From Acidobacteriota bacterium (GTDB lineage: Bacteria; Acidobacteriota; Thermoanaerobaculia; UBA5066), in NCBI GenBank assembly GCA_029781975.1, contig JAKOVQ010000014.1, forward strand, positions 283,864 to 347,863: DNA of 64,000 nt, given 5' to 3'. This document shows positions 1-64,000 of this stretch, piece by piece. Numbering within the stretch: the first letter of the stretch is position 1; each line of letters begins with the position of its first letter. The translations under genes and the position numbers were made by a program. The notes under the pieces are model-generated. The model was not told the origin of the DNA, ran no database searches, and saw only the letters and a program-made list of their open reading frames with translations.

Positions 1-1
1 T

Positions 2-247
2 CCCGAGCTGGCGCGGCGGGCGGGCGTGGGCGCCGTCGGTGTCCGGCACCGCTACCTGACCGCCGAGGCGGTCACGGCGCTGCGAGCCGAGGGGGTGAAG
101 GTCCTCGCCTGGACGGCGAACTCCCCCGCCTCGTGGGACCGGCTGGTGATGTTCGAGGTCGACGCGATCGTCACCGACGACCCGGGGGCCTGCCTCGCCC
201 ACCTGAGGGAGCGCGGCTGGCGAAAGGGGGGCGCCGCCGCGAGGTGA
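2..247 (+). CDS. C-terminal fragment of a glycerophosphodiester phosphodiesterase (GDPD)-family protein; 5' end lies outside the window
   Basis: ORF 26..247 frame extended to window edge; C-terminal VDAIVTDDP motif typical of GDPD/UgpQ-like enzymes. Confidence 0.45.
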   Translation, partial: PELARRAGVGAVGVRHRYLTAEAVTALRAEGVKVLAWTANSPASWDRLVMFEVDAIVTDDPGACLAHLRERGWRKGGAAAR

Positions 248-330
248 CGCCGGCCGGGCGAGAGGGCCCGGCGAGGCGGGGAGATGACGGCGTGCCGCGC
301 CCGGCCCGGCGTCGGATACGATGGACGGTC

Positions 331-1728
331 ATGAGGAGGAAGCTCGCCGTCCACAAGTTCGGCGGGACGTCGCTGGGCGACGCAGAGAGGATCCTCCGGG
401 CCGCCTCCCTCCTGGCCGCCGCGTCCCGCACCGAGTCGGTCGTGGCCGTGGCGTCGGCGATGGGGGGGGTGACCGACACGCTCCTCGGCGCGGCGCACGA
501 CGCCGAGCGGGGGCGGCTCGCCCAGGCGAAGCGCGCCGTCGAGGCGCTGCGCGAGCGGCACGCGACCGCCGCCTCGGAGATCGCCCGGGCGACGGGAGGC
601 GACGTCTCCTTCGACGGCAAACCGCTCGCGGAGCTGACGACGGCCCTCTCGGGCGTCGCGCTCCTCCGCGAGCGGACCCCCCGGGTCACCGACCTGATCG
701 CCTCCTTCGGCGAGAGGCTGTCGGCCCCCCTCCTCGCCGCCGCGCTCTCGGCGAAGGGGACGCCGGCGCAGGCGGTCGACGCGCGGACGCTCCTCGTCAC
801 GGACGAGAAGCACGGCGCCGCGACCTGCGAGAGGAAGAGGAGCGACCCGCGGGTCCGGCGGAAGCTCCTCCCCCTCGTCGAGCAGGGGGTGGTGCCGGTC
901 GTCACCGGGTTCATCGCCCGGAGCCCGCAGGGGGAGACGACGACGCTGGGACGCTCCGGCTCCGACACGACGGCCGCCCTCCTCGGCGCGGCGCTCGGGG
1001 CGGCGCGCGTCGTCATCTGGACGGACGTGGACGGCGTCCTGAGCGCCGACCCGCGGATCGTCCCCGACGCCCGCCTCCTGACGAAGGTGTCGTACCGCGA
1101 GGCCGCGGAGATGACCTACTTCGGCGCGAAGGTCCTCCACTTCCCGGCGGTCCTCCCGGCGATCGCGGCGGGGATCCCGCTCGTCATCAAGAACTCCTTC
1201 GCGGCCGGCCGGCCGGGGACGACCATCTCGGCCCGCGGCGAGGCCGGGAAGGGGGTCCGGGCCGTGACCGCCGTCCCGGGGATGTGCCTGATCTCCCTCG
1301 ACGGCAAGGGGATGATGGGGATCCCCGGCATCGCGGCCCGCGTCTTCGGGACGACGGCCCGGCTGGGCGTCTCGGTGGTGATGTTCTCGCAGGCCTCGTC
1401 CGAGCAGAACATCGCCCTCCTCGTCCCCGAGGCCGACCGGCGGCGGACCGTCGAGGCCCTGGAGCACGAGTTCCGGTTCGAGAGGCTGACCGGCGCCATC
1501 GACGGCGTGGCGGCCCGGAGCCCCATCGCCATCGTGGCGGCCGTGGGCGACGGGATGCGGGGGACCGTCGGCATCGCCTCGAAGGTCTTCGACGCCGTGG
1601 CCCGCGCGGGGGTGAACGTGGAGGTGATCGCGCAGGGCTCGTCCGAGTGCAACATCTCCTTCGCCGTGGAGGAGAAGGACCGCGTGGCCGCCGTGAGGGC
1701 GCTGCACGCGGCCCTCTCGGCGGGATGA
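331..1728 (+). CDS. lysC: aspartate kinase
   Basis: Internal ATG at 331 of ORF 133..1728; N-terminal KFGGTS kinase motif, GSDTTAA, FGAKVLH, two C-terminal ACT-like domains; stop overlaps thrB start (ATGA). Confidence 0.9.
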   Translation: MRRKLAVHKFGGTSLGDAERILRAASLLAAASRTESVVAVASAMGGVTDTLLGAAHDAERGRLAQAKRAVEALRERHATAASEIARATGGDVSFDGKPLAELTTALSGVALLRERTPRVTDLIASFGERLSAPLLAAALSAKGTPAQAVDARTLLVTDEKHGAATCERKRSDPRVRRKLLPLVEQGVVPVVTGFIARSPQGETTTLGRSGSDTTAALLGAALGAARVVIWTDVDGVLSADPRIVPDARLLTKVSYREAAEMTYFGAKVLHFPAVLPAIAAGIPLVIKNSFAAGRPGTTISARGEAGKGVRAVTAVPGMCLISLDGKGMMGIPGIAARVFGTTARLGVSVVMFSQASSEQNIALLVPEADRRRTVEALEHEFRFERLTGAIDGVAARSPIAIVAAVGDGMRGTVGIASKVFDAVARAGVNVEVIAQGSSECNISFAVEEKDRVAAVRALHAALSAG

Positions 1729-2684
1729 TCGCCCGCGCCGTCCGCGTCTTCGCGCCGGCCTCGGTCGCCAACTTCGGCGTCGGCTTCGACGTCCTCGGGG
1801 CGGCCCTCGACGGGCCGGGCGACGTCGTCACGGCGCGGCCCTCCCGCCGGGCCGGCGTGACGCTGGGCGAGGTGACGGGCGACGGCGGGCGCCTCCCCCG
1901 CGACCCGGAGAGGAACACCGCCACCGTGGCGGCGGCCGTCGTCCTCGCCGCCGCGGTCAAGGGGGGGCACGCCACGGCGCGGACCGGGATCGAGCTCTCC
2001 GTCGACAAGGGGCTGCCGCTCGCGAGCGGCCTCGGGTCGTCCGCCGCCTCGGCCGCCGCGGGCGCGAAGGCGGCCGCGCTCCTCCTCGGCTTCGGGGGCG
2101 GCAGGACGCTCCTGAAGGCGGTCCTCGTCGGCGAGAACGCGGCCGACGGGTCGTGGCACGGCGACAACGCCTTCGCCTCGCTCCTCGGAGGGATGCTCCT
2201 CGTCCCCTCGTCGAACCCCCGGCGGCTCCGGCCGCCGGTGCCGCTCCCCGTCCCGCCCGAGCTGAGGCTCGTCCTCGTCCACCCCGCCTGCGAGCTCCCG
2301 ACGGCCCGCGCGCGCGCGGTCCTCCCGAAGACGGTGTCGATGGAGGCCCACGTGGCGAACGGGGCGGCGCTCGCCCAGCTCGTGGCGGCGCTCTTCCTGG
2401 GCGACCTCGCGGCGGCCGGACGCTCGATGACCTCCGACCGGCTCGTGGAGCCGGCGCGGGCGCCGCTGGTGCCCGGCTACGACGAGGTGACGGCCGCGCT
2501 GCGCGAGGCCGGCGCGCTCGGCTGGGCGCTGGCGGGCGCCGGACCGTCGCTGGTGGCCCTCTCGTCCGACGGCCCCGCCCCGGCCCGGATCGCGCGGGCC
2601 GCCGAGCGGGGGTTCCGCCGCGCCGGCGTGGCGGCCGAGGCGCGGGTCCACAGGATCGACGCGACGGGGACCCGGGAAGCCTGA
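1725..2684 (+). CDS. thrB: homoserine kinase
   Basis: ATG at 1725 in frame of ORF 321..2684; GHMP-kinase motif PLASGLGSSAASAAA; 4-nt ATGA overlap with lysC. Confidence 0.88.
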   Translation: MIARAVRVFAPASVANFGVGFDVLGAALDGPGDVVTARPSRRAGVTLGEVTGDGGRLPRDPERNTATVAAAVVLAAAVKGGHATARTGIELSVDKGLPLASGLGSSAASAAAGAKAAALLLGFGGGRTLLKAVLVGENAADGSWHGDNAFASLLGGMLLVPSSNPRRLRPPVPLPVPPELRLVLVHPACELPTARARAVLPKTVSMEAHVANGAALAQLVAALFLGDLAAAGRSMTSDRLVEPARAPLVPGYDEVTAALREAGALGWALAGAGPSLVALSSDGPAPARIARAAERGFRRAGVAAEARVHRIDATGTREA

Positions 2685-2706
2685 GGGCCGGGGCGGAAGG
2701 GCCACC

Positions 2707-5127
2707 ATGACGAAGCCGACACAGGCGCCTCCGTCCGGCGGGAACGGCACGCGGGACGCCTCGGCTCCGCCGAGGGGGGTGGGGCCGCTCGGCATCGCCC
2801 TCGGCTACGCCGTGACCGCCGGCCTCTGGATCGTCTTCTCCGACCGGATCGCCGAGACGCTCGCGCGAGGCGACAGCGACGTCCTCACGGCGATCCAGAC
2901 GGCGAAGGGGTGGCTCTTCATCGCCGTGACCGCGTTCGTCCTCTACGCCCTCGTGAAGGTGCGCGTCGCCACCGAGACGAGGGCCGCCCACGAGGCGCGC
3001 GAAGGGGAGAGGCGGTTCCGGGCGATCTTCGAGGGGGCGCTCGACGCCATGCTCCTCACCGATTCTCGCGGCGCCGTCGCCGACGCGAACGCGGCCGCCA
3101 GCCACCTCCTGGGGCTCCCCCGCGACGGGATCGTGGGCCGGACCGTGGGGGAGTTCGTCGCGGACGGGACGTCCGCGACGGTGGAGGCGGCCGGCACGAC
3201 GCGGGGCGAGCTGGAGCTCGTCCCGGCCGGCCGGCCGCGCGTCTGGGTGGAGTTCTCGCGGCGCGACGACGTCGTTCCCGGCCGGCGGCTCTGGGCCCTG
3301 CGCGACGTCTCGGAGCGGAAGCGGGCCGAGCGGCGCCTGGCGGGCCAGATGGACGTCCTCGAGCAGCTCGCCCGCGGGACGCCGCTCCACGCCGTCCTCG
3401 CCCGCCTCTGCCAGGTGGTCGAGGAGGAGGCTCCGGGCGGCCACGCGGCCCTCCTCGAGCTGCAGCCCGACGGCGCGTCGCTCTCCCTCGTGGCGGGACC
3501 CCGGCTCCCGGAGGGAGTGCGCGGCCCTCTCGAGCTGCTCCCGGTCACCTCCGGCGCCTCGCCCAGCGCGGAGGCGGTCCTGACGAAGCTGCCGGTCCTC
3601 GCGGTCGACGCCGCCGCCCGGATGCCCGATTCGCAGCTCGTGCGGCGGCTCGCGGCCGAAGGGATCCGGTCGATCTGGTCGAGCCCGATCCTCTCGGGGC
3701 GGGGCGACGTCCTGGGGACCCTCGACCTCTACTACCCGGGCGAGGCCGCCCCGTCGACGACCGACCTCGCCGTCGCCGAGTCGGCCGTGGGGCTCGCCGG
3801 GGTCGCCCTCGAGCGCGAGGCGACCGAGCGGGAGCGGCGCCGCCTGGCCTACCACGACCCGCTGACGGGGCTGCCGAACCGCAACCTGTTCGACGACCGG
3901 ACCGCGGTGGCGCTCCTCCACGCCCGCCAGCGCGGCTTCGTCGCGGCGGTCCTTTGCGTCGACATCGACCGGTTCAAGACGGTGAACGAGTCGCTCGGCC
4001 ACCGCTGGGGGGACGAGCTCCTCCGGCTCGTGGGAGCCCGCCTCGCCGAGACGGTCTTCGACACCGACACCGTCGCCCGCCACTCCGGGAGCGAGTTCCT
4101 CGTCCTCCTCTCGCGGGCGGCCTCGCAGACCGACGTGGCCCGCGTGGTGAAGAAGCTGATGGACAGGCTCGCGGAGCCCTTCGTCCTCGACGGCCGCGAG
4201 CACTTCGTCAGCGCGAGCGTCGGCGTGAGCCTCTTCCCCGGCGACGGGACCGACAGCGAGACGCTGGTCCGCGCCGCCTCCGCCGCCCTCTCGCGCGCCA
4301 AGGCCCAGGGAGGGAACCGGACCGAGCACTACACCGCGTCGCTGAACAAGAAGGCGCTCGAGCGGCTGATCCTCGAGACGCGCCTTCGGCGCGCCCAGGA
4401 CAGCGGCGAGTTCTCGCTGGCCTACCAGCCCATCCTCGACACGGGGACCCGGGAGCTGGCCGGCGCGGAGGCGCTCCTGCGCTGGAACCCGCCGGGCGGG
4501 CGGGAGGTCGCGCCGTCCGAGTTCATCCCGCTGGCCGAGGAGATCGGCCTCATCGTCGCCCTCGGCCAGTGGGTCCTCCGGGAAGCCTGCGCGACGGCGC
4601 AGCGCTGGCAGAGGCCAGGGCGCCGGCCGCTCCGGATCGGGGTGAACGTCTCGTCGCGCCAGCTCGCCGGGTCGGACATGGTGGCCACGGTCCGCCAGGC
4701 GCTCGCCGAGAGCGGGCTCCCCCCCGACCTCCTGGAGCTCGAGGTGACGGAGAGCTCCCAGCTGGGCGAGGAGCCCGCGATCCGCTCCGCCGTCGCCGCC
4801 CTGGCGAGCCTGGGGGTGGGGCTCGCGATGGACGACTTCGGGACCGGGTACTCGTCGATGAGCTACCTCAAGCGGCTCCCGCTGACGACGCTCAAGATCG
4901 ACCGGTCGTTCGTGGTCGACGCGGCGCGCGACCCGAAGGACCTCGCCATCGTCCGGTCGGTCGTCGCCATGGCGCGCGCCGGCCGCCTGCGGGTCGTGGC
5001 CGAGGGGGTGGAGGAGGAGGAGCAGCTCGCCCTCGTGGCCCGCGAAGGGTGCGACGAGTTCCAGGGGTTCCTGATCGGACCCGGCGTCCCGCGCGAGGAG
5101 TTCGAGAGGACCTGGGGGCTGTGCTGA
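2707..5127 (+). CDS. membrane-anchored PAS/GAF/GGDEF(degenerate)/EAL signalling protein (c-di-GMP phosphodiesterase-type)
   Basis: 806-aa ORF; two N-terminal hydrophobic helices, PAS-like and GAF-like regions, GGDEF-fold with RHSGSEF instead of RxGGDEF, intact EAL motifs (EALLRW, DDFGTGYSS, KIDRSF). Confidence 0.85.
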   Translation: MTKPTQAPPSGGNGTRDASAPPRGVGPLGIALGYAVTAGLWIVFSDRIAETLARGDSDVLTAIQTAKGWLFIAVTAFVLYALVKVRVATETRAAHEAREGERRFRAIFEGALDAMLLTDSRGAVADANAAASHLLGLPRDGIVGRTVGEFVADGTSATVEAAGTTRGELELVPAGRPRVWVEFSRRDDVVPGRRLWALRDVSERKRAERRLAGQMDVLEQLARGTPLHAVLARLCQVVEEEAPGGHAALLELQPDGASLSLVAGPRLPEGVRGPLELLPVTSGASPSAEAVLTKLPVLAVDAAARMPDSQLVRRLAAEGIRSIWSSPILSGRGDVLGTLDLYYPGEAAPSTTDLAVAESAVGLAGVALEREATERERRRLAYHDPLTGLPNRNLFDDRTAVALLHARQRGFVAAVLCVDIDRFKTVNESLGHRWGDELLRLVGARLAETVFDTDTVARHSGSEFLVLLSRAASQTDVARVVKKLMDRLAEPFVLDGREHFVSASVGVSLFPGDGTDSETLVRAASAALSRAKAQGGNRTEHYTASLNKKALERLILETRLRRAQDSGEFSLAYQPILDTGTRELAGAEALLRWNPPGGREVAPSEFIPLAEEIGLIVALGQWVLREACATAQRWQRPGRRPLRIGVNVSSRQLAGSDMVATVRQALAESGLPPDLLELEVTESSQLGEEPAIRSAVAALASLGVGLAMDDFGTGYSSMSYLKRLPLTTLKIDRSFVVDAARDPKDLAIVRSVVAMARAGRLRVVAEGVEEEEQLALVAREGCDEFQGFLIGPGVPREEFERTWGLC

Positions 5128-5137
5128 AATCGGGCGG

Positions 5138-6439
5138 ATGACCAGCCTCACCCGCCTCTCCTGCGTCTCCTGCGGCGCCGCCTTCCCCGCCACCGAGCCC
5201 CGGACCGAGTGTGGCGCGTGCGGGAGCCTGGTCGAGGTGCTGCACGACCTCGCCTCGTTCGGCCGGAGCGGCGAGGAGTGGCGGGCCCTCTTCGACTCCC
5301 GCCGCTCGGCCCTCCCCGGCGCCGCGACCCCCGCGTTCCAGAGGAGCGGGGTCTGGCGCTACCGGGAGCTGGTCTTCCCGGACCTCCCCGAGGGGGAGAT
5401 CGTCAGCAAGCCCGAGGGGAACACGAACCTCTACCCGGGGCGCGAGCTGGGGCGCCGCCTCGGCCTCTCCCGGCTCTTCGTCAAGCACGAGGGGGAGAAC
5501 CCGACCCTGTCGTTCAAGGACCGGGGGATGACGGTGGGGGTCTCGTGGGCCCGGCACCTCGGGATGCGGGACGTCGCGTGCGCCTCGACGGGGGACACGT
5601 CGGCCGCCCTCGCCTCCTACGCCGCCGAGGTGCCCGGGATGCGCGGCATCGTCCTCCTCCCCGAGGAGAAGATCACGGGCGAGCAGCTCTCGCAGGCGCT
5701 CCACCACGGGGCCCTCACCCTGGGGCTCGACACCGACTTCGACGGCTGCATGCGGATCGTCGCCGACCTCGCCCGGACGCGCCCCGTCTACCTCCTGAAC
5801 TCGAAGAACCCCGTCCGGATCGAGGGGCAGAAGACGATCGCGTGGGAGGCGATCCACGACCTCGGGTGGGAGGTGCCGGACTGGTTCGTCGTCCCGGTCG
5901 GGAACGCCGGCAACGTCTCGGCCATCGGCAAGGGGCTCCGCGAGTGGCTGGAGCTCGGGATCGTCGGGAAGAAGCCGCGCCTCGCCGGCATCCAGGCGGA
6001 AGCAGCCGACCCGTTCTACCAGTCGTACGCGACCGGCTTCGCCCGCCGGGTGACCCGGGTGGCGGGCGAGACGGCGGCCTCGGCGATCCGGATCGGCGCG
6101 CCGGTCTCGCACCCGAAGGCCGAGCGCGAGGTGAAGCTCTTCGACGGGGTCGTCGGGCGGGTCACCGAGGCCGAGCTCCTCGACGCCGCCGCCCTCGCCA
6201 ACCGCCACGGCCTGGCGATCTGCCCCAACTCGGCGGTCGCTCTGGCCGGGGCGGCGAAGCTGCGGAGGGAGGGGGTCATCCGCCCGGACGACCTGGTGGT
6301 CGTCGTCGCCACCGCCCACGCGCTCAAGTTCTCGGGCTCGGCGAACCGGTACCACGCGGGCGGGGCCGCCTTCTCCAACCCGCCCCGGAGCCTGCCGGCG
6401 ACGCTCGAGGCGGTGGTGGGGGCTCTCGAGGCGGGCTGA
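5138..6439 (+). CDS. thrC: threonine synthase
   Basis: 433-aa ORF; N-terminal Cys-rich zinc-ribbon-like segment; PLP-lysine motif SFKDRGM; overall threonine synthase layout. Confidence 0.9.
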   Translation: MTSLTRLSCVSCGAAFPATEPRTECGACGSLVEVLHDLASFGRSGEEWRALFDSRRSALPGAATPAFQRSGVWRYRELVFPDLPEGEIVSKPEGNTNLYPGRELGRRLGLSRLFVKHEGENPTLSFKDRGMTVGVSWARHLGMRDVACASTGDTSAALASYAAEVPGMRGIVLLPEEKITGEQLSQALHHGALTLGLDTDFDGCMRIVADLARTRPVYLLNSKNPVRIEGQKTIAWEAIHDLGWEVPDWFVVPVGNAGNVSAIGKGLREWLELGIVGKKPRLAGIQAEAADPFYQSYATGFARRVTRVAGETAASAIRIGAPVSHPKAEREVKLFDGVVGRVTEAELLDAAALANRHGLAICPNSAVALAGAAKLRREGVIRPDDLVVVVATAHALKFSGSANRYHAGGAAFSNPPRSLPATLEAVVGALEAG

Positions 6440-6460
6440 GCCGCTCCCCGGGCGGCTATT
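6440..6460. terminator. short GC hairpin (AGCCGC-N8-GCGGCT) between convergent thrC and FHA genes; candidate bidirectional terminator
   Basis: Inverted repeat read directly; no T-tract (common in high-GC genomes). Confidence 0.3.
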
Positions 6461-7145
6461 CCTTCTTCGTCCGGATCAGCATCAGGGTGGTGGCCCCGAT
6501 GTCGAACTCCGAGCGGTTGTCGAGCTCCACCTGCGAGATCCGGCGCTCGCCGACGTAGGTGCCGTTCGTCGACTGGAGGTCGATCAGGAAGACCCTGTCA
6601 TCCGCCACCTCGATGGCGGCGTGCTGCCGGGAGCACTCCGGGTCGTTCAGCGTGATGTCGGCGTTGGAGCGGCCCATCACCATCCGCGGACGGTCGAGCT
6701 CGAAGATCCGCCCCGCCTCGGGGCCCGCGATGCAGGCGAGGGAGAGCCGCTCACCGTCCGGGAGGCGGAGCCGGCGCTCCGGCGCCCCGGTCATGGTGCT
6801 CTTCGGCCGCTCGAACTCGGCGGTGCCGCTCCGGCCCGGGGAAGGGGGAGGCGGGGGCGGAGGAGGAGCCGCCCCGGGCTGGACGCCCGGCTTCGGGGGC
6901 CGCTTCCGCGGGCCGCCCCCCATCACGGTGGTGTCGAGGCTGAAGTCGTCCGATCCCAGGACGGGCCCCATCCCGGCCGTCTCGTCCGGCTGGAAGCCCG
7001 GCGGGGGCGGCGCGGAGACCGCAGGGTTCCGGATCTCGAAGATGGTCGCGCACTTCGTGCACCGGATCTTCTTCGCCGGGGCCCCGGCGAACCGGGCCTC
7101 GTCGTAGTGGTACCGCGTCCTGCACTCGGAGCACTGAATGATCAA
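6456..7145 (-). CDS. FHA-domain protein with N-terminal MJ0042-type zinc ribbon
   Basis: 229-aa ORF starting TTG (MIIQCSECRTRY...CTKC); Pro-rich linker; C-terminal FHA-like block (GR...DI.L.D..VSR.HA.I...D..F.L.DL.S.NGT.V). Confidence 0.7.
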   Translation of the reverse strand: MIIQCSECRTRYHYDEARFAGAPAKKIRCTKCATIFEIRNPAVSAPPPPGFQPDETAGMGPVLGSDDFSLDTTVMGGGPRKRPPKPGVQPGAAPPPPPPPPSPGRSGTAEFERPKSTMTGAPERRLRLPDGERLSLACIAGPEAGRIFELDRPRMVMGRSNADITLNDPECSRQHAAIEVADDRVFLIDLQSTNGTYVGERRISQVELDNRSEFDIGATTLMLIRTKKE

Positions 7146-7209
7146 GACGTCCCCCGCTGAGGCGCCGTTGCCTCCGTTTGGCCGATTAGAACCCGGCGGG
7201 CGCCCCCGA

Positions 7210-8385
7210 TCAAGCGCGACCTCCCGAGGCCCGGGAGACGAGCGCCGGGAGGAGCTCCAGGAGGCGGTCGACGTCCCTATCGGTTGAGCTCCAACCGAAA
7301 GAGAACCGCAGGGTGGCCCGGGCGTCGCCGGGCGAGAGGCCCAGGGCCAGGAGGACCCGGCTGGGCGCCGTCGACCCGGCCGCGCAGGCCGAGCCCGCCG
7401 AGGCGGCGACCCCTGCGAGGTCGAGGGCGGCCAGGAGGACCTCGCCGTCGGCGCCCGGGAAGGTGGCGGAGGTGACGGTCGGGAGCCGGTCCGCGGAGCC
7501 TCCCTCGCGGCCGTTGACCCTCGCCCCCGGGACCCGGGCCTCGAGGCCCGCCTCGAACCGGTCCCTCAGCCTCCTGACGGCGGCGGTCTCGGCGGCCATC
7601 CGGGCGGCGACGATCCCGGCCGCCGCGCCGAAGCCGACGATCGCCGCGACGTCCTCGGTCCCTCCCCGGCGGCCCCGCTCCTGGCCACCCCCCTTCTGCA
7701 GGGGGACGAGCTTCACCCCCCGTCTCACCCAGAGGGCGCCGGCCCCCTTCGGGCCGCCGAGCTTGTGGGCCGAGAGCGAGAGGAGGTCGACCCCGAGCGC
7801 CTCGACGTCGACCGGGACCTTCCCCACCGCCTGGACGGCGTCGGTGTGGACGACGACGCCCGCGCGACGCGCCCGCTCGGAGAGGGGCGGGAGCCCTCGG
7901 AAGACGACCCCGGTCTCGTTGCTCGCGAGGATCGCCGAGACGACCGCCGTCCCGCGGTCGAGGAACGCCTCGAGGGCGCCTTCCCGGGGGCGCCCGTTCC
8001 GGTCGACCGGGACCTCCGCCGGCTCGAGCCCGAGCGGTGAAAGGCCGAGGGCCGCCTCCCTCACCGAGGCGTGCTCGGCCGCCGTGACGACGACGCGCCG
8101 CCGCCCGGGGTCGGCCTCCCGCGCCGCGAGGGCGGCACCCCGCACCGCGAGGACGACGGACTCCGTCCCCCCCGAGGTGAAGACGATCTCCCGGGGGGAC
8201 GCTCCGACGAGCCGGGCGACCTTCTCCCGCGCCTCCTCCACGGCCCTGCGGGCCGCCCGGCCCGGGGCGTGGACCGACGACGGGTTGGCCGTCAGCCCCG
8301 TCAGCCACGGCAGCATCGCCTCGGTCACCTCGGGCCGGACGGGGGTCGTGGCGTGATGGTCGGCGTAGACGAGGGGGTCGGGCAC
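7210..8385 (-). CDS. cysteine desulfurase (NifS/IscS family, class V aminotransferase)
   Basis: GTG start at 8385 in frame of ORF 7210..11682; LVYADHHATTPV start, SAHKLGGPKG PLP-lysine motif, C-terminal active-site Cys loop (SAGSACAAGS). Confidence 0.85.
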   Translation of the reverse strand: MPDPLVYADHHATTPVRPEVTEAMLPWLTGLTANPSSVHAPGRAARRAVEEAREKVARLVGASPREIVFTSGGTESVVLAVRGAALAAREADPGRRRVVVTAAEHASVREAALGLSPLGLEPAEVPVDRNGRPREGALEAFLDRGTAVVSAILASNETGVVFRGLPPLSERARRAGVVVHTDAVQAVGKVPVDVEALGVDLLSLSAHKLGGPKGAGALWVRRGVKLVPLQKGGGQERGRRGGTEDVAAIVGFGAAAGIVAARMAAETAAVRRLRDRFEAGLEARVPGARVNGREGGSADRLPTVTSATFPGADGEVLLAALDLAGVAASAGSACAAGSTAPSRVLLALGLSPGDARATLRFSFGWSSTDRDVDRLLELLPALVSRASGGRA

Positions 8386-8487
8386 GGCCGGATTGTAGGG
8401 AGACCCCTCCGGGCGGTTCCTCCGTACACTCGAGGTGTCGGTCCCGATCTTGCTGGTCGGGCCGAAGAGTCGAGGAGGGCCGCCGCG

Positions 8488-11400
8488 ATGGCCACCGGGA
8501 AGCTGAACCTGTCCCTCCGGAAGGCCTGGTGGGCCGCGGTGGCGCTCGCCTGTGCGCTTCCGGCGAGCGCAGCGCCTCGGACGGAGCCGGCGCCGGCCCC
8601 GGCGGCGGCCCCTCCGGCCGCCGCGACCCCCGCCACCCCGGCGACGTCCCTCGCCATCTCCCCCTCCCCCACCCCGGCGGCCTCTCCGGCGGCCGCTCCC
8701 CCCGCTCCCGCGGCGGCGCCCCCCGCGGCGCCGCCTGCTCCGGCGGACCCGGCCGTGGCCCGCCGCGCGGAGGCGCTGACCCTCTTCGGGTCGCTGGACG
8801 ACGACCGGGCGAAGGTCTTCCTTCGCTCCTCGCCTCCGGACGCCCGGAAGGTCGTCGACTGCCCGGACCTCTTCAAGCGCGTCGAGGTCTGGACCTACCT
8901 CCGCCACCCTCAGCTCGGGACGAACGCGCGGATCATCTTCTTCCCGGAGGCCGGGACGGGCGAGTACCGCTACTGGACCGTCCTCGAGGGAGAGTCGGTC
9001 CTCGTCTCCCCGAAGGCGGTCGTGGTCAAGCCGATCGCCGAGCTCGACCCGTCGGCCTACGGCTGCGCCGAGACCTCCCTCCTCCAGGCCGCGGTGAGCT
9101 CCATCTCCGCCCGCCAGGTCGACAACCAGGGAGGGCTGAAGGAGCGCGCCCTCCTCACGTTGGCCGACAGCAGCCTGGCTGCCGCCGCCGCTTCGGCCAC
9201 TTCGGCCACTTCGGCCACCTCGGCCACCTCGGCTACTTCGGCTACTTCGGCTACTTCGGCTACTTCGGCCACGACGGCCGCCGCGCCCGGAGCGGCTCCG
9301 GCCGCTTCCGGGCCGACCGCAGCCGCCGGGAGCGCGCCGCCGGGAGCGGGGGCCGTCGCGCCTCCGCCCGTCGTCCTCACCACCAAGCCCCTGAGCCGCG
9401 CCGAGCGCAAGAAGGCGCTCGCCGCACTGGGCGAGCGGTTCCGCCACTTCCTCGCGGACGTCGAGCCGATCATCACGGAGGAGGAGACGAACACCTTCCT
9501 CCGCCTCACGACCGACTACCAGAGGGACAAGTTCATCGACGAGTTCTGGAAGCGCCGGTCGAAGACGGAGGACGGCTTCGGGACTCCGTTCCGGGACGTC
9601 TACGAGGTGCGCCTGAGGTACGTCAGGGAGAAGTACCGCAACATCAACACCGACCAGGCGCGGATCTACCTGGTCAACGGGCCGCCCGACGCCGTCAAGC
9701 GGATCGACTGCCAGGACATCTACTACCCGATCGAGCTCTGGTTCTACGAGCGGATCGAGTCGCTCAAGATGAGCAAGGTCCTCCTCCTCTTCTACCAGCC
9801 GTTCGGGGCGGGGGACTACCAGCTCTGGTCGCCGATGGACGGGGCGCAGGCGCTGATCGTCGGCGGCATCGGGGGGATGGCGGGGGCCTCCGTGGGGCGC
9901 CGCGTCGACATCACGCGCTGCCAGGAGTGGCGCGAGATCCAGGGGGCGATCAGCGCCATGACCGGGCAGTTCGGGACGGCGACCGCCGGCGTCTACACCG
10001 AGAAGCTCCGGACCGGCCCCAAGCCCGACGTCGAGGGGGTGGACCAGATCCTCCTGATGACGACCGACATCGCGCCGGGGACGAAGACGATCCCCGTCCA
10101 GCGCGTCATCCGCTTCCCCGAGATGGACGCCAGCAAGATCCGGATGGAGATCGGGCTCGTCCTCGAGCGCGCCTCGCTCGGGACGAAGGCGCTGGGCGAG
10201 GAGAAGTTCTACGACGTGGACGTCGTGGGCGAGGTGGTCAAGGACGGCCGGCTCATGGACAACTTCCGGTACCGGTTCGACTTCCCCGCCTCCACGGTGA
10301 AGGGGGACTTCCTGCCGGTGACGGTCGAGCGGAGCCTCTACCCGGGCACGTACGAGGTGAAGCTCAAGGTCGCCGACGCGAACCAGAACGCCGCTTCCCT
10401 CCTCGACGAGAAGGTGACCGTCCCGGAGGTCCCGGACCTCTCGATGACCCCCGAGGAGAAGGCCGCGCGGGAGACGGCGCGCAAGGCCCTGTCGAGCCTC
10501 GTCGCCGACTCGGGCCCGAAGGGCTCGCTGACGCTCGTCCCGCTCGCGCGCGAGTTCGCCACGGGCCTCGTCCGCTTCGAGACGCAGGCGACCTCCTCGG
10601 ACATCGCCTCGGTGGAGTTCTACCTCAACGGCCAGCGGATCGTGACCAAGCGGCGCCCCCCCTTCGACGCCGACCTCGACCTCGGCGACCTCCCGCGCAA
10701 GCAGATCGTCAAGGTGATGGGGTACGCGAAGGACGGGCGGCTCGTCGCGCAGGACGACATGGTCCTGAACGAGGGGCGCGAGGCGTTCCGGGTCCGGATC
10801 ACCTCGCCGCCGAAGGGAGCGAACGTCTCGGGGCCCACCCGCGTCGTCGCCGACGTGGCGCATCCCGAGTCGCGCAAGCTCCAGAAGGTCGACTTCTACG
10901 TCAACGAGACGAAGGCCGTGACGCTCGCCAAGCCCCCGTTCACGGCCGTCGTCGACGTCCCCCCGTCGAAGGACATCGGCTTCCTCCGCGTCGTCGCCAC
11001 CCTGGAGGACGGCGGCACCACCGAGGACCTCCGGTACATCAACGCCCCGAAGTACCTCTCGGAGGTCGACGTCCAGGCGGTGGAGCTCTACACCTCGGTC
11101 TTCGCGAAGGGGCGCCCCGTGACCGGGCTGACGAAGGCGAACTTCAGCGTCCTGGAGGACGGCGTCCCGCAGACCGTCGACGGGTTCGAGGTCGTCACCA
11201 ACCTCCCGCTCTCGGTCGGCATCGCCGTCGACACCTCGGGGTCGATGGAGGAGTCGATCGTCGAGGCCCAGAAGGCCGCGACCCAGTTCCTCAAGTCGGT
11301 GATGACCCCGCGCGACCGCGCCTTCCTCGTCACCTTCGACAACGAGCCGCAGCTGATCACCCGCTTCACGACCGACCGCGACCGGATCGCCCAGGCCCTC

Positions 11401-11853
11401 GCGGGCCTCCGGCCGCAGGGGTCCACGGCCCTCTGGGACGCCGTGGTCTACGGCCTCTACCAGTTCCAGGGGGCGCGCGGGCGGAAGGCGTACGTGATCC
11501 TCACCGACGGCGAGGACCGCTCGTCGAAGTTCACCTACGAGGCCGCCCTCGACTACGCCCGCAAGTCCGGCGTCGCGATCTACTTCATCGGCCTGAGGAT
11601 CGCCGGGACCCAGTTCGAGGTGCGGACGAAGCTCAACAGGATGGCGCGCGAGACGGGCGGCACCGCGTACTACATCGACCACGCCAGCAAGCTGCAGGGG
11701 ATCTACGACGAGATCGACCAGGAGCTCCGGAGCCAGTACCTCCTGACGTACCAGCCGGCGAACCGCAAGCCGGGCTCCAAGTGGCGGAAGATCGACGTCA
11801 GGATGACCCCCGACAACCTCACCGCCCGGACCATCAGCGGCTACTACCCCTGA
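8488..11853 (+). CDS. secreted GWxTD-domain protein with C-terminal von Willebrand factor A (VWA) domain
   Basis: ATG 8488 in frame of ORF 8071..11853; signal peptide, Pro/Ala-rich linker, GWxTD-like repeats (YRYWTVLEG, YQLWSPMDG), C-terminal VWA with DTSGSM MIDAS motif. Confidence 0.72.
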   Translation: MATGKLNLSLRKAWWAAVALACALPASAAPRTEPAPAPAAAPPAAATPATPATSLAISPSPTPAASPAAAPPAPAAAPPAAPPAPADPAVARRAEALTLFGSLDDDRAKVFLRSSPPDARKVVDCPDLFKRVEVWTYLRHPQLGTNARIIFFPEAGTGEYRYWTVLEGESVLVSPKAVVVKPIAELDPSAYGCAETSLLQAAVSSISARQVDNQGGLKERALLTLADSSLAAAAASATSATSATSATSATSATSATSATSATTAAAPGAAPAASGPTAAAGSAPPGAGAVAPPPVVLTTKPLSRAERKKALAALGERFRHFLADVEPIITEEETNTFLRLTTDYQRDKFIDEFWKRRSKTEDGFGTPFRDVYEVRLRYVREKYRNINTDQARIYLVNGPPDAVKRIDCQDIYYPIELWFYERIESLKMSKVLLLFYQPFGAGDYQLWSPMDGAQALIVGGIGGMAGASVGRRVDITRCQEWREIQGAISAMTGQFGTATAGVYTEKLRTGPKPDVEGVDQILLMTTDIAPGTKTIPVQRVIRFPEMDASKIRMEIGLVLERASLGTKALGEEKFYDVDVVGEVVKDGRLMDNFRYRFDFPASTVKGDFLPVTVERSLYPGTYEVKLKVADANQNAASLLDEKVTVPEVPDLSMTPEEKAARETARKALSSLVADSGPKGSLTLVPLAREFATGLVRFETQATSSDIASVEFYLNGQRIVTKRRPPFDADLDLGDLPRKQIVKVMGYAKDGRLVAQDDMVLNEGREAFRVRITSPPKGANVSGPTRVVADVAHPESRKLQKVDFYVNETKAVTLAKPPFTAVVDVPPSKDIGFLRVVATLEDGGTTEDLRYINAPKYLSEVDVQAVELYTSVFAKGRPVTGLTKANFSVLEDGVPQTVDGFEVVTNLPLSVGIAVDTSGSMEESIVEAQKAATQFLKSVMTPRDRAFLVTFDNEPQLITRFTTDRDRIAQALAGLRPQGSTALWDAVVYGLYQFQGARGRKAYVILTDGEDRSSKFTYEAALDYARKSGVAIYFIGLRIAGTQFEVRTKLNRMARETGGTAYYIDHASKLQGIYDEIDQELRSQYLLTYQPANRKPGSKWRKIDVRMTPDNLTARTISGYYP
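9189..9272 (+). repeat. In-frame 9-bp tandem repeat (ACYTCGGCY x9) encoding (SAT)n inside the GWxTD/VWA gene
   Basis: Read directly: cttcggccacttcggccacttcggccacctcggccacctcggctacttcggctacttcggctacttcggctacttcggcc. Confidence 0.9.
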
Positions 11854-11876
11854 CCGGGTAGGCCCCCCGCTCCCCG

Positions 11877-12752
11877 TTGGCTATCCTCCGGCCGAAGGGG
11901 AGGCGGATGAAGGCTCGGACGCTCGGCCTGACGGCGGCGGCGATGGGGTGCTTCGCCGCGAACTCGCTCCTCTGCCGCGCGGCGCTGGCGCCGCGGCTCG
12001 TCGACCCCGCGAGCTTCACGAGCCTCCGGCTCCTGTCGGGCGCGCTGGCCCTCGCCCTCCTCGTCCGGCTGACGGGCCGCCGGTCGGGCGGCACGCGGGA
12101 CCTGCGCGCCGCCGGCGTGCTCTTCGCCTACGCCCTCGCCTTCTCGCTCGCCTACGTGAGGATCCCGGCGGCCCTCGGCGCGCTCCTCCTGTTCGGCGCC
12201 GTCCAGCTGACGATGGTCGGCCGGGGGGTCGCAATGGGCGAGCGCCCGGCCCCCGCGGAGTGGGCCGGCCTCGTCCTCTCGGTCTCGGGCCTCGTCGCGC
12301 TGACCGTCCCGGGCCTTCGCCACGGCGACCCCGCGGGAGCCCTCCTGATGATCGGCGCCGGCGTCGCCTGGGGCGTCTACTCGCTCCTCGGCCGGTCGAG
12401 CCGCGGGGACCCGCTGGCCACGAACGCGGTCCACTTCGCGCACGCGGTGCCGCTCGCCCTCGTCGCGAGCGGCGTCTCGGCCCTCCATGCTGCTCCCCGT
12501 CTCTCCGCCGGGGGGATCGCCCTCGCCGTGGCGTCGGGCGCCCTCGCCTCGGGCGGGGGCTACGCGATCTGGTACGCGGCGCTCCGGGGCCTCACGGCGA
12601 CGCGGGCCGCCCTCGTGCAGCTCTCCGTCCCGCCCCTCGCCGCCCTCGGAGGGGTCGCCCTCCTCGGCGAGGTGGTGACGCTCCGGCTCGCCCTCTCGGC
12701 CCTCGCGATCCTCGGCGGGATCGCGCTCGCGGTCACGTCCCGGCGGGCCTGA
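11877..12752 (+). CDS. EamA/DMT-family transporter (10 TM helices); true start may be ATG 11907
   Basis: 291-aa hydrophobic ORF with two EamA-like halves; overlaps convergent gene end by about 20 nt. Confidence 0.72.
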   Translation: MAILRPKGRRMKARTLGLTAAAMGCFAANSLLCRAALAPRLVDPASFTSLRLLSGALALALLVRLTGRRSGGTRDLRAAGVLFAYALAFSLAYVRIPAALGALLLFGAVQLTMVGRGVAMGERPAPAEWAGLVLSVSGLVALTVPGLRHGDPAGALLMIGAGVAWGVYSLLGRSSRGDPLATNAVHFAHAVPLALVASGVSALHAAPRLSAGGIALAVASGALASGGGYAIWYAALRGLTATRAALVQLSVPPLAALGGVALLGEVVTLRLALSALAILGGIALAVTSRRA

Positions 12753-13302
12753 GACCGGGCTCGCCCGTCCCCGGCGAGACCGGAGGCCGGATCGCGCTCT
12801 TCGGCCACGACAGGCCCGAGAGCTGCTCGCTCACCGTCCCGAACGACAGCCTGCACGGGAGCGAGACGAGCCAGGGACCCCGCACGGCGGCGTCCCCGCC
12901 GAGCTCGGGCCGGACGCGCCGGAGGAGCCGGTCGGCCTCCTCCGGCGTCCGGGCGATACCCGCCGAGAGCGGCGCCTCCACGAGCGCCGGGCGATAGCCC
13001 TTCTCAGAGAGCACGCGTCCCGGGTCGGCTCCCCTCCCCGTCCCGGCGACGCGGAAGGCCGGGACCCAGACCCACGGGCCGCCGGTCGGCCCCGTCTCGA
13101 ACGCGTAGAAGGCGAGTCGCGGCCCGTCGTCTCCGCCCGTCCCCTCCGGGCGGTAGGTCGCCATCCTCGCCGCGGGCTGCGCGAAGGGGTCGAACGCGAG
13201 AGGGCAGCGGTCGCACGACATCCAGGGGACCCCCGGGGCGCCCCGGAGCGGCCGGCCGCAGTCCGGGCAGAGGCGGAGGACGACGAGGAGCCGGGCGCTC
13301 AC
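12733..13302 (-). CDS. zinc-ribbon protein, paralog C (soluble, truncated member of the A/B/C family)
   Basis: GTG start at 13302 in frame of ORF 12733..14232, 2 nt after the stop of paralog B; N-terminal CPDCG...CDRC ribbon; shares WVWVPAF / PWLVSLP segments with A and B. Confidence 0.5.
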   Translation of the reverse strand: MSARLLVVLRLCPDCGRPLRGAPGVPWMSCDRCPLAFDPFAQPAARMATYRPEGTGGDDGPRLAFYAFETGPTGGPWVWVPAFRVAGTGRGADPGRVLSEKGYRPALVEAPLSAGIARTPEEADRLLRRVRPELGGDAAVRGPWLVSLPCRLSFGTVSEQLSGLSWPKSAIRPPVSPGTGEPGLRPAGT

Positions 13303-13304
13303 GC

Positions 13305-14270
13305 CTACTCCAGGACCTGGGCCACGCTCCGGGCCGTCGAGAAGAAGCCGTCGCGGACCCTCTCGGGAAGGGTCCGGGGCGGGCGGTTCACCGCCTGGCT
13401 GCGGACGTCGCCCCCTTCGCGGACCCACTCGGTGCGGAACCTCAGCCGGTCCCACGCGAACGCCAGGATCCAGACGACGACGCCGGGGAGCCCGATCGTC
13501 CCGACGATGCCGGCGGCGAAGTGGAGGTCGAAGAGGAACGCGATCACCCTCCACCACCACGAGAGCGGCATGGAGAGGACGAAGGCGAAGAGGTAGACGA
13601 GGAGGACCACCTCGTGGAGCCGGGCCGTCCGTTCCATCGGGGCGCGTCCCGAGAAGACGACGCCGCTCGTCGCGTCGACGACGGCCTCGTAGAGGTTGCG
13701 GTCGTGGCGCCCCCTCACGAGCCAGAGCGGGAGCCAGACGAGCGTCGTCCGCTCCTCCACGACCTCTCCGGGCGGCCCCTTGCCGCCGTCGCGGACGACC
13801 TCGTCCGGGTCGAGGACGACCGCGCGACGCTGGAGCGAGGCGGCGTCGAAGCTCTCGCGCGTCCCGCGCCCGATCGCTCCCAGGGCGTCGAAGCGCGCCA
13901 GCGGCACGTCGGGCGGGTCGGCGGCCGGGGCGAGCGAGAGGTGGCCGACGAGCGTCGCGCCTCCTCCCTCCTTCACGAGCGCCGTCCTCGCCACCTCCCG
14001 GAACGGGACGAAGAGGAGGAGCGCCTCGACGGCGTCGCCCACGAGGAAGGTCTTCGGCACCGCCCGGCCCTCCCACGACGCCCGGACGGCCGCGACGGCC
14101 TGCTCGCGGTCCACGGAGGGCGCGATCGCCTCCCTCAGGGGCGCGTCCTCCACCAGGACCGCGAGCGGCGAGGCGCAGGCGGGGCAGTCGAGGAACGTCG
14201 AGGAGAGGACGCCGCGCAGCGGCCCGCCGCACTGGGGGCAGGCCAGGGCTTGCGCTCGCGGCGCCGTCAC
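13305..14270 (-). CDS. zinc-ribbon membrane protein, paralog B
   Basis: GTG start 14270 overlaps stop of paralog A (GTGA); N-terminal CPQCGG...CPAC; conserved LLLFVPF and LVWLPLWLV...DATSG blocks; three C-terminal TM helices. Confidence 0.6.
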   Translation of the reverse strand: MTAPRAQALACPQCGGPLRGVLSSTFLDCPACASPLAVLVEDAPLREAIAPSVDREQAVAAVRASWEGRAVPKTFLVGDAVEALLLFVPFREVARTALVKEGGGATLVGHLSLAPAADPPDVPLARFDALGAIGRGTRESFDAASLQRRAVVLDPDEVVRDGGKGPPGEVVEERTTLVWLPLWLVRGRHDRNLYEAVVDATSGVVFSGRAPMERTARLHEVVLLVYLFAFVLSMPLSWWWRVIAFLFDLHFAAGIVGTIGLPGVVVWILAFAWDRLRFRTEWVREGGDVRSQAVNRPPRTLPERVRDGFFSTARSVAQVLE

Positions 14271-15010
14271 CGCGCCTCCGAGAGCCGGATGACGGCCCAG
14301 GCCACGAGCCAGAAGAGCGGCCCGGCGACCGCCAGCACCACGGCCCCGCGGACCCACGTCGCGCCGAACCCGCCGAAGAGGCACCTCACGCCGTAGGCGG
14401 CGACGGCGAACAGGAGCGTCGCGAGGACCGCGTAGGTGACGTCGAGGCGCCGCTCGGAGGTGGGGGGAAGGGAGAAGTCGAGCGGCTGGCCCGAGGCCGC
14501 GTCGAACCAGACCTCGTAGCTGCGGTCGAAGAGGGCGAACCGGACCCGGCGGAACGGGACGTGCAGCAGGCGGACGCTGGCGCGGGCTTCGTCGGGAAGG
14601 TCGAGGCTCTCCGGCCGGACCGACGCCGGGACCACCTCGCCGCCCCGCGCGGCTCCCGCGTCGAACGCCTTGCGGTCGCCGGCCGGGAGCTTGAACGAGG
14701 CGAGGTTGCTCGCCAGGAGCGGCGCCGCGGGGACGACGGCGGAGCCGGGTAGGAGGAAGAACGGGAACCAGACGAGCCCGCTCGCCACCTCCCGCGGGTC
14801 CGCGGTCACCTCCCGGTCCCGGAGCCAGCGCGACAGGCTCGCCCGCGCCTCCTCGTCGGAGAGGACCGGGACGAGCATCTGGTGCCCGACCGCCTCCTCC
14901 TCGCCCAGGTGGAGGCGCGACCCGCACGACGCGCACGTCGCGAACGCGCCGTCCTCCTCCAGGACGAGCCGGCCTCCGCAGCGCGGGCACGCGGGGGCAT
15001 CGTTGGACAT
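14267..15010 (-). CDS. zinc-ribbon membrane protein, paralog A
   Basis: ATG 15010; N-terminal CPRCGG...CASCGS; GLVWFPFFLL and LLHVPFRRVRF...DAASG blocks collinear with paralog B; two C-terminal TM helices. Confidence 0.6.
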   Translation of the reverse strand: MSNDAPACPRCGGRLVLEEDGAFATCASCGSRLHLGEEEAVGHQMLVPVLSDEEARASLSRWLRDREVTADPREVASGLVWFPFFLLPGSAVVPAAPLLASNLASFKLPAGDRKAFDAGAARGGEVVPASVRPESLDLPDEARASVRLLHVPFRRVRFALFDRSYEVWFDAASGQPLDFSLPPTSERRLDVTYAVLATLLFAVAAYGVRCLFGGFGATWVRGAVVLAVAGPLFWLVAWAVIRLSEAR

Positions 15011-15022
15011 CGAAGGGAGATT

Positions 15023-15610
15023 CTAGGCCCGGACGGGGGCCGCCGGGGCGGGGCCGGGGCGTCCCGCCGGGCGATCGGGCGCGAGGAGGTCGCGGATCTG
15101 GCCGACGGTCGTGACGTTCCGGAAGGTGGCGGGGAGACGGAGGGCCTTCTCGATCCTCCCCGGCAGCGCGATCGACTTCGGCGACCTCTCGCGGCAGAGC
15201 CAGTGGACCTCCCGGCCGTGGACGGCGAGGAGGTCGTTCGCGCCGGCGAGCCCCAGGACCGCGCGGGCCTGGTCGGGTGACAACGGCTCCTTCAGGAAGC
15301 CGACGTAGAGGGCGTGCGCCGCCGCCGCGTCGGCGGCCGGGAAGGGCTGGCGCGCGGCGATCGCCTCGACCTCGGCCCGCGTCCGGAGGAAGGCGGCCAC
15401 CTCGAAGCCGAGGGCCTTCCCGAGCGCCGTCTCGATCTTCCTCTCGAGGTCCCCGGCCCTCCCTCGAGCCGCCGTGAAGAGGACGTTTCCGCTGGCGATG
15501 TGGGTCGAGACGCCGGAGAAGCCGATCTCCGAGAAGAGGACGCGCAGGCGGTCCATCTTCACGACGCGGCCCCCGACGTTGACGGCGCGGAGGAAGGCGA
15601 CGGAGCGCAT
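15023..15610 (-). CDS. DUF1697-family protein
   Basis: 195-aa ORF starting MRSVAFLRAVNVGG, characteristic of the DUF1697 family; 12 nt upstream of the zinc-ribbon trio on the same strand. Confidence 0.65.
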   Translation of the reverse strand: MRSVAFLRAVNVGGRVVKMDRLRVLFSEIGFSGVSTHIASGNVLFTAARGRAGDLERKIETALGKALGFEVAAFLRTRAEVEAIAARQPFPAADAAAAHALYVGFLKEPLSPDQARAVLGLAGANDLLAVHGREVHWLCRERSPKSIALPGRIEKALRLPATFRNVTTVGQIRDLLAPDRPAGRPGPAPAAPVRA

Positions 15611-15709
15611 GGCGGGAGATTACCCGTCCGGCCGTGGCGGGGGCCGGGGGCGGAAACCCGCGGCGGGCAGGCTGCGTAAGATCCGCGCAACCAGAGAGGA
15701 GGTCCCCCG

Positions 15710-16525
15710 ATGTCCGAGAGAACGGAGCTCCTGCCCGGCTCGTTCTGCTGGCCCGAGCTCGCCACCCCCGACATGGCGTCCGCGAAACGGTTCTACGCCG
15801 GCCTCTTCGGCTGGGAGCCCGTCGACGTTCCCTCGGCCGGGGGGAGCTACACGCTCCTGCAGCTCCGGGGGAAGGACGTGGCGGGACTCCGGAGCCTGAG
15901 CCGGGAGGAGCGCGACGGCGGGATCCCCGCCCACTTCCTGACGTACGTTTCCACGGCGTCGGCGGACGCCTCCGCCGCGCGCGCGCAGGAGCTCGGCGGG
16001 AGCGTCCTCGCCGGGCCGTTCGACGTCGAGGGGATCGGCCGGATGGCGGTGCTCCGCGACCCGGGCGGCGTCGTCTTCGCGCTCTGGGAGGCGCGCGGCC
16101 ACATCGGGGCGCGCCTCGTCGGCGAGGAGAGCACCCTCTGCTGGACGGAGCTCGTCACGCGGGACCCGTCCGGCGCGAAGGCGTTCTACGGAGGCCTCTT
16201 CGGCTGGACCTGGAAGGCTTCGGAGGGAGCCCCGGCGGGCTACACGGAGATCTCCCGCGAGGCGCAGCCGATCGGCGGGCTCCTCCCGATGGAAGGCCCG
16301 GAGTGGGGCGACGTCCCGCCCCACTTCATGCCGTACTTCCTCGTGGCCGACTGCGACGCCGCGGCGTCGCGCGCGGCGGGGCTGGGCGGATCAGCCGTCG
16401 TGCCGCCGACGGACATCCCGAACGTCGGGCGCTTCGCGCGCCTCCGCGACCCGGCGGGGGCCGCCTTCTCGGTCATCTCGATGGCCGCGATGGCCGCGAT
16501 GGCCGCCACGCCCGCGGCCACCTGA
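15710..16525 (+). CDS. VOC-family (glyoxalase/bleomycin-resistance-like) protein with two tandem domains
   Basis: 271-aa ORF with two repeated halves (FGW...V.LRDP.G..F.L); C-terminal MAAMAAMAA. Confidence 0.72.
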   Translation: MSERTELLPGSFCWPELATPDMASAKRFYAGLFGWEPVDVPSAGGSYTLLQLRGKDVAGLRSLSREERDGGIPAHFLTYVSTASADASAARAQELGGSVLAGPFDVEGIGRMAVLRDPGGVVFALWEARGHIGARLVGEESTLCWTELVTRDPSGAKAFYGGLFGWTWKASEGAPAGYTEISREAQPIGGLLPMEGPEWGDVPPHFMPYFLVADCDAAASRAAGLGGSAVVPPTDIPNVGRFARLRDPAGAAFSVISMAAMAAMAATPAAT

Positions 16526-16539
16526 GGCGGGAGGCGCGG

Positions 16540-17085
16540 TCAGCGGGGCAGCGGGCCGGACGGGGACCGCCGGAGCCGGTCGGTGACGACGGCGAGGGCC
16601 GTGACGGCCGAGAAGTAGACGAGGAACTCGAAGAAGCCGAAGACGAGGGCCGAGAGCGGGCTCGCCGAGGCGAGGAGGGGGACGCGCATCAGCCCGCGCG
16701 CCATCCCGATCGCGTGGCCGACGATCGACACGGCGCCTCCCAGGAGGACGAACCAGACCGCCGGCCACCGGGGGAGGCGGCGGGCGACCGTCCAGAACCC
16801 CAGGGCCAGCGCGGCGTAGAGGAGGCCGTAGAACGGCGGGAGGAGCCACCGCGACCAGGCCGGGAAGATCCGGCCGTAGACCTCGTCCCAGAAGGCGACC
16901 GACGCGAAGAAGCCCCAGAGCGCCGCGTAGAGGGCGCCGGCCCACGCGGTGAGGGGCCACCGCAGCCTCTCGAAGAGCGCCGGGCCGACACGCGAGACGA
17001 GGAGGAGGAGCCCGGCGTCGATCGCGGCGGCGACCGCCGAGCACCACCAGAAGACCTCGGACGTGAGCGGCTGGTACGTCGCGAC
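16540..17085 (-). CDS. Trp-rich small integral membrane protein; no canonical start codon found near the hydrophobic N-terminus
   Basis: C-terminal 181 aa of the composite ORF 16540..19182 has four to five TM-like helices; start unresolved. Confidence 0.3.
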   Translation of the reverse strand, partial: VATYQPLTSEVFWWCSAVAAAIDAGLLLLVSRVGPALFERLRWPLTAWAGALYAALWGFFASVAFWDEVYGRIFPAWSRWLLPPFYGLLYAALALGFWTVARRLPRWPAVWFVLLGGAVSIVGHAIGMARGLMRVPLLASASPLSALVFGFFEFLVYFSAVTALAVVTDRLRRSPSGPLPR

Positions 17086-17177
17086 CCTCCGCGGCCCGGG
17101 CGCAGCGAGGGGCGCCCGCGCGTCCCACGATACTCCCGGCCGGGTGCGGAGGCGCCGAGGCGGTATCCTCCCCCGCC

Positions 17178-17762
17178 GTGCCGCGTCCCCACCTCGTCCT
17201 CGCCTCCGGCTCCCCCCGCCGCCGCCAGCTCCTCGCCGCCCTCGGCATCGAGGCCGAGGTCCGACCGCCGAACGTCCCCGAAGAGGTCCTTCCGGGGGAG
17301 GACGCGCACGACGCCGCCGAGAGGCTCGCGGTGGAGAAGGCGCGCGCCGTGGCGGCGTCGGCGCCGGCGGGGAGCGTCGTCCTGGCCGCCGACACGCTCG
17401 TCGTCCTCGACCGGACCGCGCTCGGGAAGCCGGTCGACGAGGCCGACGCCCGGCGGATGCTCGCTTCCCTCGCGGGGCGGCGGCACGACGTCGTGACGGG
17501 CGTCGCCGTCGCGCGGGACGGCCGCGTCGTCTCCGGTCGGGAGGTGACGGGCGTCGTCTTCGCGCCGATGGACGAGGCGACGATCGCGCGCTACGTGGCG
17601 ACCGGCGAGCCGCTCGACAAGGCGGGCGCCTACGGGCTCCAGGGGCTCGGGGGGCTCTTCGTCGAAAGGGTCGAGGGGACCCCGACGAACGTCGTCGGGC
17701 TCCCCGTCCGCCTCCTCTACCGGCTCCTCGCCGACGTCGGGCTCGACCTGCTGCCGGGATAG
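17178..17762 (+). CDS. maf: Maf-like nucleoside triphosphate pyrophosphatase (septum formation protein)
   Basis: 194-aa ORF (GTG start) with LVLASGSPRR, AADT, GKP, VTGVA, GLPV Maf motifs. Confidence 0.85.
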   Translation: MPRPHLVLASGSPRRRQLLAALGIEAEVRPPNVPEEVLPGEDAHDAAERLAVEKARAVAASAPAGSVVLAADTLVVLDRTALGKPVDEADARRMLASLAGRRHDVVTGVAVARDGRVVSGREVTGVVFAPMDEATIARYVATGEPLDKAGAYGLQGLGGLFVERVEGTPTNVVGLPVRLLYRLLADVGLDLLPG

Positions 17763-17808
17763 ACGCCGAGACGGCCACCGGCGCCGAATACAGCCGGGAG
17801 ACGCGATC

Positions 17809-18429
17809 GTGACAAGAACGCCGCCCCGCAGCGTCTTCTCTACGATGGACGCCGTGGCTGCCGCCGCCGGGATCCCGATCCCCGCCCGGGAGGAGTCGTG
17901 GGGGGACGCCCTCCGCGCCCCGTTCGCGGCTCTGGCGGCCGGAGACGTGTCGGCCCTCGAGACGGTCTGGGAGATCGCCTCGCGGCGCCTCTACGGCCTC
18001 GCCCTCTGGCGGACGGGGTGCGCGGAGGACGCGCGAGACGTCGTCCAGGAGGTCTTCGTGAGGCTCGCCAGCCGCCGGCACGAGCTGGGCGCCGTCGCCT
18101 CGCCGCACGTCTGGCTCCTCGCCGTGGCGCACCACGCCGCGGTGGACGTGGCGCGCCGCCGATCGCGTCGGCGGACCGGGCCGCTCGAGGATGCCGCCCA
18201 CGTCGCCGCGCCCGCCGGCGAGCCCGAGCGGGCCGTCGAGGCCTCGCGGCTGTCCCTCCTCCTCGCCCGGCTCCCCGCCGCGCAGCGCGAAGCGGTCTCC
18301 CTCCGGCACGTGGCCGGCTGCTCGCTTCGCGAGGTCGCGGCGATCACGGGAGTCCCCCTCTTCACCGCCGCGAGCCGGTGCCGGCTCGGCCTCGCGCGCC
18401 TGCGCCGGATGATGGAAGGATCCCGATGA
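17809..18429 (+). CDS. ECF-subfamily RNA polymerase sigma-70 factor
   Basis: 206-aa ORF with sigma region 2 (DVVQEVFVRL) and region 4 HTH (REAVSLRHVAGCSLREVAAITG). Confidence 0.8.
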   Translation: MTRTPPRSVFSTMDAVAAAAGIPIPAREESWGDALRAPFAALAAGDVSALETVWEIASRRLYGLALWRTGCAEDARDVVQEVFVRLASRRHELGAVASPHVWLLAVAHHAAVDVARRRSRRRTGPLEDAAHVAAPAGEPERAVEASRLSLLLARLPAAQREAVSLRHVAGCSLREVAAITGVPLFTAASRCRLGLARLRRMMEGSR

Positions 18430-18794
18430 GCGACGCCCCTCCCGACCCCGACCTCTCCGCCCTCGAGCCGCCGCCCCCGCCGCCCGGCCTGCGCGAGGCC
18501 GCGCTCTCGGCCGCGAGGGCCGCGCTCGCCTCCACGCCCGCAGCCGCGCCCGCGCCCGACCTCTGGACACGGCTCCTCGCGAGCCCGGCGGCGCGCCTCG
18601 CCTGGGCCGCCGCGGTCGCCCTCCTCGTCGCGGCCAACGTCCTCCTCCCGTCTCCCGGGCGTAGCCCGGCTTCCGCAGCTTCTTCATCGACCACGACGGC
18701 CGCCTCCTCCCCCGACCCGGAGCTGGCCACCATCGCGCGGCTCCCGCGCATCGACGACCGCTCGCTCCCCCCCCTACCCGGAGGCCCGTCATGA
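18426..18794 (+). CDS. putative single-pass anti-sigma factor (Pro-rich N-terminus, one TM helix)
   Basis: ATG 18426 overlaps sigma stop (ATGA); 122 aa; TM segment LAWAAAVALLVAANVLL; genomic context. Confidence 0.5.
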   Translation: MSDAPPDPDLSALEPPPPPPGLREAALSAARAALASTPAAAPAPDLWTRLLASPAARLAWAAAVALLVAANVLLPSPGRSPASAASSSTTTAASSPDPELATIARLPRIDDRSLPPLPGGPS

Positions 18795-19879
18795 ACCGCT
18801 CCCGCACGATCGTCCTCGCCGCCGTCGCCCTCGTCGTCCTCCTCGCCGGCACGCTCGGAGTCCGGCTCCTGGGACGGGAGACTGCGAGCGCTTCGAAGCC
18901 TGCCCCCGCGCGCCTCGCGCGGTTCGAAGGGGCGCCGCTCCCCGCGAGGGTGCCGGATCCGAAGCCGGCCGCATCGCTGTCCGTCCCCTGCTGGGGCTGC
19001 CCCGGGAGCGACGGCTGGCCCGTGAGGTTCCGGACCGACCTCGACCTCCTCGCCCCTCTCGGCGACGGCGAAGGGAACGCGGCGCTCTGGCTGAAGGACT
19101 TTGCGAGGCAGGTCGGAGCGCGCGAGGCCGAGGTCGACGCGGCGATGAAGCGCCGCGTCGACGCTCCGGGGGGCCTCGGCAAGGTCCTCCCGGCCGACGA
19201 CCCGATCCTCCTGGAGGCCGAGCCGTGGGCCGACCGGGCGACGATGCGCTTCTACCCGGACGTCTTCCCGATCGAGGGGTTCGAGACCCGGATCCCCAAC
19301 CTCCTCCTCTCGCTGACGCTCGCGAAGTCGTGGGTGGCCCGGGCGGCGGCGCATCCGGGCTCCGCGACGGCGGTCGAGGACTGCCGGCGCTCCATCCGCT
19401 GGGGCCGGCTCCTCCGCCAGGACGACACGACCGTCATCCAGGACCTCGTCGGGCTCGCCTGCATCCGGATCGGCGCCCAGGGGCTCTACGACCTCGCGGC
19501 GCGTCGCGGGGACCAGCCCCTGATGCTCGTCTCGGCCATCGTCCTCGGCGAGCACGCGCCCCAGCGGCTGCGGACGGCCCAGGTCATGACGAAGCTCGAC
19601 GTGATCGGGGCCGCGGGCAGCGCCGAGGTGACCGACCGGAAGGTCGACGACGCCGTCTCGACGGCGACCGGCTCCCCGGACCGCCGCTTCCGCGGGGAGG
19701 CGATCCTCCAGCTGGCGATCGTCCGCTCCGCGGGAAGCTCCGCCCAGCGGAGCCGGGCGGAGAAGGTCCTCGACGAGCTCGCGGCCTCCCCGGATCCCGT
19801 GACCTCGGCGTGCGCCCGCTGGGCGCCCGCCGCGAAGCTGGGCCCCGGGGAGCTCGAGAAGCTCGCCGGTCCGGACTGA
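18791..19879 (+). CDS. hypothetical exported protein, third gene of the ECF sigma operon
   Basis: ATG 18791 overlaps anti-sigma stop (ATGA); N-terminal signal/TM helix; 362 aa. Confidence 0.55.
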   Translation: MNRSRTIVLAAVALVVLLAGTLGVRLLGRETASASKPAPARLARFEGAPLPARVPDPKPAASLSVPCWGCPGSDGWPVRFRTDLDLLAPLGDGEGNAALWLKDFARQVGAREAEVDAAMKRRVDAPGGLGKVLPADDPILLEAEPWADRATMRFYPDVFPIEGFETRIPNLLLSLTLAKSWVARAAAHPGSATAVEDCRRSIRWGRLLRQDDTTVIQDLVGLACIRIGAQGLYDLAARRGDQPLMLVSAIVLGEHAPQRLRTAQVMTKLDVIGAAGSAEVTDRKVDDAVSTATGSPDRRFRGEAILQLAIVRSAGSSAQRSRAEKVLDELAASPDPVTSACARWAPAAKLGPGELEKLAGPD

Positions 19880-19941
19880 GCGGCGGCGCGCGCGCGCCGG
19901 CGTAGGATCGGCGAGCCGGCGGAAGCCGGGCGCGAGGGAAC

Positions 19942-20757
19942 GTGCAGTACCACGTCGGGATCGTCCTGTCCGGGGGAGGGAGCCGCGGGCTCGCCCACAT
20001 CGGGGTCCTGGCGGCCCTGCGCGAGAACGGCATCGAGCCCGAGGCCGTCTCGGGGACGAGCGCGGGCGCTCTCGTCGGGGCGCTCTACGCGGCCGGCTAC
20101 TCGACCGGGGAGATGTTCGAGTTCTTCGTGAGGAAGAGCCCGTTCCGCCCGTCGCGGCTCGCGCTCCGCAAGCCGGGCTTCGTCGACACCGACAAGGTCG
20201 TCGCGGACTTCCGCGAGTACTTCCCCGACGACTCCTTCGAGGCGCTCGGGCGGCGCCTCTTCGTGACCGCCACCGACCTCGTCCGCGGCCGGCGCGAGGT
20301 CTTCACCTCCGGGCCGCTCATCCGCCCGATCGTCGCCTCCTCGACCGTACCCCTCGTCTTCACTCCGACCGGGGTCGGAGGCCGGCTCTTCGTCGACGGC
20401 GGGATCATCGACAACTTCCCCGTCGACCCCCTCCTCGGGCTCTGCGACGTCATCCTCGGCATCTACGCGAGCCCCCTCCGGTCGTCGGAGCCCTCGGAGC
20501 TGACGAGCGCGCTCGCCGTCTCCCAGCGTGCCCTCGAGATCGGGATGTTCCACAACTCGCGGCGCAACTTCCACAAGTGCGACATCCTCCTCTCTCCCCC
20601 GGCGCTCGCAGGCCAGCCCACCTTCGCGCTGAAGCAGAGCCCCGCCCTCGTCGAGATCGGCCGTGCGGCCGCCCTCGAGCGGATGGACGAGATCCGGGAG
20701 CTCGTCACGCGCGGGGGACCGCCCGGGACGCGGGTCCCGGGAGCGGGCGGGCGCTGA
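19942..20757 (+). CDS. patatin-like phospholipase
   Basis: 271-aa ORF; GGGSRG oxyanion motif, GTSAG nucleophile elbow, DGG catalytic Asp. Confidence 0.8.
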   Translation: MQYHVGIVLSGGGSRGLAHIGVLAALRENGIEPEAVSGTSAGALVGALYAAGYSTGEMFEFFVRKSPFRPSRLALRKPGFVDTDKVVADFREYFPDDSFEALGRRLFVTATDLVRGRREVFTSGPLIRPIVASSTVPLVFTPTGVGGRLFVDGGIIDNFPVDPLLGLCDVILGIYASPLRSSEPSELTSALAVSQRALEIGMFHNSRRNFHKCDILLSPPALAGQPTFALKQSPALVEIGRAAALERMDEIRELVTRGGPPGTRVPGAGGR

Positions 20758-20767
20758 CGCCCGCCGC

Positions 20768-21253
20768 TCAGTGCCGCGTCTGCATCCGCGCGATGGCGCG
20801 CGCGGCCTGGAGGACCCCGGCGAAGACCACGTCCTTGTCGTGCGTGGCGCCGCCGATCCGGAGCTTCACCGGCACGGGAAGGGGACCCGCTCCCTCGCGC
20901 CACGGCCGGAACAGAGCGTTGAGCTGCTGGACCTTCCGGGCGCACACGATCGCGTCGGCCTCGAAGAGGAGGATGACGAACTCGTCCTCCTCCCACCGGA
21001 AGACGTGGTCGGTCTCGCGGACGCTCGACTGGAGGTGCTTGGCGGCCTGGGCGAGGACCTCGTCGGCGACCTGCGGGTCGTTGCGCCTCGTCTCGGCGTC
21101 GCTCACGACGACGACCGAGAGGACGGAGAGGGCGATGTCGTGGCGGCGGGAGCGCTCGAGCTCGCGCCCGATGATCTCGTCGAAGTAGTCGCGGGCGTAG
21201 AGCCCGGTGACCAGGTCGCGGATCCCCGTCTCGCCGCCCATCCGGCGCGCCAT
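20768..21253 (-). CDS. stand-alone degenerate GGDEF-domain protein (EEDEF in place of GGDEF, RxxD I-site retained)
   Basis: 161-aa ORF; DLVTGLYARDYF...FRWEEDEFVILL matches GGDEF fold; RETD immediately upstream of the degenerate motif. Confidence 0.6.
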   Translation of the reverse strand: MARRMGGETGIRDLVTGLYARDYFDEIIGRELERSRRHDIALSVLSVVVVSDAETRRNDPQVADEVLAQAAKHLQSSVRETDHVFRWEEDEFVILLFEADAIVCARKVQQLNALFRPWREGAGPLPVPVKLRIGGATHDKDVVFAGVLQAARAIARMQTRH

Positions 21254-21254
21254 C

Positions 21255-21710
21255 TTAGCAGCCGAGGAGCGCGAGGGCCTCCGACAGGCTCGCTCCGTCC
21301 GGGAGCCCGACGAGCCCCGGAACGCGGCTCCTGAGCGCCGCGAGCCGCTGCGGCTCGACGTCGAGGTCGTACGCGAGGACGACCGGGATCCCGGGCGGGA
21401 GGGCGGGCGCGAGCGCGTCGAGGAGGTAGAACCCCTGGTTCTCCGCCAGGTGCCGGACGGCGCGCCGGCGGTCCCCGCCGAACCGCGCGATGAGCGAGGC
21501 GAGGTCCCCCGCGAGCGCGTCCTCTCCGACCCGGTCGAAGACGACGTCGAGGAAGACCGCGTCCGGCGCCCCTCGCGCGAGGAGCGCGCGCGCCTCCGAG
21601 AGGCTCCCGGCCCGGACGAACCGGGCGCCTTCCGCTTCCGCCGCCGGGGCGAGCCTCTCGAACGCCTCGAGGTACTCCGTCCCGTCCTCGACGAGGAGGA
21701 CGGTCCTCAC
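21255..21710 (-). CDS. stand-alone receiver (REC)-like domain protein
   Basis: GTG 21710 overlaps kinase stop (GTGA); VLLVEDG...AVFLDVVF pattern resembling CheY-like receiver. Confidence 0.45.
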   Translation of the reverse strand: MRTVLLVEDGTEYLEAFERLAPAAEAEGARFVRAGSLSEARALLARGAPDAVFLDVVFDRVGEDALAGDLASLIARFGGDRRRAVRHLAENQGFYLLDALAPALPPGIPVVLAYDLDVEPQRLAALRSRVPGLVGLPDGASLSEALALLGC

Positions 21711-24361
21711 GCCGTCCCCTCCAGCGCGGGGAGCTCGAGGACGACGGCCTTCTCCATCCCGCGGAGCGAGGCGGGCGGCGGACCGGCGGTCACGAGCCCC
21801 TCGTGCGCCCTCACGATGTCGGCCACGACGCCGAGCCCGCGCTCGGCCGCGCGTCCGTGGATCATCTCGGAGGTGAGCGGCCGCGGGACGTCGTCGGCCA
21901 GGACGAGGCGCGCGACCGCCTGCCCGGTCACCGGGTCGCGCGCCGCCTCGACGAGGAGCGCGAGGCGCGGAGGGCCCGACCGCGCATCGCGCGCGGCGTC
22001 GAGCGCGTTCGCGAAGAGGTTCCGGAAGACCGTCGCGAGGTCGGCGCGCGGCACGCGGACGCGCAGGCCGTCGGGCGCCGTCACCTCGAAGGGAGGGACG
22101 GGGACGCCGCGCTCGGAGGCGGCCGCCGCGAGGAGGCGCGCGATCTCGTCCGGCACGACGGGGGTCGCGGTCGCCTCGTCGAGGAGGCGTCCCAGGTGCG
22201 CGCCCGCCGCGGGGCTCATCCCCTGCGCGGCCCGCTCCAGCGCCTGGACGACGGCGTCGACCGCGCGCCGGCCCGCCCTCTCGGGGTCGGAGGCGAGGGC
22301 GCGGAGGGGGCCCCGGACCCTCTCGAGGCCGCGAAGCGCGGCCCCGAGCGGGGCCAGGACCGGGTCCTTGTACCTCGCGTTCAGCGTCACGCCCCGCTCC
22401 CGCGCCGACGCGACGAGGGAGTCGAGGGTCCGCCTCGACTCGGCGACGAGCCCGCCGGTGCCGGCGGGAGCGGCTGGAGCACCTGCCGCGCCGGTCCCGC
22501 CTCCCGGCCTCCCGTCCCCTTCCGCCTCCCCGAAGAGGCGGTGGAGGAGGAGCCCCGCGGCGTCGCGGCGCGCCGCCTCGTCGCCGTCCCTCAGCCGGCG
22601 GGCCGCGTCGCGCAGGAGGAGGCCGCCGTGCTTGAGCGTCTCGTGGCGGAGCCGCCCGACGAGCGGCCGGACGGCGACCGCGTCCGCGGGCGCCTTCCCG
22701 AGCCATCCGGAGAGCGTGGTGCCGCGCCGGCGGGGGACGACGAGAGCCAGGGGGACGAGGATCGCGGCCAGCGTCGCCGTGGCGGCGACGGCCGCGAGCC
22801 TCTGGCGGTCTCTCCGCCAGGCCGAGAGGTACCGTTCGGCCTCCTCGGCGCCCGCGGAGTCCGGCGCCTCGACGAGGAGCCGGGCGTAGAGGCGCCGCGC
22901 CTCGGCGTCGTCGCCCCGCCCGTCGGCGAGCCGCGCGAGGACCGCGAGCGCCTCGCGCGACCCGGTCCGCTCCGCCTCGCGCCACGCGGCCTCCGCCTCG
23001 GCGCCGCGGCCCGGCTCCTCCGAGAGGAGGCGGGCCAGCCTCTCGCGGGGCGTGGCGCGCGACGGGTCCGCCGCGATCGAGCGGCGGAGCGCCGCCTCGG
23101 CGCCGGGGCGGTCGCCGCGCCGCTCGAGAATCGTGGCCGACAGGTCGTGCGCGAGGGCGAAGCCGGGGTCGAGCCGCTCGGCCTCGGAGAGGGCGGCGAG
23201 CGCGTCGTGCTCCGACGCCACGTCGCCGCGCGCGAGATAGACCTGCGCGAGCCTGTACGACGGGAGGGCGGGAGAGGCGGAGTCGAGCGGGGCCGAGTCG
23301 GCCTCCGCGGGGGCAGGCGGCGCGCTCCCGGCGCTCAGGCGCAGGCGAAGCCGCTGCGCCAGCGCGTCGGTCGCGCGCCTCTCCCGGGCCGGCACGCGCG
23401 CGCGATAGGCGTCCAGCCGGTCGAGGGCGCGCGCGGCGTCGCCCCACTCGGCCCACCGCTCCGCCGCCGTCAGCCACGGACGCGCCGGCTCGGGGCGGAC
23501 GACGAGGGCGTGCTCGAGGAGCCGGAGCGACTCCTCCTTCAGCGACCGGTCCGGCTCCTCCCAGAGGAGCGAGGAGAGGGGGAGGAGCGCCTCGACCCGG
23601 TCCGGCTCGGCCGCCAGCGCCTCGCGGTACGCGGCGATCGCCTCCTGCGCCCGCCCCGCCCCCGCCTCGAGGCCCCCGAGGGCGAGGGCGGCCGCGGAGT
23701 AGCCGGGCGAGAGGGCGAGGGCGTGGGAGAGGAGCCTCCGCGCCCCGTCCCGGTCCCCGCGCGCCAGGGCGTCCTTCCCCTCGGCGAAGGCGCGCCGCGC
23801 CGCGCGCGTCGGCGGCGGGAACGAGGGGACGGCGATCTTCCGGGCCTCCTCCTCGGCGACGAGCCGCTTCATCCGCTCCTCCAGCGAGGCCGGCACGCCT
23901 CGCGCCAGGAGGGCGTAGCGCCGGTAGGCGAGGAGCGCCGTCCGCGGGTCGTTCCGCGCCTCGGCGTCGCGGGCGACGAGGAGCCACTCGTCCCGGCCGA
24001 GCCTCTGCGGGATCCGTGCGGCAGCCTCGCGGGCGAGGACGGTGGCTTCGGCCTCGTCCCCGGCGAGGACCGCCAGGTCGAGCGCCCGGAAGAGGAGGTC
24101 GTCGGAGCCGGAGAGGGCGCGTGCCAGCCGGACGAGCTGCCGCGCCCTCACGAGGCGGTCGGGGTCCTCCGTCGCCGGGAGGCGGAGGACCTCCTCCGCC
24201 TCGGCCGCCAGCGTGTCGGCGCACGACTCCTGGGCCCGCGCGGGGCGGGCGGGCACGACGAGCGCGGCGGCGAGGACGAAGGCCATGACGAAGGCGGCCG
24301 GGGCGACGCCGGCCGGGACGAGCCGTCGGGCTCGCGTCCGCGCGCCGTCGGGCCGCCCCAT
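21707..24361 (-). CDS. sensor kinase-like protein: signal peptide, periplasmic TPR-repeat region, TM helix, C-terminal HATPase_c domain
   Basis: ATG 24361 in frame of ORF 21707..25879; many TPR-like A/L/R-rich repeats; TM (LAAVAATATLAAILVPLALVV); HATPase N, G1 and G2 boxes (RNLFANALDA, DDVPRPL, GLGVVADIV); H-box is non-canonical (RHETLKHGG). Confidence 0.68.
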   Translation of the reverse strand: MGRPDGARTRARRLVPAGVAPAAFVMAFVLAAALVVPARPARAQESCADTLAAEAEEVLRLPATEDPDRLVRARQLVRLARALSGSDDLLFRALDLAVLAGDEAEATVLAREAAARIPQRLGRDEWLLVARDAEARNDPRTALLAYRRYALLARGVPASLEERMKRLVAEEEARKIAVPSFPPPTRAARRAFAEGKDALARGDRDGARRLLSHALALSPGYSAAALALGGLEAGAGRAQEAIAAYREALAAEPDRVEALLPLSSLLWEEPDRSLKEESLRLLEHALVVRPEPARPWLTAAERWAEWGDAARALDRLDAYRARVPARERRATDALAQRLRLRLSAGSAPPAPAEADSAPLDSASPALPSYRLAQVYLARGDVASEHDALAALSEAERLDPGFALAHDLSATILERRGDRPGAEAALRRSIAADPSRATPRERLARLLSEEPGRGAEAEAAWREAERTGSREALAVLARLADGRGDDAEARRLYARLLVEAPDSAGAEEAERYLSAWRRDRQRLAAVAATATLAAILVPLALVVPRRRGTTLSGWLGKAPADAVAVRPLVGRLRHETLKHGGLLLRDAARRLRDGDEAARRDAAGLLLHRLFGEAEGDGRPGGGTGAAGAPAAPAGTGGLVAESRRTLDSLVASARERGVTLNARYKDPVLAPLGAALRGLERVRGPLRALASDPERAGRRAVDAVVQALERAAQGMSPAAGAHLGRLLDEATATPVVPDEIARLLAAAASERGVPVPPFEVTAPDGLRVRVPRADLATVFRNLFANALDAARDARSGPPRLALLVEAARDPVTGQAVARLVLADDVPRPLTSEMIHGRAAERGLGVVADIVRAHEGLVTAGPPPASLRGMEKAVVLELPALEGTA

Positions 24362-24363
24362 GG

Positions 24364-26010
24364 TCAGCGCTCGGCGCGGGCCGAGAGCCCGAGACGGTTG
24401 AAGCGGAGGCGGACCGCGCGCTCCGCGCCCCGGCTGCCGAGCATCAGCTCGGCCATCCGGGCGAAGTCCCCCTCGGCCTCGCGGAAGAGGGCGCGCATCG
24501 CCTCCCTCTCGAGCTCGCGCCGGAACTCCTCGACGGAGGAGGCCCGCGGGAACGGGAGCGCGAGGCGCCTCTCGCGCGGGGCGCCGGCGTCGGCCTCGGC
24601 GAGGAGGTCGAAGAGGAGCCCGGGGTCGAGGGCGAAGACCGCGCGGGAGCGCCTGTCGACCCGCGGCCCGGACCCCGCGTAGATCGCGGCGGCCATCAGG
24701 TCGCCGAGGACCATCTCCAGCTGCCTCACGTTCCCCGGCCAGGGGTGGGCGAGGATCGCCTTCCACCCCTTGCGCGGGAGGACGAAGGCGACCGGGGCCT
24801 CGCACGAGGCGAGCGCCTCCTCGTCGAGGAGGAGGTCGAACGGCGCCCCGTCCGGAGGCTCCGGCGCGCCGGCCGCCCGGACGCGGGAGACGATCTGCCG
24901 CCGCGTCGACGGATCGCGGAACGTCCGGGCCGCCGTCTGGGCGGCGAGCCCCGGGAGGTCCTCGCGCCTCTCGGCGAGCGGCGGCAGCCGGAGCGCGAGG
25001 GCGGGGTTCAGGCGCATCAGGAGGTCGGCCCGGAAGCCGCCGTCGCGGGAGCGGGCGGCGAGGTCGACGTTCGCGGCGGCGACGACGCGCGCCTGGTGCG
25101 GCCTCTCCGCCGTCTCCCCCAGCCGCCTCACGACTCCGTCGTTCAGGGCCGTCAGGAGCGGCTTCTGGGCGTCGGGAGCGAGGTTCTCCACCTCGTCGAG
25201 GAAGAGAGTCCCCCCCGCCGCCGCCTCGAAGACGCCGGGGCGGTCGGTCACGGCCCCCGTGTAGGCGCCGCGGACGGCCCCGAAGAGCGCCGACGGCAGG
25301 AGCGTCTCGGGGACCGTCGCGCAGTCGAAGACGACGAGGGGCCCGCGCCGCCCCGAGAGCGGGTGGATCACCTCGCGGACGAGGAGGCCCTTCCCGGTCC
25401 CCGTCGGGCCCGTGACGAGGAGGGGCAGCGGCGTCGGCGCGAGGGCGGAGATCCGGTGGCGCAGCTCGCGCATCGCCGCGCTCCTCCCCCAGTAGAACCG
25501 TCCCGTCGCCGGAGGCGCCTCGCGGTCGGAGAGGACCCGGCGGACGAGCGCGACGAGCGACTCCCCCGCGTCCTCCTCCTCGCCGACGGCGTAGGTGAAG
25601 CCGTCGGCCCGGAGCTTGCGGGCCTCCTCCTCGAAGGGGATCTCCTCGTGCGCCGTCGTCAGGACCACCGGGAGGTCGGGGGCGATGCGGCGGATCCGCT
25701 CGAGGACGTAGAGCCCCTGCCGGTCGCGCCGCTCGCGCCGGAGCCTCCGTGCCGCCGCGTCGTCGCCGAGGGGCCTGCGGTCCGGGAGGAGGGCCTCGTC
25801 GGGGATCTCGAACGCCAGGTCGAGGACGACGGCGTCGACCCGGCCGGGGCGGGAGAGGACGGGCTCCGCCTCGTCCCACGAGGCCGCGTGCGGCTTCGGC
25901 GGGCTTCCCGCCGGGACGAGCGAGAGGTCCGGCGCGAGCCGGCCCAGGAGCTCGGCCGTCCGCGGCTGGTCGTCGACGACGAGGACGCGCCCCGCCCGGC
26001 TCCGGGTCAC
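24364..26010 (-). CDS. sigma-54-dependent response regulator (REC + AAA+ sigma54-interaction domain)
   Basis: 548-aa ORF (GTG start) with receiver D (VVLDL), Walker A GPTGTGKG, GAYTGA variant of the GAFTGA loop, Walker B FLDEVENL; C-terminal HTH weak. Confidence 0.85.
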   Translation of the reverse strand: MTRSRAGRVLVVDDQPRTAELLGRLAPDLSLVPAGSPPKPHAASWDEAEPVLSRPGRVDAVVLDLAFEIPDEALLPDRRPLGDDAAARRLRRERRDRQGLYVLERIRRIAPDLPVVLTTAHEEIPFEEEARKLRADGFTYAVGEEEDAGESLVALVRRVLSDREAPPATGRFYWGRSAAMRELRHRISALAPTPLPLLVTGPTGTGKGLLVREVIHPLSGRRGPLVVFDCATVPETLLPSALFGAVRGAYTGAVTDRPGVFEAAAGGTLFLDEVENLAPDAQKPLLTALNDGVVRRLGETAERPHQARVVAAANVDLAARSRDGGFRADLLMRLNPALALRLPPLAERREDLPGLAAQTAARTFRDPSTRRQIVSRVRAAGAPEPPDGAPFDLLLDEEALASCEAPVAFVLPRKGWKAILAHPWPGNVRQLEMVLGDLMAAAIYAGSGPRVDRRSRAVFALDPGLLFDLLAEADAGAPRERRLALPFPRASSVEEFRRELEREAMRALFREAEGDFARMAELMLGSRGAERAVRLRFNRLGLSARAER

Positions 26011-26420
26011 GCGCTCCCCCCGCCGCGCGCGAGGCGGAGGAGCTCGGAGGCGGCGCGCGCGACGTCGCGCGTCGCCTCGTCGAGGCGCGCCAGGTCGTTC
26101 CCGTCGAGGGCGGGGAGGCGCGGGAGGAGCGCGCGGACCCGCTCGACGCCCCGGGCGACGGCGTCGAGCGGCGCGCCGAGCCCCGCGCGCGCGAGGAGCT
26201 CCCCCTCCGCGGCGGCGACGGCGTCGAAGACCTCCGGGAGGGAGAGGGTCTTCCCCTCCGCCCGCCGCGCCCCGAGCAGGTCGCGCGCGAGCCGTTCGCG
26301 GAGGCGCTCGGCGTCGCCCTCGCTCTCCTTCGGGGCCGAGAAGCGGGCCGCCTTGCCGACGTCGTGCCTGACGCGGTAGGCGGCGGCGCGCACCTCGTCC
26401 GAGGTCGCCGGTTCGGTCAT
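26007..26420 (-). CDS. small alpha-helical protein, possibly HPt-like (RHDVGKAA motif)
   Basis: ATG 26420 in frame of ORF 26007..26600; stop overlaps regulator GTG start (GTGA); 137 aa. Confidence 0.4.
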   Translation of the reverse strand: MTEPATSDEVRAAAYRVRHDVGKAARFSAPKESEGDAERLRERLARDLLGARRAEGKTLSLPEVFDAVAAAEGELLARAGLGAPLDAVARGVERVRALLPRLPALDGNDLARLDEATRDVARAASELLRLARGGGSA

Positions 26421-26490
26421 CGGGGCGATTATCGGCCCACCCTCCGGGCGCGCCCGGCGTCGCCTCCGGCCTGCGGACGGCCGGCGCCCC

Positions 26491-28074
26491 TCAGCGGTAC
26501 CGGACCTCCGCCGGTGACGTCGGCGGGCCGGCGTCGCGCGCCTCCAAGGTCGTCCGGTCGCGTCCCGCGCGCTTCGACGCGTAGAGCGCCTCGTCGGCAC
26601 GGCGGACGAGCTGGCCGACCGTCGTCCGCTCGAAGAGGCCGTGGTGGATCGCGACGCCGGCCGACGCCGTGACCGGCTCCGGCACCTTCGGGAGCTTCAC
26701 CGAGGCGACCGCCGCGCGGACGCGCTCGACGGCGGCGACCGCCTCGGCCTCGTCGACGTCGACGAGGAGGAAGACGAACTCCTCCCCCCCGTATCGCCCC
26801 GCAAGGTCGATGCCGCGGATCGCCGAGGAGACCGCCCGGCCCGCGAGGGCGAGGACGCGGTCCCCCGTCTGGTGGCCGTGGCGGTCGTTGAACCGCTTGA
26901 AGTGGTCGACGTCGAGCATCGCGAGGGCCAGCGTCCCGCCGGAGCGCTCCGCGCGCGCCAGCTCGCGGCGGGCCCTCTCGAGGAACGCGGCGCGGTTGGG
27001 CAGGCCGGTGAGGGCGTCGGTCGTGGCCCGGACCAGGAGGATCCGCCCCCGGTCGGCGACGGCGACGAGGAGGATGCCGGTGAAGAGGAGGAACGACGGC
27101 CCGAGGAGGGGGACGGGCGCCGAGCGCGTGACGAGGATCCCGCGCGCCGTCCCCGCGTCCCAGAGGGCCGACAGGAGGAGCGCCGCGGTCCCCGTGAAGA
27201 GGAGCGGGGCGTCCCCGCCGCGCCGGCGCGCGAGGGCGACGAGGACCGCCGCGCCCGGAAGGAGGAGCGAGAGCCCCGCGAGGGCCGCGACGAGACGAGG
27301 CGCGGCGCCGGGCGCCGCCGCGGCGACGGCGAGGCCCGCCGCCGGGACCGCGAGGAGGGCCAGCGCGCCCCGCCCGACCGGGAGCTCCAGGAAGCCGAGG
27401 AGGAGGAGCAGACCGACCGGCGGGAGGACGAACGAGAGGGCCTGCGCCGTCCGCTCCGGAATCCGCGGGTCGACGTCCGCGAGCCCCCAGAGCGGCATCC
27501 GTGCCACGAGGAACGCGGCGACGCCGACCGCGAGGAGCGCGTAGAGCCCGAGGTCGCGCCGGCTCCGGTCGCGGAGGAAGAAGACGAGGGCGACGAGGCC
27601 CAGGGCGGCGATGGCGGCCGCCGAGACCGCCTGGGGAAGCTGATGCCCCAGCCGGCGGACGAGGAGGGTCGAGAGCGCGTCGAGGACCGGCGGGCGTCGC
27701 CCGGGAAACGGCTCTTCGGCCGTCGCGGTCCGGACCAGGAGACGGTGGCGCCCCGCGGACGCGAGTGCCGGCGGCACCTCGTAGAGGGGGTCGGACGGCC
27801 GCTCCCGACCTTCGCCGGCGAGGAGCGGGGCGAGCTGCCGTCCGTCGAGGACGACGAGGTCGCCCGAGGCGAGGCCGTAGAGCTGGATCCCGAGCGCCTG
27901 GTCGAGGCCCTCGGGAAGGGTGAAGGTCAGTCCGTACGAGATCCCTTCGGCCTGCGACGCGGTATCGGAGGGCGTCCTCTCCCAGCCGGCGGCGAGCGGG
28001 GCCGGGAGCCCCTGGAGCTCGAGCCGGACGTGGGGCCCGGCCAGGAGGAGGACGAGGGCCAGCGCGGGAGTCAA
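26491..28074 (-). CDS. membrane diguanylate cyclase (N-terminal periplasmic region, 7TM-like block, C-terminal GGDEF with RYGGEEF)
   Basis: 527-aa ORF; multiple TM helices; GGEEF active site plus RxxD I-site (RGID). Confidence 0.85.
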   Translation of the reverse strand: MTPALALVLLLAGPHVRLELQGLPAPLAAGWERTPSDTASQAEGISYGLTFTLPEGLDQALGIQLYGLASGDLVVLDGRQLAPLLAGEGRERPSDPLYEVPPALASAGRHRLLVRTATAEEPFPGRRPPVLDALSTLLVRRLGHQLPQAVSAAAIAALGLVALVFFLRDRSRRDLGLYALLAVGVAAFLVARMPLWGLADVDPRIPERTAQALSFVLPPVGLLLLLGFLELPVGRGALALLAVPAAGLAVAAAAPGAAPRLVAALAGLSLLLPGAAVLVALARRRGGDAPLLFTGTAALLLSALWDAGTARGILVTRSAPVPLLGPSFLLFTGILLVAVADRGRILLVRATTDALTGLPNRAAFLERARRELARAERSGGTLALAMLDVDHFKRFNDRHGHQTGDRVLALAGRAVSSAIRGIDLAGRYGGEEFVFLLVDVDEAEAVAAVERVRAAVASVKLPKVPEPVTASAGVAIHHGLFERTTVGQLVRRADEALYASKRAGRDRTTLEARDAGPPTSPAEVRYR

Positions 28075-28131
28075 CCCGGCGATGATAGGACCGGGATCAC
28101 CCGGAAGCTCGGGGCGTCCCGCGAGGAGGGT

Positions 28132-28356
28132 CTACGCGGCCGGGACGTTCCGCTCCCCGGGCGGGGAGAGGTCCTCGGCGGTCGCGGCGGCCGTCGCCTG
28201 GCCGGCGGCCAGCATCGTCGTGCAGTACATCCCGAGCTCCTCGAGGTAGAAGCACGCATCGGTCCCGCAGACGGGGCAGTCGGTGCAGCCCGCGCAGCCG
28301 AGCGCGACCGGGTGGGCCCGGCGGGGAGGGTTCGGGGTCGGAGCCTCAGCGGACAT
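28132..28356 (-). CDS. small Cys-rich protein (74 aa; CAGCTDCPVCGTDAC...C)
   Basis: ATG 28356 with strong SD AAGGAAGG 6 nt upstream; coding-like GC3 bias; six Cys. Confidence 0.5.
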   Translation of the reverse strand: MSAEAPTPNPPRRAHPVALGCAGCTDCPVCGTDACFYLEELGMYCTTMLAAGQATAAATAEDLSPPGERNVPAA

Positions 28357-28398
28357 GGCGGCCTTCCTTTCGTTCGCCCCCGTCTCGAAGAGAAAATA

Positions 28399-28409
28399 CT
28401 GCATTGCAG
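28399..28409. promoter_or_regulatory. perfect palindrome CTGCA-T-TGCAG in AT-enriched divergent promoter region
   Basis: Read directly in the only AT-rich patch between the Cys-rich gene (minus) and the cNMP-binding gene (plus). Confidence 0.3.
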
Positions 28410-29789
28410 CAAATAGTTCAAGTGCGCGGGGGCGGGTGCTCGCGAGCCGCCGCGCCCCGGCGGCGTACGATCCTCGTCGTGCCCCTGTTCGAGGCCTCGC
28501 GCGCCGACGCGGCCGCTCGCGCCCGCGAGACGGTGGAGGAGTGCCGGCGGAAGCTGAAGGAGAGCCCGGGAGACGCCGGGACCGCCCTCCGCCTGGCGGA
28601 CGCGCTCGCCGGGTCGGGAAGGAAGCGGGAGGCGGTGCAGGTCCTCAACAGGCTGGGGCCGCACCTCCAGAAGCACGGGCGCCTCGTGGAGGCGATCGCC
28701 GTCTACCGCCGGATCGAGGCCCTCGACCCGAGCGCCGAGGTGACCTCGAGCTTCCTGTCGCTCCTCGAGCTCAGGAAGCTCCTCGAGGCGATGCAGGCGG
28801 CGGCAGCCCGGACGGGTACGCCTCCGGACGGCGGCGCGAGGCCGCCCGCGTCGGGATCGTTCGGACGCGCCCCCGGGTCGGCCCCCCCCGGACGGGGCGC
28901 GGACGGGTCGGTCGAGGTCGGCGGGGCCGAGGCGACCGAAGCCGCCGCGCGGCACGCCAAGCGCGAGCGGGTCCACGAGATCCGCGCCGCGATCCCGCTC
29001 CTGAAGGACATCCCGCCGTTCCTCTTCGATCTCGTCCTCGAGAGGATCTCGCTCGTCACGCTCGAGAAGGGGGCCGTCCTCTTCTCGGAGGGGGACCCGG
29101 GGAGCTCCCTCTTCCTCGTCGCCACCGGGTCGCTGCGCGTCACGGCGCGGAGCGACGCGGGAGAGGCGACCCTCCTCTCCGTCCTCGGCCCGGGAGACGT
29201 CGCCGGCGAGATGTCGTTCCTGACGGGGCTCCCGCGGGCGGCGACCCTCACGGCCGCCGAGAGGAGCGACCTCCTGGAGCTCGACCGCAACGCCCTGACG
29301 ACGATCCTGAGGAAGCACCGCGCCGTCTCCTTCGCCCTGACCAACCTCTACAGCGAGCGGCTCCTCGACGGCGTCCTCGCCCGCTCGCGGGTCTTCGGGG
29401 TCCTCCCCCGGGACGAGCGCGACGCGCTGGCGCGGCAGCTCACGCCGATGACGGTGCGGGCCGGGGAGCGGATCATCGAGGAGGGGGCCTCGGACTCGAC
29501 GCTCTACCTCCTCAAGCGCGGGGCCGCGCGCGTCACCGTCCGCACGAGCGCGCAGGAGGTGGCCCTCGCCCTCCTCCGCCCCCACGACGTCTTCGGCGAG
29601 GTCGCGGCGGCGCGGGGCCGGCGCCGGACCGCGAGCGTCACGGCCGTGACCGAGTGCGAGCTCCTGGCGCTCGCGAGCGGGAGCCTCGCGCCCCTCCTCG
29701 CGCGGAGCCCCGGGCTCGCCCGTGCCCTCGAGGACGTCCAGCTGGAGCGGTACGTCGTGAACGCGCGGACGCTCGGATCGCGCGCCTGA
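28404..29789 (+). CDS. TPR-like N-terminus plus two cyclic-nucleotide-binding (cNMP/CAP-family effector) domains; start uncertain (TTG 28404 or GTG 28479)
   Basis: Two copies of the cNMP-binding signature (GDVAGEMSFL...RAATLTA and HDVFGEVAAA...RTASVTA); no HTH seen. Confidence 0.72.
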   Translation: MQQIVQVRGGGCSRAAAPRRRTILVVPLFEASRADAAARARETVEECRRKLKESPGDAGTALRLADALAGSGRKREAVQVLNRLGPHLQKHGRLVEAIAVYRRIEALDPSAEVTSSFLSLLELRKLLEAMQAAAARTGTPPDGGARPPASGSFGRAPGSAPPGRGADGSVEVGGAEATEAAARHAKRERVHEIRAAIPLLKDIPPFLFDLVLERISLVTLEKGAVLFSEGDPGSSLFLVATGSLRVTARSDAGEATLLSVLGPGDVAGEMSFLTGLPRAATLTAAERSDLLELDRNALTTILRKHRAVSFALTNLYSERLLDGVLARSRVFGVLPRDERDALARQLTPMTVRAGERIIEEGASDSTLYLLKRGAARVTVRTSAQEVALALLRPHDVFGEVAAARGRRRTASVTAVTECELLALASGSLAPLLARSPGLARALEDVQLERYVVNARTLGSRA

Positions 29790-29793
29790 GGCG

Positions 29794-31074
29794 TCACCCG
29801 GGGGGCGCCACGGGCCCCTCGTAGCCGCGGACCACCGGGGTCGCGACCGCAAGGACGCCCGCCAGGACGAGGGTGAGGACGCCGCCGGAGACGATCGAGA
29901 CCGTCACCCCCACCGCCACCGACGCGAAGAGCGACGCCACCAGGCCCGCCTCGAGCTCGCCCAGCTGCGGGCCCCCCATGAAGAAGATCATGTTCACCGC
30001 CGTCATCCGCCCCCGGAGCTCGTCGGGCGTCAGGAGCTGGCGGACGAGCTGCCTCACCACCGTCGACGCGACGTCCGCGAAGCCGGTGAGGGCGAGCGCG
30101 GCGAAGGTGAGCCAGAACGACCGCGAGAGGCCGTAGACGACGGTGAAGCCGCCGTAGGCCGCGACCGCGACCAGGAGGAGCCGCCCCTGGCGCCGCGGCA
30201 GGGGGACGAGGCTCGTCAGGAGCGAGCCCGCGAGGGCGCCGACCGCCGGCGCCGCCACGAGCCAGCCGTAGCCGTGCGCCCCGACCCCGAGGACCTTGTC
30301 GGCGACGACGGGGAGGAGCGAGAGGGAGCCCGAGAAGAACGTGGCGAAGAAGTCGAGCGTCATCGACCAGACCATGATCGGGGTCCCGAAGACGAACCGG
30401 AGGCCGGCACGGAGCGACTCGACGAGCCCTTCGTGGCCGCCGGGGGGGGCCTCGACCCGCCCGGACGTGCGCATCGTCAGGAGCGCGAGGATCGTCCCCA
30501 GGAACGAGACGGCGTTGAGCGCGTAGAGGACCGCGAGGCCGGCGCGGCCGTGGGCCGGATCCGGCGCGAGCTTCGCGATGAGGAGGCCCGCCAGCGCGGG
30601 CCCTCCGATCATCGCCGCGTGGAACATCGCGAGGTTGAGCGACAGCGCGCCGCCGAGCACCTGGAGCGGGACGAGGCGAGGCGTCAGCGCCTGCCGCGCC
30701 GGCGAGTCGAAGGCCGCGGCCGCCGCGATGAGGGCCGTCCCGGCGTAGAGCGCGGCGACCGAGTCGCGCCCCGTCGCCGTCAGCAGGGCCAGGCCCGCGG
30801 CCACGAGCGTCATCGCCGTCTGCGCGGAGAGCATGACGCGCCGCCGGTCGTACCGGTCGGCCGCGAGGCCTCCGGCCACGGAGAACGCGACGATCGGGAC
30901 GACGCGGGCGAGCCCCACGAAGCCGAGCGCGAGCGGCGAGCCGGTGAGGAGGTAGACGTGCCAGTTCACCGCCGCCACCTGCATCTGGGTGCCGATCAGC
31001 GAGACGAGCTGGCCGGAGAAGAGGCGCCGGAAGTCGCGGTGGCGCAGGGCCTCGTAGGGGCGGCTCCCCGGCAT
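29794..31074 (-). CDS. MFS transporter (enterobactin-exporter EntS-like, 12 TM)
   Basis: 426-aa hydrophobic ORF, MFS layout; N-terminal RRLFSGQLVSLIG signature of the EntS/YbdA subfamily. Confidence 0.82.
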   Translation of the reverse strand: MPGSRPYEALRHRDFRRLFSGQLVSLIGTQMQVAAVNWHVYLLTGSPLALGFVGLARVVPIVAFSVAGGLAADRYDRRRVMLSAQTAMTLVAAGLALLTATGRDSVAALYAGTALIAAAAAFDSPARQALTPRLVPLQVLGGALSLNLAMFHAAMIGGPALAGLLIAKLAPDPAHGRAGLAVLYALNAVSFLGTILALLTMRTSGRVEAPPGGHEGLVESLRAGLRFVFGTPIMVWSMTLDFFATFFSGSLSLLPVVADKVLGVGAHGYGWLVAAPAVGALAGSLLTSLVPLPRRQGRLLLVAVAAYGGFTVVYGLSRSFWLTFAALALTGFADVASTVVRQLVRQLLTPDELRGRMTAVNMIFFMGGPQLGELEAGLVASLFASVAVGVTVSIVSGGVLTLVLAGVLAVATPVVRGYEGPVAPPG

Positions 31075-31199
31075 CGCCCGGAGTGTACGAGGCCGGGGGA
31101 CGGAGGGTGCCGACGGGGCGACGGCGGGGAGACGAGGGGCGGCCCGCGGAAATCCGGGCGGCGCGGCGGGCCCCGCGCGCCCCGGCCGTCGAGGTGATT

Positions 31200-31232
31200 T
31201 CTCCGTTTCGGATGAGGTTGCTCCGTTTCGGA
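31200..31232. promoter_or_regulatory. two copies of CTCCGTTTCGGA spaced 20 bp apart in the divergent MFS / flotillin intergenic region
   Basis: Read directly (tCTCCGTTTCGGAtgaggttgCTCCGTTTCGGAag) in a locally AT-enriched stretch. Confidence 0.35.
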
Positions 31233-31325
31233 AGATACGAGCCGGGGAACGCCCCCGCGCAACGGCACGGCCCTTGAAGTCCCCCCGGGCGCGCGGCCCC
31301 CGAACGGGCCGCGGAGGAGTCGACG

Positions 31326-32675
31326 ATGGAACAGACCTCCCGCCCCGAGCCCGGCCCGATCCCCTTCCTCGCCCCCGAGACCCCCGCTCCCCCCCGCCCG
31401 CCCTTCCTGCAGCGGCTCGGCGGCCGGATCCCGCCTGCGGCTCTCCGCCGCGGGCTCCTCGCGCTGGCGATCGCGGTGGCGCTCGTCGCCGCCGTCCGTC
31501 TCGTCCGCGGCAGCTTCCAGTCGGTCCGGCCCGGCGAGGCCGGCGTGGCGGTGAACGCGCTGACCGGGCACGTCCGGGTCCTCCCCCCCGGCACCCACTT
31601 CCTTCCCGGCGCGCTCTACACCCTCCACCGCTTCCGCGTCTCCGACCAGCTCCTCGCCGGGCCCGGCGCCACGTTCTCGCTGGTGACGCGCGACGGCATC
31701 CCGGTGACGGTCAGCCTCCAGGTCCGCTGGGCCCTCCAGCGCGAGGAGCTCCTCGCCCGCTGGGCCTCGCTCCCGCCCGACCCGGCGGCGGAGGTGATCG
31801 GCCCGGTCCTCGCCTCCGCCTTCCGCTCGCAGTCCACCGCCTACGAGGCGACCGCCCTCGCCGCCGACAAGCGCGACGAGCTGGCCGCCGCTGCGGCCCG
31901 CCGCGCGCGGGAGCGGCTCGCGGGGACCGGCATCGTCCTGAAGGACGTCCTCGTCGGCGACCTGAAGCTCCCGGCCGAGTACGAGCGGGGCCGCATGGCG
32001 CTCCTCGAGGAGCAGCAGGCCTCGGAGAAGAAGGAGGCGACGCTGAAGATCCGGCAGCAGGAGATCGAGGAGGGGCGGCTCACCGGCGAGGCCGAGAAGG
32101 TGCGGCGCGAAAAGGCGGCCGAGACGGAGGCCGCGCAGAGGCTGATCGCTGCGCGCGCAGAGTCCGACGCGATGCAGTACATCCTCCCGCTGAAGGAGAA
32201 GGCGATCCGCCAGAGCCAGCTCGAGGCCGAGGCCGAGCGCGCCCGGGTCGTCGAGCAGGCCAAGGCCGCGGCCGAGACCTCGAAGATCCAGGCCGAGGCC
32301 GAGGCCCAGCGCCGCCGCCTCCTGGCCGACGCCGAGGCCTACTCGATCCGGACGACCTCCGCCGCGCAGTTCGAGAACCTCAAGCGTGAGGCCGAGCTCG
32401 TCACCGCGAACCCGATCTGGGTCTCGAAGACGTTCGCCGAGAGGATCTCCGACAAGGTGCAGGTCATCCTGACGCCGCAGCTCTCCTCCGACGTCTACAC
32501 CGACGAGGTGATGAAGCGCCTGGCGAACGGCGAGCCGGCCGTAGCCGACCGCGCCGCGCGGCGCGCGGGCCCGCAGGCTTCCGGGGCGACGACGGCGGCC
32601 CGGACGGCCGCTGGCGCAGGCGGCGGACCGGAGCGCGAAGGCGCGGCCGTCGCGGCTGCGGAGGGGCTCCGGTGA
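31326..32675 (+). CDS. flotillin-like SPFH/band-7 protein with EA-rich coiled-coil tail
   Basis: N-terminal TM, SPFH core, long coiled coil with EAEAERAR / QAEAEAQRRR repeats typical of bacterial flotillins. Confidence 0.8.
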   Translation: MEQTSRPEPGPIPFLAPETPAPPRPPFLQRLGGRIPPAALRRGLLALAIAVALVAAVRLVRGSFQSVRPGEAGVAVNALTGHVRVLPPGTHFLPGALYTLHRFRVSDQLLAGPGATFSLVTRDGIPVTVSLQVRWALQREELLARWASLPPDPAAEVIGPVLASAFRSQSTAYEATALAADKRDELAAAAARRARERLAGTGIVLKDVLVGDLKLPAEYERGRMALLEEQQASEKKEATLKIRQQEIEEGRLTGEAEKVRREKAAETEAAQRLIAARAESDAMQYILPLKEKAIRQSQLEAEAERARVVEQAKAAAETSKIQAEAEAQRRRLLADAEAYSIRTTSAAQFENLKREAELVTANPIWVSKTFAERISDKVQVILTPQLSSDVYTDEVMKRLANGEPAVADRAARRAGPQASGATTAARTAAGAGGGPEREGAAVAAAEGLR

Positions 32676-34309
32676 ACGCCCGCACGCTCCCCCGCCTTCG
32701 GGACCAGGCGCATCGGGCGGCGCTCGCCGCCTCCGGCGTCGCGCTGATCGGCCTCCTCGTCACCGGATCCCTCCTCGCCTCGCCGCTGCCGGGAGCCGGC
32801 GAGGCGCTCCCGGGGGCCGACGTCTTCGTCACCGCGCGCGTGGCCGCGCTCCTCGCCGAGCCCCGACCGTCCTCGTCGGCCGTCGCACGGCTCCCCGTCG
32901 GGACGCGAACCCTCCTCCTCGGCTCGCGAGGCTCGTTCCTGAGGGTCCAGACCCGGGACGAGAGGACGGACCCGCTTAGTTCCGGAGAAACGTCCGTCGG
33001 CACCTCCGTCGGCGCGTCCGTCGGCGCGCCTGCTGATGCTGCGGCCGGCAGCCCCGCGGGCGTCGCCTCCTCCTCCCCGTGCTCCCCGCCGCCCGGCCTC
33101 GTCGGCTGGCTCCCCGCCTCGTCCGCCACCCCCGTGGCGAGCGGGCCCGAGGGGACGGCCCTGCTCCTCGCGACGGGGACCTTCCTCGCCGCGACGGCGC
33201 CGCAGCGGCCGCTCGGCGTCGCGCTCCTCGCGCGCGGCGTCGAGCGCAGGCGCGCCGAGGGGTTCCCCGACGCCCAGGCCGAGGTCGCCCTCGGGGAGGC
33301 GGCCGAGGCGCTCGCGGCGGCGGGATCGACCCTTCTCGCGGGGCTCGCGGCCCCGGTCCGCGGGTTCCCCGGCGCTGCGCCGCGTGCCGTCTACGACGGC
33401 GCCGCGTTCCGGTCGGCGCTCGCGCTCCTCGAGGCGAGCGGCGAGGGGGAGTCGCCGCTCGGCGATCGGGCACGGGCCGGGCTCCTCCGCTCGCTCCTTC
33501 CCGTCCCGGCGAGCGGCCTGACGGCGCTCTGGAACGAGACGGCCGGCTGGCTCGCCCTGACCGAGCGGACGGCGAGCCCTCAGGTGCTCGCCGGGGCCGC
33601 CGACCGTCTCGGTCTCTCCTCCCTCGCGCTCGGGCGGCTCCTCCTCGCCGCGGGGCAGCTGGACGACCTCGCCGCGCTGGAGGAGCGGGTGCGCGCCGCC
33701 GCGGTCCGCGTGAAGGACCTCCTTCCCGACGAGCCCGACGGCCCGCGCCTGGCGGCGCGCGCCGGCCTCCTCGCCGCGCTCCGCGGCGACGGGACGGCTC
33801 CCTTCCCCCAGCGGAGGACGTGGGGCGCGGGACCGGAGCCGCTGACGGTCTCGATCGAAGGAGAGCTCGGCGACCTGGCGCTCGTCGTCCGCCGGCGCGG
33901 CACCGACGTCGTCCGCCGCGTCGCGGTGCCGGTCCTCCCTGTCCCCGGCTCTCTCCGGCTCTCCCCCGACGGGAGCGCTGCCGCGTGGCTCGAGTCGAGC
34001 GCCCCCGCCACCATCGTCCCGGCTCTCGTCCGCCTCGACGCGCCCGGCGTCGACGGCGACGCGACGCTGCTGGCGGGCGGGCGTCCCCTGCGCGACCGGA
34101 GGCGCGCGCACCTGGCCGCGCGCCTCCTCTCTTTCTCCGCCGACGGCTCGCGGCTCTCGGTCGCCCTGACGGCCTGGGACCAGGTGCCGCCGGAGGCGCC
34201 GCGGCTGGCGGTGGTCGACACGCGGAGCGGGGAGCTGGTCGTCGACGCCTCGAGCCTGCCGGGCGGGAAGGCGCGGGTGAGGAGGGCCCTCCGGCAGACG
34301 GCTCGGTGA
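32672..34309 (+). CDS. hypothetical membrane-anchored protein translationally coupled to the flotillin gene
   Basis: GTG 32672 overlaps flotillin stop (GTGA); N-terminal TM helix; 545 aa, no recognisable catalytic motif. Confidence 0.5.
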   Translation: MNARTLPRLRDQAHRAALAASGVALIGLLVTGSLLASPLPGAGEALPGADVFVTARVAALLAEPRPSSSAVARLPVGTRTLLLGSRGSFLRVQTRDERTDPLSSGETSVGTSVGASVGAPADAAAGSPAGVASSSPCSPPPGLVGWLPASSATPVASGPEGTALLLATGTFLAATAPQRPLGVALLARGVERRRAEGFPDAQAEVALGEAAEALAAAGSTLLAGLAAPVRGFPGAAPRAVYDGAAFRSALALLEASGEGESPLGDRARAGLLRSLLPVPASGLTALWNETAGWLALTERTASPQVLAGAADRLGLSSLALGRLLLAAGQLDDLAALEERVRAAAVRVKDLLPDEPDGPRLAARAGLLAALRGDGTAPFPQRRTWGAGPEPLTVSIEGELGDLALVVRRRGTDVVRRVAVPVLPVPGSLRLSPDGSAAAWLESSAPATIVPALVRLDAPGVDGDATLLAGGRPLRDRRRAHLAARLLSFSADGSRLSVALTAWDQVPPEAPRLAVVDTRSGELVVDASSLPGGKARVRRALRQTAR

Positions 34310-34365
34310 GGCATCGTTCGACGGCCGGGCGGCGAGATGGGAGATCATCCGCCGCCGGTGATGTC

Positions 34366-35694
34366 ATGAGCCCCCTCCGTCGTCGCGCGCTCGAAACCCC
34401 CGCTTCCGTCCTCTTCCCCTTCCCCGACCGCCCCTTCCTCTGGGGCGTCGCCGTCTCGCACTACCAGGTCGAAGGGGACGACGCGTGCGACTGGACCGCG
34501 TGGGAGGCGGCCGGCAGGACGCGCGGCGGGGCCTGCGGGCCGGCGGTCGGCTCCTGGGCGCGGTACGAGGAGGACGCCGCGCTCGCGGCGGCGCTGGGCG
34601 CGAACGCCTTCCGCTTCTCGGTCTCCTGGAGCCGCGTCGAGCCGCGCCGGGGACGGTTCGACGGCGAGGCCCTCGCGCGCTACGCCCGCCTCGTCGACCG
34701 CCTCGCCGCCCTGGGTCTCGAGCCCGTCGTCACCCTCCACCACTACACCCACCCGCCCTGGTTCCACGGCGAGACGCCGTGGACGTCTCCCGCGTCGGTC
34801 GACGCCTTCGCCCGCTTCGCGCGGGAGGCGGTCCGCGCGCTCGGGCCCGCGGTCCGCTGCTTCACCGCCCTGAACGAGCCGTTCGTCCTCCTCCTGGGCG
34901 GCTTCCTCGGGGGCGAGATCCCGCCGGGCCTCTCGGACGCGCGGGCGGCGCGGCTGGCGCTGGACAACCTCCTCGCCGCCCACGTCGCCGCGGCCGCCGA
35001 GATCCGGGGCGCGTGCCCCGGAGCGGCGGTGGGAGTCGCGCACAACATGATGCTCTTCGCTCCGGACCGGGGCCGCCACCCGCTCGACCGGGCCCTCGCC
35101 TCCCGCGCGCGGCGGGTCTACAACGGCGGCCTCCTCGAGGCGTTCGCCACCGGCCGGTGGGACCTCTGGATCCCCCCCTTCGCGAGGCTCAAGGGACGGC
35201 GCGACGGCCTCCCCTCCTCCCTCGACTTCGTCGGCGTGAACTACTACTCGCGCCTCCACCTCCGCGCGGGGCTGGGCGTCCCGGGTCTCGCCCGCTTCGG
35301 ATACCGCGACCGGACCGGCCGCGGCCTGACGGACAACGGCTGGGAGGTGGTCCCGGAGGGCCTCGCGGAGGTCCTGCGAGAGGCGTCGGCTGCCGTCGGC
35401 AAGCCGCTCCTCGTCACCGAGAACGGCTTGGCGGACGGGAGCGACGCCCGGCGCGCCTCCTTCCTCGCGGACCACGTCGCTGCCCTCTCCGCGGTCCACG
35501 CCGAAGGGGTGCCGGTCGCGGGCTACCTCCACTGGTCGCTCCTCGACAACTACGAATGGCTCGACGGCTGGGGCCCGAAGTTCGGGCTCGTCGAGGTCGA
35601 CCGGACGACGATGGCCCGCCGCCCCCGCCCCTCAGCCGAGGTCTTCCGCCGGCTCGGCGAGCGCCTCCTCGCGGAGCGGGGCTCGAAGGGCTGA
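34366..35694 (+). CDS. glycoside hydrolase family 1 beta-glucosidase-like enzyme
   Basis: ATG 34366 in frame of ORF 33079..35694; LNEP acid/base and TENG nucleophile motifs; HWSLLDNYEW C-terminal signature. Confidence 0.85.
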   Translation: MSPLRRRALETPASVLFPFPDRPFLWGVAVSHYQVEGDDACDWTAWEAAGRTRGGACGPAVGSWARYEEDAALAAALGANAFRFSVSWSRVEPRRGRFDGEALARYARLVDRLAALGLEPVVTLHHYTHPPWFHGETPWTSPASVDAFARFAREAVRALGPAVRCFTALNEPFVLLLGGFLGGEIPPGLSDARAARLALDNLLAAHVAAAAEIRGACPGAAVGVAHNMMLFAPDRGRHPLDRALASRARRVYNGGLLEAFATGRWDLWIPPFARLKGRRDGLPSSLDFVGVNYYSRLHLRAGLGVPGLARFGYRDRTGRGLTDNGWEVVPEGLAEVLREASAAVGKPLLVTENGLADGSDARRASFLADHVAALSAVHAEGVPVAGYLHWSLLDNYEWLDGWGPKFGLVEVDRTTMARRPRPSAEVFRRLGERLLAERGSKG

Positions 35695-35797
35695 AGGAGC
35701 CGCCGACCGGCCCGTTTGTTTACACCTCCTTGACCGGGCGCACGCCGGGTTCTCAAACCTCGGGACGACCGTGTAGGCCCGAGGAAAGGAGCCCGGG

Positions 35798-36553
35798 ATG
35801 CTTCTCGCCGACTTCCACATCCACACGACCTGGTCGGACGGCAGGCACCCTCTGCCCGAGGTGGTCGACCTCTTCGGGCGGACGGGACACGACGTCATCG
35901 CGATCACCGACCACGTGGTGAACCGCGACAGCCTCCTCGGGAGGACCGCCCATCGGCTCCGGCTGTCGGTCACGCGCGAGGGCTGGGACGCCTATCGCGG
36001 CGAGATCGAGCGCGAGGCGCGCCGCGCGTGGGACACCTACCGGATGGTGGTCCTCGCGGGGGTGGAGCTGACGCGGAACGCCTTCACGCGCGACCGGTCG
36101 GCTCACGCCCTCGCGCTGGGGCTCGACGCGTTCGTCGGCGCGGACGGGGCGGTGGAGGAGATGCTCGCCTCGGCCCGCGACGCGGGGGCCGTGACGGTCG
36201 CGTGCCACCCCCATGAGCAGTCGGGCTGGTTCGAGAACACGTTCTACCTCTGGAACCGGCGACAGGAGGTCCTTGGGCTCGTCGACCTCTGGGAGCTCGC
36301 CTGCCGCTGGGACCTCTTTCCCCCCGTCGCCAGGGCCCGGCTCGCCTACGTCGGCAACAGCGACTTCCACTCCCGGCCCCACCTGTGGGCCTGGAAGACG
36401 CTGATCGACTGCGAGAAGACGCCTGCCGCCGTCCTGGCCGCCCTCCGGAAGGGAACCGGCCTCGGCCTGACTCGGCTCGACGCCCCGGCCGACGTCCCCG
36501 CCTCGGATCCGATCCCCCAGACCTGCGGCTGCCTGACGCCGCTGGGAGCCTGA
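35798..36553 (+). CDS. PHP-domain (polymerase/histidinol-phosphatase-like) metal-dependent phosphoesterase
   Basis: Starts LLADFHIHTTWSDG; ITDH; later His/Asp ligands. Confidence 0.72.
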   Translation: MLLADFHIHTTWSDGRHPLPEVVDLFGRTGHDVIAITDHVVNRDSLLGRTAHRLRLSVTREGWDAYRGEIEREARRAWDTYRMVVLAGVELTRNAFTRDRSAHALALGLDAFVGADGAVEEMLASARDAGAVTVACHPHEQSGWFENTFYLWNRRQEVLGLVDLWELACRWDLFPPVARARLAYVGNSDFHSRPHLWAWKTLIDCEKTPAAVLAALRKGTGLGLTRLDAPADVPASDPIPQTCGCLTPLGA

Positions 36554-36555
36554 AG

Positions 36556-37791
36556 ATGACGACCGCGCTCGAGATCGCCCTCGCAGCCCTCGCCTTCCTC
36601 TCCGTCGCCGGCCTCCTCCTCACCTCGCTCCCCGTCGCCCTCCTGGGCCTGCTGAGGCGGCGCGGACGCCCTTTCGGAGCGGGCCCGCGCGGGCGGGCCG
36701 GAGCGGCTTCCCCCTCGGGCGCTTCCACGGCGGCGCCACGACTCTCGATCCTCAAGCCGCTGTCGGGGCTCGATGACGGCCTCGAGGAGAACCTCGTCTC
36801 CTTCGCGCGGCTGAGCGGGATCTCCTACGAGGTGGTCCTCTCTGCCGCTCGGCGGGATGACCCGGCCGTCACGGTCGCCGAGCGGGTGATGGCCCGCTTC
36901 CCCGAGGCCCCATTCCGGCTCGTCGTGGGCGAGCCCGCGGGCCGGCGGCCGGCGAATCCCAAGGTCGGACGGCTCGTCGTGGCCGAACGTCATGCGCTCG
37001 GCGACGTCCTCCTCGTCTCCGACTCGAACGTCCGGGTCGAGCCCGACGACGTCGCGCGGACGGTGGCGCTCCTCGACGACCCCGGCGCCGGCTGCGTCTC
37101 GAACCTCTTCGTCGGCGCCGGGGCCTCCGATCTCGGCTCGCGCATCGAAGCGCTCCACCTCCTGACGTTCGTCGTCCCCGGCAACGTCCTCGCCGCGTTC
37201 GGCGGGGTGCCGTGCGTCGTCGGCAAGTCGATGGCGCTCCGCCGCGACGTCCTCGAGCGGATCGGCGGCTTCGCCGCGTTCGGCGACGTCCTCGCCGAAG
37301 ACCAGGCGATCGGCCTCGCGGTCCACCGCGCCGGGTGGCGCGTCCTCCTCTCCCCGGTCGTCGTCCGCAACGTCGTCGAGCGGCGGACGCTCGGGCGCGC
37401 TCTCGCGCGGCAGGTCCGGTGGAACAAGATCCGCTTCGCCTTCTCGAGGGCAGTCTACGGGGCCGAGCTGCTGATGAACCCTCTTCCGCTCTCCCTCGGC
37501 GCGGCGGCCGCGGGCGCGGCGGCGGGGAGCTCCCTCCTCCCCTCGCTCCTCGCGCTCGCGGCCGTCGCCCTTCTCGCCCGGATCCTCCAGGCGAGTCTTC
37601 TCGGCCGCCTCCTGGGCCATCCGGTCGACGGGCTGACTCTCCTCGCGATGCCCGCGAAGGACCTTCTCCAGCTCGCGACGCAGGTCGTCCCGTACGCCTC
37701 GAAGGAGGTCGCCTGGCACGGCCTCCGGGCGCGGATCGGGCCGGGGACCATGCTCGTCCTCCCGGCCGCCGAAGAGCCCGCCTCGGCCTGA
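36556..37791 (+). CDS. family-2 glycosyltransferase (ceramide glucosyltransferase/HpnI-like) with TM segments
   Basis: ATG 36556, 2 nt after PHP stop; N-terminal TM, DxD-type region (SDSNV), QVRWNKIR motif. Confidence 0.7.
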   Translation: MTTALEIALAALAFLSVAGLLLTSLPVALLGLLRRRGRPFGAGPRGRAGAASPSGASTAAPRLSILKPLSGLDDGLEENLVSFARLSGISYEVVLSAARRDDPAVTVAERVMARFPEAPFRLVVGEPAGRRPANPKVGRLVVAERHALGDVLLVSDSNVRVEPDDVARTVALLDDPGAGCVSNLFVGAGASDLGSRIEALHLLTFVVPGNVLAAFGGVPCVVGKSMALRRDVLERIGGFAAFGDVLAEDQAIGLAVHRAGWRVLLSPVVVRNVVERRTLGRALARQVRWNKIRFAFSRAVYGAELLMNPLPLSLGAAAAGAAAGSSLLPSLLALAAVALLARILQASLLGRLLGHPVDGLTLLAMPAKDLLQLATQVVPYASKEVAWHGLRARIGPGTMLVLPAAEEPASA

Positions 37792-37818
37792 GATCCTCCC
37801 GGGCGCGGAACCGCCGGC

Positions 37819-40800
37819 TCAGTCGGCGAGCGGGATCATCTCCAGCGCGCTCCCGTCCGACGTGACGTTGTCGTTCAGGACGCCGTAGGCGTGGAACGGC
37901 GCGTCGCCCGCCGTCCGCGTGATCACGGCGTACGCCCGCGTCACCGACTCGGGCACCTGGGCGAGCCTCAGGACCCGGCTCCACTGGTACCAGTCGCCCG
38001 GGTCGAGCCGGACGGAGAGGGCGTTCCCCACCGCGTTCCCGGTCGCGGCGTCGTAGAGCCGGACCGAGAGCGTGATCGGCAGGTCGGTGTCGGCGCCGGT
38101 GTGGACGACCGCGAGGTTCGAGCGGACCGAGGCGTCGTCGGCGAGCGCGGGGACGAGCGCCGAGCCGCGCGCGCCCGCTCCCTGCGGGACGGCCGCCATG
38201 AAGAGGCCGAAGGCACCGCCGACGGCGGCGTCGGGGTTCGGCGTCGTCGTCCGCGCGAGCGCGACGGTGCTGCCGGAGGGAAGGTTCTCGAGGTAGCGGA
38301 AGAAGAGCTCGAGGGTCCCGGCCTGCGGGCTGTCGGGCGTCGCGACGGGGACGCCGATGCCGTTGTCGCGGAGGAACTGGAGGATGTCGGGGATCGTCCG
38401 CTGCTGGCCCGCCGCGAGGCTCAGGGAGAGCGCAGCGGGTCCGGAGACGCTCCCGAAGCCGGGCGCGGGGCGGTAGAGGACGTCGACCGGGGTCGGGACC
38501 GAGGTCGTGTTCGCGAGCGTGAGCTCCGTCGTGAAGTGGGAGCCGGCCGCGCCGTAGACGTCGAGGACGACGGGCACGACGACCCGTCGCGCGGCGGCCG
38601 CTCCTCCCGGCCGGTACGCCGGCAGGTACGAGCCGTCGGAGGTGGCGGCGTCGTTGACGACGCCGTAGGCGGCGAAGGCGCCCGTCCCGCCGACGCGCCG
38701 GACGCGGGCGTAGCCGTACGAGCCGTCGGGGAGCCCGGCGAGGCCGAGGACGCCGCTCCACTGGTACCACTCGCCGGGAGCGAGGGACTTGGTCAGCGGC
38801 GGGCCCGCGGCGACGCCCGACGCCGAGTAGACCTGCACCTCGAGGTCGATCGGGCCGGTCCCGCGCCCCGGGAGGTGGACGACCGCGAGGTTCGACCGCG
38901 CGACGCCCGACTGGCTCCTCAGGCCGTAGACGTCCGCCGTCTCCTCCGCGGCCGAAAGGTCCGAGAGCGCCGGGTAGAAGAGCCCGAACGTCCCTCCCGC
39001 CGGCGCCGTCGTGTACGTCCGCGCGATCCCGTACAGGTCCCCCGATGCCGCGCCCGCGAGGCCGTCGGAGTCGGCCGAGACGGTCAGGCTCCCCGCGACC
39101 GGGGCGTTCGGTCCCGGGTCGGGGATGGCGAGGCCGAGCGCCTTGAGGAACGCGATGGCGTCGGCCTCGTGCCGCTCGGTCTTCGCCGCGAGGACGATCG
39201 ACCCCTCCCACGTCGTGGCGGCCGATACGCCGAAGCCGGGGGCGGCGGTGAAGGCCACCTTCACGGTCCGCGCGACGGAGCCTCGGTTCCCGAGGGTCAG
39301 CTCGGTCCGGAAGCGGGCCCCGGTCCCGCCGACGACGTCGAGGACGACCGGGACGGTCTGGACGGCGGGGACGGCGGTCGCGACGAAGGCGCCGTGCGCG
39401 GCCGTCCCGACGACGACGCTCGGGGCGACGGCCGGGAGGCTCCCGGCGGCGCGCGAGACGGCGCGGACCTCGCGGACGTCGGCACCGGCCGGCAGGCCCG
39501 AGGTCTCGGGCGCCCAGGTCCCTCCCGACTGGCGGAAGAGGCCGCGCGTGCCCCCTGCGGCCACGGGCTGGCCGCCGGCCACGGTCACCGCGGCGACCGT
39601 GGCACCCGCGAGGCCGATGGAGTCGCGCTTCCACGCGCCCGTCCCCTCGCGCCGGTAGACGGCGCCCGCGCTGTCGGCGGCGAAGGCGCGCCCCTGGTCG
39701 CCACCGACCGCGGTGATCGAGCCGGGCGAGGGGAGGCCGCTCCCGGCGTCGCTCCAGATCCCTCCGGTGGCGGCGAAGAGTCCCTCCGCCAGGGCCGCGT
39801 AGACCGTGAGGCCCGCGGTACCGAGCGCCTGGACCCGCCCGGCGTTGCCGAGCCCGGGGAGCGCGATAGGGGACCAGCCCCCCGCCCCCCACTGCCAGAG
39901 GCCGGAGGCCGACGTCCCGCCGAGGACCCCCTGCGACGTCTCGGCCAGGGCCACGAGGTTCGCGGTGCCGGCGAGGCCCGACGAGGCCCCCCTCCAGCCC
40001 GGCGCGTTCCCGGCCAGCGGCCCGCAGCCCGTGGCGACGAGGAGGTCGGCGCCGGCCGTCGTCCCGGCCGCCGCGAGCGCGCGGACGTCGCCGCAGCCGT
40101 CGGGCAGGGGCGCCCAGGAGGAGCCTCCCGACGGGCAGAGGCAGTCGGAGCCGAGGCCCGCGCCAGCCGAGCCCGTCACGAGCTGTCCCGCCGTCGCTCC
40201 GCCCGAGAGGGAGTCGACGATCCGCGTCGCGGCGAGGCCGCTCCCCAGCGGCGCCCACCCCGAGCCGGACCGGCGGTAGACGGCCCCTCCCTCGGTCCCG
40301 AGGAGGAGGTCGCTCCCCGACGAGGCGAAGGTCCGCGCCCCGCGCGGGAGGAGGCCGTTGGAGTCCGGGCTCCACCCGGAGCCGTTCCAGGCGAGGACGC
40401 CCGCGTCCCCCGTCGCGGCGCGCAGGACGCCCCCCGCGACCGTCAGGGACCGGACGGGGTGCTCCACGAACGTCGTGTCGTAGGTCCAGGAGACGCCCGT
40501 CCAGGTGTAGAGGAACCGGTTCGTGCCGCCGTAGAGCGTGCTTCCGAGCGTCGCGAGGGCGGTGAAGCCCTCGCCCGGGCCGACGCCCCCGGCGAGCGGA
40601 GCCCACGAGGAGCCGGAGAGGCGCGCGGCGGTCCCGCCGGAGAGTCCCGCCACGAGGCTCCCCCCCGTCTCCACGAGGACCGAGACGATCCCGTCCCCGG
40701 GCGAGGGGAGGGACGTCCACCCGTTCCCGCTCCGCTTGAGGACTCCGAGGCCGCCGACGTAGAGGGTCCCGCCCGAGACGGCGAGCGTGGTCGGGAAGAG

Positions 40801-41142
40801 GAACTCCGTGGGAAGCGTCTCCACCGTCCAGCTGCCGCCGGCCCCGCGCCGCCAGAGCGCGTCGCCGGTGGCCGCCCAGAGGCTCCCCTCGGAGGAGGCG
40901 AGGGCCGTCACCCGGAGCTGCGGGAGGCCGTCCCGGCTCCAGGTCCCGTTCTCCAGCTTCCAGACGCCCCCGCCGGTCCCCGCCCAGAGGAGAGCGCCGT
41001 CGGGGAGGAGCGCCCTCACGTCCCCCCCGTCCGGCCCCGCGACGGGCCTGAACCGGAGCCCCGCGGCGAGCGGCGGGGTCGCGAGGAGGAAGAGGAGCGC
41101 CAGGAGGGCCCGGCGGGCGCGCGCGGATTTCTGGCTCGTCAT
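37819..41142 (-). CDS. large secreted protein: signal peptide, BNR/Ycf48-like beta-propeller repeats (SGxSWxPL), then two tandem copies of a ~215-aa domain
   Basis: ATG 41142 in frame of ORF 37819..44265; repeated GxSW blades; two collinear C-terminal repeats beginning VPVVLDVxG...ELTL and ending AYGVxNDxxTSDGS. Confidence 0.7.
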   Translation of the reverse strand: MTSQKSARARRALLALLFLLATPPLAAGLRFRPVAGPDGGDVRALLPDGALLWAGTGGGVWKLENGTWSRDGLPQLRVTALASSEGSLWAATGDALWRRGAGGSWTVETLPTEFLFPTTLAVSGGTLYVGGLGVLKRSGNGWTSLPSPGDGIVSVLVETGGSLVAGLSGGTAARLSGSSWAPLAGGVGPGEGFTALATLGSTLYGGTNRFLYTWTGVSWTYDTTFVEHPVRSLTVAGGVLRAATGDAGVLAWNGSGWSPDSNGLLPRGARTFASSGSDLLLGTEGGAVYRRSGSGWAPLGSGLAATRIVDSLSGGATAGQLVTGSAGAGLGSDCLCPSGGSSWAPLPDGCGDVRALAAAGTTAGADLLVATGCGPLAGNAPGWRGASSGLAGTANLVALAETSQGVLGGTSASGLWQWGAGGWSPIALPGLGNAGRVQALGTAGLTVYAALAEGLFAATGGIWSDAGSGLPSPGSITAVGGDQGRAFAADSAGAVYRREGTGAWKRDSIGLAGATVAAVTVAGGQPVAAGGTRGLFRQSGGTWAPETSGLPAGADVREVRAVSRAAGSLPAVAPSVVVGTAAHGAFVATAVPAVQTVPVVLDVVGGTGARFRTELTLGNRGSVARTVKVAFTAAPGFGVSAATTWEGSIVLAAKTERHEADAIAFLKALGLAIPDPGPNAPVAGSLTVSADSDGLAGAASGDLYGIARTYTTAPAGGTFGLFYPALSDLSAAEETADVYGLRSQSGVARSNLAVVHLPGRGTGPIDLEVQVYSASGVAAGPPLTKSLAPGEWYQWSGVLGLAGLPDGSYGYARVRRVGGTGAFAAYGVVNDAATSDGSYLPAYRPGGAAAARRVVVPVVLDVYGAAGSHFTTELTLANTTSVPTPVDVLYRPAPGFGSVSGPAALSLSLAAGQQRTIPDILQFLRDNGIGVPVATPDSPQAGTLELFFRYLENLPSGSTVALARTTTPNPDAAVGGAFGLFMAAVPQGAGARGSALVPALADDASVRSNLAVVHTGADTDLPITLSVRLYDAATGNAVGNALSVRLDPGDWYQWSRVLRLAQVPESVTRAYAVITRTAGDAPFHAYGVLNDNVTSDGSALEMIPLAD

Positions 41143-41195
41143 CGCCCGAGGATAGCGGGAGGGGCGGGGAGCGTCACGGAGCGGCGCTGGGCCGC

Positions 41196-43181
41196 TCAGG
41201 CGGGGGGGCCGGCCCCGGGCCCCTCGAGCCGCTTCATCACGTGGACGAGGTCCTCGTGGGCGCCGACGAGGAGGAGGGTGTCCCCGTCCCTCAGCGGCTC
41301 GTCCTTCGGCGGCGGCGCCAGGGGCTCCCCGTCCCGCAGCAGCGCGGGGACGGCGACGTGGTCCCCCTCGACGTTGAGGTCCGCGAGGGTCTTCCCCGAC
41401 GCGGCCATCTCGGGCAGGACGAGGAACAGCTCGGACGTCCCGACCGCCACGAGGGCGGCCAGCCGGCGCCCCGCCTCGGGCCGGCTCAGCGGGTCGCGCA
41501 GGCGGAGGTAGCCCTCGTCGCGCAGGAGCCGCAGCTGCGTCCCGACGACGTTGCCCGGGACGTGGAACGTCCGGAGGACCCGAGCGACGATCTCGATCGA
41601 CGTCTCGAACTCCTCGGGGATCACCTCGTCTGCGCCGGCGCGGCGGAGCTCCACCACCTCGCGGACGTACCGGGTCCGGACGATGATCCGCGCGTCCGCG
41701 CTCCGGGAGCGGCAGAGCCTCACGATCGACCGGCTCGCGCCGGCGTCGGGCACGGTGACGACGACGGCCCTCGCGCGCGACACGCCGGCGCGGGCGAGGG
41801 CCTCGACCCCGGTGGCGTCGGCCAGGAGCGCGCGCGCCCCCGCCCGCCGCGCCGCCGCCACCCGGTCCGCGTCGGCGTCGACGACCACGTGGCGGATCCC
41901 GGTGTCGGCGAGGACGCGGGCGACGTTGCTCCCGTTCAGGCCGTAGCCGACGACGAGGACGTGCCCCGAAAGCTCCTCGGGGTGCTCGGCCAGAGACGCG
42001 GCGTCGGGCCGGTCGCGGAGCCTGGAGGCGAGCGCGGGCCCCGCCGCGATGACGAACGGGACGAGGAGGATCGAGAGGACCGCGACCGCCAGGAAGAGCC
42101 GCTCGCCCGCCGGCTGGACCAGCCCCAGCTTCCGGCCCGAGAGGAGGAGGACGAACGAGAACTCCCCGACGTTGGCGAGGGCGAGGGCGGCCCTGAGCGC
42201 CGTGGTCGGAAGGGCCCGCGCCAGCCGGAGGGCGGGGTAGGCCGTCGCCGTCTTGATCGCGACGACCAGCCCCACCCCCGCCACGACCGCCGGGAAGTGG
42301 CGCGCCACGAAGCCCGGGTCGAACAGCATCCCCACCGAGACGAAGAAGAGGCTCGAGAGGACGATGCGGAACGGGGCGAAGATCGAGCTGACGTCGGCGA
42401 TCGACTCGCTCTCCGCGATGACGATCCCCGCGGCGAACGCCCCCATCGCCGCCGACACCCCCATCTCCACCGCGAGCGCCGTGATCCCGAGGACGACGAC
42501 GACCGCCGACGCCGTGAAGGTCTCGGGCCCCGCGATCCGGACGAAGCGGTCGAGGAAGCGGGGGACCAGGAAGCGCGCCACGGCGACGAGGAGCGCCACG
42601 CTCGCGACCGCGACCCCGACCTTCCCGACGACGGCGACGACGTCGGGGGCCCCCTCGCCGTGCGGGGCGAGGGCGGGGAGGAGGAGGACCAGCGGGATCA
42701 CGGCCAGGTCCTGGAAGAGCGACACCCCGAGGAACTGCCTGCCGTGCGGAGCGTCCAGCTCGTCGCGCCCCGCCAGGACGGGGAGGACGACCGCGGTCGA
42801 CGAGACGGAGACGAGGAGGCCGCCGAAGATCGCGAGGCGGATGTCGCCCGGCAAGAAGAAGGCGAGGACCCCCGTCATCGCCAGGGCCGCGCCCGCCATC
42901 TGCAGGCTCCCCCCCAGGACCGCGGCGCGCCCCATCTTCCTGAGGCGGGAGAGGGGGAACTCGAGCCCGACCTCGAGGAGGATCAGCGCCACGCCGAGCT
43001 CGGCCACCCGCTCGACCCGCTCGGGGTCGGCCATCAGCCCGAGAGCGTGGGGCCCGATCGCGATCCCGGTGACGAGGAACGCGGCGATCGCCGGGGCCTT
43101 GAGCTTCTTGAAGAGGAAGAGGACCGGGAGCGACGCCGCGAGGACCACCGCCACGTCGCCGAGGAGGGCGTACTCGCGCAT
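41196..43181 (-). CDS. CPA2-family monovalent cation:proton antiporter (KefB-like) with C-terminal TrkA-N / TrkA-C domains
   Basis: 661-aa ORF; about 12 TM helices, then Rossmann GYGLNGSNVA and TrkA-C. Confidence 0.85.
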   Translation of the reverse strand: MREYALLGDVAVVLAASLPVLFLFKKLKAPAIAAFLVTGIAIGPHALGLMADPERVERVAELGVALILLEVGLEFPLSRLRKMGRAAVLGGSLQMAGAALAMTGVLAFFLPGDIRLAIFGGLLVSVSSTAVVLPVLAGRDELDAPHGRQFLGVSLFQDLAVIPLVLLLPALAPHGEGAPDVVAVVGKVGVAVASVALLVAVARFLVPRFLDRFVRIAGPETFTASAVVVVLGITALAVEMGVSAAMGAFAAGIVIAESESIADVSSIFAPFRIVLSSLFFVSVGMLFDPGFVARHFPAVVAGVGLVVAIKTATAYPALRLARALPTTALRAALALANVGEFSFVLLLSGRKLGLVQPAGERLFLAVAVLSILLVPFVIAAGPALASRLRDRPDAASLAEHPEELSGHVLVVGYGLNGSNVARVLADTGIRHVVVDADADRVAAARRAGARALLADATGVEALARAGVSRARAVVVTVPDAGASRSIVRLCRSRSADARIIVRTRYVREVVELRRAGADEVIPEEFETSIEIVARVLRTFHVPGNVVGTQLRLLRDEGYLRLRDPLSRPEAGRRLAALVAVGTSELFLVLPEMAASGKTLADLNVEGDHVAVPALLRDGEPLAPPPKDEPLRDGDTLLLVGAHEDLVHVMKRLEGPGAGPPA

Positions 43182-43187
43182 CCCCCC

Positions 43188-44360
43188 TCAGAACCGCGCG
43201 ACGGCAGCCAGCGCGACCCGGTCCCGCGTCTCCTCGAGCCGCTCGAAGCTCGGCCCCTCGGGGGGCGAGAGGCTCGTCGTCCACGTCCGGCCGGCGGAGA
43301 GCTCCAGGGCCCGGCGGGGACTCGCCCACCAGCGGACGGTGAGGGTGGCCGCGACCGCCTTGACGAACTGCGTCGGCCGGAGCGAGGGGGTCCCGGCCGC
43401 CGCGCTCTGCGTCGCGTACGAGAGGCCGAAGCTGGCGCCGAGCGACCGGCCGGCGTACCAGGTGGCGACCCCCGCGACGCTCCGCGAGAGGGCGCGGCTC
43501 TCGTCCGCGAGGCGCCCGAGCGAGACGGCGACCACCGTCGAGGTGCTCGTCTCGCGGTACGAGGCGGCGAGGTCGAGAGCGACGCGCCGCCGGGCGAAGA
43601 GGAGGCGGGAGGAGGCCGCGACGCCCCAGGTCCGCCCGTCGGCCGCGAGGGACTGCGAGAACGGATCGGCCGACCCCGTGAAGACGCTCAGGTCGTCGCG
43701 CGTGGCGTCGGAGCCGGCGGCGAGGCCCGAGACCGCGATCTCGTGCTCCCCGAGCCGCTGGGCCACACCGAACGTCGCCGACCAGGTGGAGGAGCGCGTC
43801 CCGGACGTCGACAGCTGCATCTGGCCGGACGGGCTCTCGACGAGGTTCGAGACGGCGGTCTCGCGGCTCCGTCCGAGCTCCCCCCCCAGCCGGAGCGAGG
43901 TCGCCGGCAGGAGGAACCACTCGACCCCGAGGGCGGCCCCGCGGACGTTCCGGTCGCCGGAGAGGCTCGAGACGAGGGTCGACTCGACCCCGCGGGCGGT
44001 CCCGGTCGAGTCGCGGCTCGTGGCCGCGAGCGAGACGTCGAGCCGGACCGTGGACGCGCGGCCGACGTACGCCAGGAGGTCGAACGGGGTCGCCCCGTCG
44101 TCGGTGACCCGGCAGAGCGCCCGCGTTCCCGACAGCCCCAGCGAGGTGCCCGAGGAGTCCCCGCGGTAGCCGAAGCTGCCCGAGGGGGCGCCGCCGATGA
44201 CGACGAGCGGCCGCTCCGTGACGGTCCCGATCCAGGCCGCCCCAGCGGACGCCTCGGTCTGCCACGAGCCGTCCTGCCCGGACGCCACGCCCGCCGGGAA
44301 GAGCGCCGTCAGGGCGACGCCGAGGGCAAGGCCACGGCCGCGGGTCGGAACGAAGGTCAC
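43188..44360 (-). CDS. putative outer-membrane beta-barrel protein
   Basis: GTG start; signal peptide; alternating amphipathic strands rich in S/T/G; C-terminal Phe. Confidence 0.5.
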   Translation of the reverse strand: MTFVPTRGRGLALGVALTALFPAGVASGQDGSWQTEASAGAAWIGTVTERPLVVIGGAPSGSFGYRGDSSGTSLGLSGTRALCRVTDDGATPFDLLAYVGRASTVRLDVSLAATSRDSTGTARGVESTLVSSLSGDRNVRGAALGVEWFLLPATSLRLGGELGRSRETAVSNLVESPSGQMQLSTSGTRSSTWSATFGVAQRLGEHEIAVSGLAAGSDATRDDLSVFTGSADPFSQSLAADGRTWGVAASSRLLFARRRVALDLAASYRETSTSTVVAVSLGRLADESRALSRSVAGVATWYAGRSLGASFGLSYATQSAAAGTPSLRPTQFVKAVAATLTVRWWASPRRALELSAGRTWTTSLSPPEGPSFERLEETRDRVALAAVARF

Positions 44361-44450
44361 GGCCGCACGATAGCCGATGAGCGCCCGGAAGCGTCGCGGC
44401 TTCGGCCCCGGCGTCCTCCGGCCCGCGCTACGCTAGGGGAGGAGGCCGCC

Positions 44451-46178
44451 ATGCCGCTTCCCCTCTCCGCCTTCGTCGACGCCGCGCGAGGGTCCGTCCC
44501 GGCCGACCTCGTCCTGAAGAACGCCCGGGTGGTAAACGTCCTGACGGGCGAGGTCCACGACGGGACGATCGGCGTGAAGGGGGACCGGATCCTCGGGATC
44601 GGCCCGTACCGGGCCGCACGCTCCGAGGACGAGGTGGACCTCGCGGGCGCGTTCGTCGCGCCGGCCCTGTGGGACGCCCACATCCACGTGGAGTCGACCA
44701 TGGCGACGCCGCCGGAGTTCGCCCGCCTCGCGGCCGCGCACGGGACGGCCGCGGTCGTCACCGACCCGCACGAGATCGCGAACGTCCGGGGCGCCTCGGG
44801 CCTCGACGACTTCCTGGCCAGCGCGGCGGGCCTCCCCGTCGAGGTCCACGTCATGCTCCCCTCGTGCGTCCCCTCGACCCACCTCGAGACCGCCGGGGCG
44901 TCGCTCTCCGCCGCCGACCTCGCGCCGTTCTACGGCCGCCCCGGGATCCTCGGCCTCGCGGAGATGATGAACGTCCCCGGGTTCCTCCTCGGCGACCCGG
45001 CCGTCCGGGCCAAGGTGGAGGAGGCGGCTGCGCGCGGCCTGCCGGTCGACGGGCACGCGCCCCTCCTCACCGGCCTCGACCTGAACGCCTACGTCGGCGC
45101 GGGGATCCGGACCGACCACGAGTGCCTCGGCGCGGCCGAGGCGCTCGAGAAGGTGCGCCGCGGCATGTCGATCTGGATCCGCGAGGGGACGGCGGCGAAG
45201 AACCTCGACGACCTCCTCCCGCTCGTCACCGCCGCCAGCAGCGAGCGCTTCGCCTTCGCCACCGACGAACGGCACCCGTGGGACCTCCTGGCGCACGGGC
45301 ACGTCGACCACCACGTCAGGCGCGCGATCGCCCTCGGGCTCGACCCGGTCCTCGCGATCCGGCTCGCGTCCTACTCCTGCGCCCGCCACTACGGCTTCCG
45401 CGACCGGGGCGCCGTCGCCCCCGGCTTCCGCGCCGACATCCTGACCTTCGAGAGCCTCGACGACTTCCGCCCCGACCTCGTCGTCCTCGGGGGACGCCGC
45501 GTCGCCCGCGGCGGGGAGCTCCTCGTCGACGTCCCTTCGCGCGGCATCGCCGAGGGGCCCGCGTTCCGCGTCGACGGCTTCGACCGGACGCGCCTCGCGC
45601 TCCCCGCCTCCCCCGGCGCCCGCGTCCGCGTGATCGAGGTCCGCGCGGGGTCGCTCGCGACCGGGGCCGGGAGCGAGCCGGCTCGCGTCGTCGGCGGCTC
45701 CGCCTCGGCCGACCCGGACAGCGACCTCGCCAAGCTCGCCGTCGTCGAGCGCCACCGGGGGACGGGAAACGTCGGCGTCGCGTTCGCGCGCGGCTTCGGC
45801 CTCGCCCGCGGCGCGATCGCGTCCTCCGTGGCCCACGACTCCCACAACGTCGTCGTCGTCGGCTGCGACGACGCCTCCATGGAGACGGCGGTGCGGCGCG
45901 CCGCGTCCCTCCGCGGCGGCATCGTCGTGGCCGACGGTCCCGAGGTCCTCGCCGAGGTCTCGCTGCCGGTGGCGGGGCTCATGGCCAACCGCTCCCTCGC
46001 CGAGCTCGACGCGGCGGAGCGGAAGGCGAACGACGCGGCGCACGCGCTCGGGACGGCGATCGACCACCCCTTCATGACGCTGGCGTTCCTCGCGCTCCCG
46101 GTCATCCCCGAGCTGAAGCTGACGGACCGGGGGCTCGTCGACGTCGCCCGCTTCGACTTCGTCCCGGCCGTCGTCTGA
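44451..46178 (+). CDS. ade: adenine deaminase
   Basis: ATG 44451 (SD GGAGGAGG) in frame of ORF 41241..46178; amidohydrolase HxH metal motif (WDAHIHVEST); adenine-deaminase C-terminal domain. Confidence 0.85.
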   Translation: MPLPLSAFVDAARGSVPADLVLKNARVVNVLTGEVHDGTIGVKGDRILGIGPYRAARSEDEVDLAGAFVAPALWDAHIHVESTMATPPEFARLAAAHGTAAVVTDPHEIANVRGASGLDDFLASAAGLPVEVHVMLPSCVPSTHLETAGASLSAADLAPFYGRPGILGLAEMMNVPGFLLGDPAVRAKVEEAAARGLPVDGHAPLLTGLDLNAYVGAGIRTDHECLGAAEALEKVRRGMSIWIREGTAAKNLDDLLPLVTAASSERFAFATDERHPWDLLAHGHVDHHVRRAIALGLDPVLAIRLASYSCARHYGFRDRGAVAPGFRADILTFESLDDFRPDLVVLGGRRVARGGELLVDVPSRGIAEGPAFRVDGFDRTRLALPASPGARVRVIEVRAGSLATGAGSEPARVVGGSASADPDSDLAKLAVVERHRGTGNVGVAFARGFGLARGAIASSVAHDSHNVVVVGCDDASMETAVRRAASLRGGIVVADGPEVLAEVSLPVAGLMANRSLAELDAAERKANDAAHALGTAIDHPFMTLAFLALPVIPELKLTDRGLVDVARFDFVPAVV

Positions 46179-46245
46179 GGAGCGTCCTCGCCGGCGCTCC
46201 CTCTCGCGCGTCCCGCGGGCGGCCGCGGGGTGAGAATGGAGGGCC

Positions 46246-46800
46246 ATGAAGCCGGTCCCCCCGCTCCGCCGTCTCGCCGTCCCGCTCCTCGCCGTCGTGG
46301 CGCTCGCCTCGCAGGCCGCCGCCACGGCGTGCCGCCGCGCCCCGGACTCGTCGCGTCCCGTCGCCGACTCGCGGACCGTCAGGACCTTCGGCCCCGCCGA
46401 CGTCCCCATCACCCGCACCGGCGTCGTCGCCGACGACGGCGGGTTCAAGGTCGACGCCCCCGCCGTCGGCTCCGTCCGCCTCTGGGAGGTCCCCGGCGAC
46501 GCCCTGTGCGACTCGTGCGCCCTCTTCTTCCGGGCCGACCTCCGGGGCGAGAAGCTCCAGGGGCCCGCGATCCTCGAGATGTGGGTCCGGATCCCCGGCA
46601 GGGGGGAGTTCTTCTCGAAGGGCTTCTCCGACCCGGTGACCGGGACGACGGGCTGGGCGTCGCACGAGGTGCCGTTCATGCTCCGGCCCGGCGAGAAGCC
46701 GGACCTCGTCAAGCTGAACGTCGCCTTCGGCGGACCCGGCGGGTCGCTCTGGATCAAGGACGCCCAGCTGCGGGTCGCGCCCCTCGCCGGTGCCCCGTAG
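46246..46800 (+). CDS. hypothetical secreted protein with N-terminal signal peptide ending at a Cys (ATAC) that loosely resembles a lipobox
   Basis: 184-aa ORF with N-terminal signal (LAVPLLAVVALASQAAATAC). Confidence 0.45.
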   Translation: MKPVPPLRRLAVPLLAVVALASQAAATACRRAPDSSRPVADSRTVRTFGPADVPITRTGVVADDGGFKVDAPAVGSVRLWEVPGDALCDSCALFFRADLRGEKLQGPAILEMWVRIPGRGEFFSKGFSDPVTGTTGWASHEVPFMLRPGEKPDLVKLNVAFGGPGGSLWIKDAQLRVAPLAGAP

Positions 46801-46902
46801 CCTCCAGAAAGCCCACGACGGCTCCGCGTCCCGCCCACGAATGAACGCGGCCGGCCTTCCGGCCGGCCGCGTACCCCCTCGCGGGTCTGGAGACTTCGTT
46901 CC

Positions 46903-47775
46903 TCAGCGCGGGCAGTTCGGGCCCGTCCCGTCGCCCGGACCGTACCCGGCCCCCGCGCCGGCGCCCATCCCGCGGCCCCAACCGCCGCGCCCGCCCGATC
47001 CACGCCCGCCGCGCCCCGCACCCGTGCAGGTGCCCGCGGCGCCGGCGAGGGCCTGGCCGTTCTCGTCGTACACCACCCGGCGCTCGTGCGCGGCGGCGAC
47101 GATCGCGTCGACCTCGGCCTGCGAGAGGTACTGCGCCGCGTACGAGGACCCGTTCACCGCCAGCTGCGCGGAGAACGCGCGCAGGTGGTTCCTCGAGCCC
47201 TTCGCCAGGTTCTGGAAGACGGCCTTCACGTCGCGGTTGTCGGCCGCGGCGAGCTCGCGCTTCAGGTCGGAGAGGTCGACGTCCTCGATCGTCGCCCCGA
47301 CCTGCAGGGCGTCAGCCACCGAGGCCTTCCCCTTCTCGACGAGCGACGCGTAGAGCGCGGCCAGACGGGCGTCCTTGAACTCCCCCGGCTTCGTGGTGGC
47401 TGCCGGGTCCTCGATGCCGTACCGGTCGACCAGGAGCTTCACCTCGTCCATGTGCTGCTGCTCGGCCTGCGCGATCCGCGCGAAAGCCCCGACGCGCCAG
47501 GTGGCCCACAGGACGTCGTAGACGTCCCTCGCCAGCTTCTCCTCCTCCCTCATGTACGCGATGCTCGCGCTCTCGGCCGCGCTCAGCGTCTCCAGCGGGA
47601 GCGACGCGACGTAGGTCCCCAGCGGCGAGGTGGCGGCCGCGCCCGGCGCGCCCGTCCTGCCGGGCTGGCCGCCCCCGGCGGCGCCCCCGCGCGGCCCCCT
47701 CTGGGCAACGACCGGGCTGGCAAAGAGAACGACGGCGGCGAGAGCCGCCACGCCGGTTGCAAAGGTCTTGTTCAT
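46903..47775 (-). CDS. DUF2202 (ferritin-like) domain protein with signal peptide and Gly-rich C-terminus
   Basis: 290-aa ORF; ferritin-like helical pairs with E...H ligands (AQAEQQHMDE, SRNHLRAF). Confidence 0.65.
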   Translation of the reverse strand: MNKTFATGVAALAAVVLFASPVVAQRGPRGGAAGGGQPGRTGAPGAAATSPLGTYVASLPLETLSAAESASIAYMREEEKLARDVYDVLWATWRVGAFARIAQAEQQHMDEVKLLVDRYGIEDPAATTKPGEFKDARLAALYASLVEKGKASVADALQVGATIEDVDLSDLKRELAAADNRDVKAVFQNLAKGSRNHLRAFSAQLAVNGSSYAAQYLSQAEVDAIVAAAHERRVVYDENGQALAGAAGTCTGAGRGGRGSGGRGGWGRGMGAGAGAGYGPGDGTGPNCPR

Positions 47776-48436
47776 GGCGGTATTCCTTTCGATGAGATCG
47801 GCGGGTCCGATCCGCCGTCACCCTTCGGGAACTCAAGCGCCGTGCCGCTCCGCCCGCGTCCCCCCGCGCTCGCCCAAGACCTTTTCCCCCAACGGGTTCC
47901 GTGCAAATGCCCCCCCCACCCGCCCCCGTCCGACCTGCAGAGCTCCGTGCACCCCCTGCAAGCCCTGCAGGCAATGGCGACATCGCGCCCGTCGGTCGCC
48001 TCGATCTCTCCCCTCATACGGATGCACCCCGACCCGCTCTCTGCACCGTCCCTCAGAAACAGGGTGCCTCGTCTCCCGGTCTCGCGCCCGGGGGGCGCGA
48101 GAGGCGGGCGGCGGATGCCCTTGCGCGAGTCCGTCCGAGCACGGGCCGGGACCCGCTCGCCCGGGGACCCGCCCCCGGAGGACCAGGCGGGCCTGCTGTC
48201 TGAGCGAAGCGAGTTCAGGTCCGCCCCGGAGGGGGTGGGGCTCCGGGCGCCAGCGGGTGGCCCGCGCGCAGCGGACCGCGCAGGGGAGTCCGTCGCCCGC
48301 CCCCCCGAGCTCGCACGGTTGACCCCGCCGGATCACGGATCACAGACCTGACCCCCGGGTTTCCCCCGGGTTTGACGGGCCCTCGGGCCCGACCCCCGGG
48401 CCCGGGGTCCCCCGGGCCCGCGCCGTGGTCAGGAAG
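47776..48436 (-). other. about 660-bp noncoding region (S9 peptidase 3' end / DUF2202 5' leader) with multiple GC hairpins, an 11-bp tandem direct repeat and GGGCCC palindromes
   Basis: No convincing ORF; CCTGCAG-N24-CTGCAGG and GGCGAC-N13-GTCGCC stems; cccccgggttt x2 at about 48351-48372; several GGGCCC/CCCGGG palindromes up to 48425. Confidence 0.5.
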
Positions 48437-50533
48437 TCACTTCTTGAGCCACTGGTCGAGCCAGCCGAGGACGGTCTGGTGCCAGAGGATCGAGTTGGCC
48501 GGCTTGAGGACGAAGTGGTTCTCGTCCGGGAAGATGAGGAGCTTCGATGGGATGCCGCGGCGCTGGAGGGCGGTGAAGACCGAGATCCCCTGCGCGTAGA
48601 CGACGCGGAAGTCCTTCATGCCGTGGACCACGAGCGTCGGCGTCTTCCAGTTCTTCACGTAGTCGATCGGGTTGTGCTTCCCGTACGTCGACTTCGGGTC
48701 CCACGGCACGCCGCCGTGCTCCCACTCGGGGAACCAGAGCTCCTCGGTGTCGTAGTAGGCCATCCGCTCGTCGAGGTTGCCGTCGTGGACGACGAGGCAC
48801 TTGAAGCGGTCGGTCTGGCCGTGGAGCCAGTTGATCATGTAGCCGCCGTACGAGGCGCCGAGGGCGCCGACCCGCGTGGCGTCGAGGAAGGGGTACTTCT
48901 TCAGCGCGAAGTCGAGTCCCTTCATCAGGTCCTCGTAGGGCGCCCCGCCCCAGTCCCCGTTGATGGCGTCGGTGAACGCCTGCCCGTATCCCGTCGAGCC
49001 GTGGAAGTCGACCATCACGGCGGCGTAGCCCGCGCCCGCGTAGGCCTGCGGGTTCCAGCGGTAGTGGAAGTCGTTCCCGAACATCCCCTGCGGGCCGCCG
49101 TGGATCATGAACGCGACGGGGTACTTCTTCGCGGCGTCGAAGTCGATCGGCTTGACGATGTACCCCTCGACCCTGTCTCCGTGGGCGCCGGTGAACGAGA
49201 AGCGTTCCGGCGTGCCGAACCGGGCGGCGGCGACCTTCGCGTCGTTCAGGCCGGTCAGCTTGACGGGCGCGCCCCCCTTCGCCGCCACGGCGTAGAGCTC
49301 CGCCGGGCCGAGGAGGGAGTTCATCGAGTAGAGGACCCGGTCCAGGCCGAGGAGGCGCGGGCTGTCGATCGTCCCCTCCCCCACCACGATCCGCGCCTTG
49401 CCGCTCGCCACGTCGACGGCGAAGAGCGCCTTCTGGCCGAGGTGGTCGGCGGTGGCGTAGAGCTCCTTGCCGTCGGCGGACCAGAGGAACTCGGAGGGCG
49501 AGCGGTCGTCGAACTTCCCGGGCCCGAGCCTCAGGTCGACCTTCCTCTCCTTGCCGGTCGCCAGGTCGCGCAGGACGAAGGCGAACCGGTCGGCCTCGTA
49601 CCCGGGGCGGCTCATGGCGAGGTAGGCGAGCGTCTTCCCGTCCGGCGAGAAGCGGGGGAACGCGTCCCAGGCCGGGTTCGTCGTCAGCTTCCTCGGCGCC
49701 GCCGACCCGTCGACGGGCGCCTCGAAGAGGTCGAAGTTGGTCGACCATGCCTCCTCGCGCCCGGCGTCGCGGGCGCCGAAGACGACCGACCGGCCGTCCG
49801 GCGACACCACCGCCTCGTCGAGGCTTCCGAACGGCCTCGACGGGCAGTCCGCATCCATCTGCTTCATGACGTCGACGGCGGCGCCCGACGGCCGGCCGTC
49901 GGGGCCCAGCGGGAGGACGAAGACGTGGTTGCGCGTCCCATCGCTCCAGGTGTCCCAGTGCCTCACGAAGAGGTGGTCGAAGAGCATCCCCGAGGCCTGC
50001 TGCTTCTCCTTCTCGACCGCGATCGCCTTCGTCTCGGCCGGCGTCTTGCCGGGGACGACGGCCATCGCCAGGACGAGGGCCTTGCCGCCGGGTGCGACCT
50101 CGACCCCGTCGACGTCGAGCGGCTCGTCCGTCACCCTCTCGGCCTCGCCGCCGGAGAGCGACAGGCGCCAGACCTGGGAGGAGCCGGAGCGGGTCGAGAG
50201 GAAGTAGAGGCTCCTGCCGTCCGGGGCCCAGCGGGCGTTCGTGTCGTTCGCCTCGCTGGTGGTCAGGCGCCTCGTGGCCTTCGTCGCCACGTCGAGGAGC
50301 CAGACGTCGGTCCGCCCCTTGTTGGCGGCGAGGTCGGTCACGCGGACGGTGAAGGCGACCTTCGAGCCGTCGGGCGAGACCTGCGGGTCGGAGACCCGGT
50401 CCATCGCGAGCATGTCGTGGACCGAGAACGGGTGCGTTTCGACGGCGGGGGCCGGGAGCGCGAGAGCGGCTGCCGCAAGCGTCGCGAGCGCCGGCACGAG
50501 GAGGGAGAGGCGGAAGGGACGGGCACGGAGCAT
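48437..50533 (-). CDS. S9-family serine peptidase (prolyl oligopeptidase/dipeptidyl aminopeptidase-like) with N-terminal beta-propeller
   Basis: ATG 50533 in frame of ORF 48437..51304; signal peptide; GASYGG nucleophile motif, D and H of the triad (VVHDGN..., DENHFV). Confidence 0.85.
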
Positions 50534-50607
50534 GGGCGAATCGTATCGCGGCGCCCGGCCGAGCGCCGCCTCGCCCCAGCCGCTAAGATCGGCCGGCGAG
50601 GTGAGTC

Positions 50608-51508
50608 GATGAAGGGGATCATCCTGGCCGGCGGATCGGGGACGCGCCTCTGGCCCCTGACCCGGGCCGTGAGCAAGCAGCTCGTCCCGGTCTACGACAA
50701 GCCGATGGTCTACTACCCGCTCTCGACCCTGATGCTCGCCGGGATCCGGGACGTCCTGGTGATCACGACCCCCCACGAGCAGGACGGTTTCCGGCGCCTC
50801 CTCGGCGACGGGTCGCCCCTGGGGATGCGGATCTCCTACGCCGTCCAGCCGAGCCCCGACGGGCTCGCGCAGGCGTTCCTGATCGGCCGCGACTTCGTCG
50901 GGAAGGACCGGGCCGCCCTCGCCCTCGGCGACAACATCTTCTACGGCCACGGGTTCCCCGAGTCGCTCCAGCGGGCCGCAGCCCGGCACACCGGGGCCAC
51001 GGTCTTCGCGTACCGGGTGAGGGACCCGGAGCGGTACGGCGTCGTGGAGTTCGACGGCGACGGCCGCGCGGTGAGCATCGAGGAGAAGCCGGCGCGCCCC
51101 CGCTCGCACTACGCGGTCACGGGCCTCTACTTCTACGACAACGACGTCCTCGAGATCGCCGCGTCGCTGAGGCCGTCGCCGCGCGGCGAGCTCGAGATCA
51201 CCGACCTCAATCGCGTCTACCTCGAGCGCGGGGCCCTCTCGGTGGAGCTGCTCGGGCGCGGGATCGCCTGGCTCGACACGGGGACGCACGAGTCGCTCCT
51301 CCACGCCTCGAACTTCATCCAGGCGATCGAGGACCGGCAGGGGCTCAAGGTCGCCTGCCTCGAGGAGGTCGCCTACCGGATGGGCTACATCGGGCCGGAA
51401 GCCGTCCGCGCCCTGGCCACGCCGATGGCGAAGAACGAGTACGGCCGGTACCTCCTCCGCCTCCTCGAGGAGGAGGACGACCTCCCGCGGCGGCGGGACG
51501 AGGCCTGA
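50608..51508 (+). CDS. rfbA: glucose-1-phosphate thymidylyltransferase
   Basis: Starts [18 protein letters not shown]; RmlA signature throughout. Confidence 0.85.
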
Positions 51509-51509
51509 C

Positions 51510-53072
51510 GTGGCCCCGCTCCTCCTGACCGACGCCGACCGCGCCCAGCTCGCCGCTCTCGGGATCTCCGAGGCGGAGGTCGAGCGGCAGATCAGGCTCT
51601 TCCGGAACCCGCCCCCCTGCGTGAAGCTCGTCCGGCCCTGCCGCGTCGGCGACGGCGTCCACCGCCTGCCCGAGGACGAGCACGAGGCCCTCGGGAGGCT
51701 GCACGACGAGGCCGCCCGGACCGGGCGCCTCTCGAAGCTCGTCCCCGCGTCCGGCGCGGCGAGCCGGATGTTCCAGAGCCTCGCCCGCTACCTGAGCGAG
51801 GACGTCTCCACCCCCTGGGAGGAGGTGAGGGCGCGCGCCGCGGCCGGTGAGAAGCCGGCCGGCGAGGTCGTCCGCTTCGTCGAGGGGCTTCGGAAGCTCC
51901 CGTTCCGCGAGGAGCTCCGGCGCGCGGCGGGGGAGGAGGCCTGGGCCGCGCCCGGGCCGTCCTTCCGGACGCTGATCCGGGCGCTCGTCTCCGGGGAGGG
52001 GCTCGGCTACGCGGAGCTCCCCAAGGCCCTGATCCCGTTCCACGAGGAGGAGGAGGGGACGAGGACCCCGTTCGAGGAGCACCTCGTCGAGGCGGGGCTG
52101 ACCGTCCGCGACGGGTCGGGGCGCTGCCGCGTCCACTTCACCGTCCCCGAGGCCAGCCGGGGCGCGTTCGAGGAGCTCCTCTCCCGCCACGGGCGGCGGC
52201 TCGAGGAGCGGCTCCACGCGCGCTTCGACGTCTCCTTCTCCGTCCAGGAGCGCGCCACCGACACCGTCGCGGTCGACCTCGACGACAGCCCGTTCCGGTC
52301 CGACGACGGGACGATCCTCTTCCGCCCGGGCGGGCACGGCGCGCTCCTCGCGAACCTCGGACGGCTCGCGGAGCTCGGCGCGGACCTCGTCTACCTGAAG
52401 AACGTCGACAACGTCGTCCCGGACGCGCGGAAGGGGCCGACGCTCCTCTGGAAGAGGCTCCTCGCCGGGCACCTGGTGAGGCTCGAGCGCCACGTCGGCC
52501 GGCTCCGCGAGGAGCTGGCCCGGGCCCCGTTCGACCCCGCCGTCGCCGGCGAGGCCGAGTCGCTCCTGACGCAGGAGCTCGGGGTCCCCGAGGCTGCGGG
52601 GCTCCCGCCCGCCGGCCGCGCCGAGCGGCTGCGCGACCTCCTCGACCGGCCGCTCCGGGTCTGCGGCGTCGTCCGCAACCAGGGCGAGCCCGGCGGCGGA
52701 CCGTTCTGGGTCGAGGACTCCTCCGGACGCGTCTCCCCGCAGATCGTCGAGGGCTCCCAGGTCGACCGGAGCTCGGAGAGCCAGCGGCTCATCTGGGAGT
52801 CGTCGACCCACTTCAACCCCGTGGACCTCGTCCTGAAGCTGCGCGGAGCCGGCGGAAAGCCGTACGACCTCGAGCGGTACGTCGACCAGGAGACCGTCTT
52901 CGTCTCGCGGAAGTCGAAGGACGGGCGCGAGCTGAAGGCCCTCGAGCGGCCCGGCCTCTGGAACGGCGCGATGGCCGGCTGGCTGACCGTCTTCGTCGAG
53001 GTGCCGATCGAGACGTTCGCCCCGGTGAAGACGGTCCTCGACCTCCTCCGGCCGGAGCACCAGCCGGGCTGA
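51510..53072 (+). CDS. DUF4301-like protein with nucleotidyltransferase-like motif (LVPASGAASRMF), coupled to rfbA
   Basis: GTG start 1 nt after rfbA stop; 520 aa; family assignment from memory and uncertain. Confidence 0.5.
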   Translation: MAPLLLTDADRAQLAALGISEAEVERQIRLFRNPPPCVKLVRPCRVGDGVHRLPEDEHEALGRLHDEAARTGRLSKLVPASGAASRMFQSLARYLSEDVSTPWEEVRARAAAGEKPAGEVVRFVEGLRKLPFREELRRAAGEEAWAAPGPSFRTLIRALVSGEGLGYAELPKALIPFHEEEEGTRTPFEEHLVEAGLTVRDGSGRCRVHFTVPEASRGAFEELLSRHGRRLEERLHARFDVSFSVQERATDTVAVDLDDSPFRSDDGTILFRPGGHGALLANLGRLAELGADLVYLKNVDNVVPDARKGPTLLWKRLLAGHLVRLERHVGRLREELARAPFDPAVAGEAESLLTQELGVPEAAGLPPAGRAERLRDLLDRPLRVCGVVRNQGEPGGGPFWVEDSSGRVSPQIVEGSQVDRSSESQRLIWESSTHFNPVDLVLKLRGAGGKPYDLERYVDQETVFVSRKSKDGRELKALERPGLWNGAMAGWLTVFVEVPIETFAPVKTVLDLLRPEHQPG

Positions 53073-53081
53073 TCCACCCGC

Positions 53082-53957
53082 TCAGGGCGGCCCGGGGGCT
53101 CCGCCGGAAGGGGGCGAAGGGGCCGTCCCTCCGGCGGGACGAGGCGGCACGGCGGCGGGCGTCGGGCCCGGCGAGCGGGATGGGGCCCCGGCGCCCGTCG
53201 GTCCGAACCGGAGCTCCTCGCCCCGGCGCTCCCGCTCGGTGCAGGGGAAGCCGAAGGTGGCGTCGAACGGGCACCCGCGGACCCGCTCGCCGAGACGGGG
53301 AGGGACGGGGGAGTCCCGGAACGCGACGGGGTCGAGGAACGCCAGGAAGTCGTCCGTGTAGAGCTCGAAGTCCTTCGACAGGGGGAAGACCACCGCCAGG
53401 GCGCGCAGGCTCCCGAGGAGCTTCGGCGAGGCGATCGCGCGCGCCCGCTCCGAGAGCTGCGCCCCGCGCTCTCCGGAGAACGCCGACAGCGCCGCCGCGA
53501 GGCGTCCCCGGCTCCCCTCGAGGACGACGCACGCGTCGGGCGCGGCGACCCGCGCGCACTCCGGAGGCTTCGCGGGCCCCGCGACCGGTCCCCAGGCGAG
53601 CGTCCTCGAGAGGGTCTCCCCGGACGCGACGTCCCGGATCGACTCGAACGTCTCCCTGCCGTCGGGCGGCTGACGCGAGACCAGCTCGAACCTCCCCGCG
53701 GCCGCGTCGACGAGGAGACGCGTCTCGTCTCCCCCCTCGCTCCGGACGAAGAGGACCGAGTACGCGAGGCGGGGCTCGCCGTCGAAGACGAAGTGCCAGC
53801 GCCCCCGCGGCGGCTCTCCCGCCGTCGCGAGGGCCGGCACCCCCACCGACGCGGCGGCCAGGACGAGCGCCGCGAGGGCACGACGCCCTCCCGCGAGCCC
53901 CGTCAGACGATCCCCGGGACCCAGACCTTCTCCGAGACGAACGTCTCGACCAGCCAC
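53082..53957 (-). CDS. hypothetical secreted protein with Pro-rich C-terminus; annotated start overlaps the HD-GYP gene end by about 55 nt, so the true start may be internal
   Basis: 291-aa ORF with signal-like hydrophobic stretch LAALVLAAASVGVPALATAG; non-Arg-rich composition unlike the antisense artefacts. Confidence 0.35.
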   Translation of the reverse strand: MAGRDVRLGEGLGPGDRLTGLAGGRRALAALVLAAASVGVPALATAGEPPRGRWHFVFDGEPRLAYSVLFVRSEGGDETRLLVDAAAGRFELVSRQPPDGRETFESIRDVASGETLSRTLAWGPVAGPAKPPECARVAAPDACVVLEGSRGRLAAALSAFSGERGAQLSERARAIASPKLLGSLRALAVVFPLSKDFELYTDDFLAFLDPVAFRDSPVPPRLGERVRGCPFDATFGFPCTERERRGEELRFGPTGAGAPSRSPGPTPAAVPPRPAGGTAPSPPSGGAPGPP

Positions 53958-55825
53958 CGGTCGAGGAGGCCCGTCTGCGCCTCGTCCTCGAGGATCCGGA
54001 GGGCCCCCTCCCGCGAGACCGCCTTCTTGTACGGGCGGTCGGAGGCGGTGAGGGCGTCGTAGATGTCGCAGACGGTCATGATCCGCGACGGGAGGGGGAT
54101 CCGGTCGGCGGTCAGGCGCCGGGGATAGCCGGTCCCGTCCAGCTTCTCGTGGTGGGCGTGCGCGATCTCCGGGACCCGGGCGAGGTCCGCCGTCCAGGGG
54201 ATGGACGACAGGAACCGGTAGGTGTGGGAGACGTGGCTCTCGATCTGGGTCCGCTCCTCGGAGGAGAGGCTCCCCTTGACGATGGAGAGGAGCCGGAACT
54301 CGTCATCGAGGAGGAGGGGCGTCAGGACGCCCCGGCGGTCCCGCCAGGAGCGGGTGAGGAGCGCCCGGAGCCTGCCGCCCGACTCGCGCGGGAGGACGGT
54401 CGGCTCGTTGGCGCGCCGGATCTCGTCGAACTGCGCCTCCAGCTCCTGCGCGCGCTCCCAGCGGGCGAGGTCGAGCTCGCGCAGGTCCTCCGCCGTCGGG
54501 GCCACGCCCGCCTCGGCGAGGCGCCCGAGGAGGTTCCGGTAGTCGGCCGCGTCGGCCGCTTCGAGGGCGAAGTCGAACCGGTCCCGGATCCTCCGGAGGG
54601 ACTCCTCCTCGAGCTTCTTCGCCTTCACGAGGACCCGCTCGGGGATGCTGATCTTCCCGAAGTCGTGGAGGAGGGCGGCGGTCTTGAGCTCGCGCATCTC
54701 CTCCCGCGTGAAGCTCACGCCGGCGTACGGCCCGTCCCCGGCACGGTCGACGACGCGCGCGAGCGAGGTCGTCAGCTCGGCCACGCGGTTCGAGTGCCCC
54801 GCCGTCGTGGGGTCCCGCTGCTCCACCGCGACGATGGCCGCCCGGGCGAAGTCCTCGAACAGCCTCCGGATCGAGGCGGTCAGCTCGTTCGCCTTCAGGC
54901 AGACGGCCGCCTGCGTCGCCAGCGAGAGGAGGAGCGGGACGATCTCCTCCGGATAGGAGGCGAAGGCGCCCGAAGGGCCGACCTTCCGGTTCATCAGCTG
55001 GAGGACGCCGACGAGCTCCCCGGTGTGGTCGCGCATCGGGACCACGAGGACCGAGCGGGTCCTCCAGCCGGTGGCCGCGTCGAAGAGGTCGTTGTGTCGG
55101 TACGGGACGGAGGGCGGGATGCCGTAGGCGTCCTCCAGGTTGAGGGGCTCGCCGGTGAGGGCGACGTACCCCGCGAGGCTCTGCTCGTCCACGGTCATCG
55201 TCCGCTCGGTGAAGGCGAACCGGACCGCGTCGTTCTGGGCGAGCTTGAAGCGGAGCCGCTTCCCCTTCGGGCCGTCCTCCAGGAGGTAGAGGCTCCCCGC
55301 CTCCGAGCCGGTGAACCTCCGCGACTCGGTCAGGATCTTCTCGAGCAGCCTCTCGAGGTCGCGCTCGGCGGAGAGGGCGATGCCGATCCGGTTGAGCGTC
55401 TCGACGCGCGCCTCGGCCTCGACGAGGCGCGTGGTGAGCGCCCCGGCCGCCGCCCGTCCGCGGGCCACCTCGGCCGCCGCCGCCAGGACGGGCGCGAGGA
55501 CCGCAGCCCCGGCCCCCGCCGGAAGCTGGAACGAGGGGACCGCGAGCTCCCGGGCTGGCTGGCCGAGGGAGACGGCCGCCGCCGGCAGGTCGGGGGACGC
55601 CAGCCGCGCGGCCAGCGCGTCCGCCGCGCCCTCGGTCCAGAGATAGAGCGCCCCGTGCGGGCCGGGAGCCGGGGGTGTCCCGTGGAAGACCGAGACGGAG
55701 AGGCCCGCACAAGACGCCGCCTCGAGGAGTTCCCCGGGGACGGCCTCATCGGGCCGGTGGAGCACCGGAGCGGACGGATCGCTCACCATGACGCCATTCT
55801 GGGCCGCGCCCCGCGCGAGGGTCAA
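53903..55825 (-). CDS. GAF-domain HD-GYP phosphodiesterase (c-di-GMP hydrolase family); start may be ATG 55789
   Basis: HD motif (HDFGKISIP) and HHEKLDGTGYP HD-GYP signature; GAF-like region upstream. Confidence 0.8.
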   Translation of the reverse strand: MTLARGAAQNGVMVSDPSAPVLHRPDEAVPGELLEAASCAGLSVSVFHGTPPAPGPHGALYLWTEGAADALAARLASPDLPAAAVSLGQPARELAVPSFQLPAGAGAAVLAPVLAAAAEVARGRAAAGALTTRLVEAEARVETLNRIGIALSAERDLERLLEKILTESRRFTGSEAGSLYLLEDGPKGKRLRFKLAQNDAVRFAFTERTMTVDEQSLAGYVALTGEPLNLEDAYGIPPSVPYRHNDLFDAATGWRTRSVLVVPMRDHTGELVGVLQLMNRKVGPSGAFASYPEEIVPLLLSLATQAAVCLKANELTASIRRLFEDFARAAIVAVEQRDPTTAGHSNRVAELTTSLARVVDRAGDGPYAGVSFTREEMRELKTAALLHDFGKISIPERVLVKAKKLEEESLRRIRDRFDFALEAADAADYRNLLGRLAEAGVAPTAEDLRELDLARWERAQELEAQFDEIRRANEPTVLPRESGGRLRALLTRSWRDRRGVLTPLLLDDEFRLLSIVKGSLSSEERTQIESHVSHTYRFLSSIPWTADLARVPEIAHAHHEKLDGTGYPRRLTADRIPLPSRIMTVCDIYDALTASDRPYKKAVSREGALRILEDEAQTGLLDRWLVETFVSEKVWVPGIV

Positions 55826-55873
55826 CGGCGGCCGCGGCCGACCGCGAGGAACCGGCCCACGGCCGTCCGGAGG

Positions 55874-56875
55874 CTACTTCCCGGCCAGCGTGCTGAAGAT
55901 GACGTAGGGGTTGACGACCAGCCCCTTCCAGGGAGACGGGGCTTCCTGGTCCCGGAAGATCGCGAAGTGGAGGTGGGGCCCCGAGGCGCGGCCGGTCGAC
56001 CCGACCTCGCCGAGCTGCTGGCCCCGCTTCACCTCGTCCCCGACCCTGAGCCCCTTCACGTAACGCTGCAGGTGCGCGTAGTAGAAGATGAACCGCCCGG
56101 TCTGGTCCCGGAGGTAGATCACGATCCCGCCGCGCCGGTCGCGGCCGAGCCGCTCGATCGTCCCGTCGCAGACGGCGACGATCGGCGTTCCGCGCGGCGC
56201 GCCGAGGTCGATGGCGTGGTGGCGCCTGTGCCGCCCCCGCGACGCGTTGAACGAGTCGCGCAGCTTCTCGGGGGGGAAGCTGTCGATCGGGAGGGGGAAC
56301 CCCGTTGCGAAGAGCGCCGCCAGGTCGTCCTCGGGAAGCGAGGCCGGCTTGCTGTCGGCCTTCCGGACGACCAGGTCCTTCACCTTCCCGGCCAGCCTTC
56401 GCCAGAGGGACTTCTGGGCCGGGGAGAGCTGCGGGAGGTCGCCGGTGCGGGCGGCGGTCCGCGCTCCGACGGGATCCTGGATCGCGAGGGGGCCGCCGTC
56501 CTCGTCGTCGCCGTCGGGATCCGCCTCGAGGGGGAGGCTCGCGGTCTCGAGGTGCGACGCCATGGCAGGAGGAGCCGCGGCGGCGGCGGCGGGGAGGGCG
56601 GGGACCGGGACCCTGACCGCCGCCGGGGCGGTGGCGCCCCGCGAGAGCCAGGCGAGGTCCGCGTCGTCCGCCGTCCGGTAGCAGGCGCCGTCCTCCGGGT
56701 CGCGGAACGGACACGCCGAGGGGCGGGAGGCGTCGGAGACGGCCGAGGCGGTGGCAGGACGGCCGCCATCGCCGAGGGGGGCCTCGGCCGCGGCCGGGAG
56801 GGCGAAGGCGGCTGCCAGGGCGACGAGGAGGCCCGCCGAGGGGCTCACGGCGCGAAAGGGGCGCTTCCGGACCAT
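55874..56875 (-). CDS. M23-family (LytM-type) peptidase with signal peptide
   Basis: ATG 56875 with SD GGAGAGG; HHAIDL and GPHLHF zinc-ligand motifs. Confidence 0.75.
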   Translation of the reverse strand: MVRKRPFRAVSPSAGLLVALAAAFALPAAAEAPLGDGGRPATASAVSDASRPSACPFRDPEDGACYRTADDADLAWLSRGATAPAAVRVPVPALPAAAAAAPPAMASHLETASLPLEADPDGDDEDGGPLAIQDPVGARTAARTGDLPQLSPAQKSLWRRLAGKVKDLVVRKADSKPASLPEDDLAALFATGFPLPIDSFPPEKLRDSFNASRGRHRRHHAIDLGAPRGTPIVAVCDGTIERLGRDRRGGIVIYLRDQTGRFIFYYAHLQRYVKGLRVGDEVKRGQQLGEVGSTGRASGPHLHFAIFRDQEAPSPWKGLVVNPYVIFSTLAGK

Positions 56876-56985
56876 GCTCACCTCTCCATTCTCGATTTCA
56901 TCGGGCTCCCGACGGGAGAACCCGCGCCCCGCGGCGCGGGGAGGAGCGGGCGCGATTCGCTCGGGTCGCTCCGGTCGAGCCACTC

Positions 56986-57546
56986 TCAGCCGGCCCTCTC
57001 CAGGTAGGAGTCGTCCCGAGTGTCGACCTTGATGACCGTCCCGGCCTCGATGAACTGGGGAATCTGGACCACGAGGCCGGTCTCCAGCTTGGCGGGCTTG
57101 TAGGAGGCCGACGCGGTCGCCCCCTTCATTCCGGGCTCCGTCTCGACGACCTTGAGCGCGACCGTGGTCGGGAGCTCGACGGAGACGGGGTTCCCTTCGT
57201 AGAAGTCCACCGTGATGACCGTCTCCGGGAGGAGGTACTTCATCGCCTCGCCCACGATCTCGTCCGACATCCGGACCTGGTCGTAGGTCTCCTGGTTCAT
57301 GAAGTGGTGTCCCTCGGAGTCGGAGTAGAGGTACTGCATCTCGTGCGTGTCGAGCGACGCCTTCTCGATGCGGTCCTCGGACCGGAACCTGTGCTCGTTC
57401 ATCGCCCCGCTCTTGAGGTTGCGGAGCTTGGCCTGGACGAAGCCGCGGAGGTTGCCCGGCGTCTTGTGGACCACGCTGTGAGCCCGGTGGAGCTCCCCGT
57501 TGTGGATGACGATCATGCCGGGGCGGAGTTCGGTCGCCTGGATCAT
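56986..57546 (-). CDS. efp: elongation factor P
   Basis: ATG 57546 in frame of ORF 56986..57579; 186 aa; conserved EF-P sequence including KPG loop region. Confidence 0.9.
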   Translation of the reverse strand: MIQATELRPGMIVIHNGELHRAHSVVHKTPGNLRGFVQAKLRNLKSGAMNEHRFRSEDRIEKASLDTHEMQYLYSDSEGHHFMNQETYDQVRMSDEIVGEAMKYLLPETVITVDFYEGNPVSVELPTTVALKVVETEPGMKGATASASYKPAKLETGLVVQIPQFIEAGTVIKVDTRDDSYLERAG

Positions 57547-57655
57547 TCTGCGGTCACCTGGTGGGAGGCCCCGGCGCAAACGGTGCGCGGGGGAACCGGC
57601 CTCCCCTCTCGACGTAATCGGCGAAGGCTAAACCGAGACGGGGGCATATGGCAAG

Positions 57656-57679
57656 CGGGACCACCCGAGGGTGGTCCCG
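57656..57679 (-). terminator. 10-bp GC-rich stem with CGAG loop (CGGGACCACC-cgag-GGTGGTCCCG) downstream of the SGNH-like gene
   Basis: Perfect inverted repeat read directly; lies between the hydrolase stop (57713) and the efp start. Confidence 0.5.
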
Positions 57680-57712
57680 CGTCTCCAATCAGTTGACCCC
57701 GAAGGGTTTCCG

Positions 57713-59230
57713 CTACTCGCCGTTCTTGATCCCGGCGACTCCGGGCTTACGCGCTCCGACCACGGGGACCTCCACCTCCCCCCCGGAGACGACCGGGCGG
57801 GTCGGCATCGGGTAGAGGGTCTTCTGGGCGGCCCACGTCTCGGGGGTGAAGATCTGCGACGCGAACTGGATGATCTGGTCCTGCGTCGGAGTGACGCCGG
57901 GGAGGGGGTACCCGCCCGACGACGTGTTGCCGTTCGCGAGGTAGGCGTACATCGGGACCCGGGGGACGTTCGTCCCGTAGTTCTTGTTGACGAACTGGAT
58001 GAACTCGTCCGCCGTGATGGCGTAGCCGAGCGAGGTGGGGTGGACGCCGTCGTACGAGAAGAAGCCGCCCTGCAGGTACGCTGTAGTGACGACCATCCCG
58101 CCGTAGTTGCGGCCGTGCGCCTTGAGGTCGTTGAAGAAGGCCTTGGTGTCGAACACCTTGTAGCCTGCGGCGGTCGCGAGCGCGGTGATCTTGGCGTTGA
58201 ACTCGTCCGTCCGGGTCTTCAGGAGGGCCACCTCGTCCGGGTAGAGGACGACGCCGGGCTTGGCCGAGCAGGTGGCGAGGCCGCCGCTCAGGTCGCAGTT
58301 GTCGGGGAGGGGCTTGTTGCAGTTGGCCCGGCGCGGGTCGTTCTGGGGGGCCCCGCCGGCATCGAGGACCGCGCACGGGATGCCGTACCCCTGCGTCAGG
58401 TACCCGGCCGCGTTCAGGGTCAGGAGGCTGTCGGCCGGGACCGGGGCGAGGGGTTGCGTTCCCCCCTTCATGCTCAGCGCCGTGATCGGCTGGCCGTTCA
58501 CGACGGCCAGGACCGGGGAGACCGTGCTCGTGAAGGCGATCGTCGAGACGTCCGGCAGGAGCATCGCCACGCCCTTGCCGGTGCCGCCCTGGGACGCCTT
58601 CAGCGTGTCGACGATCGTCTTGTAGTTGGCCTCGTAGAGGGCGGCCGGGATCAGCGTGACGCCGTCGATGACGGTCCCGTAGCTCGCCGGACCGAGGGCC
58701 TCGTTCGCGTAGACGCCGATCGTGACGAAGGTCGGCTTGAGCGACGCCGCCTGCTGGACCTGGGTGGCGCCGAGGCCGCGGAGGACGACGTCCGTGAGCC
58801 CGTTGCCGTTGTCGGCCGAGCTCTTCGAGGCGATGGCGTAGCTGGTGAGGTAGCCGGGGATCGAGAGGTTGTCGTAGGGACGCGGCAGCGTGAGGTTGAG
58901 CGGATTGACGACGCTCGCCCGCTTCCCGAAGGTGGGGGCGAGGCTCGTCAGGTACATGCAGCCGCCGGCGCCGGGGGCGCCCAGGAGGGGCTGCTCGTAC
59001 GACCCGGCCTTCGCCTGGCGCGCGAAGATGGCGGTCCAGCCGTCGACCTGGCCGTACTGCACCCAGCAGCCGTCGAGGAAGCCGGCGTCGACGGATGCGC
59101 CGATCGAGACGACCTTGGAGAAGTCGGCCTGCGCGGCAGCCGGGGTGGCCGGCGCCAGGAGGAGGGCCGCGGCGGAGAGGGCGAGGGCGGCGCGGAGGAG
59201 GCTCTTCATGGTGGTGCTCGTCGTGGTCAT
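57713..59230 (-). CDS. secreted SGNH/GDSL-like hydrolase-family protein; start probably ATG 59209
   Basis: Signal peptide; VVSIGASVDAG (GDSL block I-like) and DGVHPT (block V) motifs. Confidence 0.55.
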   Translation of the reverse strand: MTTTSTTMKSLLRAALALSAAALLLAPATPAAAQADFSKVVSIGASVDAGFLDGCWVQYGQVDGWTAIFARQAKAGSYEQPLLGAPGAGGCMYLTSLAPTFGKRASVVNPLNLTLPRPYDNLSIPGYLTSYAIASKSSADNGNGLTDVVLRGLGATQVQQAASLKPTFVTIGVYANEALGPASYGTVIDGVTLIPAALYEANYKTIVDTLKASQGGTGKGVAMLLPDVSTIAFTSTVSPVLAVVNGQPITALSMKGGTQPLAPVPADSLLTLNAAGYLTQGYGIPCAVLDAGGAPQNDPRRANCNKPLPDNCDLSGGLATCSAKPGVVLYPDEVALLKTRTDEFNAKITALATAAGYKVFDTKAFFNDLKAHGRNYGGMVVTTAYLQGGFFSYDGVHPTSLGYAITADEFIQFVNKNYGTNVPRVPMYAYLANGNTSSGGYPLPGVTPTQDQIIQFASQIFTPETWAAQKTLYPMPTRPVVSGGEVEVPVVGARKPGVAGIKNGE

Positions 59231-59241
59231 GGCCCGCCTCC

Positions 59242-60570
59242 TCAGAAGCTCGTCCTGAGGTTCAGGACGGCCAGGTCGGCGAAGGTCTTGTACGTGCCGT
59301 TGAAGTTGTCCTTGTTGGTGAGGGTGGTCCGGTCGTGGAAGAAGAGGAAGAGGTTCGAGAAGTCGAGGTAGGTCGCCTTCCCGATCTTCGCGCTGATCCC
59401 GATGCTGTAGCCCGAGCGGTTCGCGTCGGGCAGGAGCGGCGAGACCGCCTCGTCGGGCTGCGGCGTCTGGTCGTAGACGAAGCCGGCGAGGACCGAGAAG
59501 CTGTCAGAGGTCTTCCAGTCGATGCCCACCCGGTACGCCCAGGCGTTCTCGTAGTTGAAGTCGATGGTCGTGTTCGGGACCTGCTTGCCGTCGACCGGGG
59601 TGTAGGCGAGGGTGATCTGCTTGAAGACGTCCCACTCGGTGTAGTTCGCGGCGAGGGCGAGGGTCACCTTCTTGGCGAAGGTGTAGGACGCCCCGAACTG
59701 CCACATCGCCGGGTACTCGATCGACGTGTTGACCGGGATCTCCTTGTTGAGGGGGTACTTCGCGGCGATCGCGGCGTCGAGCTGGGGGCTGCCCGTGGAG
59801 CGCGAATACAGGGTCGCGTTGCCGGCGTAGTCCGCCGTGACCTTGCCGTGGTAGGAGGCGCCGAGCGAGAAGTCGGGCGTCGGGTTGATCTTGATCCCCG
59901 CGCCGAACGTGACGTTGGTCTCGAACCCGTCACCGACGATGTCGGCGTGCGCCGCGGTGACGATCCGGTTGGTGAACGGGTTGAGGACCGGGACGTTCCG
60001 CTGGAGCTTGACGTCGCTGATCCTCAGCTCCGGGCCGCCGCCGATCGAGATGTAGTCGTTGATCTTCCAGCCGAGCTGGAGGCCCATGGAGTACTGGCGG
60101 AGGTCGACGCGCTGGGAGACGTACTGGCCGCGGAAGTTGTCCGGGTCCTGCCAGTCGGTCGAGAGGCCGAACGGGAACCACGTGCCGAGCGAGAGGTTGA
60201 GGCACTCGCTCAGGCCGTAGCTCGCGTAGAAGTTCGGCGGGAAGAAGATCATCGACTCCTGCTTGGCGGTGTAGTCCTCGCCCGGGTAGGGGTTGGCGCC
60301 CCGTTCGAGCTTGGAGCTGGGGAAGATCAGCGTCACCCCGACCATCGCCTTCAGCTTCCCCTTCTCGGCCTGCTCGCCGAGGCCGGCGGGGTTGTAGAAC
60401 ATGGCGGACTGGTCGTTGGCGACGCCCACGAAGGCGCCGCCCATGCCGGTCGCCCTCGACCCCGCCTCGAAGATGCTGAAGCCGGCCGCCCGCGCCGGCA
60501 CGCCGCTCCCCGCCGCCAGGGCGAGGACGAGCGCAACGGCCCCCACGCGAATCGAAAGGTTCCCTCTCAC
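59242..60570 (-). CDS. FadL/OmpP1/TodX-family outer-membrane hydrophobic-compound channel
   Basis: GTG 60570 with SD AAGGAGGG; signal peptide; NPAGL hatch motif near N-terminus; C-terminal Phe. Confidence 0.8.
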   Translation of the reverse strand: MRGNLSIRVGAVALVLALAAGSGVPARAAGFSIFEAGSRATGMGGAFVGVANDQSAMFYNPAGLGEQAEKGKLKAMVGVTLIFPSSKLERGANPYPGEDYTAKQESMIFFPPNFYASYGLSECLNLSLGTWFPFGLSTDWQDPDNFRGQYVSQRVDLRQYSMGLQLGWKINDYISIGGGPELRISDVKLQRNVPVLNPFTNRIVTAAHADIVGDGFETNVTFGAGIKINPTPDFSLGASYHGKVTADYAGNATLYSRSTGSPQLDAAIAAKYPLNKEIPVNTSIEYPAMWQFGASYTFAKKVTLALAANYTEWDVFKQITLAYTPVDGKQVPNTTIDFNYENAWAYRVGIDWKTSDSFSVLAGFVYDQTPQPDEAVSPLLPDANRSGYSIGISAKIGKATYLDFSNLFLFFHDRTTLTNKDNFNGTYKTFADLAVLNLRTSF

Positions 60571-60722
60571 ACCACACCCTCCTTGCCTCGCGTTAGCGCG
60601 ACGCAGAACAGATCCCGGGGACGGCGCATTGTTTCGCCGGGGGGAGAGGGCCGTCAAGTGGTTATCCTGCAAGAGGGTCTGCGACCGACGGGGGGAGCGG
60701 CTCCGTCCCGGGGAGGCGGGTG

Positions 60723-60750
60723 CCGCGCCGCCGGGGTCCCGGCGGCGCGG
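60723..60750 (-). terminator. 12-bp GC stem-loop (CCGCGCCGCCGG-ggtc-CCGGCGGCGCGG) 18 nt downstream of the gcvPB stop
   Basis: Perfect inverted repeat read directly. Confidence 0.5.
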
Positions 60751-60767
60751 CGGAAGGGACGGGATGC

Positions 60768-62306
60768 CTAACGGCGGACGGGGGCGCGCAGGACCGGCGC
60801 GAAGCTGCCGGGCCGCGACGCCTCCCGGGCGAGCGTCGCCTCGTCCACGCGGCCGATCGGCATCGCGTGAGGCGCGGACGTGACGACCTCCGGGGTCGCC
60901 TCCGACTCCTTCGCGATGGCGATCATCGCGTCGGCGAAGGCGTCGAGCTCCTCCTTCGGCTCCGACTCGGTCGGCTCGATCATCAGGGCCCCCGGCACGA
61001 TCAGCGGGAACGACATGGTCGGGGGATGGAAGCCGAAGTCCATCAGCCGCTTCGCGATGTCCACGTTGTGGACGCCGCGGGCGGCCTGGTTGCGGTCGTC
61101 GAAGACCACCTCGTGGTAGGTCGGCGCGTCGTACTTCAGGTGGTAGAAGGGGGCGAGGCGGTTCCTCAGGTAGGCGGCGTTGAGGACGGCGTTCTCGGCC
61201 ACCTCCCCGATGCCGTCCCCGTAGGAAGCGATGTACGTCAGGGCCCGGACGAGGACGCCGAAGTTCCCGTAGAACGTCCGCATCCTCCCGATGGAGTCGG
61301 GGCGGTCGTACTCGAGGCGCCAGCCGGCGCCCGCGGGCTCGACCGTCGGGACCGGCAGGAACGGGACGAGCGCCTCCCCGACGCCGACGGGGCCGGCGCC
61401 CGGGCCTCCCCCGCCGTGCGGCGTCGAGAACGTCTTGTGCAGGTTCATGTGCATGACGTCGACGCCCATGTCGGCGGGCCTCGCCTTCCCGACGAAGGCG
61501 TTGAAGTTCGCTCCGTCGAGGTAGAGGTACCCCCCCTTGGCATGGACGATCCGGGCGATCTCGAGGATGTTCTCCTCGAAGACGCCGAGCGTGTTCGGCA
61601 CCGTGATCATCAGCGCCGCCACGTCCTCCGTCATCTTCGACGCCAGCTCGGCGAGGTCGAGGGTGCCCCGGGCGTTGGAGGCCAGCTCCCTCACCTCGTA
61701 GCCGGCGAAGTGCGCGCTGGCCGGGTTCGTCCCGTGGGCGGAGTCGGGGACCAGGACGAACTTGCGGGGGTTGCCCGCCTTCGCGTGAGCCGCCCGGACC
61801 ATCAGGACGCCGGTGAGCTCGCCGTTCGCCCCGGCCGACGGCTGGAGCGTGACGCGCGCGAGGCCCGTCAGCGCCTTCAGCGCGGACTCGAGGCGGGCCA
61901 TCAGCTCGAGGCACCCCTGGGCGAGCGCCTCGGGGGTGTAGGGGTGGGTCTCGGCGAACCCGGCGAGGCGGGCGATCTCCTCGTTGATCCGCGGGTTGTG
62001 CTTCATGGTGCACGACCCGAGCGGGTAGAGGGCGGTGTCGATCGCGTTGTTCAGCTGCGAGAGCCGCGTGAAGTGGCGGACGGCGTCGACCTCCGAGGCC
62101 TCCACCTCTCCCTCCACCTCGGGGCGGTGGGAGGCGCCGAAGAGGGCCGCGGGGTCGGCTGCGGGAACGTCGAGGGGCGGCAGGAGGACGCCGCGGCGTC
62201 CGGGGCGCGAGACGTCGAAGAGGGAACCGAAGCGGCGGCGCCGGTCGAGCCCGGACGCGGCCGCGGCCGGGGAGGCGGACGACGCGAGAGTTCCGTGGTC
62301 GCTCAT
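60768..62306 (-). CDS. gcvPB: glycine dehydrogenase (decarboxylating) subunit 2
   Basis: ATG 62306 in frame of ORF 60768..63464; PLP-lysine region NLHKTFSTPHGGGGPG. Confidence 0.9.
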   Translation of the reverse strand: MSDHGTLASSASPAAAASGLDRRRRFGSLFDVSRPGRRGVLLPPLDVPAADPAALFGASHRPEVEGEVEASEVDAVRHFTRLSQLNNAIDTALYPLGSCTMKHNPRINEEIARLAGFAETHPYTPEALAQGCLELMARLESALKALTGLARVTLQPSAGANGELTGVLMVRAAHAKAGNPRKFVLVPDSAHGTNPASAHFAGYEVRELASNARGTLDLAELASKMTEDVAALMITVPNTLGVFEENILEIARIVHAKGGYLYLDGANFNAFVGKARPADMGVDVMHMNLHKTFSTPHGGGGPGAGPVGVGEALVPFLPVPTVEPAGAGWRLEYDRPDSIGRMRTFYGNFGVLVRALTYIASYGDGIGEVAENAVLNAAYLRNRLAPFYHLKYDAPTYHEVVFDDRNQAARGVHNVDIAKRLMDFGFHPPTMSFPLIVPGALMIEPTESEPKEELDAFADAMIAIAKESEATPEVVTSAPHAMPIGRVDEATLAREASRPGSFAPVLRAPVRR

Positions 62307-63664
62307 CAGAAGCCTCCCAGGACGGCGACGTGCCGGTCGATCTCCTCGCGGCGCGTCCTCTCCGTGAAGGCCACGAGGAGGAGGTCGGCGTGCGAGGAGT
62401 CCGCGGGTGCGAGGCGCGCCCACGGCACGCCGCCGAGGATCCGCTCGGACTGGAGCCGCTCGAGGACCTCGCCGACCGGCGGGCCGCAGCGGAGGGCGAC
62501 CTCGTTGAACGAGGGGCCGGGGAAGGCGACGGAGAAGCGGCCGTTCCGGAGGCTGCCGACCGCCTTCTTGAAGTACTCCGCCTTCGAGAGGCTCTGGATC
62601 GCCGCCTCGCGCAGGCCGTGCTTGCCGAGCGCGGAGAGCGTCATGGTCGCGGCGAGGGCGAAGAGCCCCTGGTTCGTGCAGATGTTCGAGGTCGCCTTCT
62701 CGCGCCGGATGTGCTGCTCTCGGGTCGAGAGGGTGAGGGAGAAGACCGGCCCCCCCGGCGTCTCGAGGCGGCCGACGAGCCGACCCGGGATCTGCCGCTT
62801 GAACGCGTCGCGGCACGAGAGGAACCCCACGAGGGGCCCGCCGAACGACGGCGGGACGCCGAACGAGGCCGCCTCGCCGCAGGCGATGTCGATCCCGGCG
62901 GCCCCGGGTCCCCGGAGCACGGCGAGGGAGAACATCTCGTTCACGACCCCGACCGCGAGCGCTCCCTTCGCGTGCGCGACGTCGGCCGCGGCCTGCCACT
63001 CCTCGACGAGCCCGAAGGCGTTCGGCGACTGCATGCCGACCGCGAACGTCGTCTCGTCCACCGCCGCCGCCAGGGCGGCGCGGTCGGTCCGCCCGTCGGC
63101 CCCGGCCGGCACGACGACGATCTCGAACGGGAAGTTCGCGAGGTACGTCCGGAGCGTGACGAGGTACTCCGGGTGGACCGTCCCCGAGACGACCACCCTG
63201 CGCCGCTTCTTCGTCAGCCGCTCGGCCATCAGGACGGCCTCGACGAACGCCGACGCCCCCTCGTACATCGAAGCGTTGGCGACGTCCATCTCCGTCAGGA
63301 GCGAGACGTGGGACTGGAACTCCCAGACGGCGGTGAGGGTCCCCTGGGAGACCTCCGGCTGGTAGGGCGTGTACGCCGTCAGGAACTCGCCCCGGAGGAG
63401 GAGCTGCCCGACGAACGCCGGCGAGTGGTGGGAGTAGAGGCCGGCCCCGAGGAACGAGGCCCACTCGGCTCCGTTGGCGTTCCGGCCCGCGAGGCGCCCC
63501 AGGTCGCGTCGCAGCTCCACCTCCGACATCGGCGGGGCGAGCGGCGGAGGGCCGGTCCGGTAGACCTCCCGGGGGACGGTGGAGAAGAGGGCGTCCACGG
63601 TCGGCGCGCCGATCTCCGCGAGGAGAGCGGCCCGCTCCGCGGGGCTGTTCGGGATGTAACGCAT
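62306..63664 (-). CDS. gcvPA: glycine dehydrogenase (decarboxylating) subunit 1
   Basis: 452-aa ORF; stop overlaps gcvPB ATG by 1 nt (TGATG). Confidence 0.9.
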   Translation of the reverse strand: MRYIPNSPAERAALLAEIGAPTVDALFSTVPREVYRTGPPPLAPPMSEVELRRDLGRLAGRNANGAEWASFLGAGLYSHHSPAFVGQLLLRGEFLTAYTPYQPEVSQGTLTAVWEFQSHVSLLTEMDVANASMYEGASAFVEAVLMAERLTKKRRRVVVSGTVHPEYLVTLRTYLANFPFEIVVVPAGADGRTDRAALAAAVDETTFAVGMQSPNAFGLVEEWQAAADVAHAKGALAVGVVNEMFSLAVLRGPGAAGIDIACGEAASFGVPPSFGGPLVGFLSCRDAFKRQIPGRLVGRLETPGGPVFSLTLSTREQHIRREKATSNICTNQGLFALAATMTLSALGKHGLREAAIQSLSKAEYFKKAVGSLRNGRFSVAFPGPSFNEVALRCGPPVGEVLERLQSERILGGVPWARLAPADSSHADLLLVAFTERTRREEIDRHVAVLGGF

Positions 63665-63741
63665 GGGACCACTCCCGGGCGCCCGCGGCGCGCCGCGGGA
63701 CCCATCGTTCTACGCCGCGGATCGAGGTGGGATGAGGCCCG

Positions 63742-64000
63742 TCAGGCCTTCGCCTCCTCCTCGAGGAACTTCTCGTAACGGGCCGAGGTCATCAGCCCCT
63801 CGAGCTCGCCGTCGGAGGAGACCTTGATCTTCAGCAGCCAGCCTTCGCCGTGGGGGTCCTCGTTGACCGCGCCCGGCTCGTCGGCCAGGACCTTGTTGAC
63901 TTCGACGATCTCGCCGGCCACCGGAAGGAAGAGCTCCGAGACCGCCTTCACCGACTCGATGGTCCCGAACTCCTGGCCCGCGTCGAAGAGCTCGCCCGTC
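63742..64000 (-). CDS. gcvH: glycine cleavage system H protein, C-terminal part (N-terminus beyond window end)
   Basis: Lipoyl-domain tail VSELFLPVAGEIVEVN...EDPHGEGWLLKIK; upstream of gcvPA on the same strand. Confidence 0.85.
   Translation of the reverse strand, partial: TGELFDAGQEFGTIESVKAVSELFLPVAGEIVEVNKVLADEPGAVNEDPHGEGWLLKIKVSSDGELEGLMTSARYEKFLEEEAKA

Follow-up and report, generated by a model that had tools for sequence, protein, structure and literature searches.

What are three consecutive zinc-ribbon proteins, encoded directly behind a DUF1697 gene in an Acidobacteriota bacterium, likely to do, and does any described family contain them? The original prediction, made on a stretch of 64,000 nucleotides (hereafter the window), called the genes A, B and C and read them as paralogues, expressed stoichiometrically, in an array behind DUF1697. 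Here, we re-examine the reality of the genes, their ancestry, their architecture and their conservation, and propose a role for them.

The genes and their coding signal

The locus consists of the following features:

15023-15610, minus strand: DUF1697 gene (195 aa, ATG start), 12 nt upstream of A
14267-15010, minus strand: gene A (247 aa, ATG start), an A-type YdjG-like protein
14267-14270, minus strand: GTGA overlap of the A stop codon (TGA) and the B start, read directly from the sequence
13305-14270, minus strand: gene B (321 aa, GTG start), a B-type YdjG-like paralogue
12733-13302, minus strand: gene C (189 aa, GTG start), a soluble zinc-ribbon protein that completes the trio

The four co-directional, tightly coupled genes are real, as both their layout and their GC3 coding signal confirm, with B corrected from the 322 aa first given to the length listed above. 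The claim that the genes are linked by GTGA overlaps holds for the A/B junction, which is the sole such overlap in the window; B and C are separated by 2 nt, and the final 20 nt of C overlap the end of a convergent EamA gene. A scan of positions 12500-15900 found no promoter or terminator.

Since the window is 75% G+C and has long ORFs in all six frames, one might suppose that these are spurious ORFs, or else that they belong to a mobile or defence island, a reading to which we attach next to no credence. GC3 reaches 0.94-0.97 (0.97 in B, 0.94 in C) specifically in the called frames, the high-GC3 phase changes precisely at the gene borders, and the proteins have homologues in related loci, with conservation at the protein level reaching into low-GC genomes. 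The concern that coding signal or conservation might be lacking is thereby laid to rest, and spurious GC-rich ORFs are refuted. A defence island is likewise rejected: the neighbours in the window are housekeeping genes, tblastn against plasmids and phages returned no match, and PADLOC returned none for the window proteins and none below E 0.03 at all (values of E 0.035-0.057, ribbon noise, came only from the proteins of one related locus, L013, a low-GC trio).

Zinc ribbons and paralogy

As had been predicted, each of the three proteins begins with a four-cysteine zinc ribbon; its spacing is CxxC-17-CxxC:

14924-14989, minus strand: zinc ribbon of A, CPRCG...17 residues...CASCG, residues 8-29 (C8/C11/C26/C29)
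14175-14240, minus strand: zinc ribbon of B, CPQCG...CPAC, residues 11-32 (C11/C14/C29/C32)
13204-13269, minus strand: zinc ribbon of C, CPDCG...CDRC, residues 12-33 (C12/C15/C30/C33)

All four cysteines are invariant in our alignments of A-type proteins (A2), distant A-type proteins (A4) and the C family (A5), and the invariant cysteines of a further alignment (A3) are those listed for C. A single N-terminally truncated row in the joint A+B alignment leaves the first cysteine pair just short of invariant there, while the second pair is fully invariant. The ribbon of A has a weak Pfam match to Zn_Ribbon_TF (E 3.8e-4).

Whether all three proteins are paralogues is another matter. A and B are related over their full length (BLASTP E 7e-7, 27% identity across 275 residues), with 12 invariant columns common to both families in the joint alignment, whereas for C a relationship is demonstrable over the ribbon module only (hhalign against the A/B profiles: 90% over 39 columns and 96% over 46 columns). 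Similarly, of the two collinear aromatic-Pro blocks that had been ascribed to all three proteins, both align between A and B, but counterparts in C are plausible rather than demonstrable. The proposed duplication in place also needs rewording: distant lineages already have distinct A and B types, which makes the A/B duplication an ancient event and not a local one.

Relationship to YdjG

Conventional annotation says little about these proteins. Scanning A, B, C and distant relatives with Pfam, NCBIfam and PADLOC models brought up generic zinc-ribbon matches only. Among PDB sequences, a profile search recovered nothing but ribbon proteins, RpoP and LysW among them, and a Foldseek search of the A model against the PDB returned nothing below E 0.2. 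A search of the literature for zinc ribbons combined with PepSY found nothing relevant. The original prediction could not place the architecture in any family. Profile comparison (hhalign, hmmsearch and tblastn) instead places A and B in the family of Bacillus subtilis YdjG, for which neither Pfam nor NCBIfam has a model and whose domain make-up has been described (PMC11237479).

This assignment is based on several alignments. With hhalign, YdjG matches the A-type profile at 98.0% (E 2e-13) and the profile of the window's own clade at 95.8% (E 6.5e-9); in an hmmsearch with the profile of distant A-type proteins (A4) it scores 57.9 bits in collinear pieces that include the C-terminal beta-hairpin and membrane helix. 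By tblastn, B-type genes of other loci align with almost all of YdjG, one of them with residues 49-337. The ribbon region of A/B aligns with the second ribbon of YdjG, the YpeB-related central alpha/beta domain is present and collinear with that of YdjG, and a C-terminal membrane anchor is common to A, B and YdjG, all at an identity to YdjG below 20-25%. The family is large, with 2732 clusters (50% identity) at E<=1e-3 and 501 at E<=1e-10. These fall into two size classes; an N-terminal CxxC pair is present in nearly all of them, C-terminal membrane helices are predicted for most, and they carry uninformative names ("hypothetical", "LSD1 zinc finger", "RpoP"); B itself has 15 homologue clusters.

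We draw a distinction, however, between membership of this protein family and membership of the PspA-Ydj system, since gene content argues for the former only. A and B each have one ribbon and a two-helix hairpin, against two ribbons and a single membrane helix in YdjG. YdjG is encoded in the sigma-W-regulated operon pspA-ydjGHI, with PspA, the TPM-domain protein YdjH and the SPFH protein YdjI as its partners; the window instead encodes a paralogue pair together with the soluble ribbon protein C, and the B. subtilis operon has neither a C-type protein nor an A/B pairing. Tblastn searches for B. subtilis PspA, YdjH and YdjI found none of them in the 64-kb window or in the acidobacterial-type loci.

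Domain architecture and topology

The membrane segments of A and B are as follows:

14273-14458, minus strand: membrane hairpin of A, residues 185-246 (AF2 helices and hydropathy)
13449-13628, minus strand: hydrophobic membrane segments of B, residues ~215-274 (Kyte-Doolittle peaks 1.8-2.1)

The hairpin of A comprises AF2 helices at residues 185-211 and 219-246, over which hydropathy peaks at 2.0-2.4, and the hydrophobic segments of B align with it. Where A and B had been given two to three helices and C none, A has two and C has no hydrophobic segment (maximum Kyte-Doolittle 19-residue mean 0.89), but we read the stretch in B as two helices rather than three. In B, the hairpin is followed by a conserved basic tail (NRPxRTLPExVRDG), assigned to the cytoplasm. 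A C-terminal membrane hairpin combined with a cytoplasmic N-terminal ribbon would place both ends of A and B in the cytoplasm.

PepSY domains are usually extracytoplasmic. The alpha/beta domain of A/B differs from YpeB-, YpmB- and PepSY-type domains in that it is predicted to be cytoplasmic, is split by a variable insert of 60-125 residues (longer in B than in A), and has no Pfam PepSY match, as the PepSY models matched neither A, B, C nor any of 10 distant relatives. The likeness to PepSY is structural only. The AF2 model of C, built from two sequences, has a pLDDT of 36, too low to be of use. A-type proteins also have two conserved histidines (H43 and H150 in A), one in an HxxxxP motif after the ribbon and one in an LxHxP motif in the beta-hairpin, both of which are replaced in B.

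The original prediction had suggested membrane-tethered sensors or regulators. The sensor idea finds no support in the predicted topology: the loop between the helices puts only ~7 residues outside the membrane, and therefore no extracytoplasmic sensing domain. Regulators, in the sense of zinc-ribbon proteins that resemble anti-sigma factors or bind DNA and whose release or control takes place at the membrane, strike us as unlikely. The idea draws on the TFIIB-type cytoplasmic ribbon at the N-terminus, on published speculation that the ribbon of YdjG may be regulatory (PMC9239133) and on an ECF sigma gene 2.2 kb away (17809-18429). Yet that gene is on the opposite strand with three genes between, and none of the other Pfam-annotated loci has it; moreover, A, B and C have no HxxxCxxC anti-sigma motif, no zf-HC2 match and no match to an HTH or sigma-binding family. 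A zinc-binding anti-sigma factor (ZAS) in particular is rejected in view of the CxxC-17-CxxC ribbon, the lack of a zf-HC2 match and the opposite-strand, non-conserved ECF sigma gene.

Conservation of the module and the DUF1697 neighbour

In all 12 acidobacterial-type loci, the genes lie on one strand in the order A-B-C for as much of the trio as the contig covers (seven of these loci come from MAGs named as Thermoanaerobaculia, Holophagales or Acidobacteriota), and wherever a related locus reaches far enough, B is followed by a C homologue. Trios also occur in distant lineages, with A-B-C lengths of 249-373-216, 253-364-201, 243-364-206, 271-356-180, 244-362-208 and 268-397-211 aa, and an Anaerolineae MAG (Chloroflexota) has two of them in tandem. 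Neighbouring genes in the relatives overlap by as much as 22 nt or lie up to a few nt apart; 4-nt overlaps are usual at both junctions, and there is a single 55-nt gap (from A to B in locus L017). The trio had been presented as a unit, and in this respect the comparison bears the prediction out: judged by order and junctions, A-B-C is an old, translationally coupled module maintained across several bacterial lineages. Its products are probably made in fixed stoichiometry.

The DUF1697 gene fares differently. It is a genuine member of its family (PF08002, 119.2 bits against a gathering cut-off of 24.4, E 2.3e-34), and with 12 nt between it and A, the same strand and no terminator-like site in between, it is probably co-transcribed with the trio in this genome. 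This spacing is what might suggest a four-gene functional unit centred on DUF1697, with the zinc-ribbon proteins, for instance, tethering the DUF1697 protein to the membrane or helping to assemble it. The gene context of relatives contradicts such a unit, which we consider very improbable and reject: tblastn found a DUF1697 homologue in 0 of 12 related loci (flanks of at most 6-8 kb on each side, several contigs being shorter), there is none in the Pfam-annotated distant trio loci, and the genes upstream of A vary between lineages (M61 peptidase, Ser/Thr kinase, PMT_2, HD, methyltransferase, Band_7_1). The predicted association between DUF1697 and the trio is therefore not upheld, and by this comparison the DUF1697 gene is a local neighbour outside the conserved module.

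Possible role of the trio

In light of A and B being YdjG-like, what might the trio do? In our preferred reading, whose odds we put at about even, it would be a sub-membrane scaffold tied to SPFH/PspA-type membrane maintenance. In B. subtilis, the one species with experiments on this point, YdjG is stress-induced, and YdjG and YdjH are needed for the membrane recruitment of the SPFH protein YdjI and of PspA (PMC8581546). By analogy, A and B, each with a cytoplasmic N-terminal ribbon, a YpeB/PepSY-like alpha/beta domain and a C-terminal membrane hairpin, would most likely assemble into a hetero-oligomeric platform at the cytoplasmic side of the membrane. C would dock on this platform, possibly along with SPFH or PspA-type proteins whose genes lie elsewhere, and the platform would serve membrane or envelope maintenance. 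The membrane-tethered assembly factor set that had been put forward as an alternative to sensors would fit the YdjG literature.

Gene neighbourhoods offer a second line of evidence. A YdjI-like gene (Band_7_1, E 6.6e-70, plus a double ribbon) lies 11 nt upstream of the trio in L021/L022, where alone such a gene occurs, and another trio adjoins three Band_7 genes and NfeD; in all, there are three separate cases of a family member beside an SPFH gene (B. subtilis YdjI, L021/L022 and the P0067 locus). YdjI-type SPFH proteins (Band_7_1 with a C-terminal zinc ribbon) resemble the trio in carrying ribbons and adjoin YdjG-family genes in B. subtilis and L021/L022, but A, B and C have no SPFH domain and no YdjI-type gene was detected in the window. 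As the window and the acidobacterial-type loci gave no match to B. subtilis PspA, YdjH or YdjI, the SPFH/PspA link rests on 2 of the approximately 9 sampled lineages, together with B. subtilis.

It is also possible, if rather doubtful in our estimation, that the trio has a role apart from SPFH/PspA and shares merely domain ancestry with YdjG. It would then be an ancient, autonomous and PspA-independent sub-membrane complex of two tail-anchored YdjG-like paralogues and a soluble ribbon subunit, performing an undescribed membrane or envelope upkeep task in several, mainly metagenomic, lineages. Most sampled trios do lack a nearby SPFH or PspA gene, neither the C-type protein nor the A/B pairing has its equivalent in the B. 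subtilis operon, and the histidine pair conserved in A-type proteins alone hints at a specific site of their own. The three SPFH adjacencies, however, exceed our expectation from chance (by our rough estimate, ~0.01 for 2 of 9 loci). Were the complex autonomous, its tasks may include coupling cell-wall synthesis to membrane state, and the A-type histidines may have a catalytic or metal-binding role.

Implications

Few parts of the Bacillus PspA/SPFH membrane-stress machinery are as poorly understood as YdjG. By the comparisons presented here, it belongs to a large family whose usual form outside Firmicutes is a fixed three-gene module. A false lead, the association with DUF1697, has been removed, and A-B-C offers a concrete unit of study with a testable idea, namely that it may act as a platform at the cytoplasmic face, bringing soluble partners to the membrane. 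In turn, the sequences assembled here provide the material for a new family model, which would annotate thousands of "hypothetical proteins".

Results

Here, we propose that A and B, two of the three zinc-ribbon proteins of the window, are very probably YdjG-family proteins. The lead towards SPFH proteins came from SPFH-type genes beside two distant trios (the gene order A-B-C). In L021/L022, a YdjI-like gene for a Band_7_1 (E 6.6e-70) plus double-ribbon protein (6892-7989; 28% identity to B. subtilis YdjI) ends 11 nt upstream of the A-type gene on the same strand; at the locus of the family member P0067 (genes 9872-14794), three consecutive Band_7 genes and NfeD lie directly downstream of the trio, convergent to it. 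B. subtilis YdjI likewise consists of Band_7_1 and a C-terminal ribbon, and the pspA-ydjGHI operon to which it belongs includes the gene for YdjG, a membrane protein whose N-terminal part carries a ribbon (PMC9239133).

The operon sequence was taken from a metagenome contig, located by a published ydjG primer (PMC8581546). With hhalign, YdjG matched the distant A-type profile (98.0%, E 2e-13, 82 columns) and the profile of the window's own clade (95.8%, E 6.5e-9, 90 columns). With hmmsearch it scored 57.9 bits, the E-value being that of a five-sequence database (near 1e-10 on our own rescaling to 1.8 billion sequences). One piece of this match is an extra first ribbon, which YdjG has beyond the one matched collinearly by the A-type profile; the two further pieces are collinear and comprise the second ribbon, helix and 'YIPFW' strand, and 'LLPVWMVSYDY...NGQTGKVVGKPP' with the membrane helix. 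By tblastn, YdjG residues 49-337 align with the B-type gene of another locus. Together, these results place A and B in the YdjG family, with the B type, judged by sequence, nearest to YdjG, and do not support the original statement that the architecture could not be placed in a known family. There is no Pfam or NCBIfam model for the A/B family, which has so far been known solely by one B. subtilis member and a one-sentence domain description.

Features of the window (position, strand, description)
6456-7145, minus: MJ0042-type ribbon (Zn_ribbon_4), a different kind of ribbon, fused to an FHA domain (229 aa); adjoins a class-V aminotransferase gene
8488-11853, plus: VWA and Big_7 protein (about 1121 aa) with a SAT/ATS tripeptide repeat run in its N-terminal part
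12733-13302, minus: C, 189 aa, GTG start
13305-14270, minus: B, 321 aa, GTG start
14267-15010, minus: A, 247 aa, ATG start
15023-15610, minus: DUF1697 gene, 195 aa, ATG start
17809-19879, plus: ECF-type sigma factor gene (206 aa), then a 362-aa protein without a Pfam match

Reading of the sequence bears out four co-directional, closely packed genes, with a 12-nt gap between the DUF1697 gene and A, a GTGA tetranucleotide (14267-14270) common to B's GTG start and A's TGA stop, and a 2-nt gap between B and C. GTGA overlaps had been described in the plural; the one at the A/B junction is the only one in these genes, and the length of 322 aa given for B was one residue too long. Since the window has 75% G+C and long ORFs in all six frames, ORF length alone is no proof of coding; GC3, however, reaches 0.94-0.97 in just those frames that were proposed, and its high phase changes at the gene borders, which confirms real coding and rules out spurious ORFs. 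The 3' end of C overlaps that of the convergent EamA transporter gene (11877-12752, plus) by 20 nt (12733-12752), leaving no space for a terminator between the two, and a scan found none there.

The DUF1697 gene is a clear PF08002 match (E 2.3e-34). A functional unit centred on DUF1697 and the ribbon genes is contradicted by genomic context: the window's DUF1697, EamA and glyoxalase genes had no match in any of the 12 related loci, and the genes upstream of A vary among relatives (an M61 peptidase, a Ser/Thr kinase, or nothing in common), so that the adjacency is local. The trio's neighbours in the window (FHA-ZnR, class-V aminotransferase, VWA, EamA, glyoxalase, Maf, ECF sigma and patatin) are unrelated housekeeping genes. 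The 362-aa protein could be the anti-sigma partner of the ECF factor; no linkage of this pair to the trio was found in other genomes. That the ribbon proteins themselves are anti-sigma factors or regulators is opposed by their having no such motif, no sensing domain and no conserved sigma partner. A mobile island was ruled out, as plasmid and phage collections and defence-system models gave no matches.

Word-based searches returned 15 clusters for B (39-57% identical to it), 21 for A (53-65%) and 2 for C; no cluster had a Pfam domain or informative name. According to a genome scan, the close relatives belong to Thermoanaerobaculia, Holophagales and other Acidobacteriota MAGs. As far as the contigs extend, A, B and C are consecutive on one strand in all 12 acidobacterial-type loci, most often overlapping by 4 nt at each of the two junctions. 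Several of these loci, L001 and L004 among them, carry a convergent B12-binding radical-SAM gene and a prenyltransferase (UppS-like) gene after C, neighbours absent from the window and from distant lineages.

An exhaustive search with a joint A+B profile gave 2732 clusters (50% identity) at a cut-off of E<=1e-3 and 501 when this was tightened to E<=1e-10. Two size classes are seen among the best 150, one of about 245 aa and one of about 350-400 aa; the N-terminal CxxC pair is present in nearly all of them, and C-terminal membrane helices are predicted for most. Ten distant members had no Pfam family except generic ribbon-type matches. Every distant member whose context was visible on a long enough contig showed the identical three-gene order.

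Distant trios (lengths of the A-, B- and C-position proteins)
249-373-216 aa
253-364-201 aa, beside yacP-dnaG-rpoD in a 7.6-Mb genome
243-364-206 aa
271-356-180 aa
244-362-208 aa, L021/L022
268-397-211 aa, locus of P0067
266-604-320 and 259-606-389 aa, two tandem trios in an Anaerolineae MAG (L016, 797-8847)

Junctions are tight: the genes overlap by as much as 22 nt or lie a few nt apart, the 55-nt A-to-B gap of locus L017 being the sole wider spacing. C aligns with the third gene in five of these trios. The L016 B-type proteins have about 605 aa; in one of them, P0169 (604 aa), there is another CxxC pair besides the first, together with about five hydrophobic segments, and one C-position protein there combines several ribbons with a DUF3592 domain.

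A, B and C begin alike, with CPxCG, about 14-17 residues, and CxxC. As originally noted, A and B end in membrane segments (two helices in A, 185-211 and 219-246, by AF2; hydrophobic segments within residues about 215-274 of B) and C is soluble, having no hydrophobic membrane segment. The AF2 model of C, built from only two C sequences, is unusable (pLDDT 36).

The claim of three paralogues holds for A and B. On sequence grounds these are paralogues, with a BLASTP match from ribbon through membrane helices (E 7e-7, 27% identity, 275 residues) and 12 invariant columns among 17 A-type and 14 B-type proteins, among them the cysteines of the second pair, the proline in each aromatic-Pro block and, in the 'DAxSG' turn, the D...G. 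It does not extend fully to C, whose ribbon is its sole matching part in BLASTP and which in profile-profile comparison aligns only over the ribbon and the segment directly after it (90% over 39 columns against close relatives; 96.4%, E 1e-9, 46 columns for a broader C alignment against distant A-types). Strands resembling the A/B blocks do recur in the C family: 'LPF(W/Y)xF' following the ribbon, 'YVPAF' and, late in the sequence, 'LxxVP(F/C)'. It is uncertain whether C 'WVWVPAF' pairs with the first A/B block as proposed; 'RLAFYAF', the counterpart of LPFWxF, is a candidate at least as good.

Discussion

In light of A and B being probable YdjG relatives, what might the trio do? In B. subtilis, YdjG interacts with YdjH, deletion of either gene abolishes membrane recruitment and foci of PspA and the soluble SPFH protein YdjI, and under alkaline shock the mutants are defective in cell shape (PMC8581546). 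By analogy, a scaffold or membrane-maintenance role for the trio is a tentative suggestion. Against it, neither the 64-kb window nor the acidobacterial-type loci had a match to B. subtilis PspA, YdjH or YdjI, and an SPFH/PspA-type neighbour is absent from most sampled trios. An autonomous complex, functionally unrelated to PspA/SPFH, is a serious alternative, though less likely than not.

In the simplest model of the scaffold role, A and B would form a hetero-oligomeric platform at the inner face of the membrane, to which soluble C and perhaps also SPFH or PspA-type proteins encoded elsewhere would bind. Zinc ribbons require reduced cysteines, A and B have no signal peptide, and B continues beyond its second helix in a strongly basic tail; both proteins would therefore have their ribbon and alpha/beta domains on the cytoplasmic side, anchored by membrane hairpins whose loop spans about 7 residues. 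The tight gene junctions suggest co-expression in fixed proportions.

A-type proteins across lineages keep two histidines, H43 ('HxxxxP' after the ribbon; window about 14882-14884) and H150 ('LxHxP' in the beta-hairpin; about 14561-14563). Both are invariant in the alignment of close A-type relatives and the second is nearly so in the distant one; B-type proteins have Arg and Trp there. The pair may mark an A-specific metal or active site; as B lacks it, it may also indicate a separate function of A, which counts against the scaffold role.

In the literature searched, we did not find a trio without PspA, its fixed order or its lineage spread described. While no categorical surprise, the trio is useful for annotation and for research on bacterial membrane maintenance.
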